Assembly: GCA_000146465.1 (NCBI GenBank)
Contig: CP001946.1
Length of the DNA stretch: 64,000 bases
Direction: 5' to 3' (one strand)
How positions within the stretch are numbered: position 1 is the first letter of the stretch; every line of letters begins with the position of its first letter. Shown here one piece after another: positions 1 through 64,000 of this stretch. Under the pieces are notes generated by a model. It saw only the letters and a program-made list of their open reading frames with translations, made no database searches and had not been told where the DNA came from. Position numbers and translations under genes: made by a program.

Positions 1-2480
<2,480 letters not shown>

Positions 2481-2520
2481 TCCTCAAATCAAAAAAATTC
2501 CCCCCAATCTCTCAAATACT

Positions 2521-3811
2521 GATCCTGCTGCTGGTTCTCCAACAGCAGCCATGTTACGACTTATATCTTATCTAACACGAAGGACTCAGACCTTCCAATC
2601 TTCGTCCACTGCGTCATCTTAGATAGCGACGGGCGGTGTGTACAAAGGACAGGGACCCATTCAAAACAACTTGTTCAATCGTTATTACTAGGAATTCCAC
2701 GTTCAGAAGCCCATTACACAGCTTCATCCCTCACAGCAGGCTCCCTCGCCATCTATCGTAGTGCGCGTGCCGCCCGCTTCATCTCAGGGCATAACGGACC
2801 TGTTCTGTTCCATTCCTCCCTTGCCCCAAAGAGCACTGTCAAAGGGTCTCACATCTTACGCAACTTAATCCAAAGCTCACGCCATCCATTTCAAACGGCC
2901 ATGCACCACCGCCGCGCGCATCCCGTCCTCGTTCTCCTGCCCGCTTCAGAACCGGTAAGTTGCCCCGCGTTGAGTCAAATTAAGCCGCACACTCCACTCC
3001 TTGTGGTGTCCTTCCGTCAATCTCTTCAAGTTTCACTCTTGCGAGCATACTATCCCCAGAACCCACATACTCAAGATTTCTCATGCACAACACTATATAG
3101 TCCCGTCCAGTCGGCATCGTTTACTGCTAGAACTAAAACGGTATCTAATCGATTTCGATCCTCTAGCCTTCGTCCTTCATCGTCACATAAGTCCAAGAGC
3201 ACAGCCTTCGCTTCTGTCCGTCCAGTCAGGGTCTTCGTATTTCACCCCTCGCCCAACTATCCGGTGCCCCTCGTCCTCTGCCAAACCTCTTACATCCACA
3301 TCAGGACATAATCCCCCAAACAAAGACATACAAAAGACTACGGACTTTTTAACTGCAGCATTCACCATAGACACTATTGGAGCAGGTATTACCGCGGCTG
3401 CTGGCACCCGACTTGCCCTCCAATCAATCTCGACTCCTTTACACTCGAAAAAAACTCACTTCTCATAACCGCCTCCCCAAAGGATTAGGCAAGTTTCGCG
3501 CCTGCTGCCATCCTTGGACGTAGTAGCCATCTCTCAGGCTCCCTCTCCGGAATCAAACCCCGATCCCCCGTCTCCCGTCTCCGCCTAGTTAGGCCATTAC
3601 CCTAACTACCAGCTGATAGGCCTACAACTTACTTGGCTCGTGTCAAAAACACTCCTAGCCCCCTACCTGCAGTTTCCCGCAGTTACAGCTCTCCCGCCAA
3701 CCAAATCATCGTACTATCACTGAGCCGTCCGTCAATCCCCCACAAGGTTCATCAACATGCATGGCTTAGTCCCAGAGAATAGCATCCACGTCAGGCAGAA
3801 TCAACCTGGTG
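2521..3811 (-). rRNA. Small-subunit rRNA, about 1.29 kb, the reduced 16S-like microsporidian form.
   Basis: The reverse complement of 3790-3811 is CACCAGGTTGATTCTGCCTGAC, the microsporidian SSU 5' end. The 530-loop motif GGTGCCAGCAGCCGCGGTAATAC lies near 3385-3410. The 3' region motif GTACACACCGCCCGTCGCTATCT lies near 2620-2660. A GGATCA-type 3' end lies near 2521. ORFs 38..3468 in the track fall inside the rDNA and are not genes. Confidence 0.9.
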
Positions 3812-4023
3812 CTACCCCCCATCAAAAATCTCTCAGATCCCTCATCAACAAACCCCTGGCCACAGCCACATCAAATCCCAAAAAATCCTCCATCCCCACC
3901 GTCAAACACAAATCTCTCTCAGAGGAGACCAAAACTAATCCAAAACCACTCTCTTTTCTCCCCACATCCCAATCCCCCCCCTCGCTCCCCCTTCTCTCCA
4001 TAACCCCTCCCCCCACATCCCAA
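3812..4023 (-). promoter_or_regulatory. C-rich rDNA upstream spacer or 5' ETS, a candidate Pol I promoter region. It contains two copies of CCCACATCCCAATC.
   Basis: It lies immediately upstream (in rRNA sense) of the SSU 5' end. It is strongly C-rich on the plus strand, with direct repeats near 3961-3974 and 4012-4025. Its function is inferred from position only. Confidence 0.35.
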
Positions 4024-5604
4024 TCACAACATGGACCCCTGCCCCCCAAATCCGTGGTAGACTACATCATTACCCCCGTCCCTGAAGATCCCCACTTCTA
4101 CTATCCCTATCTCCTTCCCAGACTCTTTTGTTTCAAGCATTGCAAGAGCCACTTTCCTTTCTCTTTTCACTCCTCTTTCTTCGTAACTTCTTGTAAGATC
4201 GAAGAAGTCGTCTGCATCTTCATGTCTAAGCAGCCCCACAGCCTCCACTATGTCATGAAACTTCTTCTGCTCTTTGATTTCCTCAATGCTTCGTCCTCTC
4301 CACTTCTGTTCCGTTCCCTCGTCCAAGATGTTCTTTATAACTTCAGGTTCCTTCTTCCATTGGAAAACCCTCCCATGGATTTCGTAGTTCTTTTTCTTTG
4401 TTTTTTCTTCCTTTTTCCCCCCTACTGCTCCCTTTTCCGACTTTTTGTCTTCTATCTCTTCTTTCTTGTCCTTTGTAACAATCTTCCTCTTTCTACTATT
4501 CTCCACTACCTTTCCCTTCCCTTTTCCCTTACTTCTTCTCTTTTCTTCTTCCTCTTCTCTCATCAGCTCTTCTGCATTTTGGTTAGCTTCCTTTTCTTTC
4601 ATTTCTTTCTCATCTGTATTTCTTTTCTTTCTTTCTTCAACCTCAAGAACAATCCTATTTATTTCATTCTCATAATCATCTTTATATTCTAAGAATGCTT
4701 CCTTTACTAACTCTGCTGCAACCTCCCTTCCATGTTCTTTATTGGTATTTATCAAAAGATTATGATCCAAATAGCCTATTAATGAAAGTATATCACTTTT
4801 GTATTGATAATACGAGTTCTTTGGTTTAATTCTCAATTCCTTGGCATGTAACCTTCTCAGACCAAGCTTCAAAATAAAACTTTTTATATCTTCTTCTCTT
4901 TTCCAGAGATTCAAACACTCATCGCATACCATATTCATCCCCTTAACTATTTGGTCTTGTTCTTGGATGGTACGAATAACTTTCCCATGTATCTCGATCT
5001 CCTTTAATTTCTCTTTTCTCTTCTTATTTTCTTCTGAATCAGGGTCAGGCAAGGCCTCTATCTTCTTAATCTCTTCGGAAGCCTTGGACGTAAGGATTTC
5101 TCCAAGTTCATCAAGTGTTTTCTTGCATTCTTTGACTATTCTCTTTGTTAAATCTCTAAATGTCCCATTCTTCTCATAAGACAGATAAACCGAATCAAAA
5201 TACCCGGATTGGATTTTTGCCGTGGCGAATGCTTCTATTAAGCTTTTAATCCATTCATAATAAATCGAGGTATTCAAAACTCCCATACACTTCAATGCTA
5301 CTTTTGTAATCTCCCTCATAATCTTTTTGACATACTCTCGTTTTCCACTTTCTATCTCGTTGTACTTTGTCGTAGGGAATACTAAAAATGAGTCATTATG
5401 AATAACAAATGGATATAATATCATTTTCCGATAATTAAATATGTCAGGAGAGTTATAAAGTACTTTTTTTATCCTTCTTCTTATTTTCTCATCATTCATC
5501 TTCTTCTCAATTCCTATTTCTGTATTTGCTACTGCTCTTTCCGGGGATGCTCCCCACACAACATTCATCATTCCAAGTACTTCTACTCCACAGATCCAGA
5601 TCAT
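4024..5604 (-). CDS. Hypothetical Lys/Glu-rich protein of 526 aa. The charged low-complexity core is encoded by a ~300-bp CT-rich tract. It may be a chromatin- or nucleolus-associated protein.
   Basis: It is the long intact ORF. Its central region is EEEKRRSKGKGKGK / KKEEIEDKKSEKG-like. No diagnostic catalytic motif was recognised. The CCC motif sits directly upstream of the ATG. Confidence 0.5.
   Translation of the reverse strand: MIWICGVEVLGMMNVVWGASPERAVANTEIGIEKKMNDEKIRRRIKKVLYNSPDIFNYRKMILYPFVIHNDSFLVFPTTKYNEIESGKREYVKKIMREITKVALKCMGVLNTSIYYEWIKSLIEAFATAKIQSGYFDSVYLSYEKNGTFRDLTKRIVKECKKTLDELGEILTSKASEEIKKIEALPDPDSEENKKRKEKLKEIEIHGKVIRTIQEQDQIVKGMNMVCDECLNLWKREEDIKSFILKLGLRRLHAKELRIKPKNSYYQYKSDILSLIGYLDHNLLINTNKEHGREVAAELVKEAFLEYKDDYENEINRIVLEVEERKKRNTDEKEMKEKEANQNAEELMREEEEEKRRSKGKGKGKVVENSRKRKIVTKDKKEEIEDKKSEKGAVGGKKEEKTKKKNYEIHGRVFQWKKEPEVIKNILDEGTEQKWRGRSIEEIKEQKKFHDIVEAVGLLRHEDADDFFDLTRSYEERGVKRERKVALAMLETKESGKEIGIVEVGIFRDGGNDVVYHGFGGQGSML
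4380..4680. repeat. Low-complexity polypyrimidine (CT-rich, plus strand) tract lying inside the K/E-rich CDS.
   Basis: It consists of runs of ttcttt, ctttc and tcttc units. The plus-strand ORFs 3757..4692 and 4445..4675 are antisense artefacts of this tract. Confidence 0.6.
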
Positions 5605-6323
5605 CCAAAGGGGAGAACAAATCCAACTTATATTACTCTCCCTTTCTTGCCTTCATCAAGGATTCATTATTAATAAAAATATCGATTTTGATAAGTTCCT
5701 GACTTCATTCTTCTCCAAATCAAGAATATGCTTTGTCAGTTAGAAACAACTCAATTCTAACTATCTAACATCTTCAGAATGATAATAACAACAATAACAA
5801 ACTCTTTGTCTGAACCACTAAACAACTCTACTCAATCTCACATAAACCATACCTTTTTATTCCAATCATATTGTGGTAGGCCTTTCTGTCACATCTAGCT
5901 TCGTTAACACCTTCTTTGTGCTTTTAAGATCCACACAGAGAATTCAGAACTCCTTCCCCATTCTTTCCACTGACCATTGCATTCATCGAGGATACATAAA
6001 CGGATTTTCCTCACCTTCACTCTCCAAACAATTCCTAGACAAGGTCTCAAAGCCTTCCACAACAAATGGTACTTTTCCCTCCCCTGCATTCGTCAACTCA
6101 AAAGCTTTATATGTTTGTTGATTAAGATATTCATATAATAAGTAAGCTATCTATTTTCCATATCTCGATTTCATTCTTCTTTATTCTCCATGTCTTTATC
6201 CTCCCCTTTCCCTATATATCGAGATAACCTGGGAACAAAACATCTTCTACGGCATCTTTCTCCTTACCATCTACAATTTAAAAGCTGTGCAATTGTTTGT
6301 CTTCTCAGTTAACTTCCTATACA

Positions 6324-8756
6324 CTAGTTACTTTCGTATTTGCATCTTATTGCTAAAATTTCTTTACTTTGGGTCCCAACATAAATGAGTTTCCCATCCC
6401 ATATTACTGAGTTTATTGCTCCTACAATCTTCATCTTTCCAACGCAGAACATAGAACTATCTAAAAAGTCCCAAAATCGAAGCATTCCATCCTTGGATCC
6501 GGTAACAAACGAATCCTCCATCGATGCTCCACACTTGATCCATGAGTCATGTGCATATGGAACAGTTTTAACTATGGTTCCATCTTTCCATCTTCTTAAC
6601 GAGCAGTCTCTTCCGAAGCTTATGAGTTCGTTCTTATAGCACAATAATCCCTGAACTGAGTCCAGATGTGGAGGGGAAAGGGTTATAAAGCCATCATTGT
6701 AGCGCTTAACAGTATGGTCTCTAGAGCCTGTATATGTGTCCTGCCCCATTCTTTCTATGCAGAACACTGTTCCGGAATGTGCTTTTTCGGCAAATGCTAA
6801 CTTACAATTCCTTTGGTCCAGTATAGAAAGAGTCCCATCTTCATGCCCTGTAAATATATAGTTATCTCTAGAGAGTAACGCCGAAACTTCGCTTCTGAAA
6901 CCATATACTGGACGTGTACCAGATCTGTGGTCAAACCTCTTCAATATTCCTCGAGTTGTGTATAAGAGTGTTTCTAATCCTTCCATACATCTAACGCCCT
7001 CCTCTGTAAACAGAGTTTCTGTCCTATCACTCCATTTTCTAATTTTATTATCTATAGATCCAAATACAAGGCAGGAATCGAAAAGGGCCAATGTAGTAGG
7101 GAGGTATCCTGATAGTTTCTCTACGATAGTTGTATTCATGGTTATCTTCTCTTTTCTCGGTGTGAAAAGTGCATATTTTTTGGTATTTCTTTCTAAATCA
7201 AAGGAAACAATTCTTTTATGGGTCTTACTGGAGGCTGCATGTGTCATCTGATCTTCTATAATCTCGCATGTGTCAGATATCTCTAGAGAGTCTACATATT
7301 TTCTTATTGTGTCGATTTTGTTGTATTCCCTTTGGCTCTGATTTTCTATTTGGCGTTTGTATTCATTATCTCCTGGATTATTTGTCGATGCTTCCGGTTC
7401 GTCTAACTCTGCAACTATCTTTAATTTCTCTTCGTCCCTTTTCTTTCTGGAACTATTTTCTGGAGAGTTTATTCTATTCTCCGATGCTTTTCTTTTAAAA
7501 GATTCTAGGCCTTTGTATTCATCTGTGATTAAACCTCGATTTTCCGGTTCTCTCGGCATTCTTTGAATCGTATCCTTAAGTTTTTGATTTTCGTTTATCA
7601 GATTTTGAACAAAAGGATGCTTTAGAATTTCTTGGACGATATCCTCCCTTCTGTCGTTTTTTTCAAAATCTAGAGTTTCTAACTTCGATTTGAGACTCCG
7701 ATTCTCCAAAATTAATTCCTCTATATTAACTTTGGACTCCCGACGGAACTTCTCCTTAAGTATTTGGTTTTCAGCCTTAAGCTTCTGTATTTCTTTTTTC
7801 AATAAAAGAGTTGTAAACTTTGAACTATCCACTTGTATATTCATTTTCGTCGTGGTTTCTATGGAGGCTGCTCTGCTTGCATACTTTAAGGTGTTGTGTG
7901 TTTCGCCAATGTCGGCATGAGAAGAAGAAATGCAAGCCACCATCAATACATATCCATTAAGGCAGCTTTGAAGAATTCGGGTAAGTTTTGAGTCTCGAAA
8001 GGGAATGTGGGAAGATTTCTTAAATAAAGCAGAAATGACATTTCCAAGAGCCAGAAGCCCTGAGTTGATGGAGATTCCCTCCTTTGCACGGTCTCCGGCA
8101 CACATGGTTCTTTTAAGCCTTTCGCTTCCTGCCAAGTCAACAAAGGAAAACTTCGATGTTATGAATGATCCATTTACTTCCTTTCTATGGAAAAGGGTAA
8201 ATATAGCATGGCTTCTAGACGATTTTGAATTCATATTGGTTGATTTTGTTGTTCTTTCCAAGGATCCCTTCTTCAGGGCCTCAATTCCATCTTCGTATGA
8301 TTTCAGAGTCACTTCACTTGCTCCAGCAATGGTGACTTCTCCATTTACTTCTCTCAGGCTCAAAGGCATTTTGTGCTTACTGAACAGGTCAATCACTTCT
8401 TCATTGTAAACCTCGATGAAAATGCAGTTTACCTCCTGGGTTATCTTGAATATGTGCTTAAGAGACTGGGGAACAATCCCCGTCATATCTTCGTGTGTCA
8501 TTCCCATTGTGTAAGTTTTTCCACTGCCTGTTTGTCCATAAGCCATCACTGTGCAATTATACCCTTCAAGAAAAGACTCTGTGAGATGCCTGACACTTCT
8601 GTCGTAAATTTGTACCTGCGATGTAGTAAGGTGCACTTTACTAAAAGTGTAAGTTTTTGTTCCTACGGTCAATGCTGAAGGTGTACTTTCTATTACATTG
8701 TCTAATCTAGGATTTATTCGCACCTCGACTTGAATTGTGTTCTTCTTATCTTCCAT
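6324..8756 (-). CDS. Kinesin-like motor protein with a C-terminal WD40 beta-propeller (KIF21/kinesin-4-like architecture).
   Basis: The N-terminus carries the kinesin P-loop GQTGSGKTYTM, switch I SSRSHAIF and switch II VDLAGSE. A coiled-coil middle follows. The C-terminal ~250 aa carry WD-like repeats (GHEDGTLSILD, GSRDHTVKRYN, GSKDGMLRFWD). Confidence 0.85.
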   Translation of the reverse strand: MEDKKNTIQVEVRINPRLDNVIESTPSALTVGTKTYTFSKVHLTTSQVQIYDRSVRHLTESFLEGYNCTVMAYGQTGSGKTYTMGMTHEDMTGIVPQSLKHIFKITQEVNCIFIEVYNEEVIDLFSKHKMPLSLREVNGEVTIAGASEVTLKSYEDGIEALKKGSLERTTKSTNMNSKSSRSHAIFTLFHRKEVNGSFITSKFSFVDLAGSERLKRTMCAGDRAKEGISINSGLLALGNVISALFKKSSHIPFRDSKLTRILQSCLNGYVLMVACISSSHADIGETHNTLKYASRAASIETTTKMNIQVDSSKFTTLLLKKEIQKLKAENQILKEKFRRESKVNIEELILENRSLKSKLETLDFEKNDRREDIVQEILKHPFVQNLINENQKLKDTIQRMPREPENRGLITDEYKGLESFKRKASENRINSPENSSRKKRDEEKLKIVAELDEPEASTNNPGDNEYKRQIENQSQREYNKIDTIRKYVDSLEISDTCEIIEDQMTHAASSKTHKRIVSFDLERNTKKYALFTPRKEKITMNTTIVEKLSGYLPTTLALFDSCLVFGSIDNKIRKWSDRTETLFTEEGVRCMEGLETLLYTTRGILKRFDHRSGTRPVYGFRSEVSALLSRDNYIFTGHEDGTLSILDQRNCKLAFAEKAHSGTVFCIERMGQDTYTGSRDHTVKRYNDGFITLSPPHLDSVQGLLCYKNELISFGRDCSLRRWKDGTIVKTVPYAHDSWIKCGASMEDSFVTGSKDGMLRFWDFLDSSMFCVGKMKIVGAINSVIWDGKLIYVGTQSKEILAIRCKYESN

Positions 8757-8849
8757 CGGGAAGACTTCAATTATTTTTTTTATTCTTCAAAGGAATTACG
8801 ATTCCGAGATGAGAAAGACATCAAGGAAAATGCTTAACCCCAGTGCGAA

Positions 8850-11567
8850 ATGATGTTATTAGTTTTCCTAATTGTAATAATGATTATGACCGGGTTGCTG
8901 GCTGGGTTCAAGCATTATGGCTCTTCAAAGTACAGAACAATTCCTTTTAAGATAAAATCAAGAGCTCCCGAGAAGATTGCATCTACAAGGCTACTTGGGA
9001 TGACTATAGAAGATGCTATGAAGAGACATCCGCTATTCAATTTCTACCCAAGACAGTCAATCAAAGAGATTTTAGAAAGCTGGGATAGAGTAAAGTATAA
9101 AAATGGGGACATAATAACAACGCCTGGATTTATATTACAAGGTTGTGTGGAGATATGGTATGGAAATTCCCTTACCTGCATAAAAGAAAAAGGCTCTTTT
9201 CTTAATGGATCTATGGAGCTTTTAGGATATACCACAAGAGGAATTAAGAAGGCAAAAGGCTTTGTTGAGGTTCTCTTGGTTGATGCCTCTTTAGCCAGAA
9301 CCGATGTATGGTATATCTTGTTTTCCATGGTTAGAAAGTCATGTATCGAGGTAGCTTGCAAGTATTTTGAGTTGGAAGGCAAGCTTGTAGAAAAAGAAAC
9401 TATGAAGATTGGAGGTGACGGAATGAGCCATCTAGATTTGTTTCTAGATTTTCTGAACAGAAAGTTTTTGCAAGGCTTGGATGATGGAAAGGAGGCACTT
9501 AAAAAGAGCATTGAAACTAGATTTGTTGGTAAAGGTGAGGTTCTTAAGGACTCTGGAGAGCCTATGGATTATATTGTGTATGTGGTTTCCGGAGAGATTC
9601 AGGTACTAGCGGGAGAAAATGCTTTTAGTTTTGGAAATGGATCCCTGTTTGGATATTTTTCCTTATTTTTTGATTCATATTCGTCCATCAAGATTCTGGC
9701 AAAGGGAGATTCCTCGATTCTTATATGCAATTCATCGGTTCTGTTCAAACTTGGCCTGGATGAAAAAAGATTTGATCATTCTATGTTACTGGATATCGAC
9801 GAGTGTCTCCATGTAATAGATGAGTCAGTCGAATGGATAAGGCTTTCCCCAGGGGATATGATTGTTCAAAAAGGAGGCACTTCGAAGGAGATCTTCTACA
9901 TTGCGGCTGGAAGCATAAAGTCTGCTTCGAAGGAGTTTTCTTCTGGAATGGCGATAGGGGATAGGGAATGCATCTTTGGGGAAAATTGGGGCGAATCTTT
10001 TGTGGCAACCAAAATAACCGATATTGTTCGGATTCCATCTCTTTTAGTAGACTATTTCTTTGAAAATGACAAGACTTTCTTCAAAAAGTACACCAAAAGA
10101 CTGTTTGAGAATGGAAGTAGAAAGAATGGAAAAATAGTCAGCATCATTCCGATTGGGCAATATAGGGATATTGAGTCTTTTTCAAGAAGGCTACGAGCAG
10201 CAATCGGAGCTTCTTCATTGCTTTTGAACCGTAAGGATGTTGTTGACATTCTTGCAAGAAGATCGTTTGATACGACTGAGGAGCTCGGGTTCATGGATTA
10301 CCTTACAAAGATGTCTAAGCGCTATGAAATAATTCTTATTTACGTAGAGAACGAATATTCTAGATTATTGAGGTACTTGCTAAACTTTTCGGACATTTTG
10401 TTGACAGTTGGAACAACATTTGCCGACATTCCCGAGTACAATGTTTACTGTCGAATAGAATTTGTCAAAATCTACGAGGAAAGAAAGGCTTTAAACGAAA
10501 GGAGCATGAGGAAGCGAGAGAAAACTGCACCTTCTCGCACCGGGAACGCGAATGAAAAAGAGACGCCGAGACAATATGACCGGATTCATCATGTTCTCTT
10601 TCCCTCGAAAACCATTCTTTTCTGTTCCAAGGACTTTCAGAGGCTGGCGAGATCGTTATTAGGAAAAAGAATAGGACTAGTTTTAGGAGGAGGAGGAGCA
10701 AGAGGACTGGCTCATATTGGAGTTATTCAGGCACTTGAAGAGGAGGGAATTCCCATAGATTGTGTTGGAGGAACGAGCATGGGAGCATTTATCGGCGCCT
10801 TGTATGCAAGGGAATGCAATAACTATTATGTGTTTAAGCAGGCAAAAAGATTTTCTAGAAAGATGTCCAACATATGGCTTCTCCTTCTAGACTTAACTTA
10901 TCCCATCTGCTCTATGTTCTCGGGGCACGGATTCAACAGGTCACTCCATTCTGTGTTTGGTGATAGTCTAATACAAGATCTGTGGCTGGAGTATTTCTGT
11001 ATCACCACCAATATATCTAACTACGAAGAAGAGGTGCACAGAAACGGAATGATTTGGAGATATGTGCGTGCAAGCATGGGGCTCTGTGGATATCTGCCTC
11101 CTATATGTGATAACAAAAAACTACTAGTTGATGGAGGATACTTGAACAACGTTCCTGCTGATGTGATGATGAGTATGCAAGTGGAGAAAATCATTACTGT
11201 GGATGTTGGGACGGTTCTAGAAAATGATTACTTTGATTATGGAGACACCCTTAGTGGATTTACCATCCTATTCAATAGGTTCTTTGGCAACAAGAAATTT
11301 GTGACGATGGAAGAGATTCAATATAGACTGGCCTATATCTCTACAGAGCGAAAGACAAAAGAGCTCCAGGCAAACGGAAATATAGTTATGCTAAAGCCTG
11401 ATCTTGGAAAATATAGAACGATGGACTTTAAGAAGTTTGACGAAATTGTTGCATGTGGATACCAGTCTACCAAAGATGCAATCTCCGAATGGAAGCGGAA
11501 AGGAATCTTCGATACTCTCTTTCTCAATCTAAAAAAACAAACACCAAAAAGAAGATATTCCGTGTGA
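8850..11567 (+). CDS. Neuropathy-target-esterase-type lysophospholipase (NTE1-like): N-terminal TM helix, cyclic-nucleotide-binding-like domains and a patatin domain.
   Basis: Patatin motifs are present: [17 protein letters not shown] and [13 protein letters not shown] (GxSxG), plus the DGG of the catalytic dyad. The N-terminus is hydrophobic. Total length is 905 aa. Confidence 0.85.
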
Positions 11568-11676
11568 TGGAGTCTTCATCCTTTTCATTAAATGTTTATA
11601 AACTCAGCACTACTCCCAGCATAAAATTACTAACTTTATATCCCACCATTGGTTCTCCATTTGCAAAGTTCTATCA

Positions 11677-13680
11677 GTGGTAATGTATCAACACTCAAAC
11701 AAGGCTGTTATGATTGGAAGGTTTTCTTTCTTAAAAAGAGAAGTTAGAAAAAGTCCAATGAACCAAGACTTGACTTTCAAGGACGACCCTTTTAGAATAA
11801 TCGACTACTCCAAAGACGAGAAGGCACAATTCTTAAGGAATCTACGTGATAGGATAACTTGCAACGAAAGGGAAAAGTCTCTCTTGTTTGAAACCGGATT
11901 TACAAAGGATAGAAACTTTAATGGAAGTGTGGAGGAAAGCGCGATAAGCCTGGAGGTATTGGCCTTGTTAGCCACTTCCAAGAACCAAGATATCAGACAG
12001 GGAGTTAAAGCATGCTCCTCCCAAGTCTTTGAATTCATAAAGCTACAGCCGTTACCACCTTCCTCCATCCATATCTCCATGTTTCGATCCTTCAGGATAA
12101 TCATATCTGAAGTAGACCAGGATTCGTTTTGCGACAAATACCTGCCTTTTTTCTTATCTGTGATTGAAATGGAGCATCAATCTTTATGTCTTAATTCGAT
12201 TAAGAATGAAATAATCGAACTCTTTTATCAGATGCTAAAGATAGACAAAAAGATCAAGTTCAAACTTAAAGGCAGAAGGTTCATTAAGATCTTATGCAGC
12301 CCTAACCTTAATGGTATAAAACTCCTCAACGAACTAATGAATGAAGATGTGGGAAAACATATTAAGATGAAGCATTTGCTTGAGAGAGTAAACAGCTCCA
12401 ACATAAATAACAAGTTGGAGGTTCTTTCGTGCTGTGCCAAGTTGTATAAGCTGAACCATTCTGGAGACACAAGAGTTATGGAGAGAATCTTGTATGAATT
12501 GAACGAACTTGTGGAGTATAAGAAGGAATCTCTTGTGCTTGTAGGCTCCATGGTTCAAGACAACATCCAGGGACAGCTCTTCTGTAGGGACATAGGGCTG
12601 GTCTCCAAAATTGCAGACCAGTTCCACGAGGGCCATCCAAACTTGTTAACTCCTGAACTTCTCTTTTGTTTACATTCCCTGACGGCAGGACTTGAGGAGA
12701 ACCGAAAGATCATTGCCAAAAGCAAAATAATTCCTAGTGTTTTTGGAGCCTTCAAGCAGAGGGTAAATAGAAAGCAAATAGACCTTGTTTTTGTCATGAT
12801 TGTCTTACTTCTGAAAAGCATGACAAAAAGCATTACATTTCTTCGATCGGATCTTTTGGACTATCCGGTTATAGATCTACTGATAGCTGTTTTGGATCAC
12901 AAGTTTCCGGACACTGTCGATGGAATCGATAGAATGATAGCAGAGGAAGATCTAAATTCAGGATTTGTTGAGGAAAACATTTTGAATGTGCTGGTTAACC
13001 TGGTCATGGAATACGGGGACTATAAAAATAAGTTTATAGCATCGAATGGGGTCGAAAAGGTTCTCAACTACACATCCAAGTTTCCGCTTGTAGTCCTACA
13101 AATCTTTAAAAACTTTCTGTATGATACTGGGTTCAATTCAAAGGAAGTCTTTATTAAGGCAACAGACAGAAGATTTTTCAGTAAATTTCTTGATATGTAC
13201 GAAGAGAGCAGAAACACAGAGATACTTGAGGGATGTTTCAATCTGATGAGAAATCTCTTGTGTGATGACACTCTTGACTATATTGTCCAAAGCTACGAGG
13301 GAATGATTGATTCGATATTTCTTTATCTAGATAGATTTGCCAACGAAACAACCGTATCAGAGAACAGCAGAGAAGAGAATGTTCTATTGCAGATACTCTA
13401 CACTGTAGTCAACCTAAGTGCCAACTCAGATAAATTCAAGAGCTTAGTGTTGAACAAAAAGCATTTGGATAATATGAAAAAGGTGAGCACAACTAGAAAC
13501 CTTTCAATTGCGTTTATATGGATTATAATAAACCTGTCATGGAAAGAAGATGGATCAGAAAACAGGGTTCAGATCCTCTGCGACAATGGCATAAAAGAGT
13601 GGCTGATCAAAATACAGGCCAAGGATTCGGTGCTAGCCGACAAGATAGGAACTGCATTGGAAAATTTGAGATTAACATGA
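11677..13680 (+). CDS. Hypothetical protein of 667 aa, probably an armadillo/HEAT-type alpha-solenoid.
   Basis: It is a long intact ORF with repeated ENR..I...G-type helix-repeat signatures (ENRKIIAKSKIIPSVFGAF, ENRVQILCDNGIKEWLIKI). No catalytic motif was seen. Confidence 0.5.
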   Translation: MVMYQHSNKAVMIGRFSFLKREVRKSPMNQDLTFKDDPFRIIDYSKDEKAQFLRNLRDRITCNEREKSLLFETGFTKDRNFNGSVEESAISLEVLALLATSKNQDIRQGVKACSSQVFEFIKLQPLPPSSIHISMFRSFRIIISEVDQDSFCDKYLPFFLSVIEMEHQSLCLNSIKNEIIELFYQMLKIDKKIKFKLKGRRFIKILCSPNLNGIKLLNELMNEDVGKHIKMKHLLERVNSSNINNKLEVLSCCAKLYKLNHSGDTRVMERILYELNELVEYKKESLVLVGSMVQDNIQGQLFCRDIGLVSKIADQFHEGHPNLLTPELLFCLHSLTAGLEENRKIIAKSKIIPSVFGAFKQRVNRKQIDLVFVMIVLLLKSMTKSITFLRSDLLDYPVIDLLIAVLDHKFPDTVDGIDRMIAEEDLNSGFVEENILNVLVNLVMEYGDYKNKFIASNGVEKVLNYTSKFPLVVLQIFKNFLYDTGFNSKEVFIKATDRRFFSKFLDMYEESRNTEILEGCFNLMRNLLCDDTLDYIVQSYEGMIDSIFLYLDRFANETTVSENSREENVLLQILYTVVNLSANSDKFKSLVLNKKHLDNMKKVSTTRNLSIAFIWIIINLSWKEDGSENRVQILCDNGIKEWLIKIQAKDSVLADKIGTALENLRLT

Positions 13681-13810
13681 CTTTCTCGGTTCCTATATGC
13701 TTGAAAATAGATTAACCAAATAAATGATAATTTTATGAAGTCAGACGATCCTTCTTACAATCTCTTCTGTTAACATTTGTTTCATTGCGTAAGACAGAAG
13801 TCCAAAACAG

Positions 13811-14173
13811 ATGAAACAAACATCAATCTATAAACCTAGTTGTGTGTTTTTGTTCAATTCAGGAATGAATGTCGGTTTACGCAGTTTGTACTTCATTTTC
13901 ATTTCGATGGCATTCATGCTAATGAAATGCAGATGTATTCATCACAGTCACAGTTACGGCCACAGCATGCATAATAGAAGGTGGCATCACAGAGACCTAA
14001 GAGGATGGAGACATCCTGTGGTCGAAAGGAATGCTTATGCGTATAGAAGACGAACACCGGCGTACAATGGTAGAGAGATGATAACATTAGAGGAACTAAG
14101 GAAGCCTAATGTTCCAATAATTGTTCCTTATGAAGTAACCCCCAAGCAGGTACTGACCCTTCTAAGACATTAA
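13811..14173 (+). CDS. Small His/Arg-rich hypothetical ORF of 120 aa, possibly not a real gene.
   Basis: The ORF exists only in the track. It has a hydrophobic N-terminus followed by HHSHSYGHSMHNRRWHHRDLRGWRHP. No homolog was recognised. Confidence 0.2.
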   Translation: MKQTSIYKPSCVFLFNSGMNVGLRSLYFIFISMAFMLMKCRCIHHSHSYGHSMHNRRWHHRDLRGWRHPVVERNAYAYRRRTPAYNGREMITLEELRKPNVPIIVPYEVTPKQVLTLLRH

Positions 14174-14601
14174 AAAGGCTTATCTTTGAAAATGTAATTT
14201 ATAAAATGAATCCTATTAAATAGGGAAAATTTATTGGAAGCTATTGTTAGCTTTGCTTGGATATATAATAATAAATCCCTGATCCTTCAGATGTTCCATC
14301 ATGAGAATGTCTTCTTCATTCAACAGTTTTTTCTCCAGTCTTTCCCCTTCTAGGAGACTCTTAGATCTCGTATTAGCTAGGACATTCATCATGCATAAAT
14401 TTATAGAGAGAATATAACGGACTATTCTCATTTACTTCTCTGAGCGGAGACATTTTAAACGATTCAACAACTTAAACTGTTTCAGGTTTTATTACCAAGA
14501 CCAAGGGAAGATTTTGAAGACAATATTATTTTGTTTTATAGTGAAGGATTGACATGTCCAATAGCCTTCAGGCTTACGAGCGAAAGATCATATGGGTTTA
14601 T

Positions 14602-15267
14602 TCATAAAGATTCCTTCTTATTATTATAGCTAATCATTGCTTCCAACCATTTAAAAGCTCGTGCAAGAGGTCCGGTTATGCTATTAGCACTTCCGCTTGT
14701 TATAGTAACGTAGAAAATCTTTACAACCTGTCCCTTTTCCGGGTCCTCCTGATCTTCGATTCCAGTCTCCTGAGCAAGCCAGGATTTCCATTGGTAATCA
14801 GCCTCGGCAGTTTCCGGCGTATGTCCCTCAAGATCGATCTTATTCATAAGTACAACTATTGGTGCCTTTTTTTCCAGAGCTCTTACAGTCTCATATGCTT
14901 CTTTTACTTCTAAAAATCTTTCTACATCATGAACATCAACTATAAACACAATTCCGTGGCAATCATAAAAGTAATCTCTCCATGCAAGTCTTGCTGCTGT
15001 ATGCCCTCCAAGATCAATAACCTGTGCCTTCAAATTTCCTATCTCTATATAGGAAGTGCTGGGATGATGAGTAGGCATATAGACATCTGTTGAATCACTT
15101 TTCAATTTGTTCACCAAGGTGGTCTTCCCTGCATTGTCTATACCAAGGAAGAGAATCGAAGAAGGCTTTCCAAAGAGAGATTTGATGAAATTTTGAAATA
15201 CCTTTTCGTAGAACTCAGTAAGCTTGAATTTCACAAGCTCAAGATACCCCTGTATGTTACTAAACAT
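14602..15267 (-). CDS. SAR1: Sar1 small GTPase (COPII). The start was taken at the internal Met; the track ORF extends to 15369.
   Basis: LFLGIDNAGKTTL (P-loop) and DLGGH..AR (the Sar1-specific His in the G3 box) are present, as is NKID. An amphipathic N-terminal MFSNIQGYLELVKF is typical of Sar1. A CCCC run lies ~20 nt upstream of this ATG. Confidence 0.85.
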   Translation of the reverse strand: MFSNIQGYLELVKFKLTEFYEKVFQNFIKSLFGKPSSILFLGIDNAGKTTLVNKLKSDSTDVYMPTHHPSTSYIEIGNLKAQVIDLGGHTAARLAWRDYFYDCHGIVFIVDVHDVERFLEVKEAYETVRALEKKAPIVVLMNKIDLEGHTPETAEADYQWKSWLAQETGIEDQEDPEKGQVVKIFYVTITSGSANSITGPLARAFKWLEAMISYNNKKESL

Positions 15268-15403
15268 TGTTGTTTTGTTTTTTTCCGGGGTTTGTTTTTT
15301 CGAATTTATATTCTTCAGTCTTAAAACCGCACAGGCCCTCCCATCTATAGAGACCCTATTCCTCTGCATTCCTGGAAATACAAATCCCCCATACTTTGTT
15401 CTT

Positions 15404-15865
15404 TTACTTCCTCACGGAATTCTTCTTATATAAGAAATCTAAGCTTTCAGAAAGTGGATTGTGAAGTATTTCTTTATCGATGTCCATGAAATATGTCATG
15501 AAAAACAAGGCATCACATCCTTTCAAATATCTTTCCAGTTCCTTGAGCACTGGCACTCCGGCTCCTCCATCGATGCTAGGGTCAAAGTCGATCTCTATGC
15601 AAAACACCTTCTGCCTAACTACTATGTTCACAGATCCGTAGAACTTGAGGTAGAATCCCCTGAATTGAAAGAATAGCCCATTTGGAGTCATATGCCAAGA
15701 AACCAAGTCCAGCCCGGCTAATTTTATTAAGAGTTGCCTTAAAGAAAATGGGGATATATACACTCTGTTCAATCTTATGTATCCATCGATCTCAAACACG
15801 GTCAATACGTCTTCTAGCCTAGGATTCTTAAGAAGACTATTTATCTTGTGAAGAATTCCTTCCAT
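15404..15865 (-). CDS. Hypothetical protein of 153 aa. It may be a longin/TRAPP-like small trafficking subunit, but this is a guess.
   Basis: It is an intact ORF with CCC at -4..-6. I found no confident motif. Adjacency to Sar1 is only suggestive. Confidence 0.4.
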   Translation of the reverse strand: MEGILHKINSLLKNPRLEDVLTVFEIDGYIRLNRVYISPFSLRQLLIKLAGLDLVSWHMTPNGLFFQFRGFYLKFYGSVNIVVRQKVFCIEIDFDPSIDGGAGVPVLKELERYLKGCDALFFMTYFMDIDKEILHNPLSESLDFLYKKNSVRK

Positions 15866-16044
15866 TCAGGGTCCATCACAAGAGAAAACATTAACTCTGG
15901 ACAGGGATTATTTCATCTTTAAAAGGTATTCAAATTCTTTCTATTGGATAAAGTCAATTTGTTCTCCATTAGAAGTCTATATAACGTTGAAACATCCGGT
16001 TTTGCTTTAACTACAACATAAAAGAAAATTGTTCGGATCGACTT

Positions 16045-17016
16045 ATGAAGCCATTCCTAATAATTCTTTCTCTGATAAATATTACAAGTACCGAAACCAA
16101 ATCCAGAGCCCATTCCTTACGCCACAAAAGGTACAATAATAATCATCTGTCACAAAATCACCTCCATCGGAACCACGACTTTTCTCACTCAACCCATAAT
16201 AAGCCCCTCAGTGGAATAGGAATATCTGGAATAAGGAGAATCTCCCCAGTTTACTTACCCGGGTATACAAGTCCATTAGTAGCCGATGTGGGTGGAGATT
16301 CTGGAGAGAGTGGGGTTATATTGGCCCCAAGTGCTAGCAACGGTTCTATAAAAGAGAATGTAGGAATATATGTTTCTCCGTCCCCCAATGGACAAGATAC
16401 AAACACCAAAGAAAGGCTGGTTTCTCTGCATCATCTAATACATCATGCACAGGGAGAAGCACTAAAGGCAAAAGCCATGAGCTCCGCTGCAAAGCTCGAG
16501 GCCAGTCAATTAATTGCCTTGAAGCAAGAATTAAATGCAAAGATAATGGCTAATAAAGCCGAGATGCTACGGGAAGAAGAAGAAAGACTTGTCTCTCAAA
16601 GATCGGCAGATCCCTTGGTCTTAGTAAAAGACACCGTTCCGATTGCAAATGTGGCAAACAACAACTTGAGTTTTGAACATCATAATGAACTTTTATCTCA
16701 GAAGCTTAATATGATAAAGAAGGATCAGGATGATGCAGTAAAGAAGGCAGAAAAACTTGCAAGGTTGCACAAGGCAAGAACAGAAATTCTCCCAGACAGC
16801 CTTGTTTCTTCCGACCCCGATCAATTTAAAGAATTTGTCGCGGCTGGTCCTGTACAAGATTTAACCTTTGAAATCCCGGTCGATCCATCGGTTGGAAATT
16901 ACTATATTTCTGGAAATCCCGAAGGGAGCCTTTCTTCTGAGGGGATGAACTTAACCCAAGGAGATTTGCCCTATTTTGTTGCGCATCAAGAAGGCTCGGC
17001 TTATAGTTCTTCCTAG
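16045..17016 (+). CDS. Predicted secreted protein of 323 aa with a signal peptide and a coiled-coil-rich middle. A microsporidian spore-wall, polar-tube or host-exposed protein is one possibility.
   Basis: The N-terminus MKPFLIILSLINITSTETKS looks like a cleavable signal peptide. A His-rich stretch and Ala/Lys/Glu coiled-coil segments follow. No homolog was recognised. Confidence 0.55.
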   Translation: MKPFLIILSLINITSTETKSRAHSLRHKRYNNNHLSQNHLHRNHDFSHSTHNKPLSGIGISGIRRISPVYLPGYTSPLVADVGGDSGESGVILAPSASNGSIKENVGIYVSPSPNGQDTNTKERLVSLHHLIHHAQGEALKAKAMSSAAKLEASQLIALKQELNAKIMANKAEMLREEEERLVSQRSADPLVLVKDTVPIANVANNNLSFEHHNELLSQKLNMIKKDQDDAVKKAEKLARLHKARTEILPDSLVSSDPDQFKEFVAAGPVQDLTFEIPVDPSVGNYYISGNPEGSLSSEGMNLTQGDLPYFVAHQEGSAYSSS

Positions 17017-17549
17017 TTTATAAAAAAGAAGGCATCTCTAGCTTAGGTTCAAACTAATTAAAAGTCGATTCTTGTAATCTATAGCTACATAAGTTGTGGA
17101 TATTAAAATCTAAGAGACCAAAAGCTAATTTATTACAAGAGGGTCTAGTCACTACTGCTATCACAGGACTCTTCGATATTATTAGATAGGAAACTAGACC
17201 ATGATTTGTGGGTAGGAATCCAATTTTTGTAGAGCCTGGCCTCTAAAGAGTTCTGAGACTCCCTCAGACCATATCCTAGTGAATTCTGGCGAGCCACAAC
17301 CATTCTCAAAGTCAAGTAGACAAGTTGCATCTTTCTTTTCATGTATTAGAATGTTGAGCAGTTATCCATAATTTTTTTATTCATCTGTCGATTCAAAACA
17401 GTTTTATGGAGAGTCAGATCAACGAAAAGTTATTGGTACGGTTAGCCGTTGATTAGGCACGGGTACATCTTTTAGTTACATTAACATCTCCGAATCTGTC
17501 TTGTTGAATTTCTATTTTGATATTCTCAGTCTAATGGATTATTAGAAGA

Positions 17550-19511
17550 ATGGTTGGAGACCCTTTCAAAGTGATGGACAGGACAAAAGGAATTCTGAAG
17601 GTGGAAAACGTGGAAATTACAATGGAGGGGCAGGTAATATGTAGGAACCAAAAAATAGAAGCTGTGGGTGTTTATGGGATTTCTGGACTTTACAATGCCC
17701 TTCGAGATGCTCTGATGGCTTCACTGACTATTCCTGTCATTTCTGACACTAGTCTAAGGTTTTATGGGAACATTTCCTTCGATGGTAGTCCTATAAGCTA
17801 CAAGGAACTTCGGAAGATGATGAACCTGTTTACCATGTTTTATTCTTGCGAGAGTGTCCAAAGTTCACTTGAATTTGTAAATTTTTCTAAGGTTAAGGAT
17901 GTGATGAGTGCTTTTGAATTGGAAGCTATAAATAGTTGTGAGCTCTCAAAGTTAGGGATTTCGGAGTCTAGAAGATGGGAAGCAGCGGTCAATGTTGCTT
18001 CGGGGTCGAAGGTGGTTGTTCTTCGAAATTTCCATTCTCCTTACAAGAATGTAAGAAAGTATCTGTCGTTTCTTGTTGAACATGCAAGAAACAACGGGTC
18101 TGTAATCTTTGTGGAGGATGACTTTCCCTTGGAACACGGTCTGAATGGATGTGTTATCATAAAAAAAGACGGCTTTGAATGCGTGAATTTCTCTATAGAA
18201 AAAGAATTCTACAGATACAAAAGAGTGTTACTTGAGATCTTTCTGAAGGAGCTTGAAGTAAAGCAGAATGATGAGAAAGATGCAAAGGAATCCAATTCAT
18301 CGGCATCCATAAACGAGAGTTCCGATGGCTCTTGGGATATGGCCGGACCGTTGGGGAAACCGGTAGGGTTTTCCGCTTTTAGAGGAAATGCTTTGAATTC
18401 AGATAAATATATTGAAGACTCAGAGATAGATTTCCATGGAAACTTCACAGATCCTAGAATAGTAATATTTGATGATGCAGTAGTCTACAAGCTTAAAGAC
18501 CCCCAACTCTCTTCCAATTCAGAACAAAAGATCTCGGATGTCTCCAAGACATACGATCGTGGAAATAGCTGTTGCTGGATACGTAGGATAGAAGAACTAT
18601 TTACAAAGTGGTTTTTTTCGGTAGACATCAGGCTTTCTCTGCTCTTGACAAGACGAAAGTGTTTTCTTGAGGAAAAAAAGACTAAAGACTTCAGGAAATT
18701 CATAGTCTCATTTCTGATGCAAGTGTATTTGGCAATAATTTTGAAGTTCAAGGGATCCATATTCAATGATACAACCATATTCTCGATGCTTAGTACTTTT
18801 CTAAACCCACTGGAAGTATCTAAAAGATGGGAAACTTCTGTCGAAGATCTTATCAAAAGAATACTTTCAACGCCTATCTCTACCATGGTGCGATGCTTTG
18901 TAGATTTTCCTGGTGTCTGTTTTTCACTTATGGGGTCTACATTCAGAAATACCGGTAAGTTTATTGGGCAGATAAGATCATATAATTGGGATCTGGTGGA
19001 TTACAAAATAATATCAACAGGAGTGTATTTTCTGGTTTTTACAAGAGGAGGAACCATGGTTAACGAGGAAAGATTCCAGAACTATAGCCGTAGAAATAGA
19101 ATTTACTCGCCAGGAACATACTTCTTTCATATATTTATTTATTTATTTCTCAAGGCATGGATTCCGGTCCTCCTGATTTCATATATTCTTAATTTCAATT
19201 TTGTCCCTGTTTTTCTCGTAACAGCCACTTTTACCTGTGCTCTTTTGAATTTGGTCTTAAACTTAAAGCTCAAATACATGCTCATGTGCATAGCTCTTGC
19301 ATTCAACTTACTGTATCCTCTTGATGGAGAGCACTTTCAAAAAAGCTTTTTTCTTAGATCTTCCGAGTCGTTTAATCTTCTGGTTGCATGCAGGCAATTC
19401 CCATTGGCATCGTCTCCAAGAGAAAAGCTGATACTTTTGGGCTGTTTACTACGAGGATTTCTGTTTATATATTTCTTCTTCTGCTACATATTTGCCAAAA
19501 TCAATACTTAA
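17550..19511 (+). CDS. Hypothetical protein of 653 aa with a soluble N-terminal part and a C-terminal cluster of transmembrane helices.
   Basis: It is a long intact ORF. The C-terminal ~150 aa are strongly hydrophobic (IFIYLFLKAWIPVLLISYILNF..., LVLNLKLKYMLMCIALAFNLLY). No catalytic motif was recognised. Confidence 0.5.
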   Translation: MVGDPFKVMDRTKGILKVENVEITMEGQVICRNQKIEAVGVYGISGLYNALRDALMASLTIPVISDTSLRFYGNISFDGSPISYKELRKMMNLFTMFYSCESVQSSLEFVNFSKVKDVMSAFELEAINSCELSKLGISESRRWEAAVNVASGSKVVVLRNFHSPYKNVRKYLSFLVEHARNNGSVIFVEDDFPLEHGLNGCVIIKKDGFECVNFSIEKEFYRYKRVLLEIFLKELEVKQNDEKDAKESNSSASINESSDGSWDMAGPLGKPVGFSAFRGNALNSDKYIEDSEIDFHGNFTDPRIVIFDDAVVYKLKDPQLSSNSEQKISDVSKTYDRGNSCCWIRRIEELFTKWFFSVDIRLSLLLTRRKCFLEEKKTKDFRKFIVSFLMQVYLAIILKFKGSIFNDTTIFSMLSTFLNPLEVSKRWETSVEDLIKRILSTPISTMVRCFVDFPGVCFSLMGSTFRNTGKFIGQIRSYNWDLVDYKIISTGVYFLVFTRGGTMVNEERFQNYSRRNRIYSPGTYFFHIFIYLFLKAWIPVLLISYILNFNFVPVFLVTATFTCALLNLVLNLKLKYMLMCIALAFNLLYPLDGEHFQKSFFLRSSESFNLLVACRQFPLASSPREKLILLGCLLRGFLFIYFFFCYIFAKINT

Positions 19512-19792
19512 AACTAGACATGTGTTGAGAAGATTATTCCGAAAAATCAATTAGAAGAGATTGATTTTATTATTAAGTGCCCAATCTATATCTCATTTCG
19601 CCAATAAATTATTTAGGATGTAAATAAATGGCCGTTGGGAAGACCAATTTTCCTTGATTACTTTTTGGAAAAGGCAATAAGCTTCTTCTCTGTAATAAGG
19701 AGAACCTGAAAGCAAATTTGTCTACAGAAAATTTCCAAAAATGGTATATTTACATATAAAACTATAAATAACTTGAAAAAGATAAACCCATT

Positions 19793-20770
19793 ATGAACAA
19801 GAAGAGTTTTTTGAGGATATTTATCATTACAATTCTTGCTTTGGGCATAACTCTTCTAGCCTTTTTCCTTCTTAGAGAAAAGCCTCTAGGATACCTCACT
19901 GAGGAAGACGTTCAATCACTTTCAAGTGAACTTCAATTTAGATTCAAAGATTCTGGGAAAAACGAGGATGGAAATGAGGTTACCGACGTTAAATTCTTTG
20001 TCTGCCTGAATAGCATCCTAAAGTTGTTTAATTCTGTAGAAATCAGTCTTATTAACACCTTCTTGTCCTATGGAGAAAAAAGTAGTAAAGGGGAGAAGAA
20101 AGAGGAGGAGGACTACAACCATAAAGGATTATATGTAAAGAGTGCATTACAAGAGGCTAGAAATATAATGTTCCTGTCCCCAACCTCGAAGGAGGCTATA
20201 GTCGAAATTTTGCAGAAGGAAAATGAAAAGAAGAAAGAGAGCGAGCTTTTAGATACTGTCAGAAAAGCATTTTCCGAGGTTCAATTATCACCGGAGGAAG
20301 ATGACGACTCTTCTAGGCAAAAGAAGGAGGAGCTCAATAAGGTGTTGGCCAACCTCTTTATTTGGTTCTGGTTGAAGGGAACCCCTCCAGCGGACAAAAG
20401 AATTAATACCTTCAAAGGGGCTTACGAAAGCAATCAAGATATTAAGAAATATCTTCTGGAATATCTAGACGAGGAAAACAAGGAGGTTGCAAACGCAACA
20501 ATATCCGTTAGTGGAGAAAACGAAGTAATACCCGTAATTGATCATATACTACTTTCTATATTCAATGCTTCAATATACATGGGTCTTGGAATAAGTCCAA
20601 CCGACATACCTGCAGCAACAGCTATTTTAGCAGCTGGAGGAATTCTAGAAAAGGAAGGTGAACAAATCAAAAAGGGGTTTTTCCAGGGACTTCAGGATTT
20701 CTTCTTTGGTTCACCAAAGCAGGAACAATCCCTCCAACAAAGCGAGAAACTAGAGAAAAATGATGGGTAA
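19793..20770 (+). CDS. Hypothetical signal-anchor or secreted protein, member 1 of a tandem paralog pair.
   Basis: It has an N-terminal hydrophobic helix (IFIITILALGITLLAFFLL). The motif RFKDSGKNEDGNEVTDVKFFVCLNSILKLF is shared with the downstream paralog, which has RGKFEDSGKVIEGTVFFSFLYKFLTTL. It is acidic and KE-rich with a C-terminal hydrophobic patch. Confidence 0.55.
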   Translation: MNKKSFLRIFIITILALGITLLAFFLLREKPLGYLTEEDVQSLSSELQFRFKDSGKNEDGNEVTDVKFFVCLNSILKLFNSVEISLINTFLSYGEKSSKGEKKEEEDYNHKGLYVKSALQEARNIMFLSPTSKEAIVEILQKENEKKKESELLDTVRKAFSEVQLSPEEDDDSSRQKKEELNKVLANLFIWFWLKGTPPADKRINTFKGAYESNQDIKKYLLEYLDEENKEVANATISVSGENEVIPVIDHILLSIFNASIYMGLGISPTDIPAATAILAAGGILEKEGEQIKKGFFQGLQDFFFGSPKQEQSLQQSEKLEKNDG

Positions 20771-21103
20771 AAAACACCTACAACAATCAGCATCTTTGAG
20801 ACCAAAAATAAATTTTTCATTTTGATTCAGTTTTCTAACAACCTAGGAAGATCGGATAGAAGGAGTCATAAAGGTGAACTGAACTTCTTAATTGGCAGGC
20901 ATTTTTCGTTTATCCTAAGTCCCTTGAAAGAATATCGCAAAAACAGGCATGAGACAGATGGTTTTCCGTGCCAAAAACACAACATCCTGGATTTGTGGTT
21001 CCTGTAAAGGTAGGATATACACCTTAAGTTTATAGTATCAGACTGATATTCCCCTTAAGGAATATTCTGGAATATAAATTGCAGAAAAAATATCAACCCC
21101 GCC

Positions 21104-21847
21104 ATGAAGTCAAAAAAACTGGGCTTTTTGACTCTTATTTCTCTTGTTGTGGTAGGATTTGTGACCTGGTATGTTCTGTATAATTTATACTATCTATTTA
21201 TGAGTGATGAAATTGCAAATTCAATCTTTGATAAGTCAAAACTCAGAGGTAAGTTCGAGGACAGCGGAAAGGTCATAGAGGGAACGGTTTTCTTCAGTTT
21301 CCTATACAAGTTCTTGACAACTCTTGACGAGAAAGTTATAGGCGATTCTTGCATTGAAGATGTTTACGACAAGAGTATCCTTTCTGGGAAAGAAGATTAT
21401 TTAAGGAATGGACTTGAGATGGTAACTAGGGCTCTTTTCAAAAATAGGAACGTTGAAAAGGACTTGAAAGAAATATTGGAATCAAGTATTTCCGATATTG
21501 TTGCTCCAATCAAAAGGCATGAAGTTCAGTATGCAGAGGAGGAGGGCAAGAATAATGGTGAAGAGGACCAAAAGTATAACGAAGATGTTACTTTAATGGT
21601 GTCTAAGGCCTTTGTCTATATTCTTCTCCGGGAAAGATTAGATCACTCCATGTACAAGAAATATCTTGATAAGGTAAAGGACGACTTCAATGAAAATACA
21701 AAGGATCACTTGAAGAAAATTGGAATTAGTGAAAGAATCTATATTTTTGAAGGGGAAAGCAACGTAGGCATGGAAATATACGATTATATTCGTGTTGTAA
21801 TGTTTGCAACTAGTAAGCTCATCCCGGATTCCTTAACTAAAAACTAA
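21104..21847 (+). CDS. Hypothetical signal-anchor or secreted protein, member 2 of the tandem paralog pair.
   Basis: It has an N-terminal TM or signal sequence (LGFLTLISLVVVGFVTWYVLY). It shares the FEDSGK...FF..L motif with 19793..20770. An upstream TATA-like ataaat and CCCC at -7 are present. Confidence 0.55.
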   Translation: MKSKKLGFLTLISLVVVGFVTWYVLYNLYYLFMSDEIANSIFDKSKLRGKFEDSGKVIEGTVFFSFLYKFLTTLDEKVIGDSCIEDVYDKSILSGKEDYLRNGLEMVTRALFKNRNVEKDLKEILESSISDIVAPIKRHEVQYAEEEGKNNGEEDQKYNEDVTLMVSKAFVYILLRERLDHSMYKKYLDKVKDDFNENTKDHLKKIGISERIYIFEGESNVGMEIYDYIRVVMFATSKLIPDSLTKN

Positions 21848-21870
21848 TTAAATTATTAAGATCCATTTCT

Positions 21871-23151
21871 GTGATGTTTGATCATTTAATTAATGTTTAC
21901 TTCTCCCTTATTCTAAGAGAGATGTCAAAGGTACTAACAGAGCGTTCAGCAGCAATGACGATGGTAGCGTCTATGCTGGGTGCAAGCATATATTTCACAC
22001 CAATTGCATTTAGATTTGTTGGATACATTTACGGATGGATTATCATCTTTATAATTGCTTCGCTCACATCGTTTTCCCTGTACTGCATCTCATACTCTGC
22101 AATAAAGATCGGGAAAGGCCAGACATATTCGTCGCTGGGGGTTTATATATCTCCAAGACTTAAGCATGTCCTTGATGGGTTTGTCATTGTAAATAGCTTG
22201 TCTGCTAATGTCTGTCTTTACAGATATCTTTCCGAGCTGGTTGTGGCAGCCTTCCCCGAGCTGCTGCTTACTTCCTTTAGCTATGAAACTACCAGAAAAG
22301 GAATTGTGGCCGTTCTCTTAATTCCCTTTTTCGCTCTTTCCTCCCATAAAAACCTTTCCAGCCTCAGATACGTATCGCTTGCAATGGTTGTTTCCATTGG
22401 ATATTTTATCTTTCTTCTAATCTCCTACAATCTTTTTCTATATCCCAAGTATACCTCCTACGAGGAAACATCTTTCCCTCTCTCCAATGGATTTTCTTTT
22501 TCGATTCCCATTTTCATAACAGCAATGGCATGCCAATCGAATATGGTAAAGGTTCTGGACGAGATGGCAAGTGACTCCATGAGGAAGGTTAAGCTTGTGT
22601 CTGTGTGGAGTGGTGTCGGTGGAGGACTAATCTACGGACTGATAGGGCATCTTGGATATTCTCTCTTTGGAAACACACTCAATGGGGATTTGCTAAGGAT
22701 ACTTGCAGACAAGGGTTCTTCAATTAATATCCAATTAGCAAGTACTGTCGACAAGTATCTCATATCCTCAAGAGTAGCAGTGTATGGATGCATCTTGATA
22801 TTTATCGGAAGCTTTCCAATCCAATTGAATCCACTGATAACTACTTTATTCAACATTCTGCCCGAGGAGAGAAGAACAAACACTACCCGGATGTTTCTAA
22901 TGGCTGCCCTGATCATGCTTTGCTTTTTTCTAGTCCTGGTTGAGGATTTGTCTGCAGGACTTGTGATAAGCATAGGAGGTGCAACAGTAACAAACTTCAT
23001 ATCATTTCTCTTTCCATTTATTTTTTTCATATCAGTGAGAAAAAGATTCTCCCTCAGTACATTTCTGGCTCTAGTTTGCATTGCGGCTTGTGTTTCCAGC
23101 TCGGTCTACATGTTAGCTAATATAGTAACTGGAAGGAATAAGATCATGTAA
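21871..23151 (+). CDS. Amino acid permease (AAAP / Aa_trans-type), multi-pass membrane protein. It is paralog A.
   Basis: It has about 10-11 hydrophobic helices. The STVDKYLISSRVAVYGCILIF segment resembles STIDKYCITTKVMCILIPIV in the 27862..29139 paralog. The overall AAAP helix pattern is present. Confidence 0.65.
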   Translation: MMFDHLINVYFSLILREMSKVLTERSAAMTMVASMLGASIYFTPIAFRFVGYIYGWIIIFIIASLTSFSLYCISYSAIKIGKGQTYSSLGVYISPRLKHVLDGFVIVNSLSANVCLYRYLSELVVAAFPELLLTSFSYETTRKGIVAVLLIPFFALSSHKNLSSLRYVSLAMVVSIGYFIFLLISYNLFLYPKYTSYEETSFPLSNGFSFSIPIFITAMACQSNMVKVLDEMASDSMRKVKLVSVWSGVGGGLIYGLIGHLGYSLFGNTLNGDLLRILADKGSSINIQLASTVDKYLISSRVAVYGCILIFIGSFPIQLNPLITTLFNILPEERRTNTTRMFLMAALIMLCFFLVLVEDLSAGLVISIGGATVTNFISFLFPFIFFISVRKRFSLSTFLALVCIAACVSSSVYMLANIVTGRNKIM

Positions 23152-23213
23152 ATCCAATTTCTTAATAAATGAAATCAGATCTATTAGGAAATATATAATT
23201 ATAGACACTCTCT

Positions 23214-24692
23214 CTAGCTTCTAACAGCAGAAGGCTCTCTGACCAATATCTTTTTTGGTCTTCCAGGACCACGCTTAAGCAAGTTCCGATCCGACTGGCA
23301 CTTCACCGGTAGATCGGCCACTGGTATTATATCCTTGAGGTCCTGAAGTCTTGTCTTTGAATAAAGATCGCTAACATACAAGTATGGATCCTCTCCAGAA
23401 TCAAGTATTTTTTTGCAAGCATGTGGGCACGGAATTAGAAACTCCTGGAACTTCCCACACGTACATGTCTGATTCTGTAAATCAACATCGTAGAAAGTAT
23501 CCGCTGTTTCTACAGACGTGTTCTTCTCTATTCTTCGTATAACATTGTTTCCGAACAACCCCTTTCCTTTCCCTTCTCCAAAGCTAGCCTTTTTTCTTTG
23601 GCTCAGATTGTCACTGGAAAGTTTTAGAATCGCACAGACACAATCAAAAAACGGAAGATTGAAGATTCCCAGCCCAATAAACTCTGCATCACACTCACTT
23701 GTATTCTGCATCCCAAGCATCTCCGTTTCGCAGCAGCTCTTCAAGTAGTGTTTTCTTTCCATAAAGTTGAGCTCTGGTGTGCTCCATTCCTTGGAGGTGT
23801 TACATTTGTTCCAGATGTCTTCTACACCATCAATAGACTTATTTTTGTTGTAGTAAAACTTGCATATATCACGGGTTTTCACAAAAAAATCCCTCTCCTT
23901 TCTCCTGAGAATGTTTATAAGCTCGCAATCAAAGTCCACAAGGAAGAATAATTTAGGCATTGAATCAATAAAATACTCAAATGTGCTTTCTCGACTTCCC
24001 GTGTCCGACACCGCGCAGGAGTAAACAATAGGTGACCATGTAGGATCTCGGAGAACTCCCAGCATCGCAAATCCCTCCGTTCTCTTGTATATTCTTATCT
24101 CCACTATTGGAACAAGTACATCAAGATATTCGGGAAAAGAGAAAAAAAACATCTTTTTCTTCTGATGAGCAACTGCACAAGGATTAAGCTCCAAGAACTC
24201 TTGGGAAAACTCCTTGAGTGCCCGGCCAAACAGCTCATCCTTTCCTCCCTCTTCTCCGCAGATCATCTCCATATTCTCCTTTTCTGTCTTATCATTTTGT
24301 CTCATGGCCTTCCATACAGAAAAGTATCCCATCTTTATGTTCATGTCCGCCAAAACAGATAGAATCTCCCCTATTCTTGCATATCTATCTCCTATAGCTT
24401 TCTGAACCTCCATTCGAACCATTTCATCCGGCGATCCGTATTTGGATGTTACTACCGGGCATTTATGGGACAGTCTAATCCTTTTAACTACAAACACCCC
24501 ATCCTTCTTCCTCAACTGTGCAACAATTCTGGCATCACATCCAAATTCCTCTCTTCCCTTACACAGCACAGAAATCGATTTGGGCGTCTCCTCAAGATCA
24601 TAGTTGAGATTGTTTCGCACTGCGTGATCTATTAAAGCCTTCTCAGCCTCTTCTCTTGTGGAAAGTATGTCATTAACGGACAGCCCTTTCAT
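23214..24692 (-). CDS. MULE (Mutator-like) transposase-derived protein with a FAR1-type N-terminal DNA-binding domain, a MULE core and a C-terminal SWIM zinc finger.
   Basis: The N-terminal block is FAR1/WRKY-like (…KSISVLCKGREEFGCDARIVAQLRKKDGVFVVKRIRLSHKC). The MULE core fits the family pattern (CAVSDTGSRESTFEYFIDSM… FFLVDFDCELINIL… ICKFYYNKN). The SWIM motif is CTCGKFQEFLIPCPHACK. No terminal inverted repeats were seen by eye, and the first catalytic Asp region looks degenerate. Confidence 0.7.
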   Translation of the reverse strand: MKGLSVNDILSTREEAEKALIDHAVRNNLNYDLEETPKSISVLCKGREEFGCDARIVAQLRKKDGVFVVKRIRLSHKCPVVTSKYGSPDEMVRMEVQKAIGDRYARIGEILSVLADMNIKMGYFSVWKAMRQNDKTEKENMEMICGEEGGKDELFGRALKEFSQEFLELNPCAVAHQKKKMFFFSFPEYLDVLVPIVEIRIYKRTEGFAMLGVLRDPTWSPIVYSCAVSDTGSRESTFEYFIDSMPKLFFLVDFDCELINILRRKERDFFVKTRDICKFYYNKNKSIDGVEDIWNKCNTSKEWSTPELNFMERKHYLKSCCETEMLGMQNTSECDAEFIGLGIFNLPFFDCVCAILKLSSDNLSQRKKASFGEGKGKGLFGNNVIRRIEKNTSVETADTFYDVDLQNQTCTCGKFQEFLIPCPHACKKILDSGEDPYLYVSDLYSKTRLQDLKDIIPVADLPVKCQSDRNLLKRGPGRPKKILVREPSAVRS

Positions 24693-25128
24693 TAAGGGGT
24701 TTGTTATTCAACAGCTTTTATTCTTTACAACAGACAGATGGGCTATAGCTTTGTTTCTCAGCCTCCCAGAAACACCAACAATAATGCCATTAGGACTTCC
24801 TAAAGACGCTCATACTTATTTTTGTCCCTATCCTTCCCCTTTGAGCAGTATATGCAGCATATTTTACTCTTCTTCTTTCCTAATCCCTCATTGTCAACAG
24901 TTTCCTTTGTCCAAGTCACACGCCTTGTTTTTATCAGCTTTAGCTTCATCTTGGTTACTGTCACTGTGCTTGACATATCCTAGGGTTTGTTTTCTATAGA
25001 ATATAAATGGATCAAAGCTACCCATAACCATCCTTCTTATTACACATTGTCTAGCCGTAAGTGCACTAATGTGTTGTAGCTATACCATTCCAGTCCATTT
25101 CTTTATTAAACAAAAAATTACCCACGAA

Positions 25129-27312
25129 ATGAGAGAGTACAGGCTGAAGTCAGTAATTCCAACGGAATCCGAATCAAGGGGACTTTACTATGATGGAGAA
25201 GTCTATTTTTCGTCCAATAATCATCTATTCAAGGCTTCCAGGGGAAGATATACCAAGATATGTGATGTTGGGGGAACCATCATTGACTTCAGTATATCAG
25301 AGAAATTCTTCATAGTCACAGAGGAAAGGATGTACATGAATAACGAAAACAGAATGGTTGGATCTCTCAAAAGAAGGTTTTCCTGCATGGCAATCAACAA
25401 AAATCTGATGGCAGCAGGATACTCCAACGTCCTAGAGATATGGAATGTTCCTAAGGAATTCAAGTTGCCCTTGTTTGATCTCCATTCAAGACATCTTGGG
25501 CACTTTCTAGAAATCACAAGTGTTAAGTTCCTGAGCGATAATCTGGTTCTAACAACCAGCAGAGACTGCACTGTAAGGATTTTTGATATTCTTGAAAACA
25601 AATCTAGCCGACTGTGCAATACAATGAGTGTTCCAATCGCGGCATATACCATGGGTGGAGAAAATAAGGAGCTAATTGTTATTTGCGAGGATGGAACTTT
25701 ATTGTATTTTGAGATTGATGGAGAAAACATTATTTCCAAAGGAATTGTGCATCACAATTCGAAAGTTTTGGCTTCCAGTAGTAGTTTAGGCTTTGTGGCT
25801 ATTTCCCTTGATAAGGAGTCTGGAGAGAATCTGCTTATCTACAATGGACAAGAAATGGTTTACTCTGCATCAGTAGAACATAAGATTCTGAGTATTTATC
25901 TCCATGAGGATTCTATTGCAGTGAAGGGCCCTAAGTTTGTTGGAATATACAGCCTATCACTCAACCTGTTTGTATTTGAGTTGGATCTTCCCCGAATAAT
26001 GACGATGGATGTAAAAAAGGATATGATAGCTGTTGGATGCTCTGACAAGAAGGTAAGAATCTACGATGGAGAAAGATGCATCCACACATTCTTCGACTCA
26101 AATGCCACTCATGCAGTTTTCGGAGTGCATATTCTTCAAAACTCTGTTCTGTGTCTTTATCTCGATGGAAAAGTATCTATTTGGGATATAAAGAACGGAA
26201 TTTGCTATAGATCATTTGAAATTCCAGTAAGAATATCGGCTTCAGAGGTTAGTGATGATAATCTTCTACTGTTTATTGCAGACTTCAATAACTATTCAGT
26301 AAGGGTGATAGATCTCCAGAGGGGGAAGGAGATTGATACTCTTCAGGGCCATGAAGGTCCTATATTTAGGATGAAATGGGATGGGGATTCTTTATATACA
26401 CTGTCCTATGACAACACAATCAAAAAATGGAATGTTTATTCCCAAACGGTTACTGAACTGCAGTCCAGAAAGATGGCCACTGGATTTTCAGTGAGAAATG
26501 GCAAGCTCTGTGTGGCCACGGTGGACGAGTTAAGTATCTATGACTCTGGCTTCAATTATGAAAGAGGAATCAAGGTATCTTTAAAGGCTAGAAAGAGAAA
26601 TGAAATATTCATAAGCGAGAAGCCTGTGGAAAGCCTAGATTTCACATTCGACAACAGATTTATAATCTCGGGAGGAGAAGCAAATACAATGCAGATGATA
26701 TCCACAGAAACAGGCGACGTTGCTCAGGTGCTTCGAGTTTCCGACAATAGAGAATGGGAAAACTATAAAGAAGTTCTTGGGAAGGAATCTTCTAAATCCT
26801 TTGATAAGACAAAGATCATTGAGGTTTTAAAAATAATGCACAGCAGCACCCAAAGGGAGTTCTATGTCCTTACACGAGAGGGAGTAAGCATCTATGAACC
26901 TTCGCTTGTCAAATTTATTCCACTTCGCTTAGATGTGTCTTTAACACCAGAGTCGATCAAAGAGTATTTGGACCATGGAGAATACTTGAAAGCAGCAATA
27001 GGATCTTTGAAGATCAACGAATACGAGATTGTAAAAGAGGTTTTGCTTTCTTGTCCATACAACCGAATAGAGGGGGTTGTTAAGCATTTGGATGCAGTAT
27101 TGGCCGAAAATCTAAGGCTTGTAGTATCAAAAATGCTTGATAGCCCAATCCACCATTCGACAGCAATCAAATGGCTGAAGTCCATTGTTTTTTATTTTGG
27201 GTCGTCTAAAACACAAGGCACAGAACTGCATAAACTTAGGAGAGAAATTGACTTGACACTAAAAATAGGCAAGTTGAACAAGTCAATGCTGCTCAATATC
27301 ATCGAGAAATGA
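25129..27312 (+). CDS. WD40-repeat protein with a C-terminal helical Utp12-type domain. It is a candidate SSU-processome (UTP-B) component, Pwp2- or Utp12-like.
   Basis: WD repeats run through the N-terminal ~500 aa (SRDCTVRIFD, LSYDNTIKKWN). The C-terminal alpha-helical region is typical of Pwp2/Dip2. The start was moved to the internal Met with CCC at -10; the track ORF starts at 25069. Confidence 0.55.
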   Translation: MREYRLKSVIPTESESRGLYYDGEVYFSSNNHLFKASRGRYTKICDVGGTIIDFSISEKFFIVTEERMYMNNENRMVGSLKRRFSCMAINKNLMAAGYSNVLEIWNVPKEFKLPLFDLHSRHLGHFLEITSVKFLSDNLVLTTSRDCTVRIFDILENKSSRLCNTMSVPIAAYTMGGENKELIVICEDGTLLYFEIDGENIISKGIVHHNSKVLASSSSLGFVAISLDKESGENLLIYNGQEMVYSASVEHKILSIYLHEDSIAVKGPKFVGIYSLSLNLFVFELDLPRIMTMDVKKDMIAVGCSDKKVRIYDGERCIHTFFDSNATHAVFGVHILQNSVLCLYLDGKVSIWDIKNGICYRSFEIPVRISASEVSDDNLLLFIADFNNYSVRVIDLQRGKEIDTLQGHEGPIFRMKWDGDSLYTLSYDNTIKKWNVYSQTVTELQSRKMATGFSVRNGKLCVATVDELSIYDSGFNYERGIKVSLKARKRNEIFISEKPVESLDFTFDNRFIISGGEANTMQMISTETGDVAQVLRVSDNREWENYKEVLGKESSKSFDKTKIIEVLKIMHSSTQREFYVLTREGVSIYEPSLVKFIPLRLDVSLTPESIKEYLDHGEYLKAAIGSLKINEYEIVKEVLLSCPYNRIEGVVKHLDAVLAENLRLVVSKMLDSPIHHSTAIKWLKSIVFYFGSSKTQGTELHKLRREIDLTLKIGKLNKSMLLNIIEK

Positions 27313-27365
27313 CTTTCTAAACACTATCGTACAATATGATTGGTCAATAGAATGCCTGTCAACCA

Positions 27366-27788
27366 GTGGAGTCGAAGATTTTCAAGGTAAAAAGAATATT
27401 AAAGAAAGAGACAAATTTCGAAATGTGTTGCGGCAATTTTTACTGCTTTACGTTTGGATGCATCAGTATACCGGAAAAGATCGACGTCCCAGAGGGATAT
27501 CCAGAACCTGCAAAGAAGTTCCTGTGTCCCTACTGCGGATGCTTAACCGATTCTGTATATAGGAAAGACAAATACTTTTTTAGCATATGTTTTATTCCAT
27601 GTATCCCGTGTAAAGAGAGTTCTCCATATCTCTCCTGCACTAGTTGTAAAAGAAATCTGGGGAGTATTGGAGACTACAGATGTAAGAAATGTGGAGTGGC
27701 CACAACCTTCGAATCAAATAATTGCCCTAACTGCGGAGGAGAAAAAACCCAGTCAAGTGGCGGATACAGAAGACTGGACATGGTCTAA
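27366..27788 (+). CDS. Cys-rich zinc-ribbon protein of 140 aa, possibly LITAF-like.
   Basis: It carries several CxxC pairs (CPYCGC…CIPCK…CTSCK…CKKCG…CPNCGG) with a hydrophobic stretch between the first pairs. Confidence 0.45.
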   Translation: MESKIFKVKRILKKETNFEMCCGNFYCFTFGCISIPEKIDVPEGYPEPAKKFLCPYCGCLTDSVYRKDKYFFSICFIPCIPCKESSPYLSCTSCKRNLGSIGDYRCKKCGVATTFESNNCPNCGGEKTQSSGGYRRLDMV

Positions 27789-27861
27789 GTAGGCAATTAA
27801 GATAATTGATTAAAGGTTTTATTGTCTTGCTCGTTTTCTCGAGCCTTGCCTGCAAAGGGGC

Positions 27862-29139
27862 TTAATTCTTCTGTAGAATGTCTATCAGCGTCCTTATGGT
27901 CCCCACCAAGGCTGCACTTGTAAATATCATTGCGAGGATGCAGACGGCTGTAAAGAACTTAATCTTCTTAGATGCAAAGATATAGCATATGAACGGGTGA
28001 TATACTAGCAGAGGAGTCATTCCAATCACAAAAAGCACCACATAGAAATGGAAAGGCCCGATGATCTCGTTGAAAAGGACCTGGATGAACACTATGCTTA
28101 GCACAAGGAGAGATAATAGCCACAACCTGGTGTCTCCTTCTGCATTCACCAAGTTTTTAAAAGACTCAACAAAAGAATCAAATTGTATCACAAATAACGA
28201 AATGCATACTATTGGAATAAGAATGCACATCACTTTGGTTGTGATACAATACTTATCAATTGTAGATGTCCTCAGGTAGGTGTTCAACTTTGATGACCTA
28301 AGGAACATAAGATTCAGAATGTCCAACGAGTTGTAGCTAGATCTTATCCACCTTGCCAAGTGTAATAGAACTAAATACATTCCAGAGACAGACAATGAGC
28401 TCGTAATAGCAACGTATTTGGCACTTTCCCTATGCATGGATTCCCCTATGATTTTGACTCCTCCAGATATGAACTCCGCCGTATAAAATGCTATGGTGGT
28501 TACCCAAAAGAACGACGGTAGGAGGCTTCCTTGAGAATATGATGGCTTTGGAAGTGCCGAGTTTATTCCTAGGAAGTACCCTGCGATTATGGCAACTATA
28601 AAAAGGATACTGGCCGATGCAGAGATAATAAGAAATATCTTCCTACTGAAGGTGGAAAAGACATATAGAGTCAGCCCCACCAGTGCCAATCCTAACCCAA
28701 ATAATATCTTGTATATAGCCATCGACTTTCTGATTTCGTCCAGGAAGGGAAAGTAGATAAACAGTACGTTGAAAAAGACGTCCACTGTGATAAGAAGTGT
28801 TGTGTATTTCAAAACAGCAGAAAACACATCAACAGTTTTCGACAAGGGCCCGCAAAATCCCCTCGAAATATCTCCCAAGGACTTCAACTTCTCTTCGCTT
28901 CTCTTTTTCCCTATGTACTCCACTATGTATAGAGATAGTCCCATAAGTATTCCAGATGCAATTATTCCGTAGGTATAGTATTCTGTTTTTACTCCTTTTG
29001 TAAAGTATGTCAAGGACAAGAACACGGGAATTATAGGTGAGGTCCCAATTATCTTGTAAGACTGCCCAAGTGTAGAGCAAAGACGATTTCTTGGTTCTTC
29101 CATGTGTTTATTCGGCGAAAACAATAATAAGAAAAACAT
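27862..29139 (-). CDS. Amino acid permease (AAAP-type), multi-pass membrane protein. It is paralog B, in inverted orientation relative to paralog A.
   Basis: It has about 11 hydrophobic helices and shares segments with 21871..23151. The true start may be the internal Met (MEEPRNRL, about 29103). Confidence 0.65.
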   Translation of the reverse strand: MFFLLLFSPNKHMEEPRNRLCSTLGQSYKIIGTSPIIPVFLSLTYFTKGVKTEYYTYGIIASGILMGLSLYIVEYIGKKRSEEKLKSLGDISRGFCGPLSKTVDVFSAVLKYTTLLITVDVFFNVLFIYFPFLDEIRKSMAIYKILFGLGLALVGLTLYVFSTFSRKIFLIISASASILFIVAIIAGYFLGINSALPKPSYSQGSLLPSFFWVTTIAFYTAEFISGGVKIIGESMHRESAKYVAITSSLSVSGMYLVLLHLARWIRSSYNSLDILNLMFLRSSKLNTYLRTSTIDKYCITTKVMCILIPIVCISLFVIQFDSFVESFKNLVNAEGDTRLWLLSLLVLSIVFIQVLFNEIIGPFHFYVVLFVIGMTPLLVYHPFICYIFASKKIKFFTAVCILAMIFTSAALVGTIRTLIDILQKN

Positions 29140-29241
29140 GAAACACGTGTCACTAGTTCAACCTCTCTGCGGTTTCAGAAGCTTCCAATCTTGGAGCCCT
29201 TTTTTGGATTAGATATCAGAAGTAAAACGATCAGATTTGGT

Positions 29242-31584
29242 TCATCTTTCAAAGATGGTAAATCCAAGAAGGGTAGAGTAAATCCCATCGATGGAATCCG
29301 AGTACTTCTCTGTAACCTTGTAGACCTTATCCAAGACTTCACTGCTCATTTTCCATCCTCTTCTAAGGCTCTCCTCTATAAGCCATTGTATGACAACACA
29401 GTTCTTGAATGTCCCTTGTTTTAGAATAAGGTCAAAGAACATTTTATGCTTGTCTTCAAAAATAGTGAAAATTTCGTTGGATCTTTCTCTATGGCACCTC
29501 ACTATCATTCTAAATAATTGTTTGTAATCGTCTGTCCTAGAGAGTATTTCAACAGCTTTGACATTAAGATTATTTCGAAGGCATCTTTCCAGCTCGATGG
29601 TTTGCATTTCCTTTTCATTCTTCTTTGCAATGGTCCTGTTTAACACTTCCTGAGAGTCGTCTTGAAAAAAAGCTATTAGTCCGTTTCCAGATGTTATGAG
29701 AAGGGATCCACTGATAAAGGCCCATACCCGGTCTCTGTGAACATCAATGTTCATTTCACATGTTCTCTTTTTAACATTCCAAACTTTCATTTCCCCAGTA
29801 GCACATCCGGAAATAAACCTTTCGTCATTTCTGTAGAACTGCCCCTTCAGAACAGCGCTTCTGTGTGCTGTAAGCACCCCAACACACTCAAAAGTCTCTA
29901 TATCCCAAATCCTTACTGTGGTATCTGCAGAACATGTTGCCATCAGATTTTTGCCAAAACTCACACTCCATACACCCTTTGTGTGCCCCGAAAGCACCTG
30001 AAGGATTCTTCCTTCAAAGTTAAAAACCTTTGCCTTCTTATCTTGGGAACATGTTGCAATGAGTCTTCTTTCCTCGTTGATTTCAACACTGTTAATCTCC
30101 TTGTCATGGATTCTTTCCATGAACACATTATCTTTGTAGTCCCATATCTGCAGAATCTGATCGCTTCCAACAAGTACAAAAATAGAAGCTCCAAGAACAC
30201 ATCCGTTGAGTCCTCCAAGACCATTCTCAAGTGTCTTAATTCTCTTCAAAACCACACTTTTCTCTTCTCTGTTTTCTGTATCTTTCAAAACAATCTTCCA
30301 AAGAATGGCTTTCTTGTCTCTTGAGGTTGTCATCAAGAAGTTTCCATTGATTGAGAGTGACATAATGGCTTCCGAATGTGCTGGAACAATATCTCCATTG
30401 AATGCATAGCTTCCTTCTCCCCCATCTACAAATGTGTATCTCAACCTTCCACTATTTGTGGCAACAAACAGTACGTCATTCCACTTCTTCATGTCCGTTA
30501 TCTCATCATTATTCCCAATAATAACAGAAGTAACCCTCAAACTTTCGTCAACAAGAAATATTTCCTGCTCGCTTGTTACTATAACCCCCTGAGACATCCC
30601 TTCAACAATCACCTCATCGTCCACTTTGATTTCTTCTTCCACCACAGTATTTCTCATATCAGAAACATGTTTTCTTTTCTTGTATCCGTCATCTGTTCCA
30701 CTTTCGTCTTCGTAGCAATCGTCACTGTTCTCTCCGTAAATCTCACACCGTTCTTTTCCATTTGGAAACCCATTCTCTTCACTCTCGTCTTCAAAACTTC
30801 CATCTTCTTTCCTAAACCGAAGCATACTCTGCGATGATCCTTCTCTTTCCGCGAGAATGTCCCTTTTATATTGAATCTTTCCATCATAGTCATATACATG
30901 GACTATTAAGCCTTTCCATATATACAAAAACTGCCCATCTCCTACCATAAAGTCACACTTTGTGTCCAATGCCACCTTCTTAGACTTTTCCAAGATCTTT
31001 AAAACCCCTTCTCGCGTGACTGCACAAACATGGCGTCCATTATATCCTATTCCCACTACCTCCGGCTCATGATACTTCAAAAGCTCTTCTCCTCCTTTAT
31101 AAATCCACACCTCATTAGCATCTGCAGAACACACCATATTTCCAAACCTTTCTAGCTTTCTTATCATGCTGTCCATTCTATAAGACCATAAAGGTGCCTT
31201 GCTAACCAGATCTATCTTGGAAACGGATCCGTCAACCCTTCCGACCACAACAGAAAAGGCACTAAATCCTTCATCAGAAACCACTAGCTCATCCACAACC
31301 ATACTGCACACCTCTATTTTTGAAAACTGAACAACATCTTCTACAACTCCCTTTGCAAGATTATAGATAACTATCCCTTTCGAACATGCAACTATGTATC
31401 CATCCCTTACATCAAAGCACTTGAGGGAATCAAACGGTATTTCTCTAAGAATTTGGAATGTCTTAACATCAGTCTCCACTATTAGATCATTGAATTGTGT
31501 ATACAATATGTCTCCTTGTCTCTTTGGAACTCCTGTTGTTAGTATTGGCTTCATCTGTTTCTTCAAATTAAAATGCACCTTCAT
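29242..31584 (-). CDS. WD40-repeat protein with a Utp13-type C-terminal domain (TBL3/Utp13-like SSU-processome component). It carries an acidic insert.
   Basis: WD repeats are present (GHTKGVWSVSF, CSADTTVRIWD, GCATGEMKVWN). The C-terminal helical region ELERCLRNNLNVKAVEILSRTDDYKQLFRMI resembles the Utp13 domain. The Asp/Glu-rich insert is EDESEENGF…DDCYEDESGTDDG. Confidence 0.55.
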   Translation of the reverse strand: MKVHFNLKKQMKPILTTGVPKRQGDILYTQFNDLIVETDVKTFQILREIPFDSLKCFDVRDGYIVACSKGIVIYNLAKGVVEDVVQFSKIEVCSMVVDELVVSDEGFSAFSVVVGRVDGSVSKIDLVSKAPLWSYRMDSMIRKLERFGNMVCSADANEVWIYKGGEELLKYHEPEVVGIGYNGRHVCAVTREGVLKILEKSKKVALDTKCDFMVGDGQFLYIWKGLIVHVYDYDGKIQYKRDILAEREGSSQSMLRFRKEDGSFEDESEENGFPNGKERCEIYGENSDDCYEDESGTDDGYKKRKHVSDMRNTVVEEEIKVDDEVIVEGMSQGVIVTSEQEIFLVDESLRVTSVIIGNNDEITDMKKWNDVLFVATNSGRLRYTFVDGGEGSYAFNGDIVPAHSEAIMSLSINGNFLMTTSRDKKAILWKIVLKDTENREEKSVVLKRIKTLENGLGGLNGCVLGASIFVLVGSDQILQIWDYKDNVFMERIHDKEINSVEINEERRLIATCSQDKKAKVFNFEGRILQVLSGHTKGVWSVSFGKNLMATCSADTTVRIWDIETFECVGVLTAHRSAVLKGQFYRNDERFISGCATGEMKVWNVKKRTCEMNIDVHRDRVWAFISGSLLITSGNGLIAFFQDDSQEVLNRTIAKKNEKEMQTIELERCLRNNLNVKAVEILSRTDDYKQLFRMIVRCHRERSNEIFTIFEDKHKMFFDLILKQGTFKNCVVIQWLIEESLRRGWKMSSEVLDKVYKVTEKYSDSIDGIYSTLLGFTIFER

Positions 31585-31656
31585 ATGCTTCTTCAGTGGG
31601 CTAGAAAATATTTCTGAAATTCAACCGCGAACTACCTCATTGTTGAAAGCCCTTTC

Positions 31657-32019
31657 CTAACCTTCTTTCATGCACCGGATGAATCTAAACCGATCAAATA
31701 GGAGGAAGATGGCATTGTTATATTTGTAGAAAATATTGCTTTCTGCGCTTTGAATGTCTTCTAGGACATAGATCAGATCATGTCCTTTGAAAGCCTCGTA
31801 TATTTCCTCCCTACACTTGGAAACATCGTACACAACAAAAACTTCTTTTTTCACACCAACGAACAGCTTGTGCACCAGCGGAATCTTTCCACAAAAGTCA
31901 AAAACAGCTATAGTCACACCCATCCTCTTTATATCCTCCATTTGCATTCTAATCTCCTTTAATTTCAAAATTTCAACAACTCTTTCGACATAGTATTCAT
32001 ATATGTCCACCGGTTTCAT
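31657..32019 (-). CDS. Hypothetical small protein of 120 aa.
   Basis: It is an intact ORF with CCC at -2..-4. No motif was recognised. Confidence 0.4.
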   Translation of the reverse strand: MKPVDIYEYYVERVVEILKLKEIRMQMEDIKRMGVTIAVFDFCGKIPLVHKLFVGVKKEVFVVYDVSKCREEIYEAFKGHDLIYVLEDIQSAESNIFYKYNNAIFLLFDRFRFIRCMKEG

Positions 32020-32083
32020 AGGGACTATTACAGCTTCAAATATCTCCTTGCCGTCTTTTATACCCCTTTGTCCCCATCCCTAG

Positions 32084-33610
32084 ATGATTCCTATTCTCTA
32101 TGGCTCCCAAACTGGAACTTCTATCTATGTCAGCAACCTCATAGAAAGAGCACTTTTGTACGGATACGACCCAAAAACAATTTACAACCTGGATTGCTTT
32201 TTCAACTCCCGAGATCAGGAAAACCTATCGTCAGTAATGGAAATGGATCTCTTTGATATAGAAAAAATTCTTGACATAGACTTTATCATATTTGTTTGTT
32301 CAACACATGGTGATGGAACAGAGCCATTTAACATGACTAAGTTCTGGTCTTTTCTGTCAAATAGTGATCTACCAGGCAATCTATTGTCGCATTTAAACTT
32401 TGCAGTCTTTGGCCTTGGAGACTCTTCGTATGAAAAGTTCAACTACTGCTCCAAAAAACTCTTTAACAGACTCAGGATGCTGGGTGCAAAGCCTGTGGTA
32501 AGAAGAGGAGATGGAAATGCCCAGGATAAAGAGGGATTTCTCTCTGATCTTCGCCCGTGGCTACTAGAACTCATGGCTCATTTTGATCCTCTCAAGATAA
32601 AGCACATTGATATTCTCTCTCTTAAGCCTGAGAAATATACCTCGAGATTGGTTGGGAAGAGATTGCTGACACCCGAAGGGCATTTCCAAAAGATAATAGA
32701 ATTGGTATTTGAAATTCCAGAATATAAAGAATTCTCGCCGGGAGATTGCCTGTCCTTTTGCCCAGAAAATTATAACTACAAAGAGTTTATGAAATACAAC
32801 GGCATGGAAGAAGATGTAGATGGGATATCATCGTCCTTAATGATGAAGCATTCAATAGACTTTAACTCACAACCTCATCAGCCATTCTTTTTTGCACTGA
32901 GGTATTTCTTGGATAGAAAAGGCGGTATCGAAGACGAAGTTCTTTTAAAGATAGAAGAGATTGCACAAGACTATGATTTATATTATGAATATATAGTTAA
33001 GCCCAAAAGAACAATATTCGAGGTTCTCCAGGAGTTAAGAGTGAAGGTTGATGCCAGGTTTCTCAAGAAATTTGTACCTACTATATACCCAAGGTTTTTC
33101 TCTGTAACAAAGAAGAAAGGTCTATATCATGTTACTGTTGCTGTTGTAAATTACAAGACTATCCTTTCTCAACCTCGAAGGGGAGTCTGCTCGGAATATT
33201 TGATGGGCCTCAGTCTAAACGATAAAGTCCCCATAGGAATTGGAAGAAGCAATCTATACTTTGGATCCAACAAGCTATTGTTTATATGCACGGGTACTGG
33301 GATAACTTTACCAAGAGCTTGTATCAACGAGTTTAAAGACAAAGAAATTGTTGTGTTTTACGGATTCCGATACAGAGATAGAGACTTCCTATATTCCGAC
33401 GAATGGAATTGCAAGAATGTGAGAATGCTTACTGCTGCATCCAGAGATGATAAGATGTATGTGCAGGATGTTTTCAATAGAAACCCCATTGAAGACATTG
33501 ACGAGTATTTAATATTTGTGAGTGGGAATTCAAGATTAAACAAGGAGGTGAGGAAATTGTTCCAGAAGTTGTATGGAAGAACAATTGCATTCCAGTCTGA
33601 AACATGGTGA
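32084..33610 (+). CDS. NADPH-dependent diflavin oxidoreductase, Tah18/NDOR1-like, with a flavodoxin domain followed by an FAD/NADPH-binding ferredoxin-reductase domain.
   Basis: The N-terminus has ILYGSQTGTS and a CSTHGDG flavodoxin signature. The C-terminal part fits an FAD/NAD-binding fold (RFFSVTKKKG…, GTGITLPRA). CCCC and CCC runs lie just upstream of the ATG. Confidence 0.7.
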   Translation: MIPILYGSQTGTSIYVSNLIERALLYGYDPKTIYNLDCFFNSRDQENLSSVMEMDLFDIEKILDIDFIIFVCSTHGDGTEPFNMTKFWSFLSNSDLPGNLLSHLNFAVFGLGDSSYEKFNYCSKKLFNRLRMLGAKPVVRRGDGNAQDKEGFLSDLRPWLLELMAHFDPLKIKHIDILSLKPEKYTSRLVGKRLLTPEGHFQKIIELVFEIPEYKEFSPGDCLSFCPENYNYKEFMKYNGMEEDVDGISSSLMMKHSIDFNSQPHQPFFFALRYFLDRKGGIEDEVLLKIEEIAQDYDLYYEYIVKPKRTIFEVLQELRVKVDARFLKKFVPTIYPRFFSVTKKKGLYHVTVAVVNYKTILSQPRRGVCSEYLMGLSLNDKVPIGIGRSNLYFGSNKLLFICTGTGITLPRACINEFKDKEIVVFYGFRYRDRDFLYSDEWNCKNVRMLTAASRDDKMYVQDVFNRNPIEDIDEYLIFVSGNSRLNKEVRKLFQKLYGRTIAFQSETW

Positions 33611-33679
33611 GTCTTTCCCTTGATTCTCCTGTAGGTTTAGTGTCGGTAGTAAAAGCAAAAATTTGCATCACCCCAAGAA

Positions 33680-34435
33680 ATGGTAAGTGAACAATCATGG
33701 AATTGATCTAACTTTTAGGCAATACAACCACCAGGATCATATCCACAAGGGAACAAGAAGGGAAAAGCCAAAAAGAAGGCTGGGCAAAATACATTTGAAA
33801 GGAAGGAGTGGTATAACCTCCGATCTCCATCGATTTTTCCCTGCAATATCAGTGGAAAGACCTTTGTAGCAAAGTCCACGAGCAAGAATACCAATTTGAA
33901 GCTTATAGGAAGGAGGTATGACGTTAACCATGCAGACCTTACGAAAAACAATGATTTCACACATCGGAAATTCATATTCAAGGTAGGGGATGTCAAGGGG
34001 GCCGATTGCATTGGATTCTTTGATGGAATGGAGTTAACATCTGATAAGCACAAAGCAATGATCAAGAAATGGCATACTCTTATCGAAGCTCAAAAGGACA
34101 TTGTGGCAAAGGACCGGAGCGTTTTCAGAGTGTTTGTCATGGCAGTTACGAGGAGGCCGCAAGGGTATACCAAGAAGACATGTTATGTCAAGCATTCCGA
34201 AGAGAAAAAGATCAGAAAGATTATGTTTGATGTCATTGAGCAGGAGCTTGGAGGACGTAGTGTTGATGAAATCATGAACAAGCTTTCTAACGAGACAGTT
34301 GGAAAGAGGATTGAAGAGTTGGGGAGCGAGATATTCCCCTTGCAAAACTGCTGCGTTAGAAAGGTCAAGACAATCAAGAGCTATCAAGGAGTAAGTATTG
34401 GCCAAGAGGAGGAAGTTGGAGCCATAGCTAATTAA
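33680..34435 (+). CDS. 40S ribosomal protein eS1 (S3Ae), a two-exon gene. The start-codon exon is 33680..33682, the intron is 33683..33718, and exon 2 is 33719..34435.
   Basis: The exon 2 translation AIQPPGSYPQGNKKGKAKKKAGQNTFERKEWYNLRSPSIFPCNISGKTFVAKSTSKNTNLKLIGRRYDVNHADL… matches the eS1 family (FTRKEWYD.KAP..F, GKTLV.KT, ADL). The reading frame is open exactly from the AG of the intron. The track ORF 33896..34435 is the downstream part of this frame, called with a TTG start. Confidence 0.8.
33683..33718 (+). other. Spliceosomal intron of 36 nt, placed immediately after the ATG of eS1.
   Basis: The 5' splice site is GTAAGT directly after the ATG. A branch-point-like CTAAC lies 6 nt upstream of the 3' AG. 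The sequence is …gatctaacttttag|GCA. Removing it restores the eS1 N-terminus. Confidence 0.7.
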
Positions 34436-34513
34436 AGCATTCTTTTTTCCTTTTCGGCCGATATTTCAGTGTGTCTAAATAGAAAGAAGCCTTGAAAATC
34501 ACCACCGTGTTGT

Positions 34514-35302
34514 TTAATCCTCGTCTATATCCCCAAGCCCCAGATCTTTCAGCTTCTGCCTCACCTTCTCATAGGTGTCGTCGGGGTTTTTGACGGTTAT
34601 TCCATGGACATCCTTATGGATGTAGATTTCGTAGTCGTTTCCTCCCTCTTGGGTCATATCCCCGAAGAAATACACATTCTCAATTCCCTCCTTCTTTATG
34701 TGCCTCAGACAGTATGTCTTGTCCCAGCCCTTTGGGAAGCAGTCAATTGATATCTGTCCTCCAATCGAGAACACCATACAGCTACCTTTGAATTTTTCCC
34801 TCATGGCTGCAACCATCTTTTCTCGGAATTTCTCCTTCTTATCAATCTCAAAAAACTCCTTGCGCTCCTCCCTACTGCAATTCCTTCCTATCGGGCTTAT
34901 GTTAATCATGGAGTTCCTATATTCAATGAAGTTACCCCTTTTTATGGGAATTTCCAGCTTGCTAAGATACTCTAGGACAAAGTTGACAAACTCTTTGTAA
35001 AATTTCTCCCCAAGGACATCGATTATCTTTTCCTGAGACTCCAGAGCCCCTTTCTTGTAGAAGCTGAGACCGTTTTCTGGAAATCCATAATCAAATAGCT
35101 CAAGAAGATCGTCTCCAATTTGCTCCTTTTGCTTTTCAAGGTCTGATCCCCCCACAAACCCCAGGCAAACCTTCTTCTTAAGTTTCCTTACCATCTTCTT
35201 CATTTTCTCAGTCATCTGAGCCCTTGATTCCGAAAGCGTTCCGTCCACATCAAACAAAAAGATTGTCTTCTCGTCTTTTGCCATGGTCCATTTCGTTTGC
35301 AT
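34514..35302 (-). CDS. Phosphomannomutase (Sec53/PMM).
   Basis: The N-terminus has LFDVDGTLS (the HAD motif I typical of PMM), and the overall PMM pattern is conserved. The start may be the second Met (MAKDEK…, 35284). Confidence 0.85.
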   Translation of the reverse strand: MQTKWTMAKDEKTIFLFDVDGTLSESRAQMTEKMKKMVRKLKKKVCLGFVGGSDLEKQKEQIGDDLLELFDYGFPENGLSFYKKGALESQEKIIDVLGEKFYKEFVNFVLEYLSKLEIPIKRGNFIEYRNSMINISPIGRNCSREERKEFFEIDKKEKFREKMVAAMREKFKGSCMVFSIGGQISIDCFPKGWDKTYCLRHIKKEGIENVYFFGDMTQEGGNDYEIYIHKDVHGITVKNPDDTYEKVRQKLKDLGLGDIDED

Positions 35303-35452
35303 TCCTTTTATTACATTTTGTTTCAGATGTTTAATTCATTAATGGGTATGTCAATCAAAAATCATTGGAAATATTCCAATAGGTCCTGGTCTTCGAAGAA
35401 GGCACAAACACAACTCAAGATTGATTTCTATACTCTAAAGGAAGCTTTACTT

Positions 35453-36490
35453 TTATTGTTCAATAGACTCGGAAGAAATACACTCCAAAATGGAATCGTA
35501 TCCCTTATCTTCATAGCATATTCTGTACACAGTGCTTATGAGAGGAAACTCATCAGTTCTCTTTTGTCTTTTCAGGTAATTGTATACAATAAGAGCTGTG
35601 TTTGGCCCCTGGAGCTTTGTAAAACACATGGTGTCCTCGGCCTCTTTTAAGCTCATTCTTTTTTCTGCCATAAGCTTTGCACATTTGAAGTTTCTTCCCG
35701 AAATGCATGATACAAGAAGATCCCCCACTCCAGATGACTGAAACAGGGACTCTATTGTTGCCATCGGGTAGAAAAATTTGAAGAACTTTCTCATTTCGGC
35801 AAATCCGTTCCTGAATATGGCGACCTTTGTATTGCAGCAGTAACCTAGTCCTTCTGCAAAGCCATATCCCATGGAAACAATGTTTTTCAAGGCTCCAGAG
35901 ATTTCCACTCCATAGACATCCTTGATTTTTGTGATCCTGTATGTGTAACTATTAAAGAGTTTGTAAACTATGTCGGCTGCATCCTCATCTGTATACCCCA
36001 ATGTCCCTTCGCTTATCATGTCTCGTGCAACTTGGTCGGCGATATTTGCTCCCATCACCACGCTTACATTTATGTTTAGAATCCTGTGAATAGACCTACT
36101 CACCAGATCTATGTCTCCATCTTCTGCGCCAATAAATCCTTTTGTCAACGACACCCCAATGCAGTTGCTCTTCACCAATCCCTTTAAAGGTTCTATGGCC
36201 TTTATATATTGATGGGGAAGAGCAAAAACAAGCACATCCGAGTCAGAAAGGGTGCATATGTCTTCAACAGCCTTAAGGTTCTCGGGAAGATGGATTCCTG
36301 GCAAGTACTTCGGATTGTTTCTCTCGCTGTTTATAATGTCGCTTAGGATTCTCCCCTCAAATTCCTCTCTATATCCCCACATCCTGACGTCCTTTTCAAA
36401 TATGCTGCTTTCCATCGTGTTGCTTGCCAGAAGCCTGCCTATTGCAGTGCCCCAGTTTCCATTACCTATGATAGAAACCTTCTTGGACAT
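35453..36490 (-). CDS. NAD-dependent glycerol-3-phosphate dehydrogenase.
   Basis: KVSIIGNGNWGTAIG is the Rossmann NAD-binding motif typical of GPD. NVSVVMGANIA…VA is the substrate-binding region. The start was taken at the internal Met with CCCC at about -20; the track ORF extends to 36637. Confidence 0.85.
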   Translation of the reverse strand: MSKKVSIIGNGNWGTAIGRLLASNTMESSIFEKDVRMWGYREEFEGRILSDIINSERNNPKYLPGIHLPENLKAVEDICTLSDSDVLVFALPHQYIKAIEPLKGLVKSNCIGVSLTKGFIGAEDGDIDLVSRSIHRILNINVSVVMGANIADQVARDMISEGTLGYTDEDAADIVYKLFNSYTYRITKIKDVYGVEISGALKNIVSMGYGFAEGLGYCCNTKVAIFRNGFAEMRKFFKFFYPMATIESLFQSSGVGDLLVSCISGRNFKCAKLMAEKRMSLKEAEDTMCFTKLQGPNTALIVYNYLKRQKRTDEFPLISTVYRICYEDKGYDSILECISSESIEQ

Positions 36491-36626
36491 TGTATTATTT
36501 GTTTTTGGGGTACAAGTTATTTTGTTAAATATCCTTCCATAGCTCTGTTTCACAGTCTTGGCAAGTTCGCAACTTTCATACACTTGAGCAGAGTCTTTCT
36601 TAAATTCCTTTAGAATACCCTCTCCA

Positions 36627-36917
36627 ATGGCAAGCACAAGGAAGGTGGAAGTAAACTATGTGGGAAACACTCGCAACACAATAGAATTGAAGATCGATGG
36701 AGAGACACACACACTAGGAAGTCTTCTTTCGGAGGAGCTTCTCGAAGACAAGAGATGCCTCTTCAGTGCATATAGGGTTGAGCATCCTACCGACAATCAT
36801 GTCTTCCTTCGCATTACAGCAGACAAGGATTGTCAAGTAAAAGACTTACTCCTGGAGACACTTAAGAGAATCGAGGAAGATACTGTATTATTGATAAGTC
36901 AACTCAAAGGATTCTAA
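36627..36917 (+). CDS. RPB11: RNA polymerase II subunit Rpb11.
   Basis: ETHTLGSLLSEELLEDKRCLFSAYRVEHP matches the Rpb11/RpoL family signature E.HTLGN.L..EL…..V.FA.YK..HP. Confidence 0.8.
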   Translation: MASTRKVEVNYVGNTRNTIELKIDGETHTLGSLLSEELLEDKRCLFSAYRVEHPTDNHVFLRITADKDCQVKDLLLETLKRIEEDTVLLISQLKGF

Positions 36918-36991
36918 AAAGACAGACCATCCTATTTATTCGATAATAAACCAGTAGATTTTGTCCAAGATACTTTATAACAAGTTTCAAG

Positions 36992-37357
36992 CTAAAGAGA
37001 AGGATCATAATCGCCTGCCTCCCTGATGTTTGGGGTTATGATTTCGCAAACAGCCATTTCCCCTATCTCGTCTCCTTTCTCATATACAAATTCCTCGTCC
37101 GAGTCATTGTAGACAATAACACATACCTCTCCTCTGTAATCGCTATCCACAACTCCTCCCAACTTCTTTATCCTTGTTGACTGGATTTTTCCAAAGTATC
37201 TCTTTGGGATCTTCATCATGAATCCAGCAGGAATCTTTGCTCCACATCGTGGGTCAACTTTACCCGAGCAATTCGAGTAAAGCTTGTAAACCCCATTTAT
37301 AAGCTCCGGTACCTTTGCTCCATCTAGAACTTTCACCGAGAAACCCTCTTCTTCCAT
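36992..37357 (-). CDS. dUTP pyrophosphatase (dUTPase), short form of 121 aa lacking the C-terminal motif V.
   Basis: GAKIPAGFMMKIP… and GGVVDSDYRGEV (dUTPase motif III) are present. The ORF ends before any glycine-rich RGxxGFGSTG-like motif V. Confidence 0.75.
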   Translation of the reverse strand: MEEEGFSVKVLDGAKVPELINGVYKLYSNCSGKVDPRCGAKIPAGFMMKIPKRYFGKIQSTRIKKLGGVVDSDYRGEVCVIVYNDSDEEFVYEKGDEIGEMAVCEIITPNIREAGDYDPSL

Positions 37358-37427
37358 GTGGGATTAACGAGAAAAAGATATTTTATCCCGGAACATTTTT
37401 TTCTGGCTTTTGATAGAAAGAATTTGT

Positions 37428-38135
37428 TTATTCAATAACAATTTCATCCTCTCTTACTCCAACGTCCCAGTTGGTTTTGATTAGATATGGATCTGATATG
37501 TGAACTCCTTGGCTGTCGGCATATCCAATCTGCACCTCATTCGACGCATTACAGTCCCTATAACAAAGAATCTCCATGGCCTCCTCAACAAGACGGATTG
37601 CCTCCTCTCTTGTTATCTCTTGTTCTCTTCCTTCTACCTTACTCCTAAGAAACGGAAGAGCCAGATAGCTTCCTATTCCTGTACATATTACATCCGAAAA
37701 GTAGAAGTTCCCCAGACGATCTACACATCCAAGTGTCTTCTCATTGGTCTCAAATTCCTCCTCGGAGTTTCTTACTGTCTTCACTCCTCCCACACAGACA
37801 CTTAGATTTAACGGGCTGATCCTACTTCGGGCTGAATATAGTATTCTTTGAACCATTTTGTGATAACCCTTTGGATCTATTTCTCTGTTGTCCTCCTCTG
37901 TCAGGATATTTAATGTTTTTATCAAGTACTGCATATCACTCACCTCCCCGGAAATTCCCACGAGTGTCCTGCTTCCAAATTTAAACATCCTCTGAACCCC
38001 ATTGAACTTTGTTAGGCGCCCGTAAGATGCCTTGGCGTCTGCTCCCATTATGATTCCATCCTTATATCTGAATGAGACCACAGAGGTTCCTGTTACAAAA
38101 TCCCTCATTTCCGGGGCATTTCTAAGGAACTTCAT
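37428..38135 (-). CDS. Proteasome beta-type subunit.
   Basis: The Ntn-hydrolase beta-subunit pattern is present: TGTSVVSFRYKDGIIMGADAKASYG… and GISGEVSDMQYL. The subtype is not assigned. Confidence 0.75.
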   Translation of the reverse strand: MKFLRNAPEMRDFVTGTSVVSFRYKDGIIMGADAKASYGRLTKFNGVQRMFKFGSRTLVGISGEVSDMQYLIKTLNILTEEDNREIDPKGYHKMVQRILYSARSRISPLNLSVCVGGVKTVRNSEEEFETNEKTLGCVDRLGNFYFSDVICTGIGSYLALPFLRSKVEGREQEITREEAIRLVEEAMEILCYRDCNASNEVQIGYADSQGVHISDPYLIKTNWDVGVREDEIVIE

Positions 38136-38229
38136 AACATTCCGATGTTTATGGTTTGGAATCAGGGACTAAACACCCTTCAAAGGGACCTGAACAAAGG
38201 AATCCTTCTCAATAAGACATCCCTTCTCG

Positions 38230-39924
38230 ATGGAAATAAAAAGATTGCCCAACGACGTGATTTCCAGGATTTCTGCAGGAGAAGTCATTACAAGACCCTA
38301 CAACATCCTAAAAGAAGTCATAGAAAATTCACTCGATGCAAACTCCACTCACATAGCAATTAAGATTGGGATAGATGGCCTTTCCCTTACAATCGAGGAC
38401 AATGGAGATGGAATACATGAAGAGGACTTTGAACTTCTTTGCAAGCAGTACTGCACCTCGAAGCTTACCAAAGAAGAAGATCTTTTTTCGCTGTCTTCCT
38501 ATGGGTTTCGTGGGGAGGCTCTTTCCTCCATAAGCCGATGTTCTAGGATCCGAGTCAGGAGCAAGAGAAGAGAAAATGAAATTGGACATGAAGCTGTGTA
38601 CCGGGACACAGAAATTGTAGCAATAAAAGGCATTGGAATGAAGGACGGGTCTGTTGTTGAAATCAAAGACATCTTCTACAATAATAAGGCAAGGGAAAAG
38701 CATTTTTCAAAGAAGAGAGATGAGATTCGAGAAATGATGTGGCTAGTTGGAATATATTCTGTATTCAACGAAGATGTTTCTTTTGATCTGTTTTATGGAG
38801 GAAAGCTACAGGAAATTCCAAAGTCCAAGATGTATTCTGGGAAGGACGGAAGTTCTAACGAAGATAGAGTAAAAATGAAGATCAAGATGTTGGATGAGCT
38901 TTATAAGGTAGATGGGGAGCTTCTCTTTTTGTTTGATGAAGGCCATCTTGCTATATTTTCAACTCCTCAATTCAGTCTAAAAAAAGGTGTGTTTATTCTT
39001 TTTGTGAATGGAAGATTGGTTGTAAGCCAAGAGATGAAAGAAGCTTTATTTAAGGTGTATAGGGGCCTAATTTCCGACGAAAGACAACCTTTTATATATC
39101 TAGAGCTGAATATAGAAAAGAGTATGGTCGATGTCAACATTCATCCGAGCAAAAGGGAAGTTCTCTTTACAAATGAGGAATCTGTAATTCAGAGGCTATA
39201 CGAATGCATTGAAAACAAACTGAACAAGATGAATTACGAGCAAAAGACATTGAGGCCGCTTCCAAGGGAAAGTAGCTTCCAAAGCCCAATTAAAGTGTAT
39301 TCAGACCCAGCATCCCAATCTATTGGCGAGTGTTTGGAGAAGGAGAAAACGGAAAGACGAGAGTTCAGTCTTTTTTCTCTTAAAAAGCTGAGGACAGAGA
39401 TAGTTGAGCTTGATTCCTCCTTTTTTAAGGCACTAAACTATGTTGGAGCGAAGGATAGAGATACTATTTTGGTTCAGCATGGCTCATCACTTTTAAACTG
39501 CAGGACTGCTCTGCTTCTCAAGGAATATCTTTACCAAACTCTGATAAGCGATTTCGGGAACTTCGAAAAAAAGAAGACGCTTATTCCAATTGAATCGGAT
39601 ATAGAAGATAATATGAGAGCGTTACTCAACGACTACTTCTCTATAGAGATAGTTGAAAGGAATATTGTCAGCGTTCCTATAATATCAACTATTTGTATAG
39701 ACCTCCCTACGTTATGGGCCGGATTGGATGTCAAAAAAGACTCTGAGTACGAGACATTGAAAAATATTATCAACACCATATCTACGCTTTACTCCTCGGC
39801 GGAAATGTCTCCAAAGCTTTTTAACGTCATTAAAAGAAAGATTGTTGGAACAGAAAAGGCATTGGAGTGTTTCGGACTTGTGGTGACACTCAAGGAACTC
39901 TACAAGAACTTCGAAAGATGCTGA
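38230..39924 (+). CDS. DNA mismatch repair MutL homolog (MLH1/PMS1 family), N-terminal GHKL ATPase.
   Basis: IKRLPNDVISRISAGEVITRP…LKEVIENSLDA (motif I), DNGDGI (motif II) and FGFRGEALSSIS (motif III) are present. At 564 aa it is shorter than yeast Mlh1. Confidence 0.8.
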   Translation: MEIKRLPNDVISRISAGEVITRPYNILKEVIENSLDANSTHIAIKIGIDGLSLTIEDNGDGIHEEDFELLCKQYCTSKLTKEEDLFSLSSYGFRGEALSSISRCSRIRVRSKRRENEIGHEAVYRDTEIVAIKGIGMKDGSVVEIKDIFYNNKAREKHFSKKRDEIREMMWLVGIYSVFNEDVSFDLFYGGKLQEIPKSKMYSGKDGSSNEDRVKMKIKMLDELYKVDGELLFLFDEGHLAIFSTPQFSLKKGVFILFVNGRLVVSQEMKEALFKVYRGLISDERQPFIYLELNIEKSMVDVNIHPSKREVLFTNEESVIQRLYECIENKLNKMNYEQKTLRPLPRESSFQSPIKVYSDPASQSIGECLEKEKTERREFSLFSLKKLRTEIVELDSSFFKALNYVGAKDRDTILVQHGSSLLNCRTALLLKEYLYQTLISDFGNFEKKKTLIPIESDIEDNMRALLNDYFSIEIVERNIVSVPIISTICIDLPTLWAGLDVKKDSEYETLKNIINTISTLYSSAEMSPKLFNVIKRKIVGTEKALECFGLVVTLKELYKNFERC

Positions 39925-40029
39925 GTGTTGGATGGAAACAAAAGTTGGAAAACATTAAAAATTTTGGACCTTAATATGAATTAGCCAATCTAGGAAGGAT
40001 ATAACCTCGGAAGTGCGGTCCCCTTACAA

Positions 40030-41928
40030 ATGAACAAAGGAGAATATGAAGCATTATACAAGAGATCTATTGAAGACAAGGAAAGTTTTTGGGAAGAGCA
40101 GGCCAAGGCCTTCTTGAAATGGGACAAAATGTTTGATAAGGTTTATAACAATAATTTTGAGAGCTCCAGATGGTTTGAGGGAGGGATGCTAAATGCGTGC
40201 TATAATTGTGTGGATAGACACGCAGCTTGTAATCCCGACAAAGTTGCAATTATTTATGATAGGAATGACGGAGAGTCGATTTGCTATACATTTAAAGAGG
40301 TGCTTGACGAGGTCATAAGAATTTCGGCTGTGCTTAAAGCAGAAGGCCTTAAAAAAGGAGACACTGTTGCTTTGTATATGGCAATGTCTCCTTATGCTGT
40401 GTTTTCTGCACTTGCATGTGCAAGACTTGGCCTTGTTCATAATGCCATTTTTGGAGGCTTTAGTGCAAGTAGCGTGGCTCTGCGGCTTGACGACTCAAAC
40501 GCCAAGTTCTTGATGGTCCAGGATGTTGTTGAGAGACACAGCTCGACCATAAACTTCCTTGGGAATGTAAGGGAAGCCCTTAAGGGAAGATCCATTCCTG
40601 TTTTGGTTTTCAATACTCTTCAGGATGAAAAGAAGATACTGGACGAACTGAACGGAGTTGAAGGTAAGATTTTAATCTGGTCAAAGGTCATGAAGAGGGA
40701 AAACGAATTTATTCCCTGTGTGCCTGTCGGAGCCGAGGATAGTCTTTTCTATCTGTACACAAGTGGAAGTACAGGAATTCCAAAGGGGATTGTGCATACG
40801 GTAGGAGGATACCTAGTGTATGCAGCTCTTACTTCCAAGACATGTTTTGACCTTCGAAAAGAAGATGTTTTTGCTTGCACAGCAGACATAGGATGGATTA
40901 CAGGCCATACATATGTAATTTATGGCCCGCTGTTGAATGGGGTCACAACAGTTGTGTTTGGGGGGACGCCGTTCTATCCTTCGTACTTCAGACTTTTCAA
41001 AATGGTTGAAAAACACAAGATAACACAGCTGTATACAGCTCCAACTGTAATCAGGACATTAAGGAAGTATTTTTCGACGAATCCGCTGGATCATGGGTGC
41101 GATCTGTCTTCATTACGAATTCTTGGTTCTGTCGGAGAGCCTATAAACAAGAATGCTTACCTATGGTTTAAGGAAAACTTTAACAAGTGCTCCATTGTCG
41201 ATACTTATTGGCAAACTGAATCTGGAGGGATTCTGATTGCTCCTATTCCATATGTTGTTGACGGAAAGCCTGAATGTGCATGCCTTCCATTTTTGGGCCA
41301 GGAAGTTGTTATTGCAGGCAAGGATTCGAAAGAGGATCATGTTATTGAAGCAAAACCTTATGAGCTTGGGCGTGTTCTTTTAAGAAGATCTTGGCCAGGA
41401 ATCGCTAGAGGAATTCTAGGAGATCTAGAGAGGTTCAAAAGAGTATACTTCTTCTATAAGGGGTTTTACTTTACTGGAGATGAGGGATACAAAGATGCTG
41501 ATGGGCACGTATGGATAAGGGGAAGGGCAGACGATGTGATAAATGTCTCGGGACATCGGATCAGCACAGCAGAGGTTGAGAGTGCAGCATGCATGGATCC
41601 CTACATAGCCGAGGCAGCAGCTGTTGCCGAAAACGATGAAATCACCGGCCAGGCGCTTTGTTTTTTCGTAGTTTTGAAGGATAAGGAAACACCACAGGAT
41701 AAAGTAAAAGCGTCTCTGAAGGAAACTCTGCGAAACAAGGTCGGAAAGTTTGTTAATCCCAAGGACGTTTACTTCTGCGAGGGGATTCCTAAGACTGCGA
41801 CTGGAAAGATCATGAGAAGGGTTTTGAAAAATATCTTGGCTGGAGACTCACTTGGAGATATGTCGACCTGCACCAATGTAGATGTTATCGAGGGTTTGAA
41901 AGATCTCGTCTCTCCAAAGGCAAATTAA
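40030..41928 (+). CDS. Acetyl-CoA synthetase (AMP-forming).
   Basis: YTSGSTGIPKG (AMP-binding motif) is present, and the overall ACS architecture is conserved (WWQTE, YFTGD…DG, GKIMRR near the C-terminus). Confidence 0.9.
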   Translation: MNKGEYEALYKRSIEDKESFWEEQAKAFLKWDKMFDKVYNNNFESSRWFEGGMLNACYNCVDRHAACNPDKVAIIYDRNDGESICYTFKEVLDEVIRISAVLKAEGLKKGDTVALYMAMSPYAVFSALACARLGLVHNAIFGGFSASSVALRLDDSNAKFLMVQDVVERHSSTINFLGNVREALKGRSIPVLVFNTLQDEKKILDELNGVEGKILIWSKVMKRENEFIPCVPVGAEDSLFYLYTSGSTGIPKGIVHTVGGYLVYAALTSKTCFDLRKEDVFACTADIGWITGHTYVIYGPLLNGVTTVVFGGTPFYPSYFRLFKMVEKHKITQLYTAPTVIRTLRKYFSTNPLDHGCDLSSLRILGSVGEPINKNAYLWFKENFNKCSIVDTYWQTESGGILIAPIPYVVDGKPECACLPFLGQEVVIAGKDSKEDHVIEAKPYELGRVLLRRSWPGIARGILGDLERFKRVYFFYKGFYFTGDEGYKDADGHVWIRGRADDVINVSGHRISTAEVESAACMDPYIAEAAAVAENDEITGQALCFFVVLKDKETPQDKVKASLKETLRNKVGKFVNPKDVYFCEGIPKTATGKIMRRVLKNILAGDSLGDMSTCTNVDVIEGLKDLVSPKAN

Positions 41929-41991
41929 ACTTCCATCAACTATTTGGAAAAGTCTTGATTGATAGCTATAATACCTTGATTTGTTTAGGGC

Positions 41992-43158
41992 ATGAAGACA
42001 ATTAATGATGTAGACATCGAAGGAAAATCTGTATTTCTCCGAGCAGACCTCAATGTCCCCTTGTCCAACTCTACAGTTTTAAATAATTTTAAGATAGTTT
42101 CTGTGCTACCAACAATCCGTCTCCTTTACTCCAAAAACCCCAAAAGGGTGATCATTGGAAGCCATTTCGGAAGACCCCGGGGGAAATACTCCAGGGATCT
42201 TTCTCTCCAACCCGTGTACCGGGCACTAAAAGAACTTCTTAGTAAGGAGCTTGGAATAGACCTGATTTTCTGCGATCTATGGGATGTTGGAAGTATAGAA
42301 GATGCATGGGTATTGGTGGAGAACCTAAGGTTTTATTACGGCGAGGAAGAAAGTGATGACCAAAATACCGTCCGTTGCTACAGGAATGTTTTTGTGAACA
42401 ATATGGACATTGCAGTCATAGACGCATTTGGATGTCTTCATAGAAAGTGTGGATCTATACAAAGGACAGGATTGCCTTCGTACTCAGGGCTTTTAGTCCA
42501 GAAGGAGCTGGTCTCTGCAAGAGAAATAATGAGAGAAAATATAGATCTTATGATACTAGGAGGGAAAAAGGCGTCTGATAAGATCAAACTGCTCAAGTCT
42601 TTGGGAGAAAGGACTAGGAGCTTGTTTATTACTGGAGGATTGGCATTCCCATTTATTAAATATATATTTGGAAGGGAAGTTGGAAAGAGCATCTGCTCAG
42701 ACGTTTCCGAAGAAGAAGTAAAGAGTATATATGAGATCTGTAGAAAGTACGGAACAAATATAGTCCTTCCCATTGACTTTGTTGTTCTCTCTGGCGGAAA
42801 GATATGCATAACCAATGGCATACCTTCTGAGGGAAATGCAATGGACATAGGGCCTGGGACTGTGGAACTGTTGAGGAAGGAAGTATCTAAGGCTCGGGTA
42901 GTCTTTTGGAACGGACCTCCAGGAGTGTTTGAGGAAAAAGACTTTTCCGAAGGGACAAAAGCTCTAGTGAGCATTCTGGAGAGTCTAAAGAAAGAAGAGA
43001 AGAAATCCTTTTGTGGAGGAGGAGAGACTGTAGGTGCAATTAAGTTGTTTGGAAACTATGACAACTTTACTTATGTGTCTACAGGGGGAGGAGCACTGAT
43101 GAAGCTGCTGAGTGGGGAAAATCTTCCCGGCCTTGACTTCCTCTCAAACCAACCTTGA
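41992..43158 (+). CDS. Phosphoglycerate kinase.
   Basis: The N-terminal LRADLNVP, the hinge regions and the C-terminal GGGA…STGGGA nucleotide-binding segments are typical of PGK. Confidence 0.9.
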   Translation: MKTINDVDIEGKSVFLRADLNVPLSNSTVLNNFKIVSVLPTIRLLYSKNPKRVIIGSHFGRPRGKYSRDLSLQPVYRALKELLSKELGIDLIFCDLWDVGSIEDAWVLVENLRFYYGEEESDDQNTVRCYRNVFVNNMDIAVIDAFGCLHRKCGSIQRTGLPSYSGLLVQKELVSAREIMRENIDLMILGGKKASDKIKLLKSLGERTRSLFITGGLAFPFIKYIFGREVGKSICSDVSEEEVKSIYEICRKYGTNIVLPIDFVVLSGGKICITNGIPSEGNAMDIGPGTVELLRKEVSKARVVFWNGPPGVFEEKDFSEGTKALVSILESLKKEEKKSFCGGGETVGAIKLFGNYDNFTYVSTGGGALMKLLSGENLPGLDFLSNQP

Positions 43159-43180
43159 GTCTAAAATCAAACTAAGTAGG

Positions 43181-44371
43181 CTATCCCAAGACATTCTTGG
43201 AGTTAATGATCCAGGCATCGTTCTGAGAAAGATCATAGGATACGAAAGACATTTCGTCCCTAAAGCTAGGACAGGAAATGAATAATGTACCTTCTACTGG
43301 CACAACAAACGGATATAGATCCTGGCCTACAACAAACACATCAGGAATGGTATCAATGTCTAGATTCGAGATCCCAAATGGATTGAAGCTGTATTGCGAC
43401 AGAACAACTCTGGCAAAAGAATCTACATAATTCTTCCCAATAAAAGTTCCTTTTTCCTTGTATCTAAACAAATCATCTCTAATAACTCCGATTGAGAAAT
43501 TATCGGTCTCAAGTTTAAATGGGTTGCTTGCTGCCTTAATAATCTTACTGTATTCCTCCGGCACCTCTATCTCCTTTGGAAGAAAGGAAGGATAGACATC
43601 ATCGGCATCTGGGCACAGAATGATATCTGGAATGGATCCAAGTGCGTTGTTCGGCCTAAGTCCATTCATAAAGCTGGTGTAGGAAATACCAGATGATTTC
43701 CCAGAACAAAGCTTCCCCATTAGCACAACAACACCTGTTGGAATCTTGTTTAGAATCTTTCTCAAGGTTGTTCCGTTGGCTTCATTCATATGGAAGTCTG
43801 AAAAAAATAACACCTTAAGATCTCTCCTCTCCTCTTTAGCTTTCTTCGAGGTCTTCTCTATACTGGGGAGATGCACTCTAGACATTACAAATCTGTCTCC
43901 TGTTTTTCTTCCCTCCATAGCTACAAAGATGTTATCACATAGAAACACATCTTCATGACACTCGCTTGTATCGATAGGAATTATGTCCCCATCATCCTCC
44001 AAAACCTCTCTTCCGTTTCTGTCCTTGTAATAACATCCAAAGATAGTGGCATGGTCCTCGTCCAACAAATATATAGGCGTGACTACTCTTTCTATCTTCT
44101 GGAGAAGATGTCTATACTTCAATAGATCGTTCTTCTCCTTGAAATTCTGGCTTAAGACATTATAGACGTCCTTCCGGGTGTCCAGAGACTCGATAATCTC
44201 TCGGATTAGACCTAGGTCTGCAAGCTTCGGTCCGCTTCTCCTCTTGTACTCAATCGATATGTTTTCCAGCATTGAATCATTCTTGATATTGTGTTCCAAA
44301 TATTCCAACGTCTCAGAAGAAAGCATTATTCCTTTCTTGCAGGTAAATTCCTTGTAGATACTTTCTCTCAT
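43181..44371 (-). CDS. Candidate DNA polymerase accessory B subunit (Pol alpha/delta/epsilon B-subunit family, Dpb2-like).
   Basis: An inactive calcineurin-like phosphoesterase pattern (VLFFSDFHMNE, LCPDADDVYPSF, IPDVFVVGQDLYPF) follows an N-terminal helical/OB region. The assignment is tentative. Confidence 0.45.
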   Translation of the reverse strand: MRESIYKEFTCKKGIMLSSETLEYLEHNIKNDSMLENISIEYKRRSGPKLADLGLIREIIESLDTRKDVYNVLSQNFKEKNDLLKYRHLLQKIERVVTPIYLLDEDHATIFGCYYKDRNGREVLEDDGDIIPIDTSECHEDVFLCDNIFVAMEGRKTGDRFVMSRVHLPSIEKTSKKAKEERRDLKVLFFSDFHMNEANGTTLRKILNKIPTGVVVLMGKLCSGKSSGISYTSFMNGLRPNNALGSIPDIILCPDADDVYPSFLPKEIEVPEEYSKIIKAASNPFKLETDNFSIGVIRDDLFRYKEKGTFIGKNYVDSFARVVLSQYSFNPFGISNLDIDTIPDVFVVGQDLYPFVVPVEGTLFISCPSFRDEMSFVSYDLSQNDAWIINSKNVLG

Positions 44372-44419
44372 TCCTCCAGGGGAAATTTTCTCAGTCCTTC
44401 ACAATCTTGCCAAATAGTT

Positions 44420-45097
44420 TTATTTAGATTTCTTAGACTCCATTTGCATCTGCTCCCTCAGTCCGTTGTATTTGTCTAGAAGGCTAAAATACTCGTTTTG
44501 GTTGTTCTTCAGCTGCTTTATCAAGATGTCTCCAGACAAAATCTTTTTCTTCAGATCTCCAATCTCTGCTTCCAATTCCTCTATCTTTTCGCTTTTCTTT
44601 GTATTTTCTTCCAAAATCTTCTCAACATATTTCTTCTGATTCATCGACTGCTTCCTGAGGAGATGTGCAGACTCCTCTTCTTTAAAGAGCAGGCACATCG
44701 TTCTAGTGAACATCCGAAATATAATTCCCAGAAACAAGGTAAATCCCGTCAGATACATGTTTCTCTCTGCCTGGTATAGTACGAAAGGATTGATGTGATC
44801 CTCTCCCGTATAGATCTTATATGCCGAGTCCACAAACATTATGAGTATCATTGCAAACAGAACATAGATTATATGAAGAAACCCTCTGTAAAGCTTCGAC
44901 GTTGGAAAAAGCCTTATCATTCTCTTTTTGAGGTTCTTTGATATCGGAAGCAGCATAAACGTGAACATGCACATTTCTCCAAAAAGAATACTTTGCACAA
45001 GTTGTGTGGTAATCCCCATGTTGTTTAAGTAATCTGGAAAAAATAAACCTGGACTATGAAACATCTCGGCAAACAAATAGTTTAATACTTCACTCAT
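44420..45097 (-). CDS. Bap31/Yet3-like ER membrane protein with three TM helices, a C-terminal coiled coil and a dilysine tail.
   Basis: Three N-terminal hydrophobic helices are followed by an EELEAEIGDLKKKI coiled coil and a C-terminal …KKSK. Its ATG overlaps the last codons of the upstream gene. Confidence 0.65.
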   Translation of the reverse strand: MSEVLNYLFAEMFHSPGLFFPDYLNNMGITTQLVQSILFGEMCMFTFMLLPISKNLKKRMIRLFPTSKLYRGFLHIIYVLFAMILIMFVDSAYKIYTGEDHINPFVLYQAERNMYLTGFTLFLGIIFRMFTRTMCLLFKEEESAHLLRKQSMNQKKYVEKILEENTKKSEKIEELEAEIGDLKKKILSGDILIKQLKNNQNEYFSLLDKYNGLREQMQMESKKSK

Positions 45098-46292
45098 CCC
45101 CCGTAAGGTTCATGTCTTCAATAAGACCTCTTCTTAATGCAATCAGTTCGTTCCTCACTCTTTGTGTAGATAAATACAAGTCCTTATAGGCTCCTATTTT
45201 CATTTTGATCTTATTCAGTAATGCCTCGCATATTACATTTCTCAACCTTTCTATTTTCTTTGTTTCCAAATCCTTCTGCTCTCTTGCCTTTTCCTTTCCT
45301 GCGTCTAATATACGCTGAACAACCACGTCTTGTGAGCATTGGCCGATATCCTTGATAGCAATCCGTGCACATTCAGATGCAACCTTTGGATGGACAATTC
45401 CACATATGAAGGCAATAATGCACATAATCGGATTCTCGGCCGTCTCAAATAGCCTTCCAACAGAAAGATCTGCCTTTGAAAATGTGTTCTCCAGTATTGG
45501 AAGCCGAAGGAAATGAAATATACATTGCTCTTTTGTCTTGGTTTCTACATGCTGACTTACCAAATTCCACTCATCTCCGAACTTATTGATTCCCTCCAAC
45601 AGAAGAAACTCCTCTTTTTTGGACCACATGTTTTTAACCAGAGATTCGGTAATGGGGAGAAAGTCCGATCTTAGAATAGTTGCTGGGTAGACTCCATTAT
45701 CAATGCATTCCGAGCATCTAAATACTAAAGACCTTGTGAAAAATGATGCCTTTTCCCCACAGTTACACATAGATCCTTCCAAATGTCTTTTTATATCCAC
45801 AATCTCTTCGGTGTCTCCTTCTTTAGAAGTCTCTTGCACAGAAATGCCATCCTCAATCTTGAAAGACTCAAGGTTTTTGATCTCCTTTACAATCATGCTT
45901 CTACAATTGATTAAACCCCACCTCTCTGAAAACGAAAAGATCTTAAGCATCCAGTACAGATCTATATCCACCAGTGTCAGGGCTTTCCCAACAGTCATCG
46001 GCCTGCACCCATTTTCATAACTATCGATTATTCTGTCTCTACTCTCCACATATTTTTCTTTCCCAACAGCCCGGATAACCTCATCCATGCTTGGAAGTTC
46101 TAATTGACTTACTTCGCCCTTCCTAAACCAGTCGGGGTGCTTCATCTGGTATGTTTCTGTGTCTACAAAGTCCAAAACCCCGCTTTTCATCCCAAATGCT
46201 TTGGATGTTTTCGGGGGATTTGCATTGGGTCTCTTCCTTCCATAGATCTCCTCGATCTCAACACTTTCTTGCAATGGGAAAATGTTTTCCAT
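45090..46292 (-). CDS. SWI/SNF or RSC complex subunit of the Swi3/Rsc8/SMARCC type, with SWIRM, zinc-finger, SANT and coiled-coil elements.
   Basis: The SWIRM-like block is …CRPMTVGKALTLVDIDLYWMLKIFSFSERWGLINC. A Cys-rich CNCGEK…FRCSECID finger is present. A SANT/Myb block is KKEEFLLLEGINKFGDEWNLVSQHV. A C-terminal leucine-zipper-like helix follows. Confidence 0.7.
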   Translation of the reverse strand: MENIFPLQESVEIEEIYGRKRPNANPPKTSKAFGMKSGVLDFVDTETYQMKHPDWFRKGEVSQLELPSMDEVIRAVGKEKYVESRDRIIDSYENGCRPMTVGKALTLVDIDLYWMLKIFSFSERWGLINCRSMIVKEIKNLESFKIEDGISVQETSKEGDTEEIVDIKRHLEGSMCNCGEKASFFTRSLVFRCSECIDNGVYPATILRSDFLPITESLVKNMWSKKEEFLLLEGINKFGDEWNLVSQHVETKTKEQCIFHFLRLPILENTFSKADLSVGRLFETAENPIMCIIAFICGIVHPKVASECARIAIKDIGQCSQDVVVQRILDAGKEKAREQKDLETKKIERLRNVICEALLNKIKMKIGAYKDLYLSTQRVRNELIALRRGLIEDMNLTGDE

Positions 46293-46368
46293 CCAGGGCT
46301 ACACCCAAGGGAGTTAAAGAATAACAGAGTAATTTATTCTAGCTTGGCTATGGGAAGAAACATTCGCT

Positions 46369-47529
46369 TCAAAATATTTCCGAGTCGTCGACAGAGGAAT
46401 AGTCATCGTCCATATGATCTTCCATGTCAATTCTATATCTTAAGATCCCTCCAATCCCTCCAAATCCTTCGGCAAATTGCGTTCCCTCCGCGCTCTTGTC
46501 GCTTACAAACATCAAAGTGCATCCAAAGCTCTTGTAGTTTTCGGCAATCCAGTCCACAAACAGCTCTTCGTCCTTGACATTCGTTAGATTCTCATAGACT
46601 ATAAGCGTCTCCACAGCCCCCATCTCCAGGCATTGCATTGTTTCCTTCATCGTAAAACAAAACTTACCGCTCTCTGTGTTGATCTCATCAAAGAACTTCT
46701 GAAGCACCTTCTTTTCCTTGGACAGCTTTACGTCTTTAAGAATATCCTCGCATAGCTCGATGGCTTGATTCAGTCCTCCCTCTCCCCCATAGTTGGTATC
46801 AACCGTCTTTATCACCTTTATACGGTTGTCCAATGCCTGAGATAGCTCGTGCTTGAGATCAGACTGCCCTGCAAGTACAAGCCCCTCCACATTCATAATA
46901 CAGTTCGTCAGAAACAGATTCCCTGCTATCTCTGCAACCTTTTTGACATAGGCATTCCTCTTTTCAACTCTAAGACGTGCAAATCTTACTGACGATTGCC
47001 CTCCTCGTCCATGTTTTTTTGGAAGATCCACATGTATTTGCTGCAGAATCGTCTTCACATTCCCCTGAAGAGTTGCAAACACAGTAGAATGCCCATCCAT
47101 CACAATAAACCCGTACTTGGCCTCGTCTTCAAAAAGTGCCAAGAGATCGTCTACATGGAACTTCGAGTCACACATGTACAAGGATGTGTTCACAGGCTTG
47201 ATAGGCTCAATCCCAACACTGACCTTCTTCTCCTTGTTCTGATCCATAAGAACAGTTCCAACAAATATCCCAAGGCCGTTCGGAGGTGTCTTGTTATACT
47301 GCTTCAGCTTACTTTGAGCAGAGGTGATAGCCCCAAGAACGCTTAGCCTGTTTACTCTTGACTTGATATTCGATGCAGTTCCATACTCATCCGTAAGCAT
47401 CTTCGAAACCCTGGATATCTGATCCCTAGGAGGAATGATTATAGATATCATCGATGTCCCGTTTCCCCGACTGTCGCGAAGGTTCTTCAATAGCTTCTTC
47501 ATCCTCCACATCTCCACTTCATCCAGCAT
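46369..47529 (-). CDS. Eukaryotic peptide chain release factor eRF1.
   Basis: The NIKS motif ([11 protein letters not shown]), the GGQ motif ([14 protein letters not shown]) and the overall three-domain eRF1 pattern are present. Confidence 0.95.
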
Positions 47530-47592
47530 CTCATGGGCAGCTGCAAATATTTTTATGCTTGGAAAATACTGCTACAGAATAATGAAAACACA

Positions 47593-48336
47593 CTATTTTT
47601 TATTACGTTTACAAGCATTTATATCGATGAATACATCATCCGATTCTGGCTCGTCGGGAAGGTCCACATTCTCAAGCTTTTCCTTCTTATACTTCAATTC
47701 AGTTGCCTTTTGCAAAAGCCCTGTTATGACATCGCTGATTTCATTTTTCTCCTCCTCAGACTCCTTTTGCTCTTGCTCAGCCCTGTATATCCCTATTGTC
47801 TTGTCATAGTACTCTTTGCTTCTTTCAAAGTCCTGCAGAAACTCATAACAGTTTGCGAGGGACAAGTACACATCAGCATACTTGAAGCAGTCTTTTTCAT
47901 ATATCTTGTCCATAACTGCAACACACTCAACCAACTCGTGAAGTGCATCCCGAAACTCATTGTTTAGAAGGCAGATCTCTCCTTGAAGAAACCTTGTCCG
48001 TGCCAGCATCGAGTAGTCTTTCAATATATTGAAGGCATTCTTGCATATCTCCAGAAGATTCCATGCAATCTCCAGATCATCTTCTGCTCCCTTTCTCTCT
48101 TCTAGATTCAGCCCCTTCCTTCCACTGATCTTGGATATCTCCTCAATAAAAAACATATCCGAACTCTTGATAAGAGCATCCGCATACTCGATATAAAGAT
48201 AAGGAACCTTCTCATCATCAGGATTCACTCCTTCAAGGATCTCACTGTATATTCCAATTCCATGCTCAAACTCGCCCTGGGCTATAGATGCTCGAGCCTC
48301 CGAAAGCAATGGAAAGGCTTCAGCAAGATCTTCCAT
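47593..48336 (-). CDS. TPR-repeat protein resembling the NASP/Hif1/Sim3 histone-chaperone family.
   Basis: DLEIAWNLLEICKNAF…RFLQGEICLLNNEFRDALHELVECVAV…YLSLANCYEFLQDFERSKEYYDKTIGIY parallels the NASP SHNi-TPR pattern. An acidic C-terminal tail is present. The start was taken at the internal Met to avoid overlap; the track ORF extends to 48399. Confidence 0.5.
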   Translation of the reverse strand: MEDLAEAFPLLSEARASIAQGEFEHGIGIYSEILEGVNPDDEKVPYLYIEYADALIKSSDMFFIEEISKISGRKGLNLEERKGAEDDLEIAWNLLEICKNAFNILKDYSMLARTRFLQGEICLLNNEFRDALHELVECVAVMDKIYEKDCFKYADVYLSLANCYEFLQDFERSKEYYDKTIGIYRAEQEQKESEEEKNEISDVITGLLQKATELKYKKEKLENVDLPDEPESDDVFIDINACKRNKK

Positions 48337-48361
48337 ACAAGGGAGAAAAAATTTCTTTATA

Positions 48362-48940
48362 TCAATAGCTATTGTTCCGGAAGTATTCTTTTGGATCAAA
48401 TCGGTGGAAGTCGCAATAGTATCTCCATCCTAGGGTAATGACAAGTCTTTCCTCGTCTCGGACTGCAAAGAGATACCCTTGGCCCTTTGCCCATCTCAGA
48501 AACTCGGAAAAGTCATCTTCGCTCTCAAAAACTTCTGTCTTTTGCAGAAGAAACCATAGTCTAGATATCTCGACTGACTTCTGTTCTAGTACAACAAAAG
48601 TTAGCACTAGAATTAGTCTTCGAAATTCCTCGGTCGGATGTGGATCTACATCATTTGAAGGCTCCAGTCTTCTAATGAAATACTTCTCTGCATCCATAGG
48701 ATCAACAATCTCTACTTTGCTAATCCCAACGAGCTCAAGACCCAACTTTCTCAAATATTCTTTGGAGGCCTCTATGAGGACTATCACCTCCTTTATTCCA
48801 ACTTTAAGCTGTGCTCGAACACTCTGCTTCCTTGTTGGAACAGACTTCCTATGATTTTCTATCAACATCCTTACAAACTCTCCAACCAAGGCTTCATTGT
48901 TGTTCATAAGAAAGGACGAAGCGGTTATTTTCCTAGCCAT
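48362..48940 (-). CDS. Nse3/MAGE-homology-domain protein (Smc5/6 complex non-SMC element), tentative.
   Basis: LVGEFVRMLIENHRKSVPTRKQSV…VIVLIEASKEYLRKLGLELVGI and a second winged-helix-like block (LILVLTFVVLEQ…LWFLLQKTEVFESE) fit the MAGE domain pattern. Confidence 0.5.
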   Translation of the reverse strand: MARKITASSFLMNNNEALVGEFVRMLIENHRKSVPTRKQSVRAQLKVGIKEVIVLIEASKEYLRKLGLELVGISKVEIVDPMDAEKYFIRRLEPSNDVDPHPTEEFRRLILVLTFVVLEQKSVEISRLWFLLQKTEVFESEDDFSEFLRWAKGQGYLFAVRDEERLVITLGWRYYCDFHRFDPKEYFRNNSY

Positions 48941-48955
48941 TTTTACCCACCGAAA

Positions 48956-50875
48956 ATGCCTTCCAGCTTTGTGAGCCTAACTCCGCTCATAAGAACAGAA
49001 ACTGGGATATACTGCCATCTTCTGGAAGTAGATAATGTAAAGATTCTGATAAATTGTGGAGCATCTTACACAATGGACATGTCTATCTATGCCCCTATCC
49101 TTCCCCAGATACTTTCCTGTGATGCCATCCTCTTGACAAGCTTCGGCATCAATTGTATCGGAGGCCTACCCTATATCCTGCAGAACAACTATTATAACAA
49201 AGTCTTTTCTTCGGTACCGGTTAAGGTTCTTGGGAAGATATGCCTGGACGAGCATCTAAGAGGAATGGGGTTGGAGGCAGAAGTAGACATTGGATGCTTT
49301 GAAAGGATATCGGAGATAAAGTATTCGCAACCAACGATGGTAAACGATGTCGAGATATGTGCATACAACTCTGGAAATTCCATTGGAGGATGCTTGTACA
49401 AGATAAGCAAAGGCGCAGAGAAAATTGTTGTTGGGTTCAATGCAAACCATCGAAAGGAGAACCATCTTGATGGGATGGGATTTGCTGGAGTGGGAGATTG
49501 CAGTCTGTGTGTGTTTAATGGAAATCACGTTCTGGCCGAGAACATCTCGATTGCGAAGAGAGACAATATGTTCAGAGAAGCGATTGGAAGCGCCCTTGAT
49601 TTGGGAAGAAAAGTGATTTTGCCAGTGAAGTATTCACGATTTCTTGAGGTTGCTTTGATACTCAACAGTTTTATGGGGCAAAGAAGTGAAAAGATTGCAT
49701 GCCTGTCATACTTTGGGCAGAGATTTGTAGAAAGAGCAAAGTCGATGATAGAGTGGGCTGGAGAGAAGGTCTCCTCCATGTTTTCTGAAGAGAAGATCAA
49801 CCCATTTGAATTTGAAAAAATCGAGTTTATAGGACATTATCGGGATGTTTCTGAATTTGATGTTATAATTGTGATTGATGAGTATGTGCATGGAGGAATA
49901 CTCACGACGGTTCTTCACAAGTTTAATGATGAGAACAATGTTGTTTTTCTCACAGATCCCAGGATGGAAGCCATTATCAAAAAAGAGTCGTTGGGGATGA
50001 AGTGGTATGACTTCAGGCTTGTGGAAAGGGTAAATGAGAAGAAAAGGGGGAATGGAGACATTGAGGCCTCTGTCATTATAGACGATGCACCTGATGCAAA
50101 TGGAGCCGAGACACATTGGTCTGAAACGAGATATGAAGTATGGTGTGAAGGAGGAGATGAAGTCTTCCCGGCGGTATCAAGAAGGAGGGCATATGATGAC
50201 TATGGGGAGTACATGGACAGATCATTGTTCGTAAGTGAGATTCTCTCTGCAGAAGAAATATCTGAGGAAAAGATGGAGAAGGAGGTGGTAGTAGAAGAAA
50301 GAGAGGTTGCAGGGGAAGGAATTGTTTTGAAATACAGAGTTGAAAAGATGGACTTGATGGGAATCTCGGATTTGAACTCTTGCAAGATGATAATAGAAAC
50401 CATCTCTCCAAAGAAACTTGTATGCATTGGAGAGGATGAGGATACAGAGTGCTTCTTCTACCATACGTTCAAGTATATGCCGTGCTTTGAGGATGTATAC
50501 ATGTGTAGGAGCAAGATAATTCTGTCCTCCGATGTTTCTATGGGAATGGTGAAGCTAGATGAAGGATTCGACAGTCTGAACTACCAGATGATAGGGAATG
50601 ACACGGTGGGGAGTTTCCGAGGAGTCAGGGATGGAGATGTGGTGAGATGCATTGGAAACGGCCCCGGGGTGATGATAGGGCATGTAGACATTAATGAGCT
50701 AAGAAGAATGATCATCGAAAGGAACATGAGGGTGGAGCAGGAGGAAAACGGGCTACTGGTTGAAGATTGTGTGTGGATTAGGATAAATGCAGACGGGCTA
50801 ACGATAGATGGAAAAGACTCGGGAGTGTTTTATGCTGTTCGTGATGTTGTGTACATGAACTCGGCCTTCATATGA
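48956..50875 (+). CDS. CPSF100/Cft2-like beta-CASP protein (inactive metallo-beta-lactamase fold), a cleavage-polyadenylation factor subunit.
   Basis: The N-terminal segment LTPLIRTETGIYCHLLEVDNVKILINCGAS matches the CPSF MBL start. The His motif is replaced (LLTSFGINCIGGL), as in CPSF100. An acidic insert is present. The start was taken at the internal Met; the track ORF starts at 48851. Confidence 0.6.
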   Translation: MPSSFVSLTPLIRTETGIYCHLLEVDNVKILINCGASYTMDMSIYAPILPQILSCDAILLTSFGINCIGGLPYILQNNYYNKVFSSVPVKVLGKICLDEHLRGMGLEAEVDIGCFERISEIKYSQPTMVNDVEICAYNSGNSIGGCLYKISKGAEKIVVGFNANHRKENHLDGMGFAGVGDCSLCVFNGNHVLAENISIAKRDNMFREAIGSALDLGRKVILPVKYSRFLEVALILNSFMGQRSEKIACLSYFGQRFVERAKSMIEWAGEKVSSMFSEEKINPFEFEKIEFIGHYRDVSEFDVIIVIDEYVHGGILTTVLHKFNDENNVVFLTDPRMEAIIKKESLGMKWYDFRLVERVNEKKRGNGDIEASVIIDDAPDANGAETHWSETRYEVWCEGGDEVFPAVSRRRAYDDYGEYMDRSLFVSEILSAEEISEEKMEKEVVVEEREVAGEGIVLKYRVEKMDLMGISDLNSCKMIIETISPKKLVCIGEDEDTECFFYHTFKYMPCFEDVYMCRSKIILSSDVSMGMVKLDEGFDSLNYQMIGNDTVGSFRGVRDGDVVRCIGNGPGVMIGHVDINELRRMIIERNMRVEQEENGLLVEDCVWIRINADGLTIDGKDSGVFYAVRDVVYMNSAFI

Positions 50876-50932
50876 AGAGGCTTTTGAACATTAAATCCTG
50901 TGAATTTAGAGACTTACTTCTGTTGGCCCCAG

Positions 50933-52597
50933 ATGTATCTTGAACTCCAGAACCTCTCAAGCAAGAACAGATACGAGAGGTATAGAAAGAGCGACACCAT
51001 AGTGATTGACAACGGAACATACGAATGCAAGGCCGGATATTCTGGAGATGGACCGCAGATGGTCTTCAAAAACATTCTGTATCGCCACAAGACTGTGTCA
51101 TCGATAGAAAGCTTCCAAGGGGCATCTCCTAAGACAATGTTTGATGGCGACGTTGTGACCAACTTTGAAGTTTTGGAGAATGTCATTGACGAAATTCTTG
51201 AGTATTTGAAGCCGGAGAAGCTGAAGAACCTGATATTTACAGAAAAGATATTTAATCCGACACACGAGGACCTTGTGAAATTCTTGTTCGATGTCTATGG
51301 ATTCGAGAAGATACAGATTGGGGTGGATAGCTACTATTCGTATCTTTGGAATATGAGTGGGGAAGACTGCATGGTTGTGGACATGGCACATTCTGCAACC
51401 ACATGCCTTGTCATCTGCGGAGGGCGGATCATGGACGTCTACAAGATCAACTTTGGAGGAAAGGCTGCAGGAGATTATCTCTCGGCACTGATGTTTAACA
51501 AATTTTTCAATGGGAAGAAGAACTATAAGGGTCTAATTCCATATTTGAGATGCTCTTTGGACTATAGGAGAGAGACAGTTCAGATCCTTGAGGAAATGAA
51601 GGTGGGAAACTATTCAAGAAATTACTTTCTGGATGAGGAGCTCGAGATGGTGAAGGAAAAGCCTGTAGATAAGAAACAGAAGATGTGTGCTGCACCTATG
51701 GTCTCTACCTCCATGCCTGAGATCGATATGTGTCTTCTTAACACTGCAGATGTTGATCTGGATCCGGAAGAGATTAAGGAGAAGAAGAAACAGAAAATCT
51801 TGTACCACTCCACTCTCCATAGACTCAAGACCCGGGTCGAGAAGTGCTTAGAGAAACTATCCTCTCATATTTTGTACATGGAAGACGAGAGAGAGAAACT
51901 AGAGGATCTTGAGGGATTCATTAGCAAGAAAAAAACGGAGCTTCAGGCACTCAAGAGGGAGCTGGAGATAAGGAGTAGGTTAAGAAGAGATGTTAAGAAC
52001 AGAAAGACATATGAGTTTCAGGTTAGGTTTAAGGAGGGGGAATTGACTGCCGACGAGAAGACATTGGTTGAAAAAATAAGAGATGCCGAGGACTTAGACA
52101 AGGAAAATAAGATTCTGGAATCTTTGAAGAGCCTCATCCACCAGATAAAAGAACTAGATCCCTACTTTGAACCATATACAGCCGACACAGTTGACCTTCT
52201 TAGCGGCCATTTCATCGGAAGAATGAACGCAAACGTGGATCTCCTGAAGATTCCAGAGATAGTTTTTTCTCCTTCGATCATAGGACTAGACCAGATGGGG
52301 TTAACAGAGATAATGGAAGATGTTAGCAAAAAATATAGAGTGAAGAAGGTGCTATTAACAGGAGGTTTCTCTCAGATAAAGGATATCGATGTCCGCATAA
52401 GAAATGAAATGACAAGCATGTCGTTTGTGGGGGAGATCGAGGTTATAAAGGCCAAAGATCCTATAGGTGATTCGTTCCGAGGAGCAAGGATCTGCGAAGC
52501 ATTCCCCACATATACTCTGGAGGAATACAACCGTTCAGGGATTGTCGGAGTATGTAGGATTCCTGGGGAAAAATCGACTCTGAATCCCAAGTCTTGA
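50933..52597 (+). CDS. Actin-related protein with a long coiled-coil insertion (Arp5/Arp8-like, INO80 type).
   Basis: The actin-fold phosphate-1 motif is IVIDNGTYECKAGYSGDGPQ. The C-terminal actin-fold segment is KKVLLTGGFSQIKDI. About 150 aa of charged coiled coil are inserted. The start was taken at the Met preceded by CCC; the track ORF starts at 50900. Confidence 0.65.
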   Translation: MYLELQNLSSKNRYERYRKSDTIVIDNGTYECKAGYSGDGPQMVFKNILYRHKTVSSIESFQGASPKTMFDGDVVTNFEVLENVIDEILEYLKPEKLKNLIFTEKIFNPTHEDLVKFLFDVYGFEKIQIGVDSYYSYLWNMSGEDCMVVDMAHSATTCLVICGGRIMDVYKINFGGKAAGDYLSALMFNKFFNGKKNYKGLIPYLRCSLDYRRETVQILEEMKVGNYSRNYFLDEELEMVKEKPVDKKQKMCAAPMVSTSMPEIDMCLLNTADVDLDPEEIKEKKKQKILYHSTLHRLKTRVEKCLEKLSSHILYMEDEREKLEDLEGFISKKKTELQALKRELEIRSRLRRDVKNRKTYEFQVRFKEGELTADEKTLVEKIRDAEDLDKENKILESLKSLIHQIKELDPYFEPYTADTVDLLSGHFIGRMNANVDLLKIPEIVFSPSIIGLDQMGLTEIMEDVSKKYRVKKVLLTGGFSQIKDIDVRIRNEMTSMSFVGEIEVIKAKDPIGDSFRGARICEAFPTYTLEEYNRSGIVGVCRIPGEKSTLNPKS

Positions 52598-52615
52598 AAT
52601 AAAACACATCTTGAA

Positions 52616-53182
52616 CTACCTGAAGATAATTTTATTAACTTCTGCCTCAAACTCGTCCCTTATTGTTTGAAGCCTTGATGCAAAGCTATTATCTACAATT
52701 GTGGTATAGTCCTTTGAGCACAGAAGAACTCCCCCCACACCCTCTGGAACCATTTCCCTGATCTCCGAGTTTTTACACTCCTTTTCCACCACCTTCCTGT
52801 CCTTCTTGTTGCAATATACAATGAACTCCCCATCTATTTTCCTAGCACATTCAGCTATCAGAGAAGGATTAAGGGGTCTTGAGGAGCATATCTTCAGTGT
52901 CTCCCCATAGATTTCATCTAGAATTTTAACTTTTTCTTCAAGATACTTCTGATTGTACATGTTTATCAGCGAATTCTCTGCCATTACTTTTTTCTTCTCA
53001 ATTTCTTTCTGTTTCAACAAAAATTCATTCTCTATTCGAGTTGTTTCCTCTTTAATTATTCTGGCCTTCTCGGCATTGTACTCCTGTGTAGCCTTTATCT
53101 TCATTTCCCTGATCTTCTCGTCTGCCTCATGGTTGATGAATGTCATCATCCTCTCTATGTCCTTACTCGGAACCCTGTCCAT
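52616..53182 (-). CDS. V-type ATPase subunit E.
   Basis: IERMMTFINHEADEKIREMKIKATQEYNAEKARIIKEE… aligns with the Vma4 N-terminus (…[32 protein letters not shown]…). The length of 188 aa fits. Confidence 0.8.
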   Translation of the reverse strand: MDRVPSKDIERMMTFINHEADEKIREMKIKATQEYNAEKARIIKEETTRIENEFLLKQKEIEKKKVMAENSLINMYNQKYLEEKVKILDEIYGETLKICSSRPLNPSLIAECARKIDGEFIVYCNKKDRKVVEKECKNSEIREMVPEGVGGVLLCSKDYTTIVDNSFASRLQTIRDEFEAEVNKIIFR

Positions 53183-53317
53183 CTCCTCTGTTAAAGGGTA
53201 TTGTTTTCACCCTATTTCAGGGACAGAACAGGAGTTCTATCACTCATCATCCCTAAAATTGATAGCGGTACTCCAAAAGAACTGCTTAATTAGATTTAAA
53301 CATTTATTCTACTATCC

Positions 53318-54406
53318 TCAGACACCCTTGACAATCTGGACCACATCACTATCGTTTAGGATGTGCTCCTTCCCAACCTTTTGTGGATTGTGTTTGACCG
53401 AGGTCCCCCATACCAATGCATGTTTAAATTTGGCAAGAATCCCTCTATGTATTGCATTGCAGAAGTCCGCCACACTCCTCTTGCTACTCTTAAGAATAAC
53501 AGGCTCTTCGTAGTCGATAGGCTCCCCTTTTGGCTTTGGGTATATCCTTACAAGATCAAGATAGTCCCACATCTTGGATAGAAGTGAGTCGAAGTTCCAC
53601 CCCAAGTTTGCACACACTGGGACAGAATGGGGGATCTTATAAAGTAGATCCAATTCCTCTACACTGATCGAGTCAATCTTGTTCAGTACATATATGCAAG
53701 GAACATACTTCCTATTTCCTTCAATCACATCAATGAGATCATCGATTGTGCACGGCCCATTTGTTATAACTTCTGCATTTGACATTCTGAACTCCCCAAG
53801 AACAGCTTTTACCGTAGCAGCATCCAGGCTGTCTCCAATTAATGAAACTCCTCCCTTTTCTTTCTTTGTTATCTTAATTTTTGGAGGCTGCCTATTGAGT
53901 CTGATTCCAACTCCTTCAAGCTCCCTCTCAATCACCGCCTTATGGGACACAGGCTTAAGAACATCCAGGCATACTATAATCAACGAACATGTTCTTGCAA
54001 CAGCCAAAACTTGCTTTCCCCTACCTTTTCCGTCCTTTGCCCCCTCAATTATTCCCGGAAGATCGAGGATCTGTATCTTTGCTCCGTTGTAGCTCAGCAC
54101 TCCAGGAACTGTTGTTAGTGTAGTGAATTCGTATGCAGCAACCGCACTGAAGGTCCCTGTTAGCCTAGACATAAGAGTGCTCTTTCCAACACTCGGAAAT
54201 CCCACAAAACCGACTCTTGCTATCCCTGTCTTTCCAACGTCAAACCCTCCTTCTCCTGACGATCCAGACTTCGGTGCAGATATTAGCTCTCTTCTCAGCT
54301 TGGCCAGCTTTGCCTTCAGAATCCCTAAATGATTGCTTGTGGCCTTGTTCTTCTGGGTTCTTGCCATCTCAGCCTCTATTTCCCTAATCTTGTCCAAGAC
54401 GTTCAT
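53318..54406 (-). CDS. Developmentally regulated GTP-binding protein (DRG/Rbg1, Obg family) with a C-terminal TGS domain.
   Basis: [24 protein letters not shown] (G1), DLPGIIEGA (G3) and NKID (G4) are present. The C-terminal TGS-like region is …[23 protein letters not shown]. Confidence 0.9.
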
Positions 54407-54467
54407 TAAGGGCCATAAGCTTTCTGTATATATCCAGAGATTTATAATTGTCCGTTAGATCCTTCGA

Positions 54468-55682
54468 ATGAAGATAGTTGCCGAGTACGACATAAGACTG
54501 TCGAAAGAGACAGAGCCTATAGCATTTTACAAACTACCATGTACAGAAAGAAATCTTCGGATCCAAACAGTGCGCTGGAAGCGCCAATTCAAGTACTTGG
54601 AGATGGATATGAAGTTACCGAAGCCGGGACGAAGAATGCGAAGGACAGAAGAGAGGAAGACAAATATTATTACCTACGAAAGCTATGGATTCACACCATC
54701 CTCTATTCAATGGTATGGGAAGATAGACCACCTCAAGAAAACCATCATTCTGCGGCAAATAGAATGTATCCACCTATTCAATCCGAAGTTTGGGAGTTCC
54801 GAAATAGAGAAAGACCGCCAGGAGGCCGATGGATATCAGTTCAAGAGGGCAGAGACACGCGAAGAAAAGGAGCACAGAAGAAAGAACATAAACTTCTACA
54901 TTAAGAAGATGAATCTCGAGGAGTTTGTTACAATGGAATACAGCAGGAAGGAGATGTCCCAGGAGTGCAGCAATTCCCACGACCTATCTGCGGTTGAAGA
55001 CGATGTGAAGCCTGGAATGAAAATAAGGAGCTCTATAATTAATGCTAAAGTTGTCAATTTTTCTGAGCTTGCTCTACTTTACAAGGACCAGAACGCAATC
55101 AAGGCAGCATTATCGAGATACACCAACTTTATTAATGGAAGATACATACTTTCCAACATGTTTTATGAAAAGAGTCTGCACTGTATTCGAGATGGGATTC
55201 TGGAACTTTTCAAGGGTAGGGAAAGAGTCCTGTGTAAAGATGTGTATCTACTTGCAGGAGAGGAGAAGTTCTTGGTTGAAGAGCTCTGCAGAAGGGATGG
55301 GAAATATTTCCTACTCAGAGGTTTTAGCGAGGACACAAATAAGTGTGATGATGGCAGCATAGGGCAAGAAATACGCTTTATAGTGGAAAAGCACAAGCCT
55401 TGTTCGATCGAGGTTATCCAAGAGGAGATGCTGCTGGACCCTGATGCTATAAAGAGGAATCTGCCGGGAGATGTGGCGGTTCTGGCAAATGGAATGCTTG
55501 CGGTCTGCAAGGGAGATGATAAAAGAAAAAGAATAATAGAAATGCTGGTGGAAAAGAAAAGCTGGAAGAAGAGCGAAGTGTTAAGGATTGCACAAAACGA
55601 GTCTGGGGGGATTGAAGATTTCTTCTCTGTGTTCGGTGAGTACTGTGAGCTGAGGGGGAATGTGTGGAGCATCAAAGAATAA
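54468..55682 (+). CDS. Hypothetical protein of 404 aa.
   Basis: It is an intact ORF. No diagnostic motif was recognised. Confidence 0.45.
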   Translation: MKIVAEYDIRLSKETEPIAFYKLPCTERNLRIQTVRWKRQFKYLEMDMKLPKPGRRMRRTEERKTNIITYESYGFTPSSIQWYGKIDHLKKTIILRQIECIHLFNPKFGSSEIEKDRQEADGYQFKRAETREEKEHRRKNINFYIKKMNLEEFVTMEYSRKEMSQECSNSHDLSAVEDDVKPGMKIRSSIINAKVVNFSELALLYKDQNAIKAALSRYTNFINGRYILSNMFYEKSLHCIRDGILELFKGRERVLCKDVYLLAGEEKFLVEELCRRDGKYFLLRGFSEDTNKCDDGSIGQEIRFIVEKHKPCSIEVIQEEMLLDPDAIKRNLPGDVAVLANGMLAVCKGDDKRKRIIEMLVEKKSWKKSEVLRIAQNESGGIEDFFSVFGEYCELRGNVWSIKE

Positions 55683-55749
55683 TGTTCTGGGCCCTTGGCA
55701 AACTATTCGGGACTTGAAAACAAAAATTTGATCCCTGCCTGGATAGATT

Positions 55750-57048
55750 ATGATGGAGTTTTGTAGGATTAATGAATTGAACAAAAGGATCCAAGAGCTT
55801 TATCATGCTATGCTTGCAGTGGTTCCGCTTGAAGGGATTGGAGAGCATCCGTTTGATTACTTCAAGGGAGAGGTTGGGCGGATAATTGATTCTGTAGATG
55901 TGGTTCTTAAGGAGATGGTCAATAAAAAGTTAGAATTGCAAAAAGAAATTGATGGAATGGTGAAGGAGATGATGAGGGACTGTACAGACATTGAGGTGTC
56001 TGTTCCCTCTATCCCTAATCTATGCAACCTGTATGTTCTCAAAGAATATGTGAGGAATGAAGCAGAGGGTATAATGATACTAAAGAAGGCAGTGGAGGGA
56101 CGGATGGCAGCGATTATAGAAGAGATGGAGCTGGAGGCCTCCAATGTTGGGATGAAAAAAATTGACTGGATGGATATGGAGTGTGCTGGAGATAAGAAGG
56201 GTGTCTCACTAATGAATCTTCGGGAGCTTGAAATGCATCGGGATGTTTTGAGGAACAAAAGAGAGAGCATGGAGAGAAATAGGGATAGGTTGTACAGAGA
56301 GCTTTGCGTGTTTCTATCACAGTTGTCCAGAAGTGATCCCGAAGTGACTATAGATCAGAAGATCTTTATTCTTGAAAGACTTCATAGAAGATACAAGGAA
56401 GAAGTTGAAAAAAGGGACAAAGAGTTTAGAGGACTTGAGATGGAGATAAGAAGAAGAGAAGGGTATCTCGGGATCGCATGCAAGGATATTGAAATGGATT
56501 TGAGCGAGGCAAATTTAGAGATGATGAGGGACTACGAAAGGTATCTTCTGGAAGAACAGGAAAGACAACTTGATGAGATATACGAGAAGAAAAAAGGCTT
56601 GCTCAAGGAGCTTCTGGAAGTTTTTGGAGAAGATATGGAGGATTACAAGAGGACTGAAAAGGACATTGAAGAGATGTCAAAGATGATTGAAAAGCTAGAA
56701 TCCAAGAAGGATCTCTTCCTGTCGATAAGCTCACTGATGGAGAAAAGGTCTGAGCTTATTAGCAAGATGAATGAATTTGAGAAGATAGCGTCGGATCCAA
56801 AGAGGTTGTTTAGGTCGTCTTTGCAGCTCTTGAGTGAGGAGAAGTTCAGGAACAGCGCATATCCAAATCTAATAAGGATTGAGGAGACGATGTTCAAGCT
56901 TCTGGACGAATATGAAAATAGGTTTGGAAAGTTGTTTAAGGATGGAGTAGACTTCAAGGGATCGCTAAGAGAAGAGATAGAAAATAGAATTGTAAACAAA
57001 ACCGTGTTTATCAACAGGTTGGATTCGCCTTCCAGAAAGAGGAGATAG
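55750..57048 (+). CDS. Hypothetical coiled-coil protein of 432 aa.
   Basis: It is an intact ORF rich in heptad-like E/K/R/L segments. CCC lies about 20 nt upstream. Confidence 0.45.
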   Translation: MMEFCRINELNKRIQELYHAMLAVVPLEGIGEHPFDYFKGEVGRIIDSVDVVLKEMVNKKLELQKEIDGMVKEMMRDCTDIEVSVPSIPNLCNLYVLKEYVRNEAEGIMILKKAVEGRMAAIIEEMELEASNVGMKKIDWMDMECAGDKKGVSLMNLRELEMHRDVLRNKRESMERNRDRLYRELCVFLSQLSRSDPEVTIDQKIFILERLHRRYKEEVEKRDKEFRGLEMEIRRREGYLGIACKDIEMDLSEANLEMMRDYERYLLEEQERQLDEIYEKKKGLLKELLEVFGEDMEDYKRTEKDIEEMSKMIEKLESKKDLFLSISSLMEKRSELISKMNEFEKIASDPKRLFRSSLQLLSEEKFRNSAYPNLIRIEETMFKLLDEYENRFGKLFKDGVDFKGSLREEIENRIVNKTVFINRLDSPSRKRR

Positions 57049-57105
57049 TGTTTTCAGAGTAAGGCCCATTCCTTTTCCCTGGACAATAGGTTCTTGGCCC
57101 CAATC

Positions 57106-57852
57106 TCAAATGGTGGAATATATCGACGAGTATTGGCGAAGAACATATGGCTCTACCTTGAGGCGTGTACAAAAAACCACCAGGAGTACATAAGTGATTA
57201 TACTACAGCTAGGTCCCTGGATTCCCCACTGTGTATAGACAGGAGCAGTTATCTTAAGATTAAGAAGACTCTGTCTTATGGGAATGGTCCCTACAAGAGA
57301 TACTATTTCGTTGTATTTATCTGTCTTGTGGAGGGCCATAAAGCCCGGGATGTTGTCTCCTCCTAGGATGCATCTTCCAACTTCCTTTGAAATTAATTCC
57401 ATAAAGTCCTCCTGAGACTCCAAGACATCATTTAGATTCCAGCCGATTACTTCGGAAAGCCCCCTTGGGCTTTCGAAAAGAAGGCTTTTTGAGAAGCGAA
57501 GAATCTCCTTCATGGTTTGAAAGATTCTGCTTTCGATCTCTGCCAACCTCTTGGCCTCGTCCTGTGACTGGGCTGCATTGCGTTTTCCAGATGCAAGATC
57601 TCTTATGGTTGTCTTTAGATACTCTTCATTGTCTATAAGGATCTCGAAAACTGTGTTAACTGCGGAAAAGTACATTTCTCCGGTGACAGGCTTGTCTTCT
57701 CCAGAAACTATGTTTCCAAGTCTGCAGTTTTGAAATGCAACACCGGCAACTTGTCTATCCATTTGTCCTATTTCATACATTCCGTGATTTATCTTTCCAA
57801 AATAAAAAATATCTATGTTTCTCATTATAGCATACAGAGGGATCAATCTCAT
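57106..57852 (-). CDS. Hypothetical protein of 248 aa. Its C-terminal ~45 aa may be read-through.
   Basis: It is an intact ORF. The helical middle region has no recognised motif. The 3' part overlaps a plus-strand ORF and looks low-complexity. Confidence 0.35.
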   Translation of the reverse strand: MRLIPLYAIMRNIDIFYFGKINHGMYEIGQMDRQVAGVAFQNCRLGNIVSGEDKPVTGEMYFSAVNTVFEILIDNEEYLKTTIRDLASGKRNAAQSQDEAKRLAEIESRIFQTMKEILRFSKSLLFESPRGLSEVIGWNLNDVLESQEDFMELISKEVGRCILGGDNIPGFMALHKTDKYNEIVSLVGTIPIRQSLLNLKITAPVYTQWGIQGPSCSIITYVLLVVFCTRLKVEPYVLRQYSSIYSTI

Positions 57853-58001
57853 GGATCTGTCTATTTGTCCAGTAATGTTTATTTACTTTCTCAGGATGGA
57901 TGATGCGATGTCATTTAAGATGACGGATGAAGGGATTCAGGGCACATCTTTCTGTTTGGCAATGGAGAGCAGTGAATAAACAGAGAAAAGGGATCCCTCT
58001 G

Positions 58002-59375
58002 ATGGACATCAGGCAAATAGAGCTCCGGAGACAGCAGGCAAATATTTTGTTCAAGGAACAACGGATCGGCGAGGCACTGGACATTTACCAGAAGTCTCTT
58101 GCAGAAGCTATGAAATGTGTAGTGCCAGGCACTAGGAACTATCCCCTTGAGGAACAATTGTCTCTACTGACGTATAATATCTGCATAGTTTATTACAGGC
58201 AAAAGAACTTTCCCAAATCGCTTGTATTTGGACTTGAATCACTAAAGTATCTTGAAAACGACAAGACTCGAAACAAGATATGTGCAGTATACCTTCGGCT
58301 TGGGATGATACGGGAATACAAGGAAGTCTATGAAAGGATAATGGATAAGAGTTCTAGTCCTGAGATTTCCTCCCTGCTGAGCAGAATGAAGCTGGACAAG
58401 CAGACTGTTGAGAAGTATCTAGAAAGGTGCATAACACTGAAAAGACTACAGGAGCTATCTAAGGAAATATCTGAGGGGAAGGTCATACCGACGGACATAT
58501 TGGAATCTATACTTGAGCAAGGAGAAAGTGTTTTTTTAGGTTGCGAAAATGTTGTATATGTTGAAAGCGATAAGGAGGTTTTGGTTTTTGGAGACACACA
58601 TGGACAGTATTTTGACATTGTGGGAATCCTGAACAAGGTATTTGATGGAGACAGGGTGTTCATATTTAACGGAGACTACGTAGATAGAGGAGCACATTCG
58701 GTGGAGAATTTTGTTCTCCTGCTCTCGTTAAAGATCCTCTTTCCAAAGCGTTTTTACCTAACAAGAGGAAACCATGAACTTTTGGATATAAACAAGGTCT
58801 ATGGCTTTTACGACGAAGTAAGAAGGAAATATCCGTTCAGCAGCAGTTCTATATACCAAAAGTTTCAGAATGTGTTCAAAGCACTGCCCATTTCGGTAAT
58901 TGTTAATGAAAAGGTCTTCATAACACACGGGGGACTGCCAGGAGTGCCGACCAGGGTGGAAGATCTGCAGAAAGCCTACAGAATGACCGATTCACATGCA
59001 GATGAGCTGTTGAAAGGGTTTTTGTGGTCGGATCCAGAGGAAATAGAAGGAATAGAAGAGAGCAAAAGAAGAGCCGGTGTGGTTTTCGGGGCGGATGTGA
59101 CAGAGCGCTTTTTGGAGATGAACAGATTGGATTTGTTGATTCGAAGCCACCAAGCTGTCGAAAATGGATACAAGGCACACCACGGAGGAAGACTTGTAAC
59201 TGTATTTTCGGCACCTTACTATGAAGGCAGTGAGGAATTAGGTTCCTATCTTATTCTGAATCCTTCGGAAAGAGAAGGAGACCAAACTATCAGTGTGTCT
59301 GGTTTCACAAGATACAGAGTGGAAAGATTCGGAAGATCCAGCCACAAAGAAGTATTAAAGCTTCTGTGCGATTAA
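58002..59375 (+). CDS. Serine/threonine protein phosphatase 5 (PPT1/PP5), with N-terminal TPR repeats and a PPP catalytic domain.
   Basis: GDTHGQ, GDYVDRG, RGNHE and the other PPP metallophosphatase motifs are present. TPR repeats precede them. The start was taken at the Met preceded by CCC; the track ORF starts at 57927. Confidence 0.9.
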   Translation: MDIRQIELRRQQANILFKEQRIGEALDIYQKSLAEAMKCVVPGTRNYPLEEQLSLLTYNICIVYYRQKNFPKSLVFGLESLKYLENDKTRNKICAVYLRLGMIREYKEVYERIMDKSSSPEISSLLSRMKLDKQTVEKYLERCITLKRLQELSKEISEGKVIPTDILESILEQGESVFLGCENVVYVESDKEVLVFGDTHGQYFDIVGILNKVFDGDRVFIFNGDYVDRGAHSVENFVLLLSLKILFPKRFYLTRGNHELLDINKVYGFYDEVRRKYPFSSSSIYQKFQNVFKALPISVIVNEKVFITHGGLPGVPTRVEDLQKAYRMTDSHADELLKGFLWSDPEEIEGIEESKRRAGVVFGADVTERFLEMNRLDLLIRSHQAVENGYKAHHGGRLVTVFSAPYYEGSEELGSYLILNPSEREGDQTISVSGFTRYRVERFGRSSHKEVLKLLCD

Positions 59376-59516
59376 AGTTCTTTATTTCGAAGGCATATCT
59401 CAGACAAAGAAAAAAAGACAACCAGTGATTTGGGATTGGCAAGGCTCCTCTTGTGTGCTCTTGAATAATCCGAAACGTGTTTTGTATTAGAAAATGTATT
59501 TAATTTAGGGAAACAG

Positions 59517-60167
59517 ATGATTGGGAGGATGAGGAATGAGTATGACTTATTGGACGAAAGAATCAGCAGATTCTGGCACCAAGCCTTCAAGGGAGCAGTG
59601 GAAGAGAGAATACTCCTGAAGGACCTGAATCTACCCCTTGCACGGATAAAACGGCTGATGAAGATTGAGGAGGGGGTCAGGATGGTTGCTTCAGAGGTCC
59701 CTGTCTTGTTTTCGATGATAACAGAAAAGTTCATTGAGGAGCTCACTCTTCGGGCCTGGATAAACACCGAGGAAAACAAGAGAAGGATACTACAGAAGTC
59801 TGATCTAACAGCTGCTGTGAAGACGTCCGAGATGTTTGACTTTCTTGTATATATTGTCCCAAGGAATGATCTTTTGCATCCTTTCAATCATCTAGTGCCC
59901 AACAAGGTGCATCATGGTGGAGAAGACTTTTCCGCCAGAGGAGATGCATATGTGAAGCAGCATGTGCTTGGAGAAAGGCAGATGATGGAAGACATGGCCG
60001 AGAAGATGGGGAATCCGCACCAGGGCTTTTATCCCCAGGAGCATCGGGTAGGGGATGAGGTTGCTAAATCCATGGCCAACTCTCATGCGGATGACTATAG
60101 AAGAGGGTTTGATATTCCCTTTGGTAGAGACATGTCTGCAGATATAGCACCAAGTTCCTTCAGATGA
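59517..60167 (+). CDS. Histone-fold transcription factor NF-YC (HAP5-like).
   Basis: LPLARIKRLMKIEEGVRMVASEVPVLFSMITEKFIEELTLRAWINTEENKRRILQKSDLTAAVKTSEMFDFLVYIVPR is nearly collinear with the NF-YC histone-fold core. Confidence 0.85.
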   Translation: MIGRMRNEYDLLDERISRFWHQAFKGAVEERILLKDLNLPLARIKRLMKIEEGVRMVASEVPVLFSMITEKFIEELTLRAWINTEENKRRILQKSDLTAAVKTSEMFDFLVYIVPRNDLLHPFNHLVPNKVHHGGEDFSARGDAYVKQHVLGERQMMEDMAEKMGNPHQGFYPQEHRVGDEVAKSMANSHADDYRRGFDIPFGRDMSADIAPSSFR

Positions 60168-60222
60168 TTTTTTATTAGAAAGTTTGTAATAAACTTAGTT
60201 ATAGTTCTTTCCAGGAGCATCA

Positions 60223-61425
60223 TTATTGCGAACTCTTATCTTTCTTCGAGTCACCTATGTGCTTGTCAATTATCTTAATTATCTCGGGAACAAGAATCTT
60301 CCTTGTCAGTTTCTTGCTTGCAGAATAGTATTCCAGGCCTTTGTACTCGATGCTCTTCATTTTGTTCCTTCCGACAATATCCTTCAGAAAAGGAAAGCTT
60401 GAAAAGATTATGTTCCTAACACCTTTGATCTTGGTTGCCACAAAGAAGAAGTCCAGGCCCATTGCCTTTCGGAAGCTTTCTATTTGAAGTTGCAAGGCCA
60501 TCCCTGTCTTTCCCTCGGGGAGTCCCCTAATGTTCTTTCCTTCTCTATCTGCCCAATCCTCAAATGGGTACTTTACTGTCGATCCCCCGAAAAAGAACTT
60601 CTTGTGATGGAAGGCCTTAAAGTCCTTCTGAAGAATAAGATCTGTTCCATGTTCGCTATCATTTCTCCTGGCAAGCCTTAAAGCCCGTATCGTCTTCTTC
60701 AGCTCCTTCTTCTTCACGCCAGCCATTCTTTTCAGCTTTTTATATTCGGCTATATCGAAGATACTTGTGCGCCTTTTTAAGAATCCTGTATCCATCAGAA
60801 TCGGAATAAGTAAGAGCTTAGCAAAAGCCGAGCAAAGCGCCTCTTTCTCCTCACCTTTCCGGCGCTTGTTCACCAGCTCTGCACAGTGGTTCTTTTTTGT
60901 CAGGTCCTCTCCAAGATATTTGGAAACCAATGTTGTTGCAGACCCGACGTCCAGATCGATATACATTCTTTTCGCAGGAGGAACATGCCCCGAAAGCATG
61001 TGGTGATCAATAACCAGCTCGACTTCACTATCATCAAACACCTCGGCAGGTTTGTTATGATCCGTGAGGAGAAGCTTGATCTTCTTCCCAGATATCGGAT
61101 ACTGCTTTCCCTCTAAGTCGAAATACGCTCCTACTTTTCTTGCCTTTGGTGAGAAATGTAGTGTTGGTTTAACAAGGAATATCAGATCGTCTACATCTAT
61201 TCCAAATTCCCTACACACACACATAATTTCTCCTTTTGCCATGAAGACCTCCTTTCTCATATTGACAACATGAATAGCGTCTTCAGCATACGCCACCACC
61301 AATGAACTTATAAACGAGTCAAGATCACACGCCTCGTTTCCCATGGCAATCCTAAGTTCTCCGTGGAGAATTCGTTCTTTGTTGGTTGCAAAAAATGATT
61401 TCAGCCTTTCTTCCAGTAAGGTCAT
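60223..61425 (-). CDS. DHH-family phosphoesterase (exopolyphosphatase PPX1 / prune-like).
   Basis: DHH motifs are present (LLTDHNKP, ELVIDHHM). A DHHA2-like C-terminal region is present. The length of about 400 aa fits. Confidence 0.65.
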   Translation of the reverse strand: MTLLEERLKSFFATNKERILHGELRIAMGNEACDLDSFISSLVVAYAEDAIHVVNMRKEVFMAKGEIMCVCREFGIDVDDLIFLVKPTLHFSPKARKVGAYFDLEGKQYPISGKKIKLLLTDHNKPAEVFDDSEVELVIDHHMLSGHVPPAKRMYIDLDVGSATTLVSKYLGEDLTKKNHCAELVNKRRKGEEKEALCSAFAKLLLIPILMDTGFLKRRTSIFDIAEYKKLKRMAGVKKKELKKTIRALRLARRNDSEHGTDLILQKDFKAFHHKKFFFGGSTVKYPFEDWADREGKNIRGLPEGKTGMALQLQIESFRKAMGLDFFFVATKIKGVRNIIFSSFPFLKDIVGRNKMKSIEYKGLEYYSASKKLTRKILVPEIIKIIDKHIGDSKKDKSSQ

Positions 61426-61598
61426 TGTTACTTCTTCTCAAGGACCTAATAAAAATAAATCTGAAACAAGAAGCAGCTCTCGAAAAATGCAGGTTTGTAG
61501 GATTCCTTTCTCCTTAATCCTTCGATTTCTCCTTTATGGGGTGACAGACTCCTTTATTCTCCTTACATCGATAAAAGATCTCAAGGCTGAAGAGACTC

Positions 61599-61859
61599 AT
61601 GAGTTTTCTCACAGAGGAAGAGAAAAGAAGAATGTTGATTATGCAGATAGAGAAAACAGCTGAAGAAATCAGAAAGGGACAAAAACTTGGCATTTCACCA
61701 AACTACACACATTTTTTTGGCTTGAGATCATCAGGGATGTACTCGAAAATCTCGGTAAAATCCAAGGAAGGAATTGTGTGGGCTTGGTTTTTAATTGTAA
61801 TGTTTTTGGTGTGCTCCACAGCCATACTGATTTTCATGAAAAAGTTTGATATCATCTAG
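61599..61859 (+). CDS. Small tail-anchored membrane protein of 86 aa. It could be a SNARE or translocon-accessory subunit.
   Basis: A charged N-terminal helix (EEKRRMLIMQIEKTAEEIRK) is followed by a single C-terminal TM helix (IVWAWFLIVMFLVCSTAILIF). There is no firm homology. Confidence 0.3.
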   Translation: MSFLTEEEKRRMLIMQIEKTAEEIRKGQKLGISPNYTHFFGLRSSGMYSKISVKSKEGIVWAWFLIVMFLVCSTAILIFMKKFDII

Positions 61860-61896
61860 TGGAAAGCTGTTTATGAAAATTTTGCTATCCCTGAGA

Positions 61897-62460
61897 ATGG
61901 GAGCTGTTACAAAGAAGAGTAAGGAAAAGAAGCATGCAGAGCTTGAAAAGGTTGGAAAGTATGCAGAGGAATACCCCCTTGTTGCAGTGATTGAAAACCC
62001 AAGCATATCTAACGTCATACTCAAAAAGATTAGAGAGGACTTCAGTGGTGTATCCAGGATTCTGTTTGTGAGAAAGAAGATGGCAAGAGCGGTGTACAAC
62101 ATGCCTTCTATGCCAAAAGACTCCTTCTTCTTGATGTTTGGGGACACAGAAGCCATCGAAAGAGCCAAGACATACCAGTACGAGGATTTCCTCGAGAAAG
62201 GCGATGTTTGCCCTGCTCGGGTTGTCATAGAAAAGCAAGTGATAAGAAACAAAGAGATGATTGAGATTCTTCCTGTATCCATGAAGGACGAGCAAATGCA
62301 GTTGAAAGAGGACTATGTTGCTTGCGAGGCTGGAGAGGAGGTTGATGAGGTGAAGGCAAAGATCTTAAGGTTCTTTGGGAAGAGATTGAAAAAAAAGAAC
62401 CTGGTTGTATTCGATGTAACCCCATCCTCCAGTCTTCTAAAAAAAACCACAAACGATTAA
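61897..62460 (+). CDS. Mrt4 / ribosomal P0-like ribosome assembly factor.
   Basis: The N-terminus MGAVTKKSKEKK… followed by YPLVAVIENPSISNVILKKIREDFSG…ILFVRKKMARAV fits the uL10/Mrt4 family pattern. The start was moved to the Met preceded by CCC; the track ORF starts at 61846. Confidence 0.65.
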   Translation: MGAVTKKSKEKKHAELEKVGKYAEEYPLVAVIENPSISNVILKKIREDFSGVSRILFVRKKMARAVYNMPSMPKDSFFLMFGDTEAIERAKTYQYEDFLEKGDVCPARVVIEKQVIRNKEMIEILPVSMKDEQMQLKEDYVACEAGEEVDEVKAKILRFFGKRLKKKNLVVFDVTPSSSLLKKTTND

Positions 62461-62465
62461 AAGAT

Positions 62466-63986
62466 TTATTGCATTCCATCTCCAAAGAAGGATCTTTCAA
62501 TTTCAAGCTCGACTTCCTTTTTTGGGATTTTTCCAAGGAGGTTCTGTCCTTTGACCTTGAAGTCACTTGCATAAAGAGAATTAAGAGGCTTTCCCTTGTA
62601 TCCCTGAAGAAAGGCCCGGACCAGACTTTGAGCTCTTCTTGTCTGCGACTTCAGTACGTCCTCCTTTAGGTTTATGCATGTCGATTGATCTATTCCCAAG
62701 GTCTCGCTGAAGGCTTTTGGCCCGTCCTCCTGCTTTATGCATAAAGTAAGAGATGACACAATCGAGGAGTGTGCATTCTCGAGGGCTCCTGAGTTGTATG
62801 ATACCATAAATAGATAAACAGCCCTGTATGTGTCAAATGGCCCGGTATGGATGTTGAATGTTTCAGACACCTTCTTTACGACTGTCGGATCATCTATTTG
62901 GAGAATTTCAACCAACTCGTTGATGTAAGGGCACAGTTTGTGCTCCCGGGAGGGGCCCGATGCGTGGGCAATCACATGGACCAAGGACTTCACACAGACA
63001 ATAAGATCTCCCGGATCCTCCGAGACCCCCCATTCATTTACAAGTCGGCCAATCTCCTTCTGAATAAATGGGCCTTGGTTTTCCAAATAGCCCAGGAGAT
63101 CTCTGTTAAAGCAAGAAGTATCTATAAGCGAATAGGTGTCCAAGTCAGAATAGATTCTTTGAAGTATCTCCTCAGGAACATCTCCCAACATCCTAAGGAT
63201 GGCAAAACATCTATCAAACGGGCCTTTCTCCAAAAACGTTCTGTAGTAGGAGCTTGAAAGCCCTCGGAACTTCTCAGGACTTCTTTTGAGATAGAAGAAA
63301 AATCTCATAAGCTCGTCATATGACCAGTTTCCTGTAAATTTCTCCTCCCGCCCAAGTCTTATAAAACATTCTACAATAACCTCGTTGGTGTAGGTCTTGT
63401 CAGATACATTGCATCTGCTCAGTATATGTTCAAGCTGCGGAGCAGAGAGAGGGAACAGCTCCAGAATCCTAATGACCAGTTTGCAAGGCTCTTTTTCGCT
63501 AAGGTCAAAATATTGGATATAGTCGACAGCAGAAAAGTCTTTTCTATAGATCGCCAGTGAGCAGCACAGAACAGGGTCACTGAATGTTAGATCTTGGGGA
63601 ACATTTGATGAATGCGAAGCCCCAAAAAGCTTCTTCAGGAAGTAAAGAGCCAGCTTTCTTCCAATGCAATCTCCATTGACACCTATAAAGCTTATCACAG
63701 ACCTTGGATAATTCCTGCAGATGGCGTTGAACAACCCAAACACTTCTCCTTCAATCTCTGTCCTTTGTCTTTCGTCGATGCTAATGTAGATCGAAACAAC
63801 CTCCGCTAGAACATCTCCAACTATTTCCTCCGATCCGTCCCGCCCAAAAAGCTTTGTCCAGAACTCAACAGATGCAGAAAAGGTGATCAAATCCTTCCGA
63901 AGGCCCTTAAAAACATACTCGTACATCTTCTTGACATTGCTTACTCGAGGCGCCTTGTCCTTCAGATTATTAAAACATATTATCAT
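62466..63986 (-). CDS. Hypothetical protein of at least 506 aa. It is possibly 5'-partial because the frame stays open to the window edge.
   Basis: It is a long intact ORF. No stop codon lies between 63986 and the window end in this frame. No motif was recognised. Confidence 0.45.
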   Translation of the reverse strand: MIICFNNLKDKAPRVSNVKKMYEYVFKGLRKDLITFSASVEFWTKLFGRDGSEEIVGDVLAEVVSIYISIDERQRTEIEGEVFGLFNAICRNYPRSVISFIGVNGDCIGRKLALYFLKKLFGASHSSNVPQDLTFSDPVLCCSLAIYRKDFSAVDYIQYFDLSEKEPCKLVIRILELFPLSAPQLEHILSRCNVSDKTYTNEVIVECFIRLGREEKFTGNWSYDELMRFFFYLKRSPEKFRGLSSSYYRTFLEKGPFDRCFAILRMLGDVPEEILQRIYSDLDTYSLIDTSCFNRDLLGYLENQGPFIQKEIGRLVNEWGVSEDPGDLIVCVKSLVHVIAHASGPSREHKLCPYINELVEILQIDDPTVVKKVSETFNIHTGPFDTYRAVYLFMVSYNSGALENAHSSIVSSLTLCIKQEDGPKAFSETLGIDQSTCINLKEDVLKSQTRRAQSLVRAFLQGYKGKPLNSLYASDFKVKGQNLLGKIPKKEVELEIERSFFGDGMQ

Positions 63987-64000
63987 TCCATAGGAGATGT

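What the first reader, a model, noticed from the sequence alone, without database searches (positions are those of the whole stretch)
23214..24692. Intact Mutator-like (MULE) transposase gene with FAR1-type DNA-binding domain and SWIM finger in a microsporidian
A 492-aa uninterrupted ORF carries the three hallmarks of Mutator-superfamily transposases. They are an N-terminal FAR1/WRKY-type DNA-binding block, the MULE core (…CAVSDTGSRESTFEYFIDSM… FFLVDFDCELINIL… ICKFYYNKN) and a C-terminal SWIM zinc finger (CTCGKFQEFLIPCPHACK). It sits antisense between two amino-acid-permease paralogs that are themselves inverted relative to each other. I saw no obvious terminal inverted repeats, the 3' flank is only 62 bp, and the first catalytic-Asp region looks degenerate. 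It is therefore either a fossil or domesticated transposase (a FAR1/FHY3-like host gene) or a recent insertion, possibly acquired horizontally. Either outcome is interesting for a reduced microsporidian genome.
Basis: partly seen in the sequence, partly recalled or inferred. Interest (0 to 1): 0.68.

Follow-up and report, generated by a model that had tools for sequence, protein, structure and literature searches.

The report
Domesticated Mutator transposase gene in microsporidia
This gene descends from a Mutator-type jumping-gene enzyme, but microsporidian parasites have kept it as an ordinary single-copy gene; it has lost most residues needed to cut DNA and most likely now works as a DNA-binding regulator.

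Summary
The 492-aa ORF at 23214-24692(-) is real. It is Eint_050150 on Encephalitozoon intestinalis chromosome V. Pfam finds only the SWIM finger directly. A family profile aligns end to end with true MuDR-type MULE transposases (hhalign 99.9%, E 8e-35, 466 columns): a WRKY-GCM1 'HxC' DNA-binding domain, an RNase H-like core, a SWIM finger and a C-terminal GRPKK tail. It is not a mobile element, a recent insertion or a fossil. It is single-copy, has no TIRs or TSDs, and has flanks of only 62 and 107 bp. Gene order is conserved in E. cuniculi and Ordospora and partly in Vairimorpha. Orthologs occur in Astathelohania, Trachipleistophora, Spraguea, Binucleata and Edhazardia. Purifying selection is as strong as on the neighbouring WD40 gene (dN 0.137; pN 0.13 vs pS 0.70). 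Across about 56 family members the first catalytic Asp is Lys/Arg, the CxxH motif and the conserved Trp are gone, and all eight zinc ligands are kept. Best reading: an old, independent domestication comparable to plant FHY3/FAR1 and MUSTANG, now a non-catalytic DNA-binding protein. A rewired acidic site (E198/D253/D350) leaves residual nuclease activity possible.

The parts
23214..24692 (-). Complete CDS (492 aa plus stop) of Eint_050150, a MULE-transposase-derived host gene
   Evidence: ORF. 100% match to the E. intestinalis protein. Profile-profile match to true MULE transposases at 99.9% probability, E 8e-35, over 466 columns. AF2 model pLDDT 82.6, pTM 0.75.
24453..24680 (-). N-terminal WRKY-GCM1 'HxC'-family zinc DNA-binding domain (about aa 5-80; ligands C44, C52, H76, C78), MuDR type (PF03108), not FAR1 type
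24183..24452 (-). Helical linker region (about aa 81-170) with a disordered acidic loop at aa 135-149
   Evidence: Helices and the low-pLDDT segment 135-149. Aligned to the equivalent MULE region.
23589..24173 (-). RNase H-like transposase core (about aa 174-368) with a degenerate catalytic signature. MULE D1 maps to R200 (nt 24093-24095), D2 to D253, C of CxxH to K272, H to D275, W to T331 and E to D350. E198 is a derived invariant residue.
23415..23492 (-). SWIM zinc finger (aa 401-426; C410-x-C412...C422-x-H424)
   Evidence: Pfam PF04434 at 21.8 bits, above the 19.6 cutoff. Hit in 17 of 17 members. Ligands essentially invariant.
23250..23276 (-). C-terminal AT-hook-like basic motif KRGPGRPKK (aa 473-481), inherited from MuDR-type transposases
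   Evidence: Invariant or nearly invariant in A1. The same 'PGRPKK' appears in the consensus of true MULEs. It is missing or unaligned in one subset of the family. Babu et al. note AT-hooks in HxC-family transposases.
23152..23213 (.). 3' intergenic spacer (62 bp) to the convergent Aa_trans gene; no TIR
24693..24799 (.). 5' intergenic spacer (107 bp) to the stop codon of the Ypi1-like gene; presumed promoter region; no TIR
   Evidence: The same arrangement holds in E. cuniculi and Ordospora.

Best explanation
Eint_050150 is a host gene that arose by domestication of a MuDR-type Mutator-like (MULE) transposase. The domestication happened early in microsporidian evolution, and the gene has been inherited vertically since then as a single-copy, immobile locus. 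Three nucleic-acid-binding parts of the ancestral transposase are kept under strong purifying selection: the WRKY-GCM1 'HxC' zinc domain, the SWIM finger and an AT-hook-like GRPKK tail. The RNase H-like core is kept as a fold, but it has lost the first catalytic Asp (now Lys/Arg), the (C/D)xxH motif and the conserved Trp. The most likely mechanism is a non-catalytic, sequence-specific DNA-binding protein, that is, a transcription or chromatin regulator. The WRKY domain would read a specific site, the AT-hook would anchor in an adjacent AT-rich minor groove, and the core plus SWIM would act as a structural or oligomerisation scaffold. This parallels plant FHY3/FAR1 and MUSTANG. Shown here: homology, architecture, immobility, age, selection and residue replacements. 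Inferred: loss of catalysis and the regulatory role.
Against: No DNA-binding, target-site or phenotype data exist for any family member, and no paper in the searchable library mentions the locus tags. Three acidic positions stay conserved as Asp or Glu across the family: E198 (55/56), D253 (55/58) and D350 (54/56). K272 and R274 are also conserved. Such conservation inside the former active site goes beyond what a pure scaffold needs. The D1 assignment depends on the alignment: single-sequence hmmalign places it at V197 or E198 rather than R200, so E198 could be a displaced first carboxylate. The expression evidence is weak because nearly every E. cuniculi gene is transcribed. I could not inspect model coordinates, so the active-site geometry is untested. 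The GRPKK tail is absent or unaligned in one subset of the family, so it may not be essential.
Confidence: 0.68

Rival explanations
1. The gene is domesticated but still catalytic. It would be a host nuclease or recombinase with a rewired acidic site (E198, D253/D255, D350) that makes programmed DNA breaks. Precedents known to me are Kluyveromyces lactis alpha3 (a domesticated MULE used in mating-type switching), RAG1 and ciliate PiggyMac.
For: Three acidic positions at or beside the ancestral active site are conserved as Asp or Glu in at least 95% of about 56 members, and E198 is a derived invariant residue two positions before the lost Asp on the same face of strand beta1. D253 and D350 occupy the canonical structural positions, after beta4 and on the long helix. 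The whole core, not only the DNA-binding modules, is under purifying selection. One alignment method puts D1 next to E198.
Against: The profile-profile alignment, anchored by the conserved Pro and the in/out pattern of the strand, puts Lys/Arg at D1. The CxxH motif and the Trp are absent from all members, and W401A alone abolishes Muta1 activity. Asp and Glu interchange freely at positions 253 and 350, which is unusual for metal-ligating residues of DDE enzymes. A conserved Lys/Arg in the pocket fits a salt bridge that replaces the metal ions. That last point is my inference.
Confidence: 0.15
2. The gene is domesticated for a role that is not DNA-targeted. For example, it could be a SWIM-mediated protein-interaction adaptor, as in some animal ZSWIM proteins, with the DNA-binding modules vestigial.
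For: SWIM is the most strongly conserved and the only directly detectable domain. The GRPKK tail is missing in part of the family.
Against: The four WRKY-domain zinc ligands are as invariant as the SWIM ligands, and the N-terminal domain is well folded in the model. Vestigial modules would not stay invariant across lineages that are only 16-30% identical overall.
Confidence: 0.1
3. The gene is an active or recently inserted MULE transposon, possibly acquired horizontally from a host.
For: The ORF is uninterrupted and has transposase architecture. Mobile MULEs do exist in large-genome microsporidia such as Nosema ceranae (PMC2685015). Non-TIR MULEs are known (PMC6446971).
Against: The gene sits at an orthologous, syntenic position in E. 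cuniculi and Ordospora and partly in Vairimorpha. It is single-copy. There are no TIRs or TSDs in any of four species examined. The flanks of 62 and 107 bp leave no room for MULE ends. The catalytic signature is lost family-wide. Identity falls with taxonomic distance: 80% and 78% within Encephalitozoon, 57% to Ordospora, and 36-37% to Vairimorpha and Astathelohania.
Confidence: 0.02
4. The gene is a decaying fossil of a transposase with no function.
For: The catalytic residues are degenerate, and all databases call it hypothetical.
Against: Full-length intact ORFs persist in at least eight genera. pN is 0.126 against pS 0.698. Zinc ligands are invariant. The replacement residues themselves (K200, K272) are conserved. 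Retention in genomes of about 2,000 genes argues for function; that last point is my inference.
Confidence: 0.01

Closest known systems
MuDR-clade Mutator-like (MULE) transposases (MURA-like; Pfam DBD_Tnp_Mut PF03108 + MULE PF10551 + SWIM PF04434)
   Same: The domain order is the same over the whole length: an HxC WRKY-GCM1 DBD with its extra N-terminal helix, an RNase H-like core with an all-helical insertion, a SWIM finger and a C-terminal PGRPKK motif. D2 and E are still acidic, and the D2-to-E spacing is about the same (97 vs 99 residues).
   Different: There are no TIRs or TSDs. The gene is single-copy and syntenic. D1 is Lys/Arg, CxxH has become K..(S/D), and the Trp is lost. The protein is shorter (about 490 vs 600-900 aa) and lacks the C-terminal CCHC knuckle seen in the plant elements. 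It falls below Pfam MULE detection. Identity to true MULEs is only 10-21%.
Arabidopsis FHY3/FAR1 (MULE-derived transcription factors)
   Same: Both are domesticated MULE transposases that keep an N-terminal WRKY-GCM1 zinc domain, the transposase core and a C-terminal SWIM finger, and are used as host proteins rather than for transposition (PMC6446971; PMC1702500).
   Different: The DBD subfamily differs: FAR1 has PF03101, the 'insert-containing' WRKY-GCM1 family, while this protein has the HxC family (PF03108). The domestication is independent, in a different kingdom. Function is demonstrated for FHY3/FAR1 and unknown here.
Plant MUSTANG (MUG) genes
   Same: These are MuDR-like transposase-derived host genes conserved across a large clade (PMC6446971). 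From my own knowledge, they share the PF03108 + MULE + SWIM layout and the lack of TIRs.
   Different: They are an angiosperm-specific, multi-gene family. The microsporidian family is a separate clade and appears to be one gene per genome in Encephalitozoon.
Fungal Aft1/Aft2/Rcs1 and Rbf1 transcription factors
   Different: Those factors kept only the DBD and lost the transposase core and SWIM. They belong to the insert-containing family, not the HxC family.
IS256-family bacterial transposases (e.g. ISCth4, PDB 6XG8)
   Different: They are prokaryotic, catalytically active, and have no WRKY or SWIM domains. No similarity is detectable by sequence.

Membership tests
Mutator-like (MULE) transposase superfamily (homology) | Sequence or profile homology to the MULE transposase core and its accessory domains | tested here: met
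   hhalign of family A1 against 10 true MULEs: 99.9% probability, E 8e-35, 466 columns. The family profile retrieves PF10551-positive proteins at E 8.5e-16 to 1e-9 in a library of 1.8 billion proteins.
Mutator-like (MULE) transposase superfamily (homology) | Direct match to Pfam MULE (PF10551) or Transposase_mut (PF00872) | tested here: not met
   No hit for the window protein or any of 17 family members at E<=10.
Functional MULE transposase / autonomous MULE element | Intact DDE catalytic triad | tested here: not met
   D1 aligns to R200, which is K or R in 54 of 56 members. D2 aligns to D253 (D or E) and E to D350 (D or E). Caveat: D1 placement depends on the alignment, and invariant E198 lies two residues upstream.
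Functional MULE transposase / autonomous MULE element | (C/D)(2)H motif 15-45 aa after the second D, and a conserved W upstream of the E (PMC5499845) | tested here: not met
   C has become K272 (55 of 57 members). H has become S, D or A and is never H. W has become T, L, F or M and is never W. In 30 true MULEs C is present in 28, H in 25 and W in 23.
Functional MULE transposase / autonomous MULE element | Terminal inverted repeats (typically >100 bp) and 8-10 bp target-site duplications | tested here: not met
   Only chance-level inverted matches (at most 27 nt, 70-76%) were found, and none brackets the gene. The flanks are 62 and 107 bp. None was found around the orthologs in V. bombi, T. hominis or A. 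contejeani.
Functional MULE transposase / autonomous MULE element | Multiple copies or positional polymorphism (mobility) | tested here: not met
   One copy in the window. One protein per Encephalitozoon species. Orthologous syntenic position in three genera. Whole-genome copy counts could not be made directly.
Domesticated (exapted) transposase gene | Transposase-derived ORF without transposon ends, at an orthologous position across species | tested here: met
Domesticated (exapted) transposase gene | Purifying selection over long evolutionary time | tested here: met
   pN 0.126 vs pS 0.698. dN 0.137 equals that of the neighbouring WD40 gene; dS is saturated, so omega of about 0.07 is approximate. 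Intact orthologs in at least eight genera.
Domesticated (exapted) transposase gene | Expression and a demonstrated host function | tested here: inconclusive
   The ortholog ECU05_0180 is transcribed (FPKM 105/77/91), but almost all E. cuniculi genes are. No functional data were found. Function is not testable with these tools.
FAR1/FHY3 family | FAR1 DNA-binding domain (PF03101; the 'insert-containing' WRKY-GCM1 family) | tested here: not met
   No PF03101 hit in 17 members. The short C-x7-C spacer and HxC ligands define the other (HxC) family.
WRKY-GCM1 'HxC' family / DBD_Tnp_Mut (PF03108) | [quoted passage not shown] | tested here: met
SWIM zinc finger (PF04434) | CxCxnCxH signature scoring above Pfam's gathering threshold | tested here: met
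   21.8 bits against the 19.6 cutoff. Hit in 17 of 17 members. C410, C412, C422 and H424 are invariant.

The most novel reading that the evidence does not exclude
The protein is not an inert DNA binder. It would be a domesticated recombinase or nuclease whose active site has been rebuilt around a shifted carboxylate (E198) together with D253/D255 and D350, and microsporidia would use it for a programmed DNA transaction. Possible examples are subtelomeric or rDNA recombination, ploidy or sexual-cycle events, or genome maintenance in lineages that have lost much of the usual repair machinery.
Probability: 0.12. Interest if true: 0.8.

Novelty: new member of a known kind. Interest (0 to 1): 0.45.

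Why it matters
Encephalitozoon genomes are among the smallest eukaryotic nuclear genomes. They are described as almost free of transposons (PMC5751038) and, to my knowledge, encode few recognisable transcription factors. A transposase-derived DNA-binding protein kept as a single syntenic gene across deeply separated microsporidian lineages is therefore a good candidate for a lineage-specific regulator, and so for a parasite-specific target or marker. It would also be an independent instance of MULE-to-host-gene domestication outside plants and Dikarya fungi. It further shows that 'hypothetical, SWIM-domain' annotations in these genomes can be resolved by profile-profile methods. Domestication of MULEs as regulators is an established theme, and the WRKY-type domain in the E. 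cuniculi ortholog was already noted in 2006. This is a solid annotation advance rather than a new kind of system.

Tried and rejected
- Direct Pfam scan for MULE and FAR1: no hit. The MULE relationship needed a family profile.
- Sequence search of PDB with the single protein and with the family profile: nothing.
- Single-sequence hmmalign to a 30-sequence MULE HMM: unstable in the core, with D1 landing on V197 or E198 and inconsistent gaps. I relied on the profile-profile alignment instead and flagged the ambiguity.
- TIR and TSD searches around the gene and three orthologs: only chance-level or AT-rich low-complexity matches.
- The second word-indexed homolog search with the profile added no new named taxa.
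- Literature search on locus tags: no paper.
- dN/dS beyond Encephalitozoon: dS was saturated and undefined against Ordospora.
- The first tree script timed out, and the Kimura correction produced NaN values. I repeated it with a cap.
- Paralogy of the two fast-evolving upstream genes: not supported (E 0.03 over the N-terminal 53 aa only).
- Horizontal transfer from a host: rejected because the family is one clade found across several deep microsporidian lineages, with identity falling with taxonomic distance. The nearest named true MULEs are from plants, which I attribute to database abundance rather than ancestry.
Full report
**1. What is in the sequence**

The window is Encephalitozoon intestinalis ATCC 50506 chromosome V. 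It begins in the subtelomeric rDNA unit (LSU rRNA 27-2407 and SSU rRNA 2517-3811, minus strand). It is 100% identical to the annotated protein Eint_050150, which NCBI calls 'uncharacterized protein' and UniProt calls 'SWIM-type domain-containing'.

The 3' neighbour is a convergent Aa_trans permease gene that ends 62 bp away (21871-23151, Pfam E 1.2e-23). It is a 58-aa Ypi1-like gene at 24800-24976 (minus strand), 107 bp upstream (PF07491 in the E. cuniculi and Ordospora orthologs). The 'second permease' (27862-29139, minus strand) is three genes further away. It has no Pfam hit and is 28% identical over 207 aa to the first. The statement that the gene lies 'between two inverted permease paralogs' is therefore only loosely true.

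**2. Testing the three claimed hallmarks**

Pfam finds only the SWIM finger directly (21.8 bits against a 19.6 cutoff, residues 401-426). Neither MULE PF10551 nor FAR1 PF03101 hits. Scanning 17 family members one by one gives SWIM in all 17, DBD_Tnp_Mut (PF03108, the MuDR-transposase DNA-binding domain) in 6 (best E 2.2e-4), and still no MULE or FAR1.

The relationship becomes clear with profiles. A family HMM searched against 1.84 billion representative proteins finds 2,124 hits. All ten full-length non-family hits I tested have the DBD_Tnp_Mut + MULE + SWIM architecture, with PF10551 at E 4.7e-8 to 6e-21. hhalign of the family against those ten MULEs gives 99.9% probability, E 8e-35, over 466 aligned columns. 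The alignment runs from the first strand of the DNA-binding domain to a shared C-terminal 'PGRPKK' motif.

The AF2 model is confident (pLDDT 82.6, pTM 0.75) and shows:
- A helix plus four strands at the N-terminus, which is the WRKY-GCM1 fold with the extra N-terminal helix that Babu et al. describe for MULE-associated families.
- The canonical RNase H order beta1-beta2-beta3-alpha1-beta4-alpha-beta5-alpha, followed by a helical insertion.

No solved structure is detectable by sequence.

The protein is therefore MULE-derived. Its DBD is the 'HxC' (MuDR) type, with C44-x7-C52...H76-x-C78, and not the FAR1 type. Babu et al. 2006 (PMC1702500) had already listed an E. cuniculi protein in that HxC family.

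**3. Not a mobile element, not recent, not a fossil**

- **No transposon ends.** No TIR or TSD candidate exceeds chance around the gene. None was found around the orthologs in V. bombi, T. hominis or A. contejeani, where the intergenic space is larger.
- **Single copy.** The window holds one copy and no fragments. Each Encephalitozoon species contributes one protein.
- **Synteny.** The order WD40 - Ypi1 - gene - (Aa_trans) - two hypothetical genes is the same in E. cuniculi (ECU05_0180). It is the same in Ordospora pajunii apart from the missing permease gene. In Vairimorpha bombi the ortholog still sits beside an Aa_trans gene, with the WD40 gene about 3 kb away.
- **Breadth.** Named orthologs also occur in Astathelohania contejeani, Trachipleistophora hominis, Spraguea lophii, Binucleata daphniae and Edhazardia aedis. 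The Edhazardia protein is swollen by low-complexity inserts but keeps the diagnostic motifs.
- **Vertical pattern.** Identity to the window protein falls with taxonomic distance: 80% and 78% within Encephalitozoon, 57% to Ordospora, and 36-37% to Vairimorpha and Astathelohania.
- **One clade.** The family separates from the sampled true MULEs in 100 of 100 NJ bootstraps. This is a crude method with limited outgroup sampling.
- **Selection.** Against E. cuniculi, pN is 0.126 and pS 0.698. dN (0.137) equals that of the neighbouring WD40 gene and is lower than that of the permease gene (0.171). dS is saturated, so omega of about 0.07 is approximate.
- **Expression.** The E. cuniculi ortholog is transcribed at FPKM 105/77/91 at 24/48/72 h (PMC3629993 Additional file 1). 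This is weak evidence, because nearly all genes in that organism are transcribed.

**4. The catalytic site**

The defining catalytic residues of MULE transposases are the DDE triad, a (C/D)(2)H motif 15-45 aa after the second D, and a Trp upstream of the Glu (PMC5499845). The counts below come from 30 true MULEs in my set and about 56 family representatives, using the hhalign mapping.

| MULE position | Window residue | 30 true MULEs | Microsporidian family |
|---|---|---|---|
| D1 | R200 | D in 28 | K or R in 54 of 56 |
| D2 | D253 | D in 25 | D or E in 55 of 58 |
| C of CxxH | K272 | C in 28 | K in 55 of 57 |
| H of CxxH | D275 | H in 25 | S, D or A; never H |
| W | T331 | W in 23 | T, L, F or M; never W |
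| E | D350 | E in 25 | D or E in 54 of 56 |

All four WRKY zinc ligands and all four SWIM zinc ligands are essentially invariant. The replacement residues are themselves conserved. That points to a single ancient change followed by selection for a new function.

In Muta1, the D214A, D283A, E419A and W401A mutants all lose cleavage and joining but still bind DNA specifically. This is the state the microsporidian proteins resemble.

Two cautions apply. First, the D1 assignment depends on the alignment. Single-sequence hmmalign places it at V197 or E198. The profile-profile alignment, the conserved Pro anchor and the side-chain alternation along strand beta1 favour R200. Second, E198 is a derived residue that is almost invariant, lies on the same face of the strand, and co-occurs with conserved acidic residues at 253 and 350. 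A rewired active site therefore cannot be excluded. I could not examine model coordinates.

**5. Most likely mechanism and its rivals**

| Explanation | Confidence |
|---|---|
| Non-catalytic, sequence-specific DNA-binding protein (regulator) | about 0.68 |
| Domesticated but still catalytic nuclease or recombinase | about 0.15 |
| Protein-interaction adaptor, not DNA-targeted | about 0.10 |
| Active or recently inserted transposon, possibly horizontal | about 0.02 |
| Decaying fossil | about 0.01 |

The 0.68 applies to the whole best explanation. The domestication itself I rate above 0.9.

In the best-supported model, the WRKY-HxC domain reads a specific site and the GRPKK AT-hook-like tail contacts an AT-rich minor groove nearby. 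The dead RNase H core plus SWIM would serve as a scaffold or oligomerisation module. This is the FHY3/FAR1 and MUSTANG pattern (PMC6446971), arrived at independently.

Shown by the data: ancestry, architecture, immobility, age, selection and residue replacements. Inferred: loss of catalysis and a regulatory role.

The last two rivals are effectively refuted by synteny and by selection, respectively.

**6. Comparison with what is known, and novelty**

The closest relatives are MuDR-clade MULE transposases, which share the architecture but not the catalytic signature, the transposon ends or the mobility. The closest functional analogues are plant FHY3/FAR1 (a different DBD subfamily) and MUSTANG, and fungal Aft1/Aft2/Rbf1 (DBD only).

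Mobile MULEs are known in large-genome microsporidia (PMC2685015). Encephalitozoon is reported to have fewer than ten transposon candidates per genome (PMC5751038). The WRKY-type domain of the E. cuniculi ortholog was noted in 2006. I found no paper describing this gene as a conserved, syntenic, catalytically degenerate domesticated MULE found widely across microsporidia.

I rate it a new member of a known kind, with interest 0.45. It is a useful and fairly clean re-annotation, and a good candidate regulator in extremely reduced genomes, but it is not a new type of system. The most novel reading still open is a rewired, active domesticated recombinase, with probability about 0.12.

Noticed in passing
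window 27-2407 (-) and 2517-3811 (-): A complete LSU rRNA and a microsporidian SSU rRNA gene (Rfam 1414 and 1115 bits). The window therefore starts in the subtelomeric rDNA unit, which explains the GC content of 0.50 in the first 4 kb against about 0.39 elsewhere. The MULE-derived gene lies about 19 kb inside it.
   Followed up: partly
window 4001-6000: Just inside the rDNA there is a strongly skewed stretch (GC skew -0.43, AT skew -0.23, GC 0.37). Its cause was not examined.
   Followed up: no
window 24800-24976 (-): A 58-aa ORF that is 90% identical to an E. cuniculi gene carrying PF07491 (Ypi1, a protein phosphatase 1 inhibitor). It is also conserved in Ordospora.
   Followed up: partly
window 21871-23151 (+) compared with L002 (Ordospora pajunii): The Aa_trans permease gene lies next to the MULE-derived gene in E. 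intestinalis, E. cuniculi and V. bombi. It is absent from the syntenic position in Ordospora pajunii.
   Followed up: no
window 27862-29139 (-): A 425-aa multi-pass membrane protein with no Pfam hit. It is 28% identical over 207 aa to the Aa_trans protein (pairwise E 5e-7) and 83% identical to its E. cuniculi ortholog. It is probably a very divergent transporter paralog.
   Followed up: partly
window 19793-20770 (+) and 21104-21847 (+): Two hypothetical proteins with N-terminal hydrophobic anchors and no Pfam hits. They evolve much faster than their neighbours: 44% and 62% identity to E. cuniculi, and about 26% to Ordospora. Paralogy between them is not supported; only the N-terminal 53 aa match weakly, at E 0.03.
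   Followed up: partly
L003 6001-7647 (Vairimorpha bombi): The ortholog's gene model spans 1,647 nt for a 499-aa product, and the locus does not translate straight to the protein. This could be an annotated intron or a gene-model problem; either would be unusual for this otherwise intron-less family.
   Followed up: no
P0065 (Edhazardia aedis EDEG_01660, 1,990 aa): The Edhazardia family member is about four times longer because of large low-complexity inserts between the conserved blocks. It still keeps the 'EIK' and 'KTRD' motifs and the SWIM finger.
   Followed up: partly
window 30001-32000: A second stretch with strong negative GC skew (-0.37). It was not examined.
   Followed up: no

Follow-up and report, generated by a model that had tools for sequence, protein, structure and literature searches.

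The gene coding for the ribosomal protein eS1 (S3A; S1 in yeast) occupies positions 33680-34435 (+) of the 64-kb stretch of Encephalitozoon intestinalis DNA analysed here, referred to as the window, and it raises the question of how a complete protein can be obtained from a reading frame that is closed right after its initiator codon. Starting from the ATG at 33680-33682, unspliced translation gives MVSEQSWN and ends at the TGA at 33704-33706; a second in-frame stop, TAG, lies at 33716-33718, so that the eS1 frame is open only from 33719. The initial annotation had explained this interruption by a 36-nt spliceosomal intron placed immediately after the ATG. The coordinates that it assigned to the ATG, GTAAGT, CTAAC and AG, as well as the length, turned out to be exact to the base, and the frame is indeed closed upstream of the AG at 33717-33718.

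The sequence from 33640 to 33730 reads AAAAATTTGCATCACCCCAAGAA, then ATG, GTAAGTGAACAATCATGGAATTGATCTAACTTTTAG and GCAATACAACCA. The initiator ATG (33680-33682, +), at which the NCBI gene model also starts, represents the whole coding part of exon 1; it is followed by the putative U2-type spliceosomal intron (33683-33718, +; 36 nt), which is in phase 0, after codon 1, and whose limits were given by a script, by the span of the gene model and by a gap in the alignment of orthologous genes. A script run on the sequence located the 5' splice site GTAAGT (33683-33688, +) and a branch-point box CTAAC (33708-33712, +), which is the single CTAAC of the region. The box is followed by TTTT and by the 3' splice site AG (33717-33718, +), the sole AG between the box and the exon; the next AG (33733-33734), as read from the sequence, would give a frameshift if used. 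On the basis of the yeast UACUAAC rule, we infer that the putative branch nucleotide is the A at 33711. The distance of 6 nt between CTAAC and AG indicated in the initial annotation is valid if measured from this A to the A at 33717, and not if measured from the end of the motif, which is 4 nt before the AG. Exon 2 (33719-34435, +) comprises codons 2-239 of eS1 and the TAA stop (34433-34435).

The length of 36 nt is a multiple of three, yet the in-frame stops block read-through; this length, like the 34-36 nt of the orthologous introns described below, falls inside the 22-76 nt range of Encephalitozoon introns (PMC3629993). The 64-kb window contains a single match to the composite pattern ATGGTAAGT-N10-40-CTAAC-N2-8-AG, versus 0.01 matches expected by chance, an estimate obtained from 100 dinucleotide-preserving shuffles, the pattern being matched in 1/100. 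When both strands of the window are scanned, ATGGTAAGT itself is unique to the eS1 start.

Joining 33682 to 33719, with the removal of 33683-33718, yields a full-length eS1 of 239 aa, whose expected N-terminal peptide is (M)AIQPPGSYPQGNK. The spliced product matches the Pfam family Ribosomal_S3Ae (PF01015) with a value of 4.6e-57 and 193.1 bits, versus a cut-off of 29.3, the match involving residues 19-221 and profile positions 2-189 of 191. It also matches 75 eS1 sequences of the PDB. The alignment of the spliced translation with eS1 orthologs, which had been proposed as a check, gave the expected outcome: the eS1 chain of the E. cuniculi ribosome (7qep_S1) is aligned end to end (1-239, 1.1e-129), that of the Vairimorpha necatrix ribosome (6rm3_SB0) is aligned over residues 1-222, both deposited chains (7QEP and 6RM3) start with MAIQPPGSY, and M1, A2, I3 and Q4 are invariant in an alignment of 10 microsporidian eS1 proteins.

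The same protein is already present in public databases. The entry ADM11471.1 ("40S ribosomal protein S3A", E. intestinalis ATCC 50506), which we infer to derive from the 2010 genome, shares 100% identity with the spliced product over all 239 residues, and three E. intestinalis accessions (KAL73…) are likewise 100% identical over their full length. The eS1 locus corresponds to CP075162.1:47694-48449 (assembly GCA_024399295.1, E. intestinalis ATCC 50506), where the NCBI gene model has a span of 756 nt and a product of 239 aa; this leaves 36 nt as non-coding, revealing that the intron is already included in the public annotation. An identical protein model is found on five independent E. intestinalis contigs/assemblies. 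The statement that the true start of the gene is missed by open reading frame calling applies, therefore, to the bacterial-style ORF finder, whose list does contain the two calls reported (TTG 33896..34435, 179 aa, and GTG 33687..33869, 60 aa), and does not apply to the NCBI model. A Logan contig (L013, ERR13302946), which presumably represents a different isolate of E. intestinalis, follows the genome collinearly, with the intron included and the neighbouring genes present, and tells nothing about splicing for this reason; the two sequences exhibit 3 mismatches in 1707 nt, all outside eS1 and clustered in the phosphomannomutase gene (window 34620-34634, i.e., L013 1249-1263).

The comparison was extended to syntenic loci, in which a flavodoxin-type reductase gene and the eS1 gene, in the same orientation, face the oppositely oriented genes for phosphomannomutase (PMM) and glycerol-3-phosphate dehydrogenase (G3PDH). 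Four syntenic orthologs, all with the same flanking genes, harbor an intron of 34-36 nt at the identical site. In E. romaleae (L002) it is 35 nt long (gtaagtggaaattaagaagtagatctaatttttag) and in Ordospora colligata (L004) 34 nt long (gtaagtgaggactttaagagaagctaatttatag), both with the 5' splice site GTAAGT. An Ordospora-like JGI contig (L003, 3300050452, positions 1389-1425) carries a 34-nt intron that also begins with GTAAGT and has two changes with respect to O. colligata, the branch box variant being gttaat where O. colligata has gctaat (TTAAT vs. CTAAT). The fourth, on an Encephalitozoon-like Logan contig (L007, SRR21633403, positions 1279-1317), is 36 nt long (gtaggtggagcgcttgcgaacacatctaatttctag), has GTAGGT rather than GTAAGT as 5' splice site and possesses a G+C-rich interior. 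The branch boxes of these orthologs are CTAAT (TTAAT in L003), and the spacing CTAAY-TTNT-AG is identical to that of E. intestinalis. On the whole, the introns show little conservation in their interior; what is kept comprises the 5' splice site, the CTAAY box with its spacing to the AG, and both exon flanks.

In three other microsporidian lineages the segment is absent, and precisely so, since the coding sequence directly reads ATG|GCN ATH; in the DNA alignment, two intronless orthologs share a single 36-column gap coinciding with 33683-33718. This precise absence in intronless relatives fixes the splice junction. The first lineage is represented by two Logan contigs (L005, SRR21023573, positions 1501-2220, and L006, SRR21023580, positions 349-1068; ...ccccaaaaaATGGCGATACAACCA; ccccaaaaaATGGCGATACAA), whose eS1 protein shares 72% identity with that of E. 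intestinalis and whose four-gene synteny is the same. As far as these sequences go, the absence in L005/L006 points to a putative loss of the intron inside the Encephalitozoon/Ordospora group or close to it. The second lineage, in our judgement Nosema-like, includes four contigs (L014-L017; ENA ERZ12419334 and Logan SRR29437442, SRR25474851 and SRR25474866; ...aaaaccccttaaaaATGGCAATTCAACCA) with 19-21% G+C and an eS1 that is 55% identical to the query, the closest named protein in the alignment being V. necatrix eS1. The third is a divergent microsporidian (L018, JGI Ga0308170_10000781, positions 1201-1920), whose protein starts with MAIRPTGQY; it is the sole useful sequence from a metagenome scan for microsporidian eS1 orthologs, in which nearly all matches were distant and non-microsporidian.

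The sequence upstream of the ATG carries a signal of the type found at ribosomal-protein (RP) promoters and transcription starts (33657-33674, +), consisting of AAAAATTT (33657-33664) and then CCCC (33671-33674). The CCCC box ends 5 nt 5' of the eS1 ATG, and the leader preceding the ATG carries CCCCAAGAAATG. Signals resembling AAATTT and CCC typify microsporidian RP genes, whose 5' UTRs are shorter than 7 nt (PMC2803860). The upstream signal is also kept in E. romaleae, L007, Ordospora and L003, and an AAATTT/CCC signal precedes the intronless eS1 genes of L014-L017 and L018. A second RP-type signal (AAAATTTTGCTATCCCTGAGAATG) exists in the window at 61876-61899 (+), directly 5' of a 187-aa ORF (61897-62460) that has a weak Ribosomal_L10 match and belongs to a gene without intron.

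The gene at 33680-34435 (+) would thus almost certainly be an eS1 gene with one 36-nt U2-type spliceosomal intron right after the ATG, a reading for which the sequence data allow high confidence. Boundaries, CTAAY box, length, restoration of the ORF, and positional conservation or precise absence in relatives are all those of a U2-type (GT-AG) microsporidian short RP-gene intron, and the spliceosomal interpretation of the initial annotation is supported by the full-length spliced eS1 and by orthologs that either keep the segment or lose it precisely. Given the in-frame stops and the 36-column gap in the intronless genes, RNA splicing is the only reasonable route to the conserved N-terminus.

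The first of the other explanations is that no splicing occurs and that translation starts at the TTG at 33896 or at the first in-frame ATG (34028, residue 105), giving an N-terminally truncated eS1. Such a start is what the bacterial-style ORF finder picks at 33896, and truncated eS1 models do exist in the databases, namely, a 179-aa model from a TTG start on a Logan-assembled contig (P0003) and the 189-aa AGE95466.1 (P0008; NCBI nr, E. cuniculi strain); moreover, most short E. cuniculi introns are spliced at less than 50% (PMC3629993). However, a downstream start would cost 60-104 residues and, with them, the beginning of the S3Ae domain, which is matched from residue 19. The codons that would be left out also evolve as coding sequence: between E. 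intestinalis and E. romaleae, codons 2-60 differ at 10, 3 and 24 first, second and third positions, respectively, and this third-position bias represents a coding signature upstream of the TTG at 33896. In addition, MAIQ is invariant in 10 species and contiguous with the ATG in the intronless genes, and the RP-type promoter signal adjoins the ATG at 33680 rather than the TTG at 33896. Translation from a downstream codon is, for these reasons, very improbable.

An even smaller probability is attributed to the idea that the 36 nt arose as an artefact of assembly or sequencing, or that the gene has become a pseudogene through an insertion; nothing specific speaks for it, apart from its being a generic possibility for any in-frame interruption. 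The occurrence of the same protein model on the five E. intestinalis contigs/assemblies speaks against an artefact, as do the independent L013, which agrees with the window through the whole intron (all 3 mismatches in 1707 nt being at 34620-34634), and the four other species with a same-site intron and intact splice signals. A pseudogene is at odds with eS1 being an essential single-copy ribosomal protein with an intact downstream frame, and the independent assemblies and the orthologs effectively refute both versions. Least probable of all is the skipping of the 36 nt during translation (ribosome hopping or bypassing) of an RNA that is not spliced, since, even though the segment directly follows the ATG and has a length that is a multiple of three, exactly the positions of a canonical GT...CTAAC...AG are kept while the rest diverges, orthologous segments have lengths (34 and 35 nt) that three does not divide, and introns of this class are spliced in the sister species as seen by RNA-seq (PMC3629993).

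Under the spliceosomal reading, a plausible series of events can be outlined. Transcription would start a few nt 3' of the CCCC box. The GUAAGU of the transcript would first pair with ACUUACC in the U1 snRNA of Encephalitozoon and afterwards with U6, and CUAAC would pair with U2, bulging the branch A (33711); the AG located 6-7 nt 3' of the branch A would act as acceptor, and the reduced microsporidian spliceosome would excise the intron, joining AUG to GCA AUA CAA. Unspliced mRNA would yield only the 8-residue MVSEQSWN and would be non-productive. It is known that the U1 snRNA of Encephalitozoon carries the 5'-splice-site-binding motif ACUUACC and that E. intestinalis, like its relatives, possesses the U1, U2, U4, U5 and U6 snRNAs (PMC5499648). 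In E. cuniculi, no more than about 30-37 proteins make up the spliceosome (PMC3629993). The claim that this lineage retains a functional spliceosome is in line with the full snRNA set and the active splicing that two studies document for Encephalitozoon (PMC5499648, PMC3629993).

Data on splicing efficiency exist for the sister species. According to PMC3629993, 30 of 37 E. cuniculi introns are spliced at less than 50%, retention leads to a stop or to a frameshift in all of them, and RNA-seq confirmed all the introns annotated earlier; the main text of that article does not name S3A among the 37 quantified introns, the gene names being given in a figure. By analogy with this inefficient splicing, a sizeable pool of unspliced eS1 mRNA would be expected, part of it probably non-productive. 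A caution comes from one E. cuniculi RP-gene intron that was predicted at genome annotation and was found unspliced by RACE; it is 27 nt long, and its retention would not shift the frame (PMC2803860). This counter-example means that a prediction alone is no proof; unlike that intron, the one of eS1 has two in-frame stops.

It might also be asked whether the intron has been kept in Encephalitozoon and Ordospora as a throttle on eS1 output through its inefficient removal. If so, the amount of eS1 would be determined by the rate of splicing, unspliced mRNA being dead-ended by the two stops, and the arrangement would resemble the intron-dependent autoregulation of yeast RP genes. The conservation of the splice boxes and the inefficient splicing reported in E. 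cuniculi, the only two observations that bear on this idea, may point in this direction, and the idea is to be considered rather unlikely.

Strict and loose motif scans of both strands of the 64-kb window disclosed no convincing second intron. The strict scan (GTAAGT...CTAAY...AG) retrieved three extra matches (8649-8710, 34391-34437 and one within the SSU rRNA), none of which opens a long frame. The look-alike at 34391-34437 (+; GTAAGT...CTAAT...AG, 47 nt) extends over the last 14 eS1 codons and the stop, and it was considered a chance match because none of the orthologs (E. romaleae, L007, Ordospora and L005) has this GTAAGT and all have a coding C-terminus. Among the other NCBI gene models in window positions 6045-64000, every span equals 3 x (aa+1), and none has an intron; scans and gene spans agree, therefore, with the earlier statement that the 64 kb contain no other convincing intron. 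According to our own arithmetic, one intron per 64 kb would roughly be the expected density, if about 37 introns in the about 2.9 Mb of E. cuniculi are considered (figures from PMC3629993 and PMC6349667).

As for other features of the window, neither snRNAs nor tRNAs were found in it, and the Rfam matches consist of rRNAs only: a complete unit at its start, on the - strand, formed by a eukaryotic LSU rRNA (27-2407) and a microsporidian SSU rRNA (2517-3811). The rDNA is subtelomeric at both ends of all Encephalitozoon chromosomes, and the unit at the window start fits this arrangement (PMC10158259). A gene for an Arf/SRP-receptor-beta-like GTPase is located at 14602-15369 (-); its longest ATG ORF has 255 aa and the NCBI model starts later (221 aa); such uncertainty about start codons has been discussed for microsporidian annotation.

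Short, 5'-biased introns have reportedly been described in Encephalitozoon ribosomal-protein genes by Biderre 1998, Katinka 2001, Lee 2010 and Grisdale 2013. Compared with the typical ones (about 25 nt), the eS1 intron is longer (36 nt) and otherwise does not differ. It resembles the RP-gene introns of S. cerevisiae in the GUAAGU-like 5' splice site, in the CUAAC box, in the 5'-proximal position and in the enrichment in RP genes, and it differs from them in the distance between branch point and AG, which is just 6-7 nt; yeast RPS1A/B are not known to have an intron at this site.

Microsporidian short GT-AG introns of RP genes usually begin right after the ATG (PMC6349667). The long microsporidian introns (poly-A-binding-like ORF and S23; Whelan et al. 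2018, PMC6349667) are likewise spliceosomal and retained in intron-poor microsporidia; however, they are about threefold longer, with 76 nt in E. cuniculi, possess a conserved internal region and are efficiently spliced, whereas the poorly conserved interior of the eS1 intron places it in the short class. The reduced intron complement of E. intestinalis is the same as that of E. cuniculi (Corradi et al. 2010, PMC4355639). The closest precedent is the S3A gene of E. cuniculi, listed with the upstream sequence AAAAATTTGCGCCACCCCAGGAA, starred as "mispredicted start" and labelled "(intron)" by Peyretaillade et al. 2009 (Additional file 3, PMC2803860). In the same source, S3A of Anncaliia algerae is also labelled "(intron)", and that of N. 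ceranae, A. locustae and E. bieneusi is not (PMC2803860). The corrected E. cuniculi protein (CAD26541.2 / NP_597364.2) has 239 aa, as in E. intestinalis, and starts with MAIQPPGSYPQGNKKGKAKKK; the two orthologous genes have AAAAATTTGCGCCACCCCAGGAA and AAAAATTTGCATCACCCCAAGAA upstream, respectively. This is a different species, and the likeness is judged from upstream signal, flag and protein.

The eS1 intron is of a well-described kind, already annotated and ordinary: that of the E. cuniculi ortholog was reported in 2009, and introns adjacent to the ATG of RP genes have been known in the genus since 1998-2001. The same-site intron loss in related lineages was observed here, and nothing is new with respect to the publications of 1998-2013. 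Ignoring the intron causes a gene caller to cut 60-104 residues off an essential ribosomal protein, as some database entries still do. The intron has little importance beyond correct annotation, for which it provides a clean textbook case of the minimal microsporidian intron.
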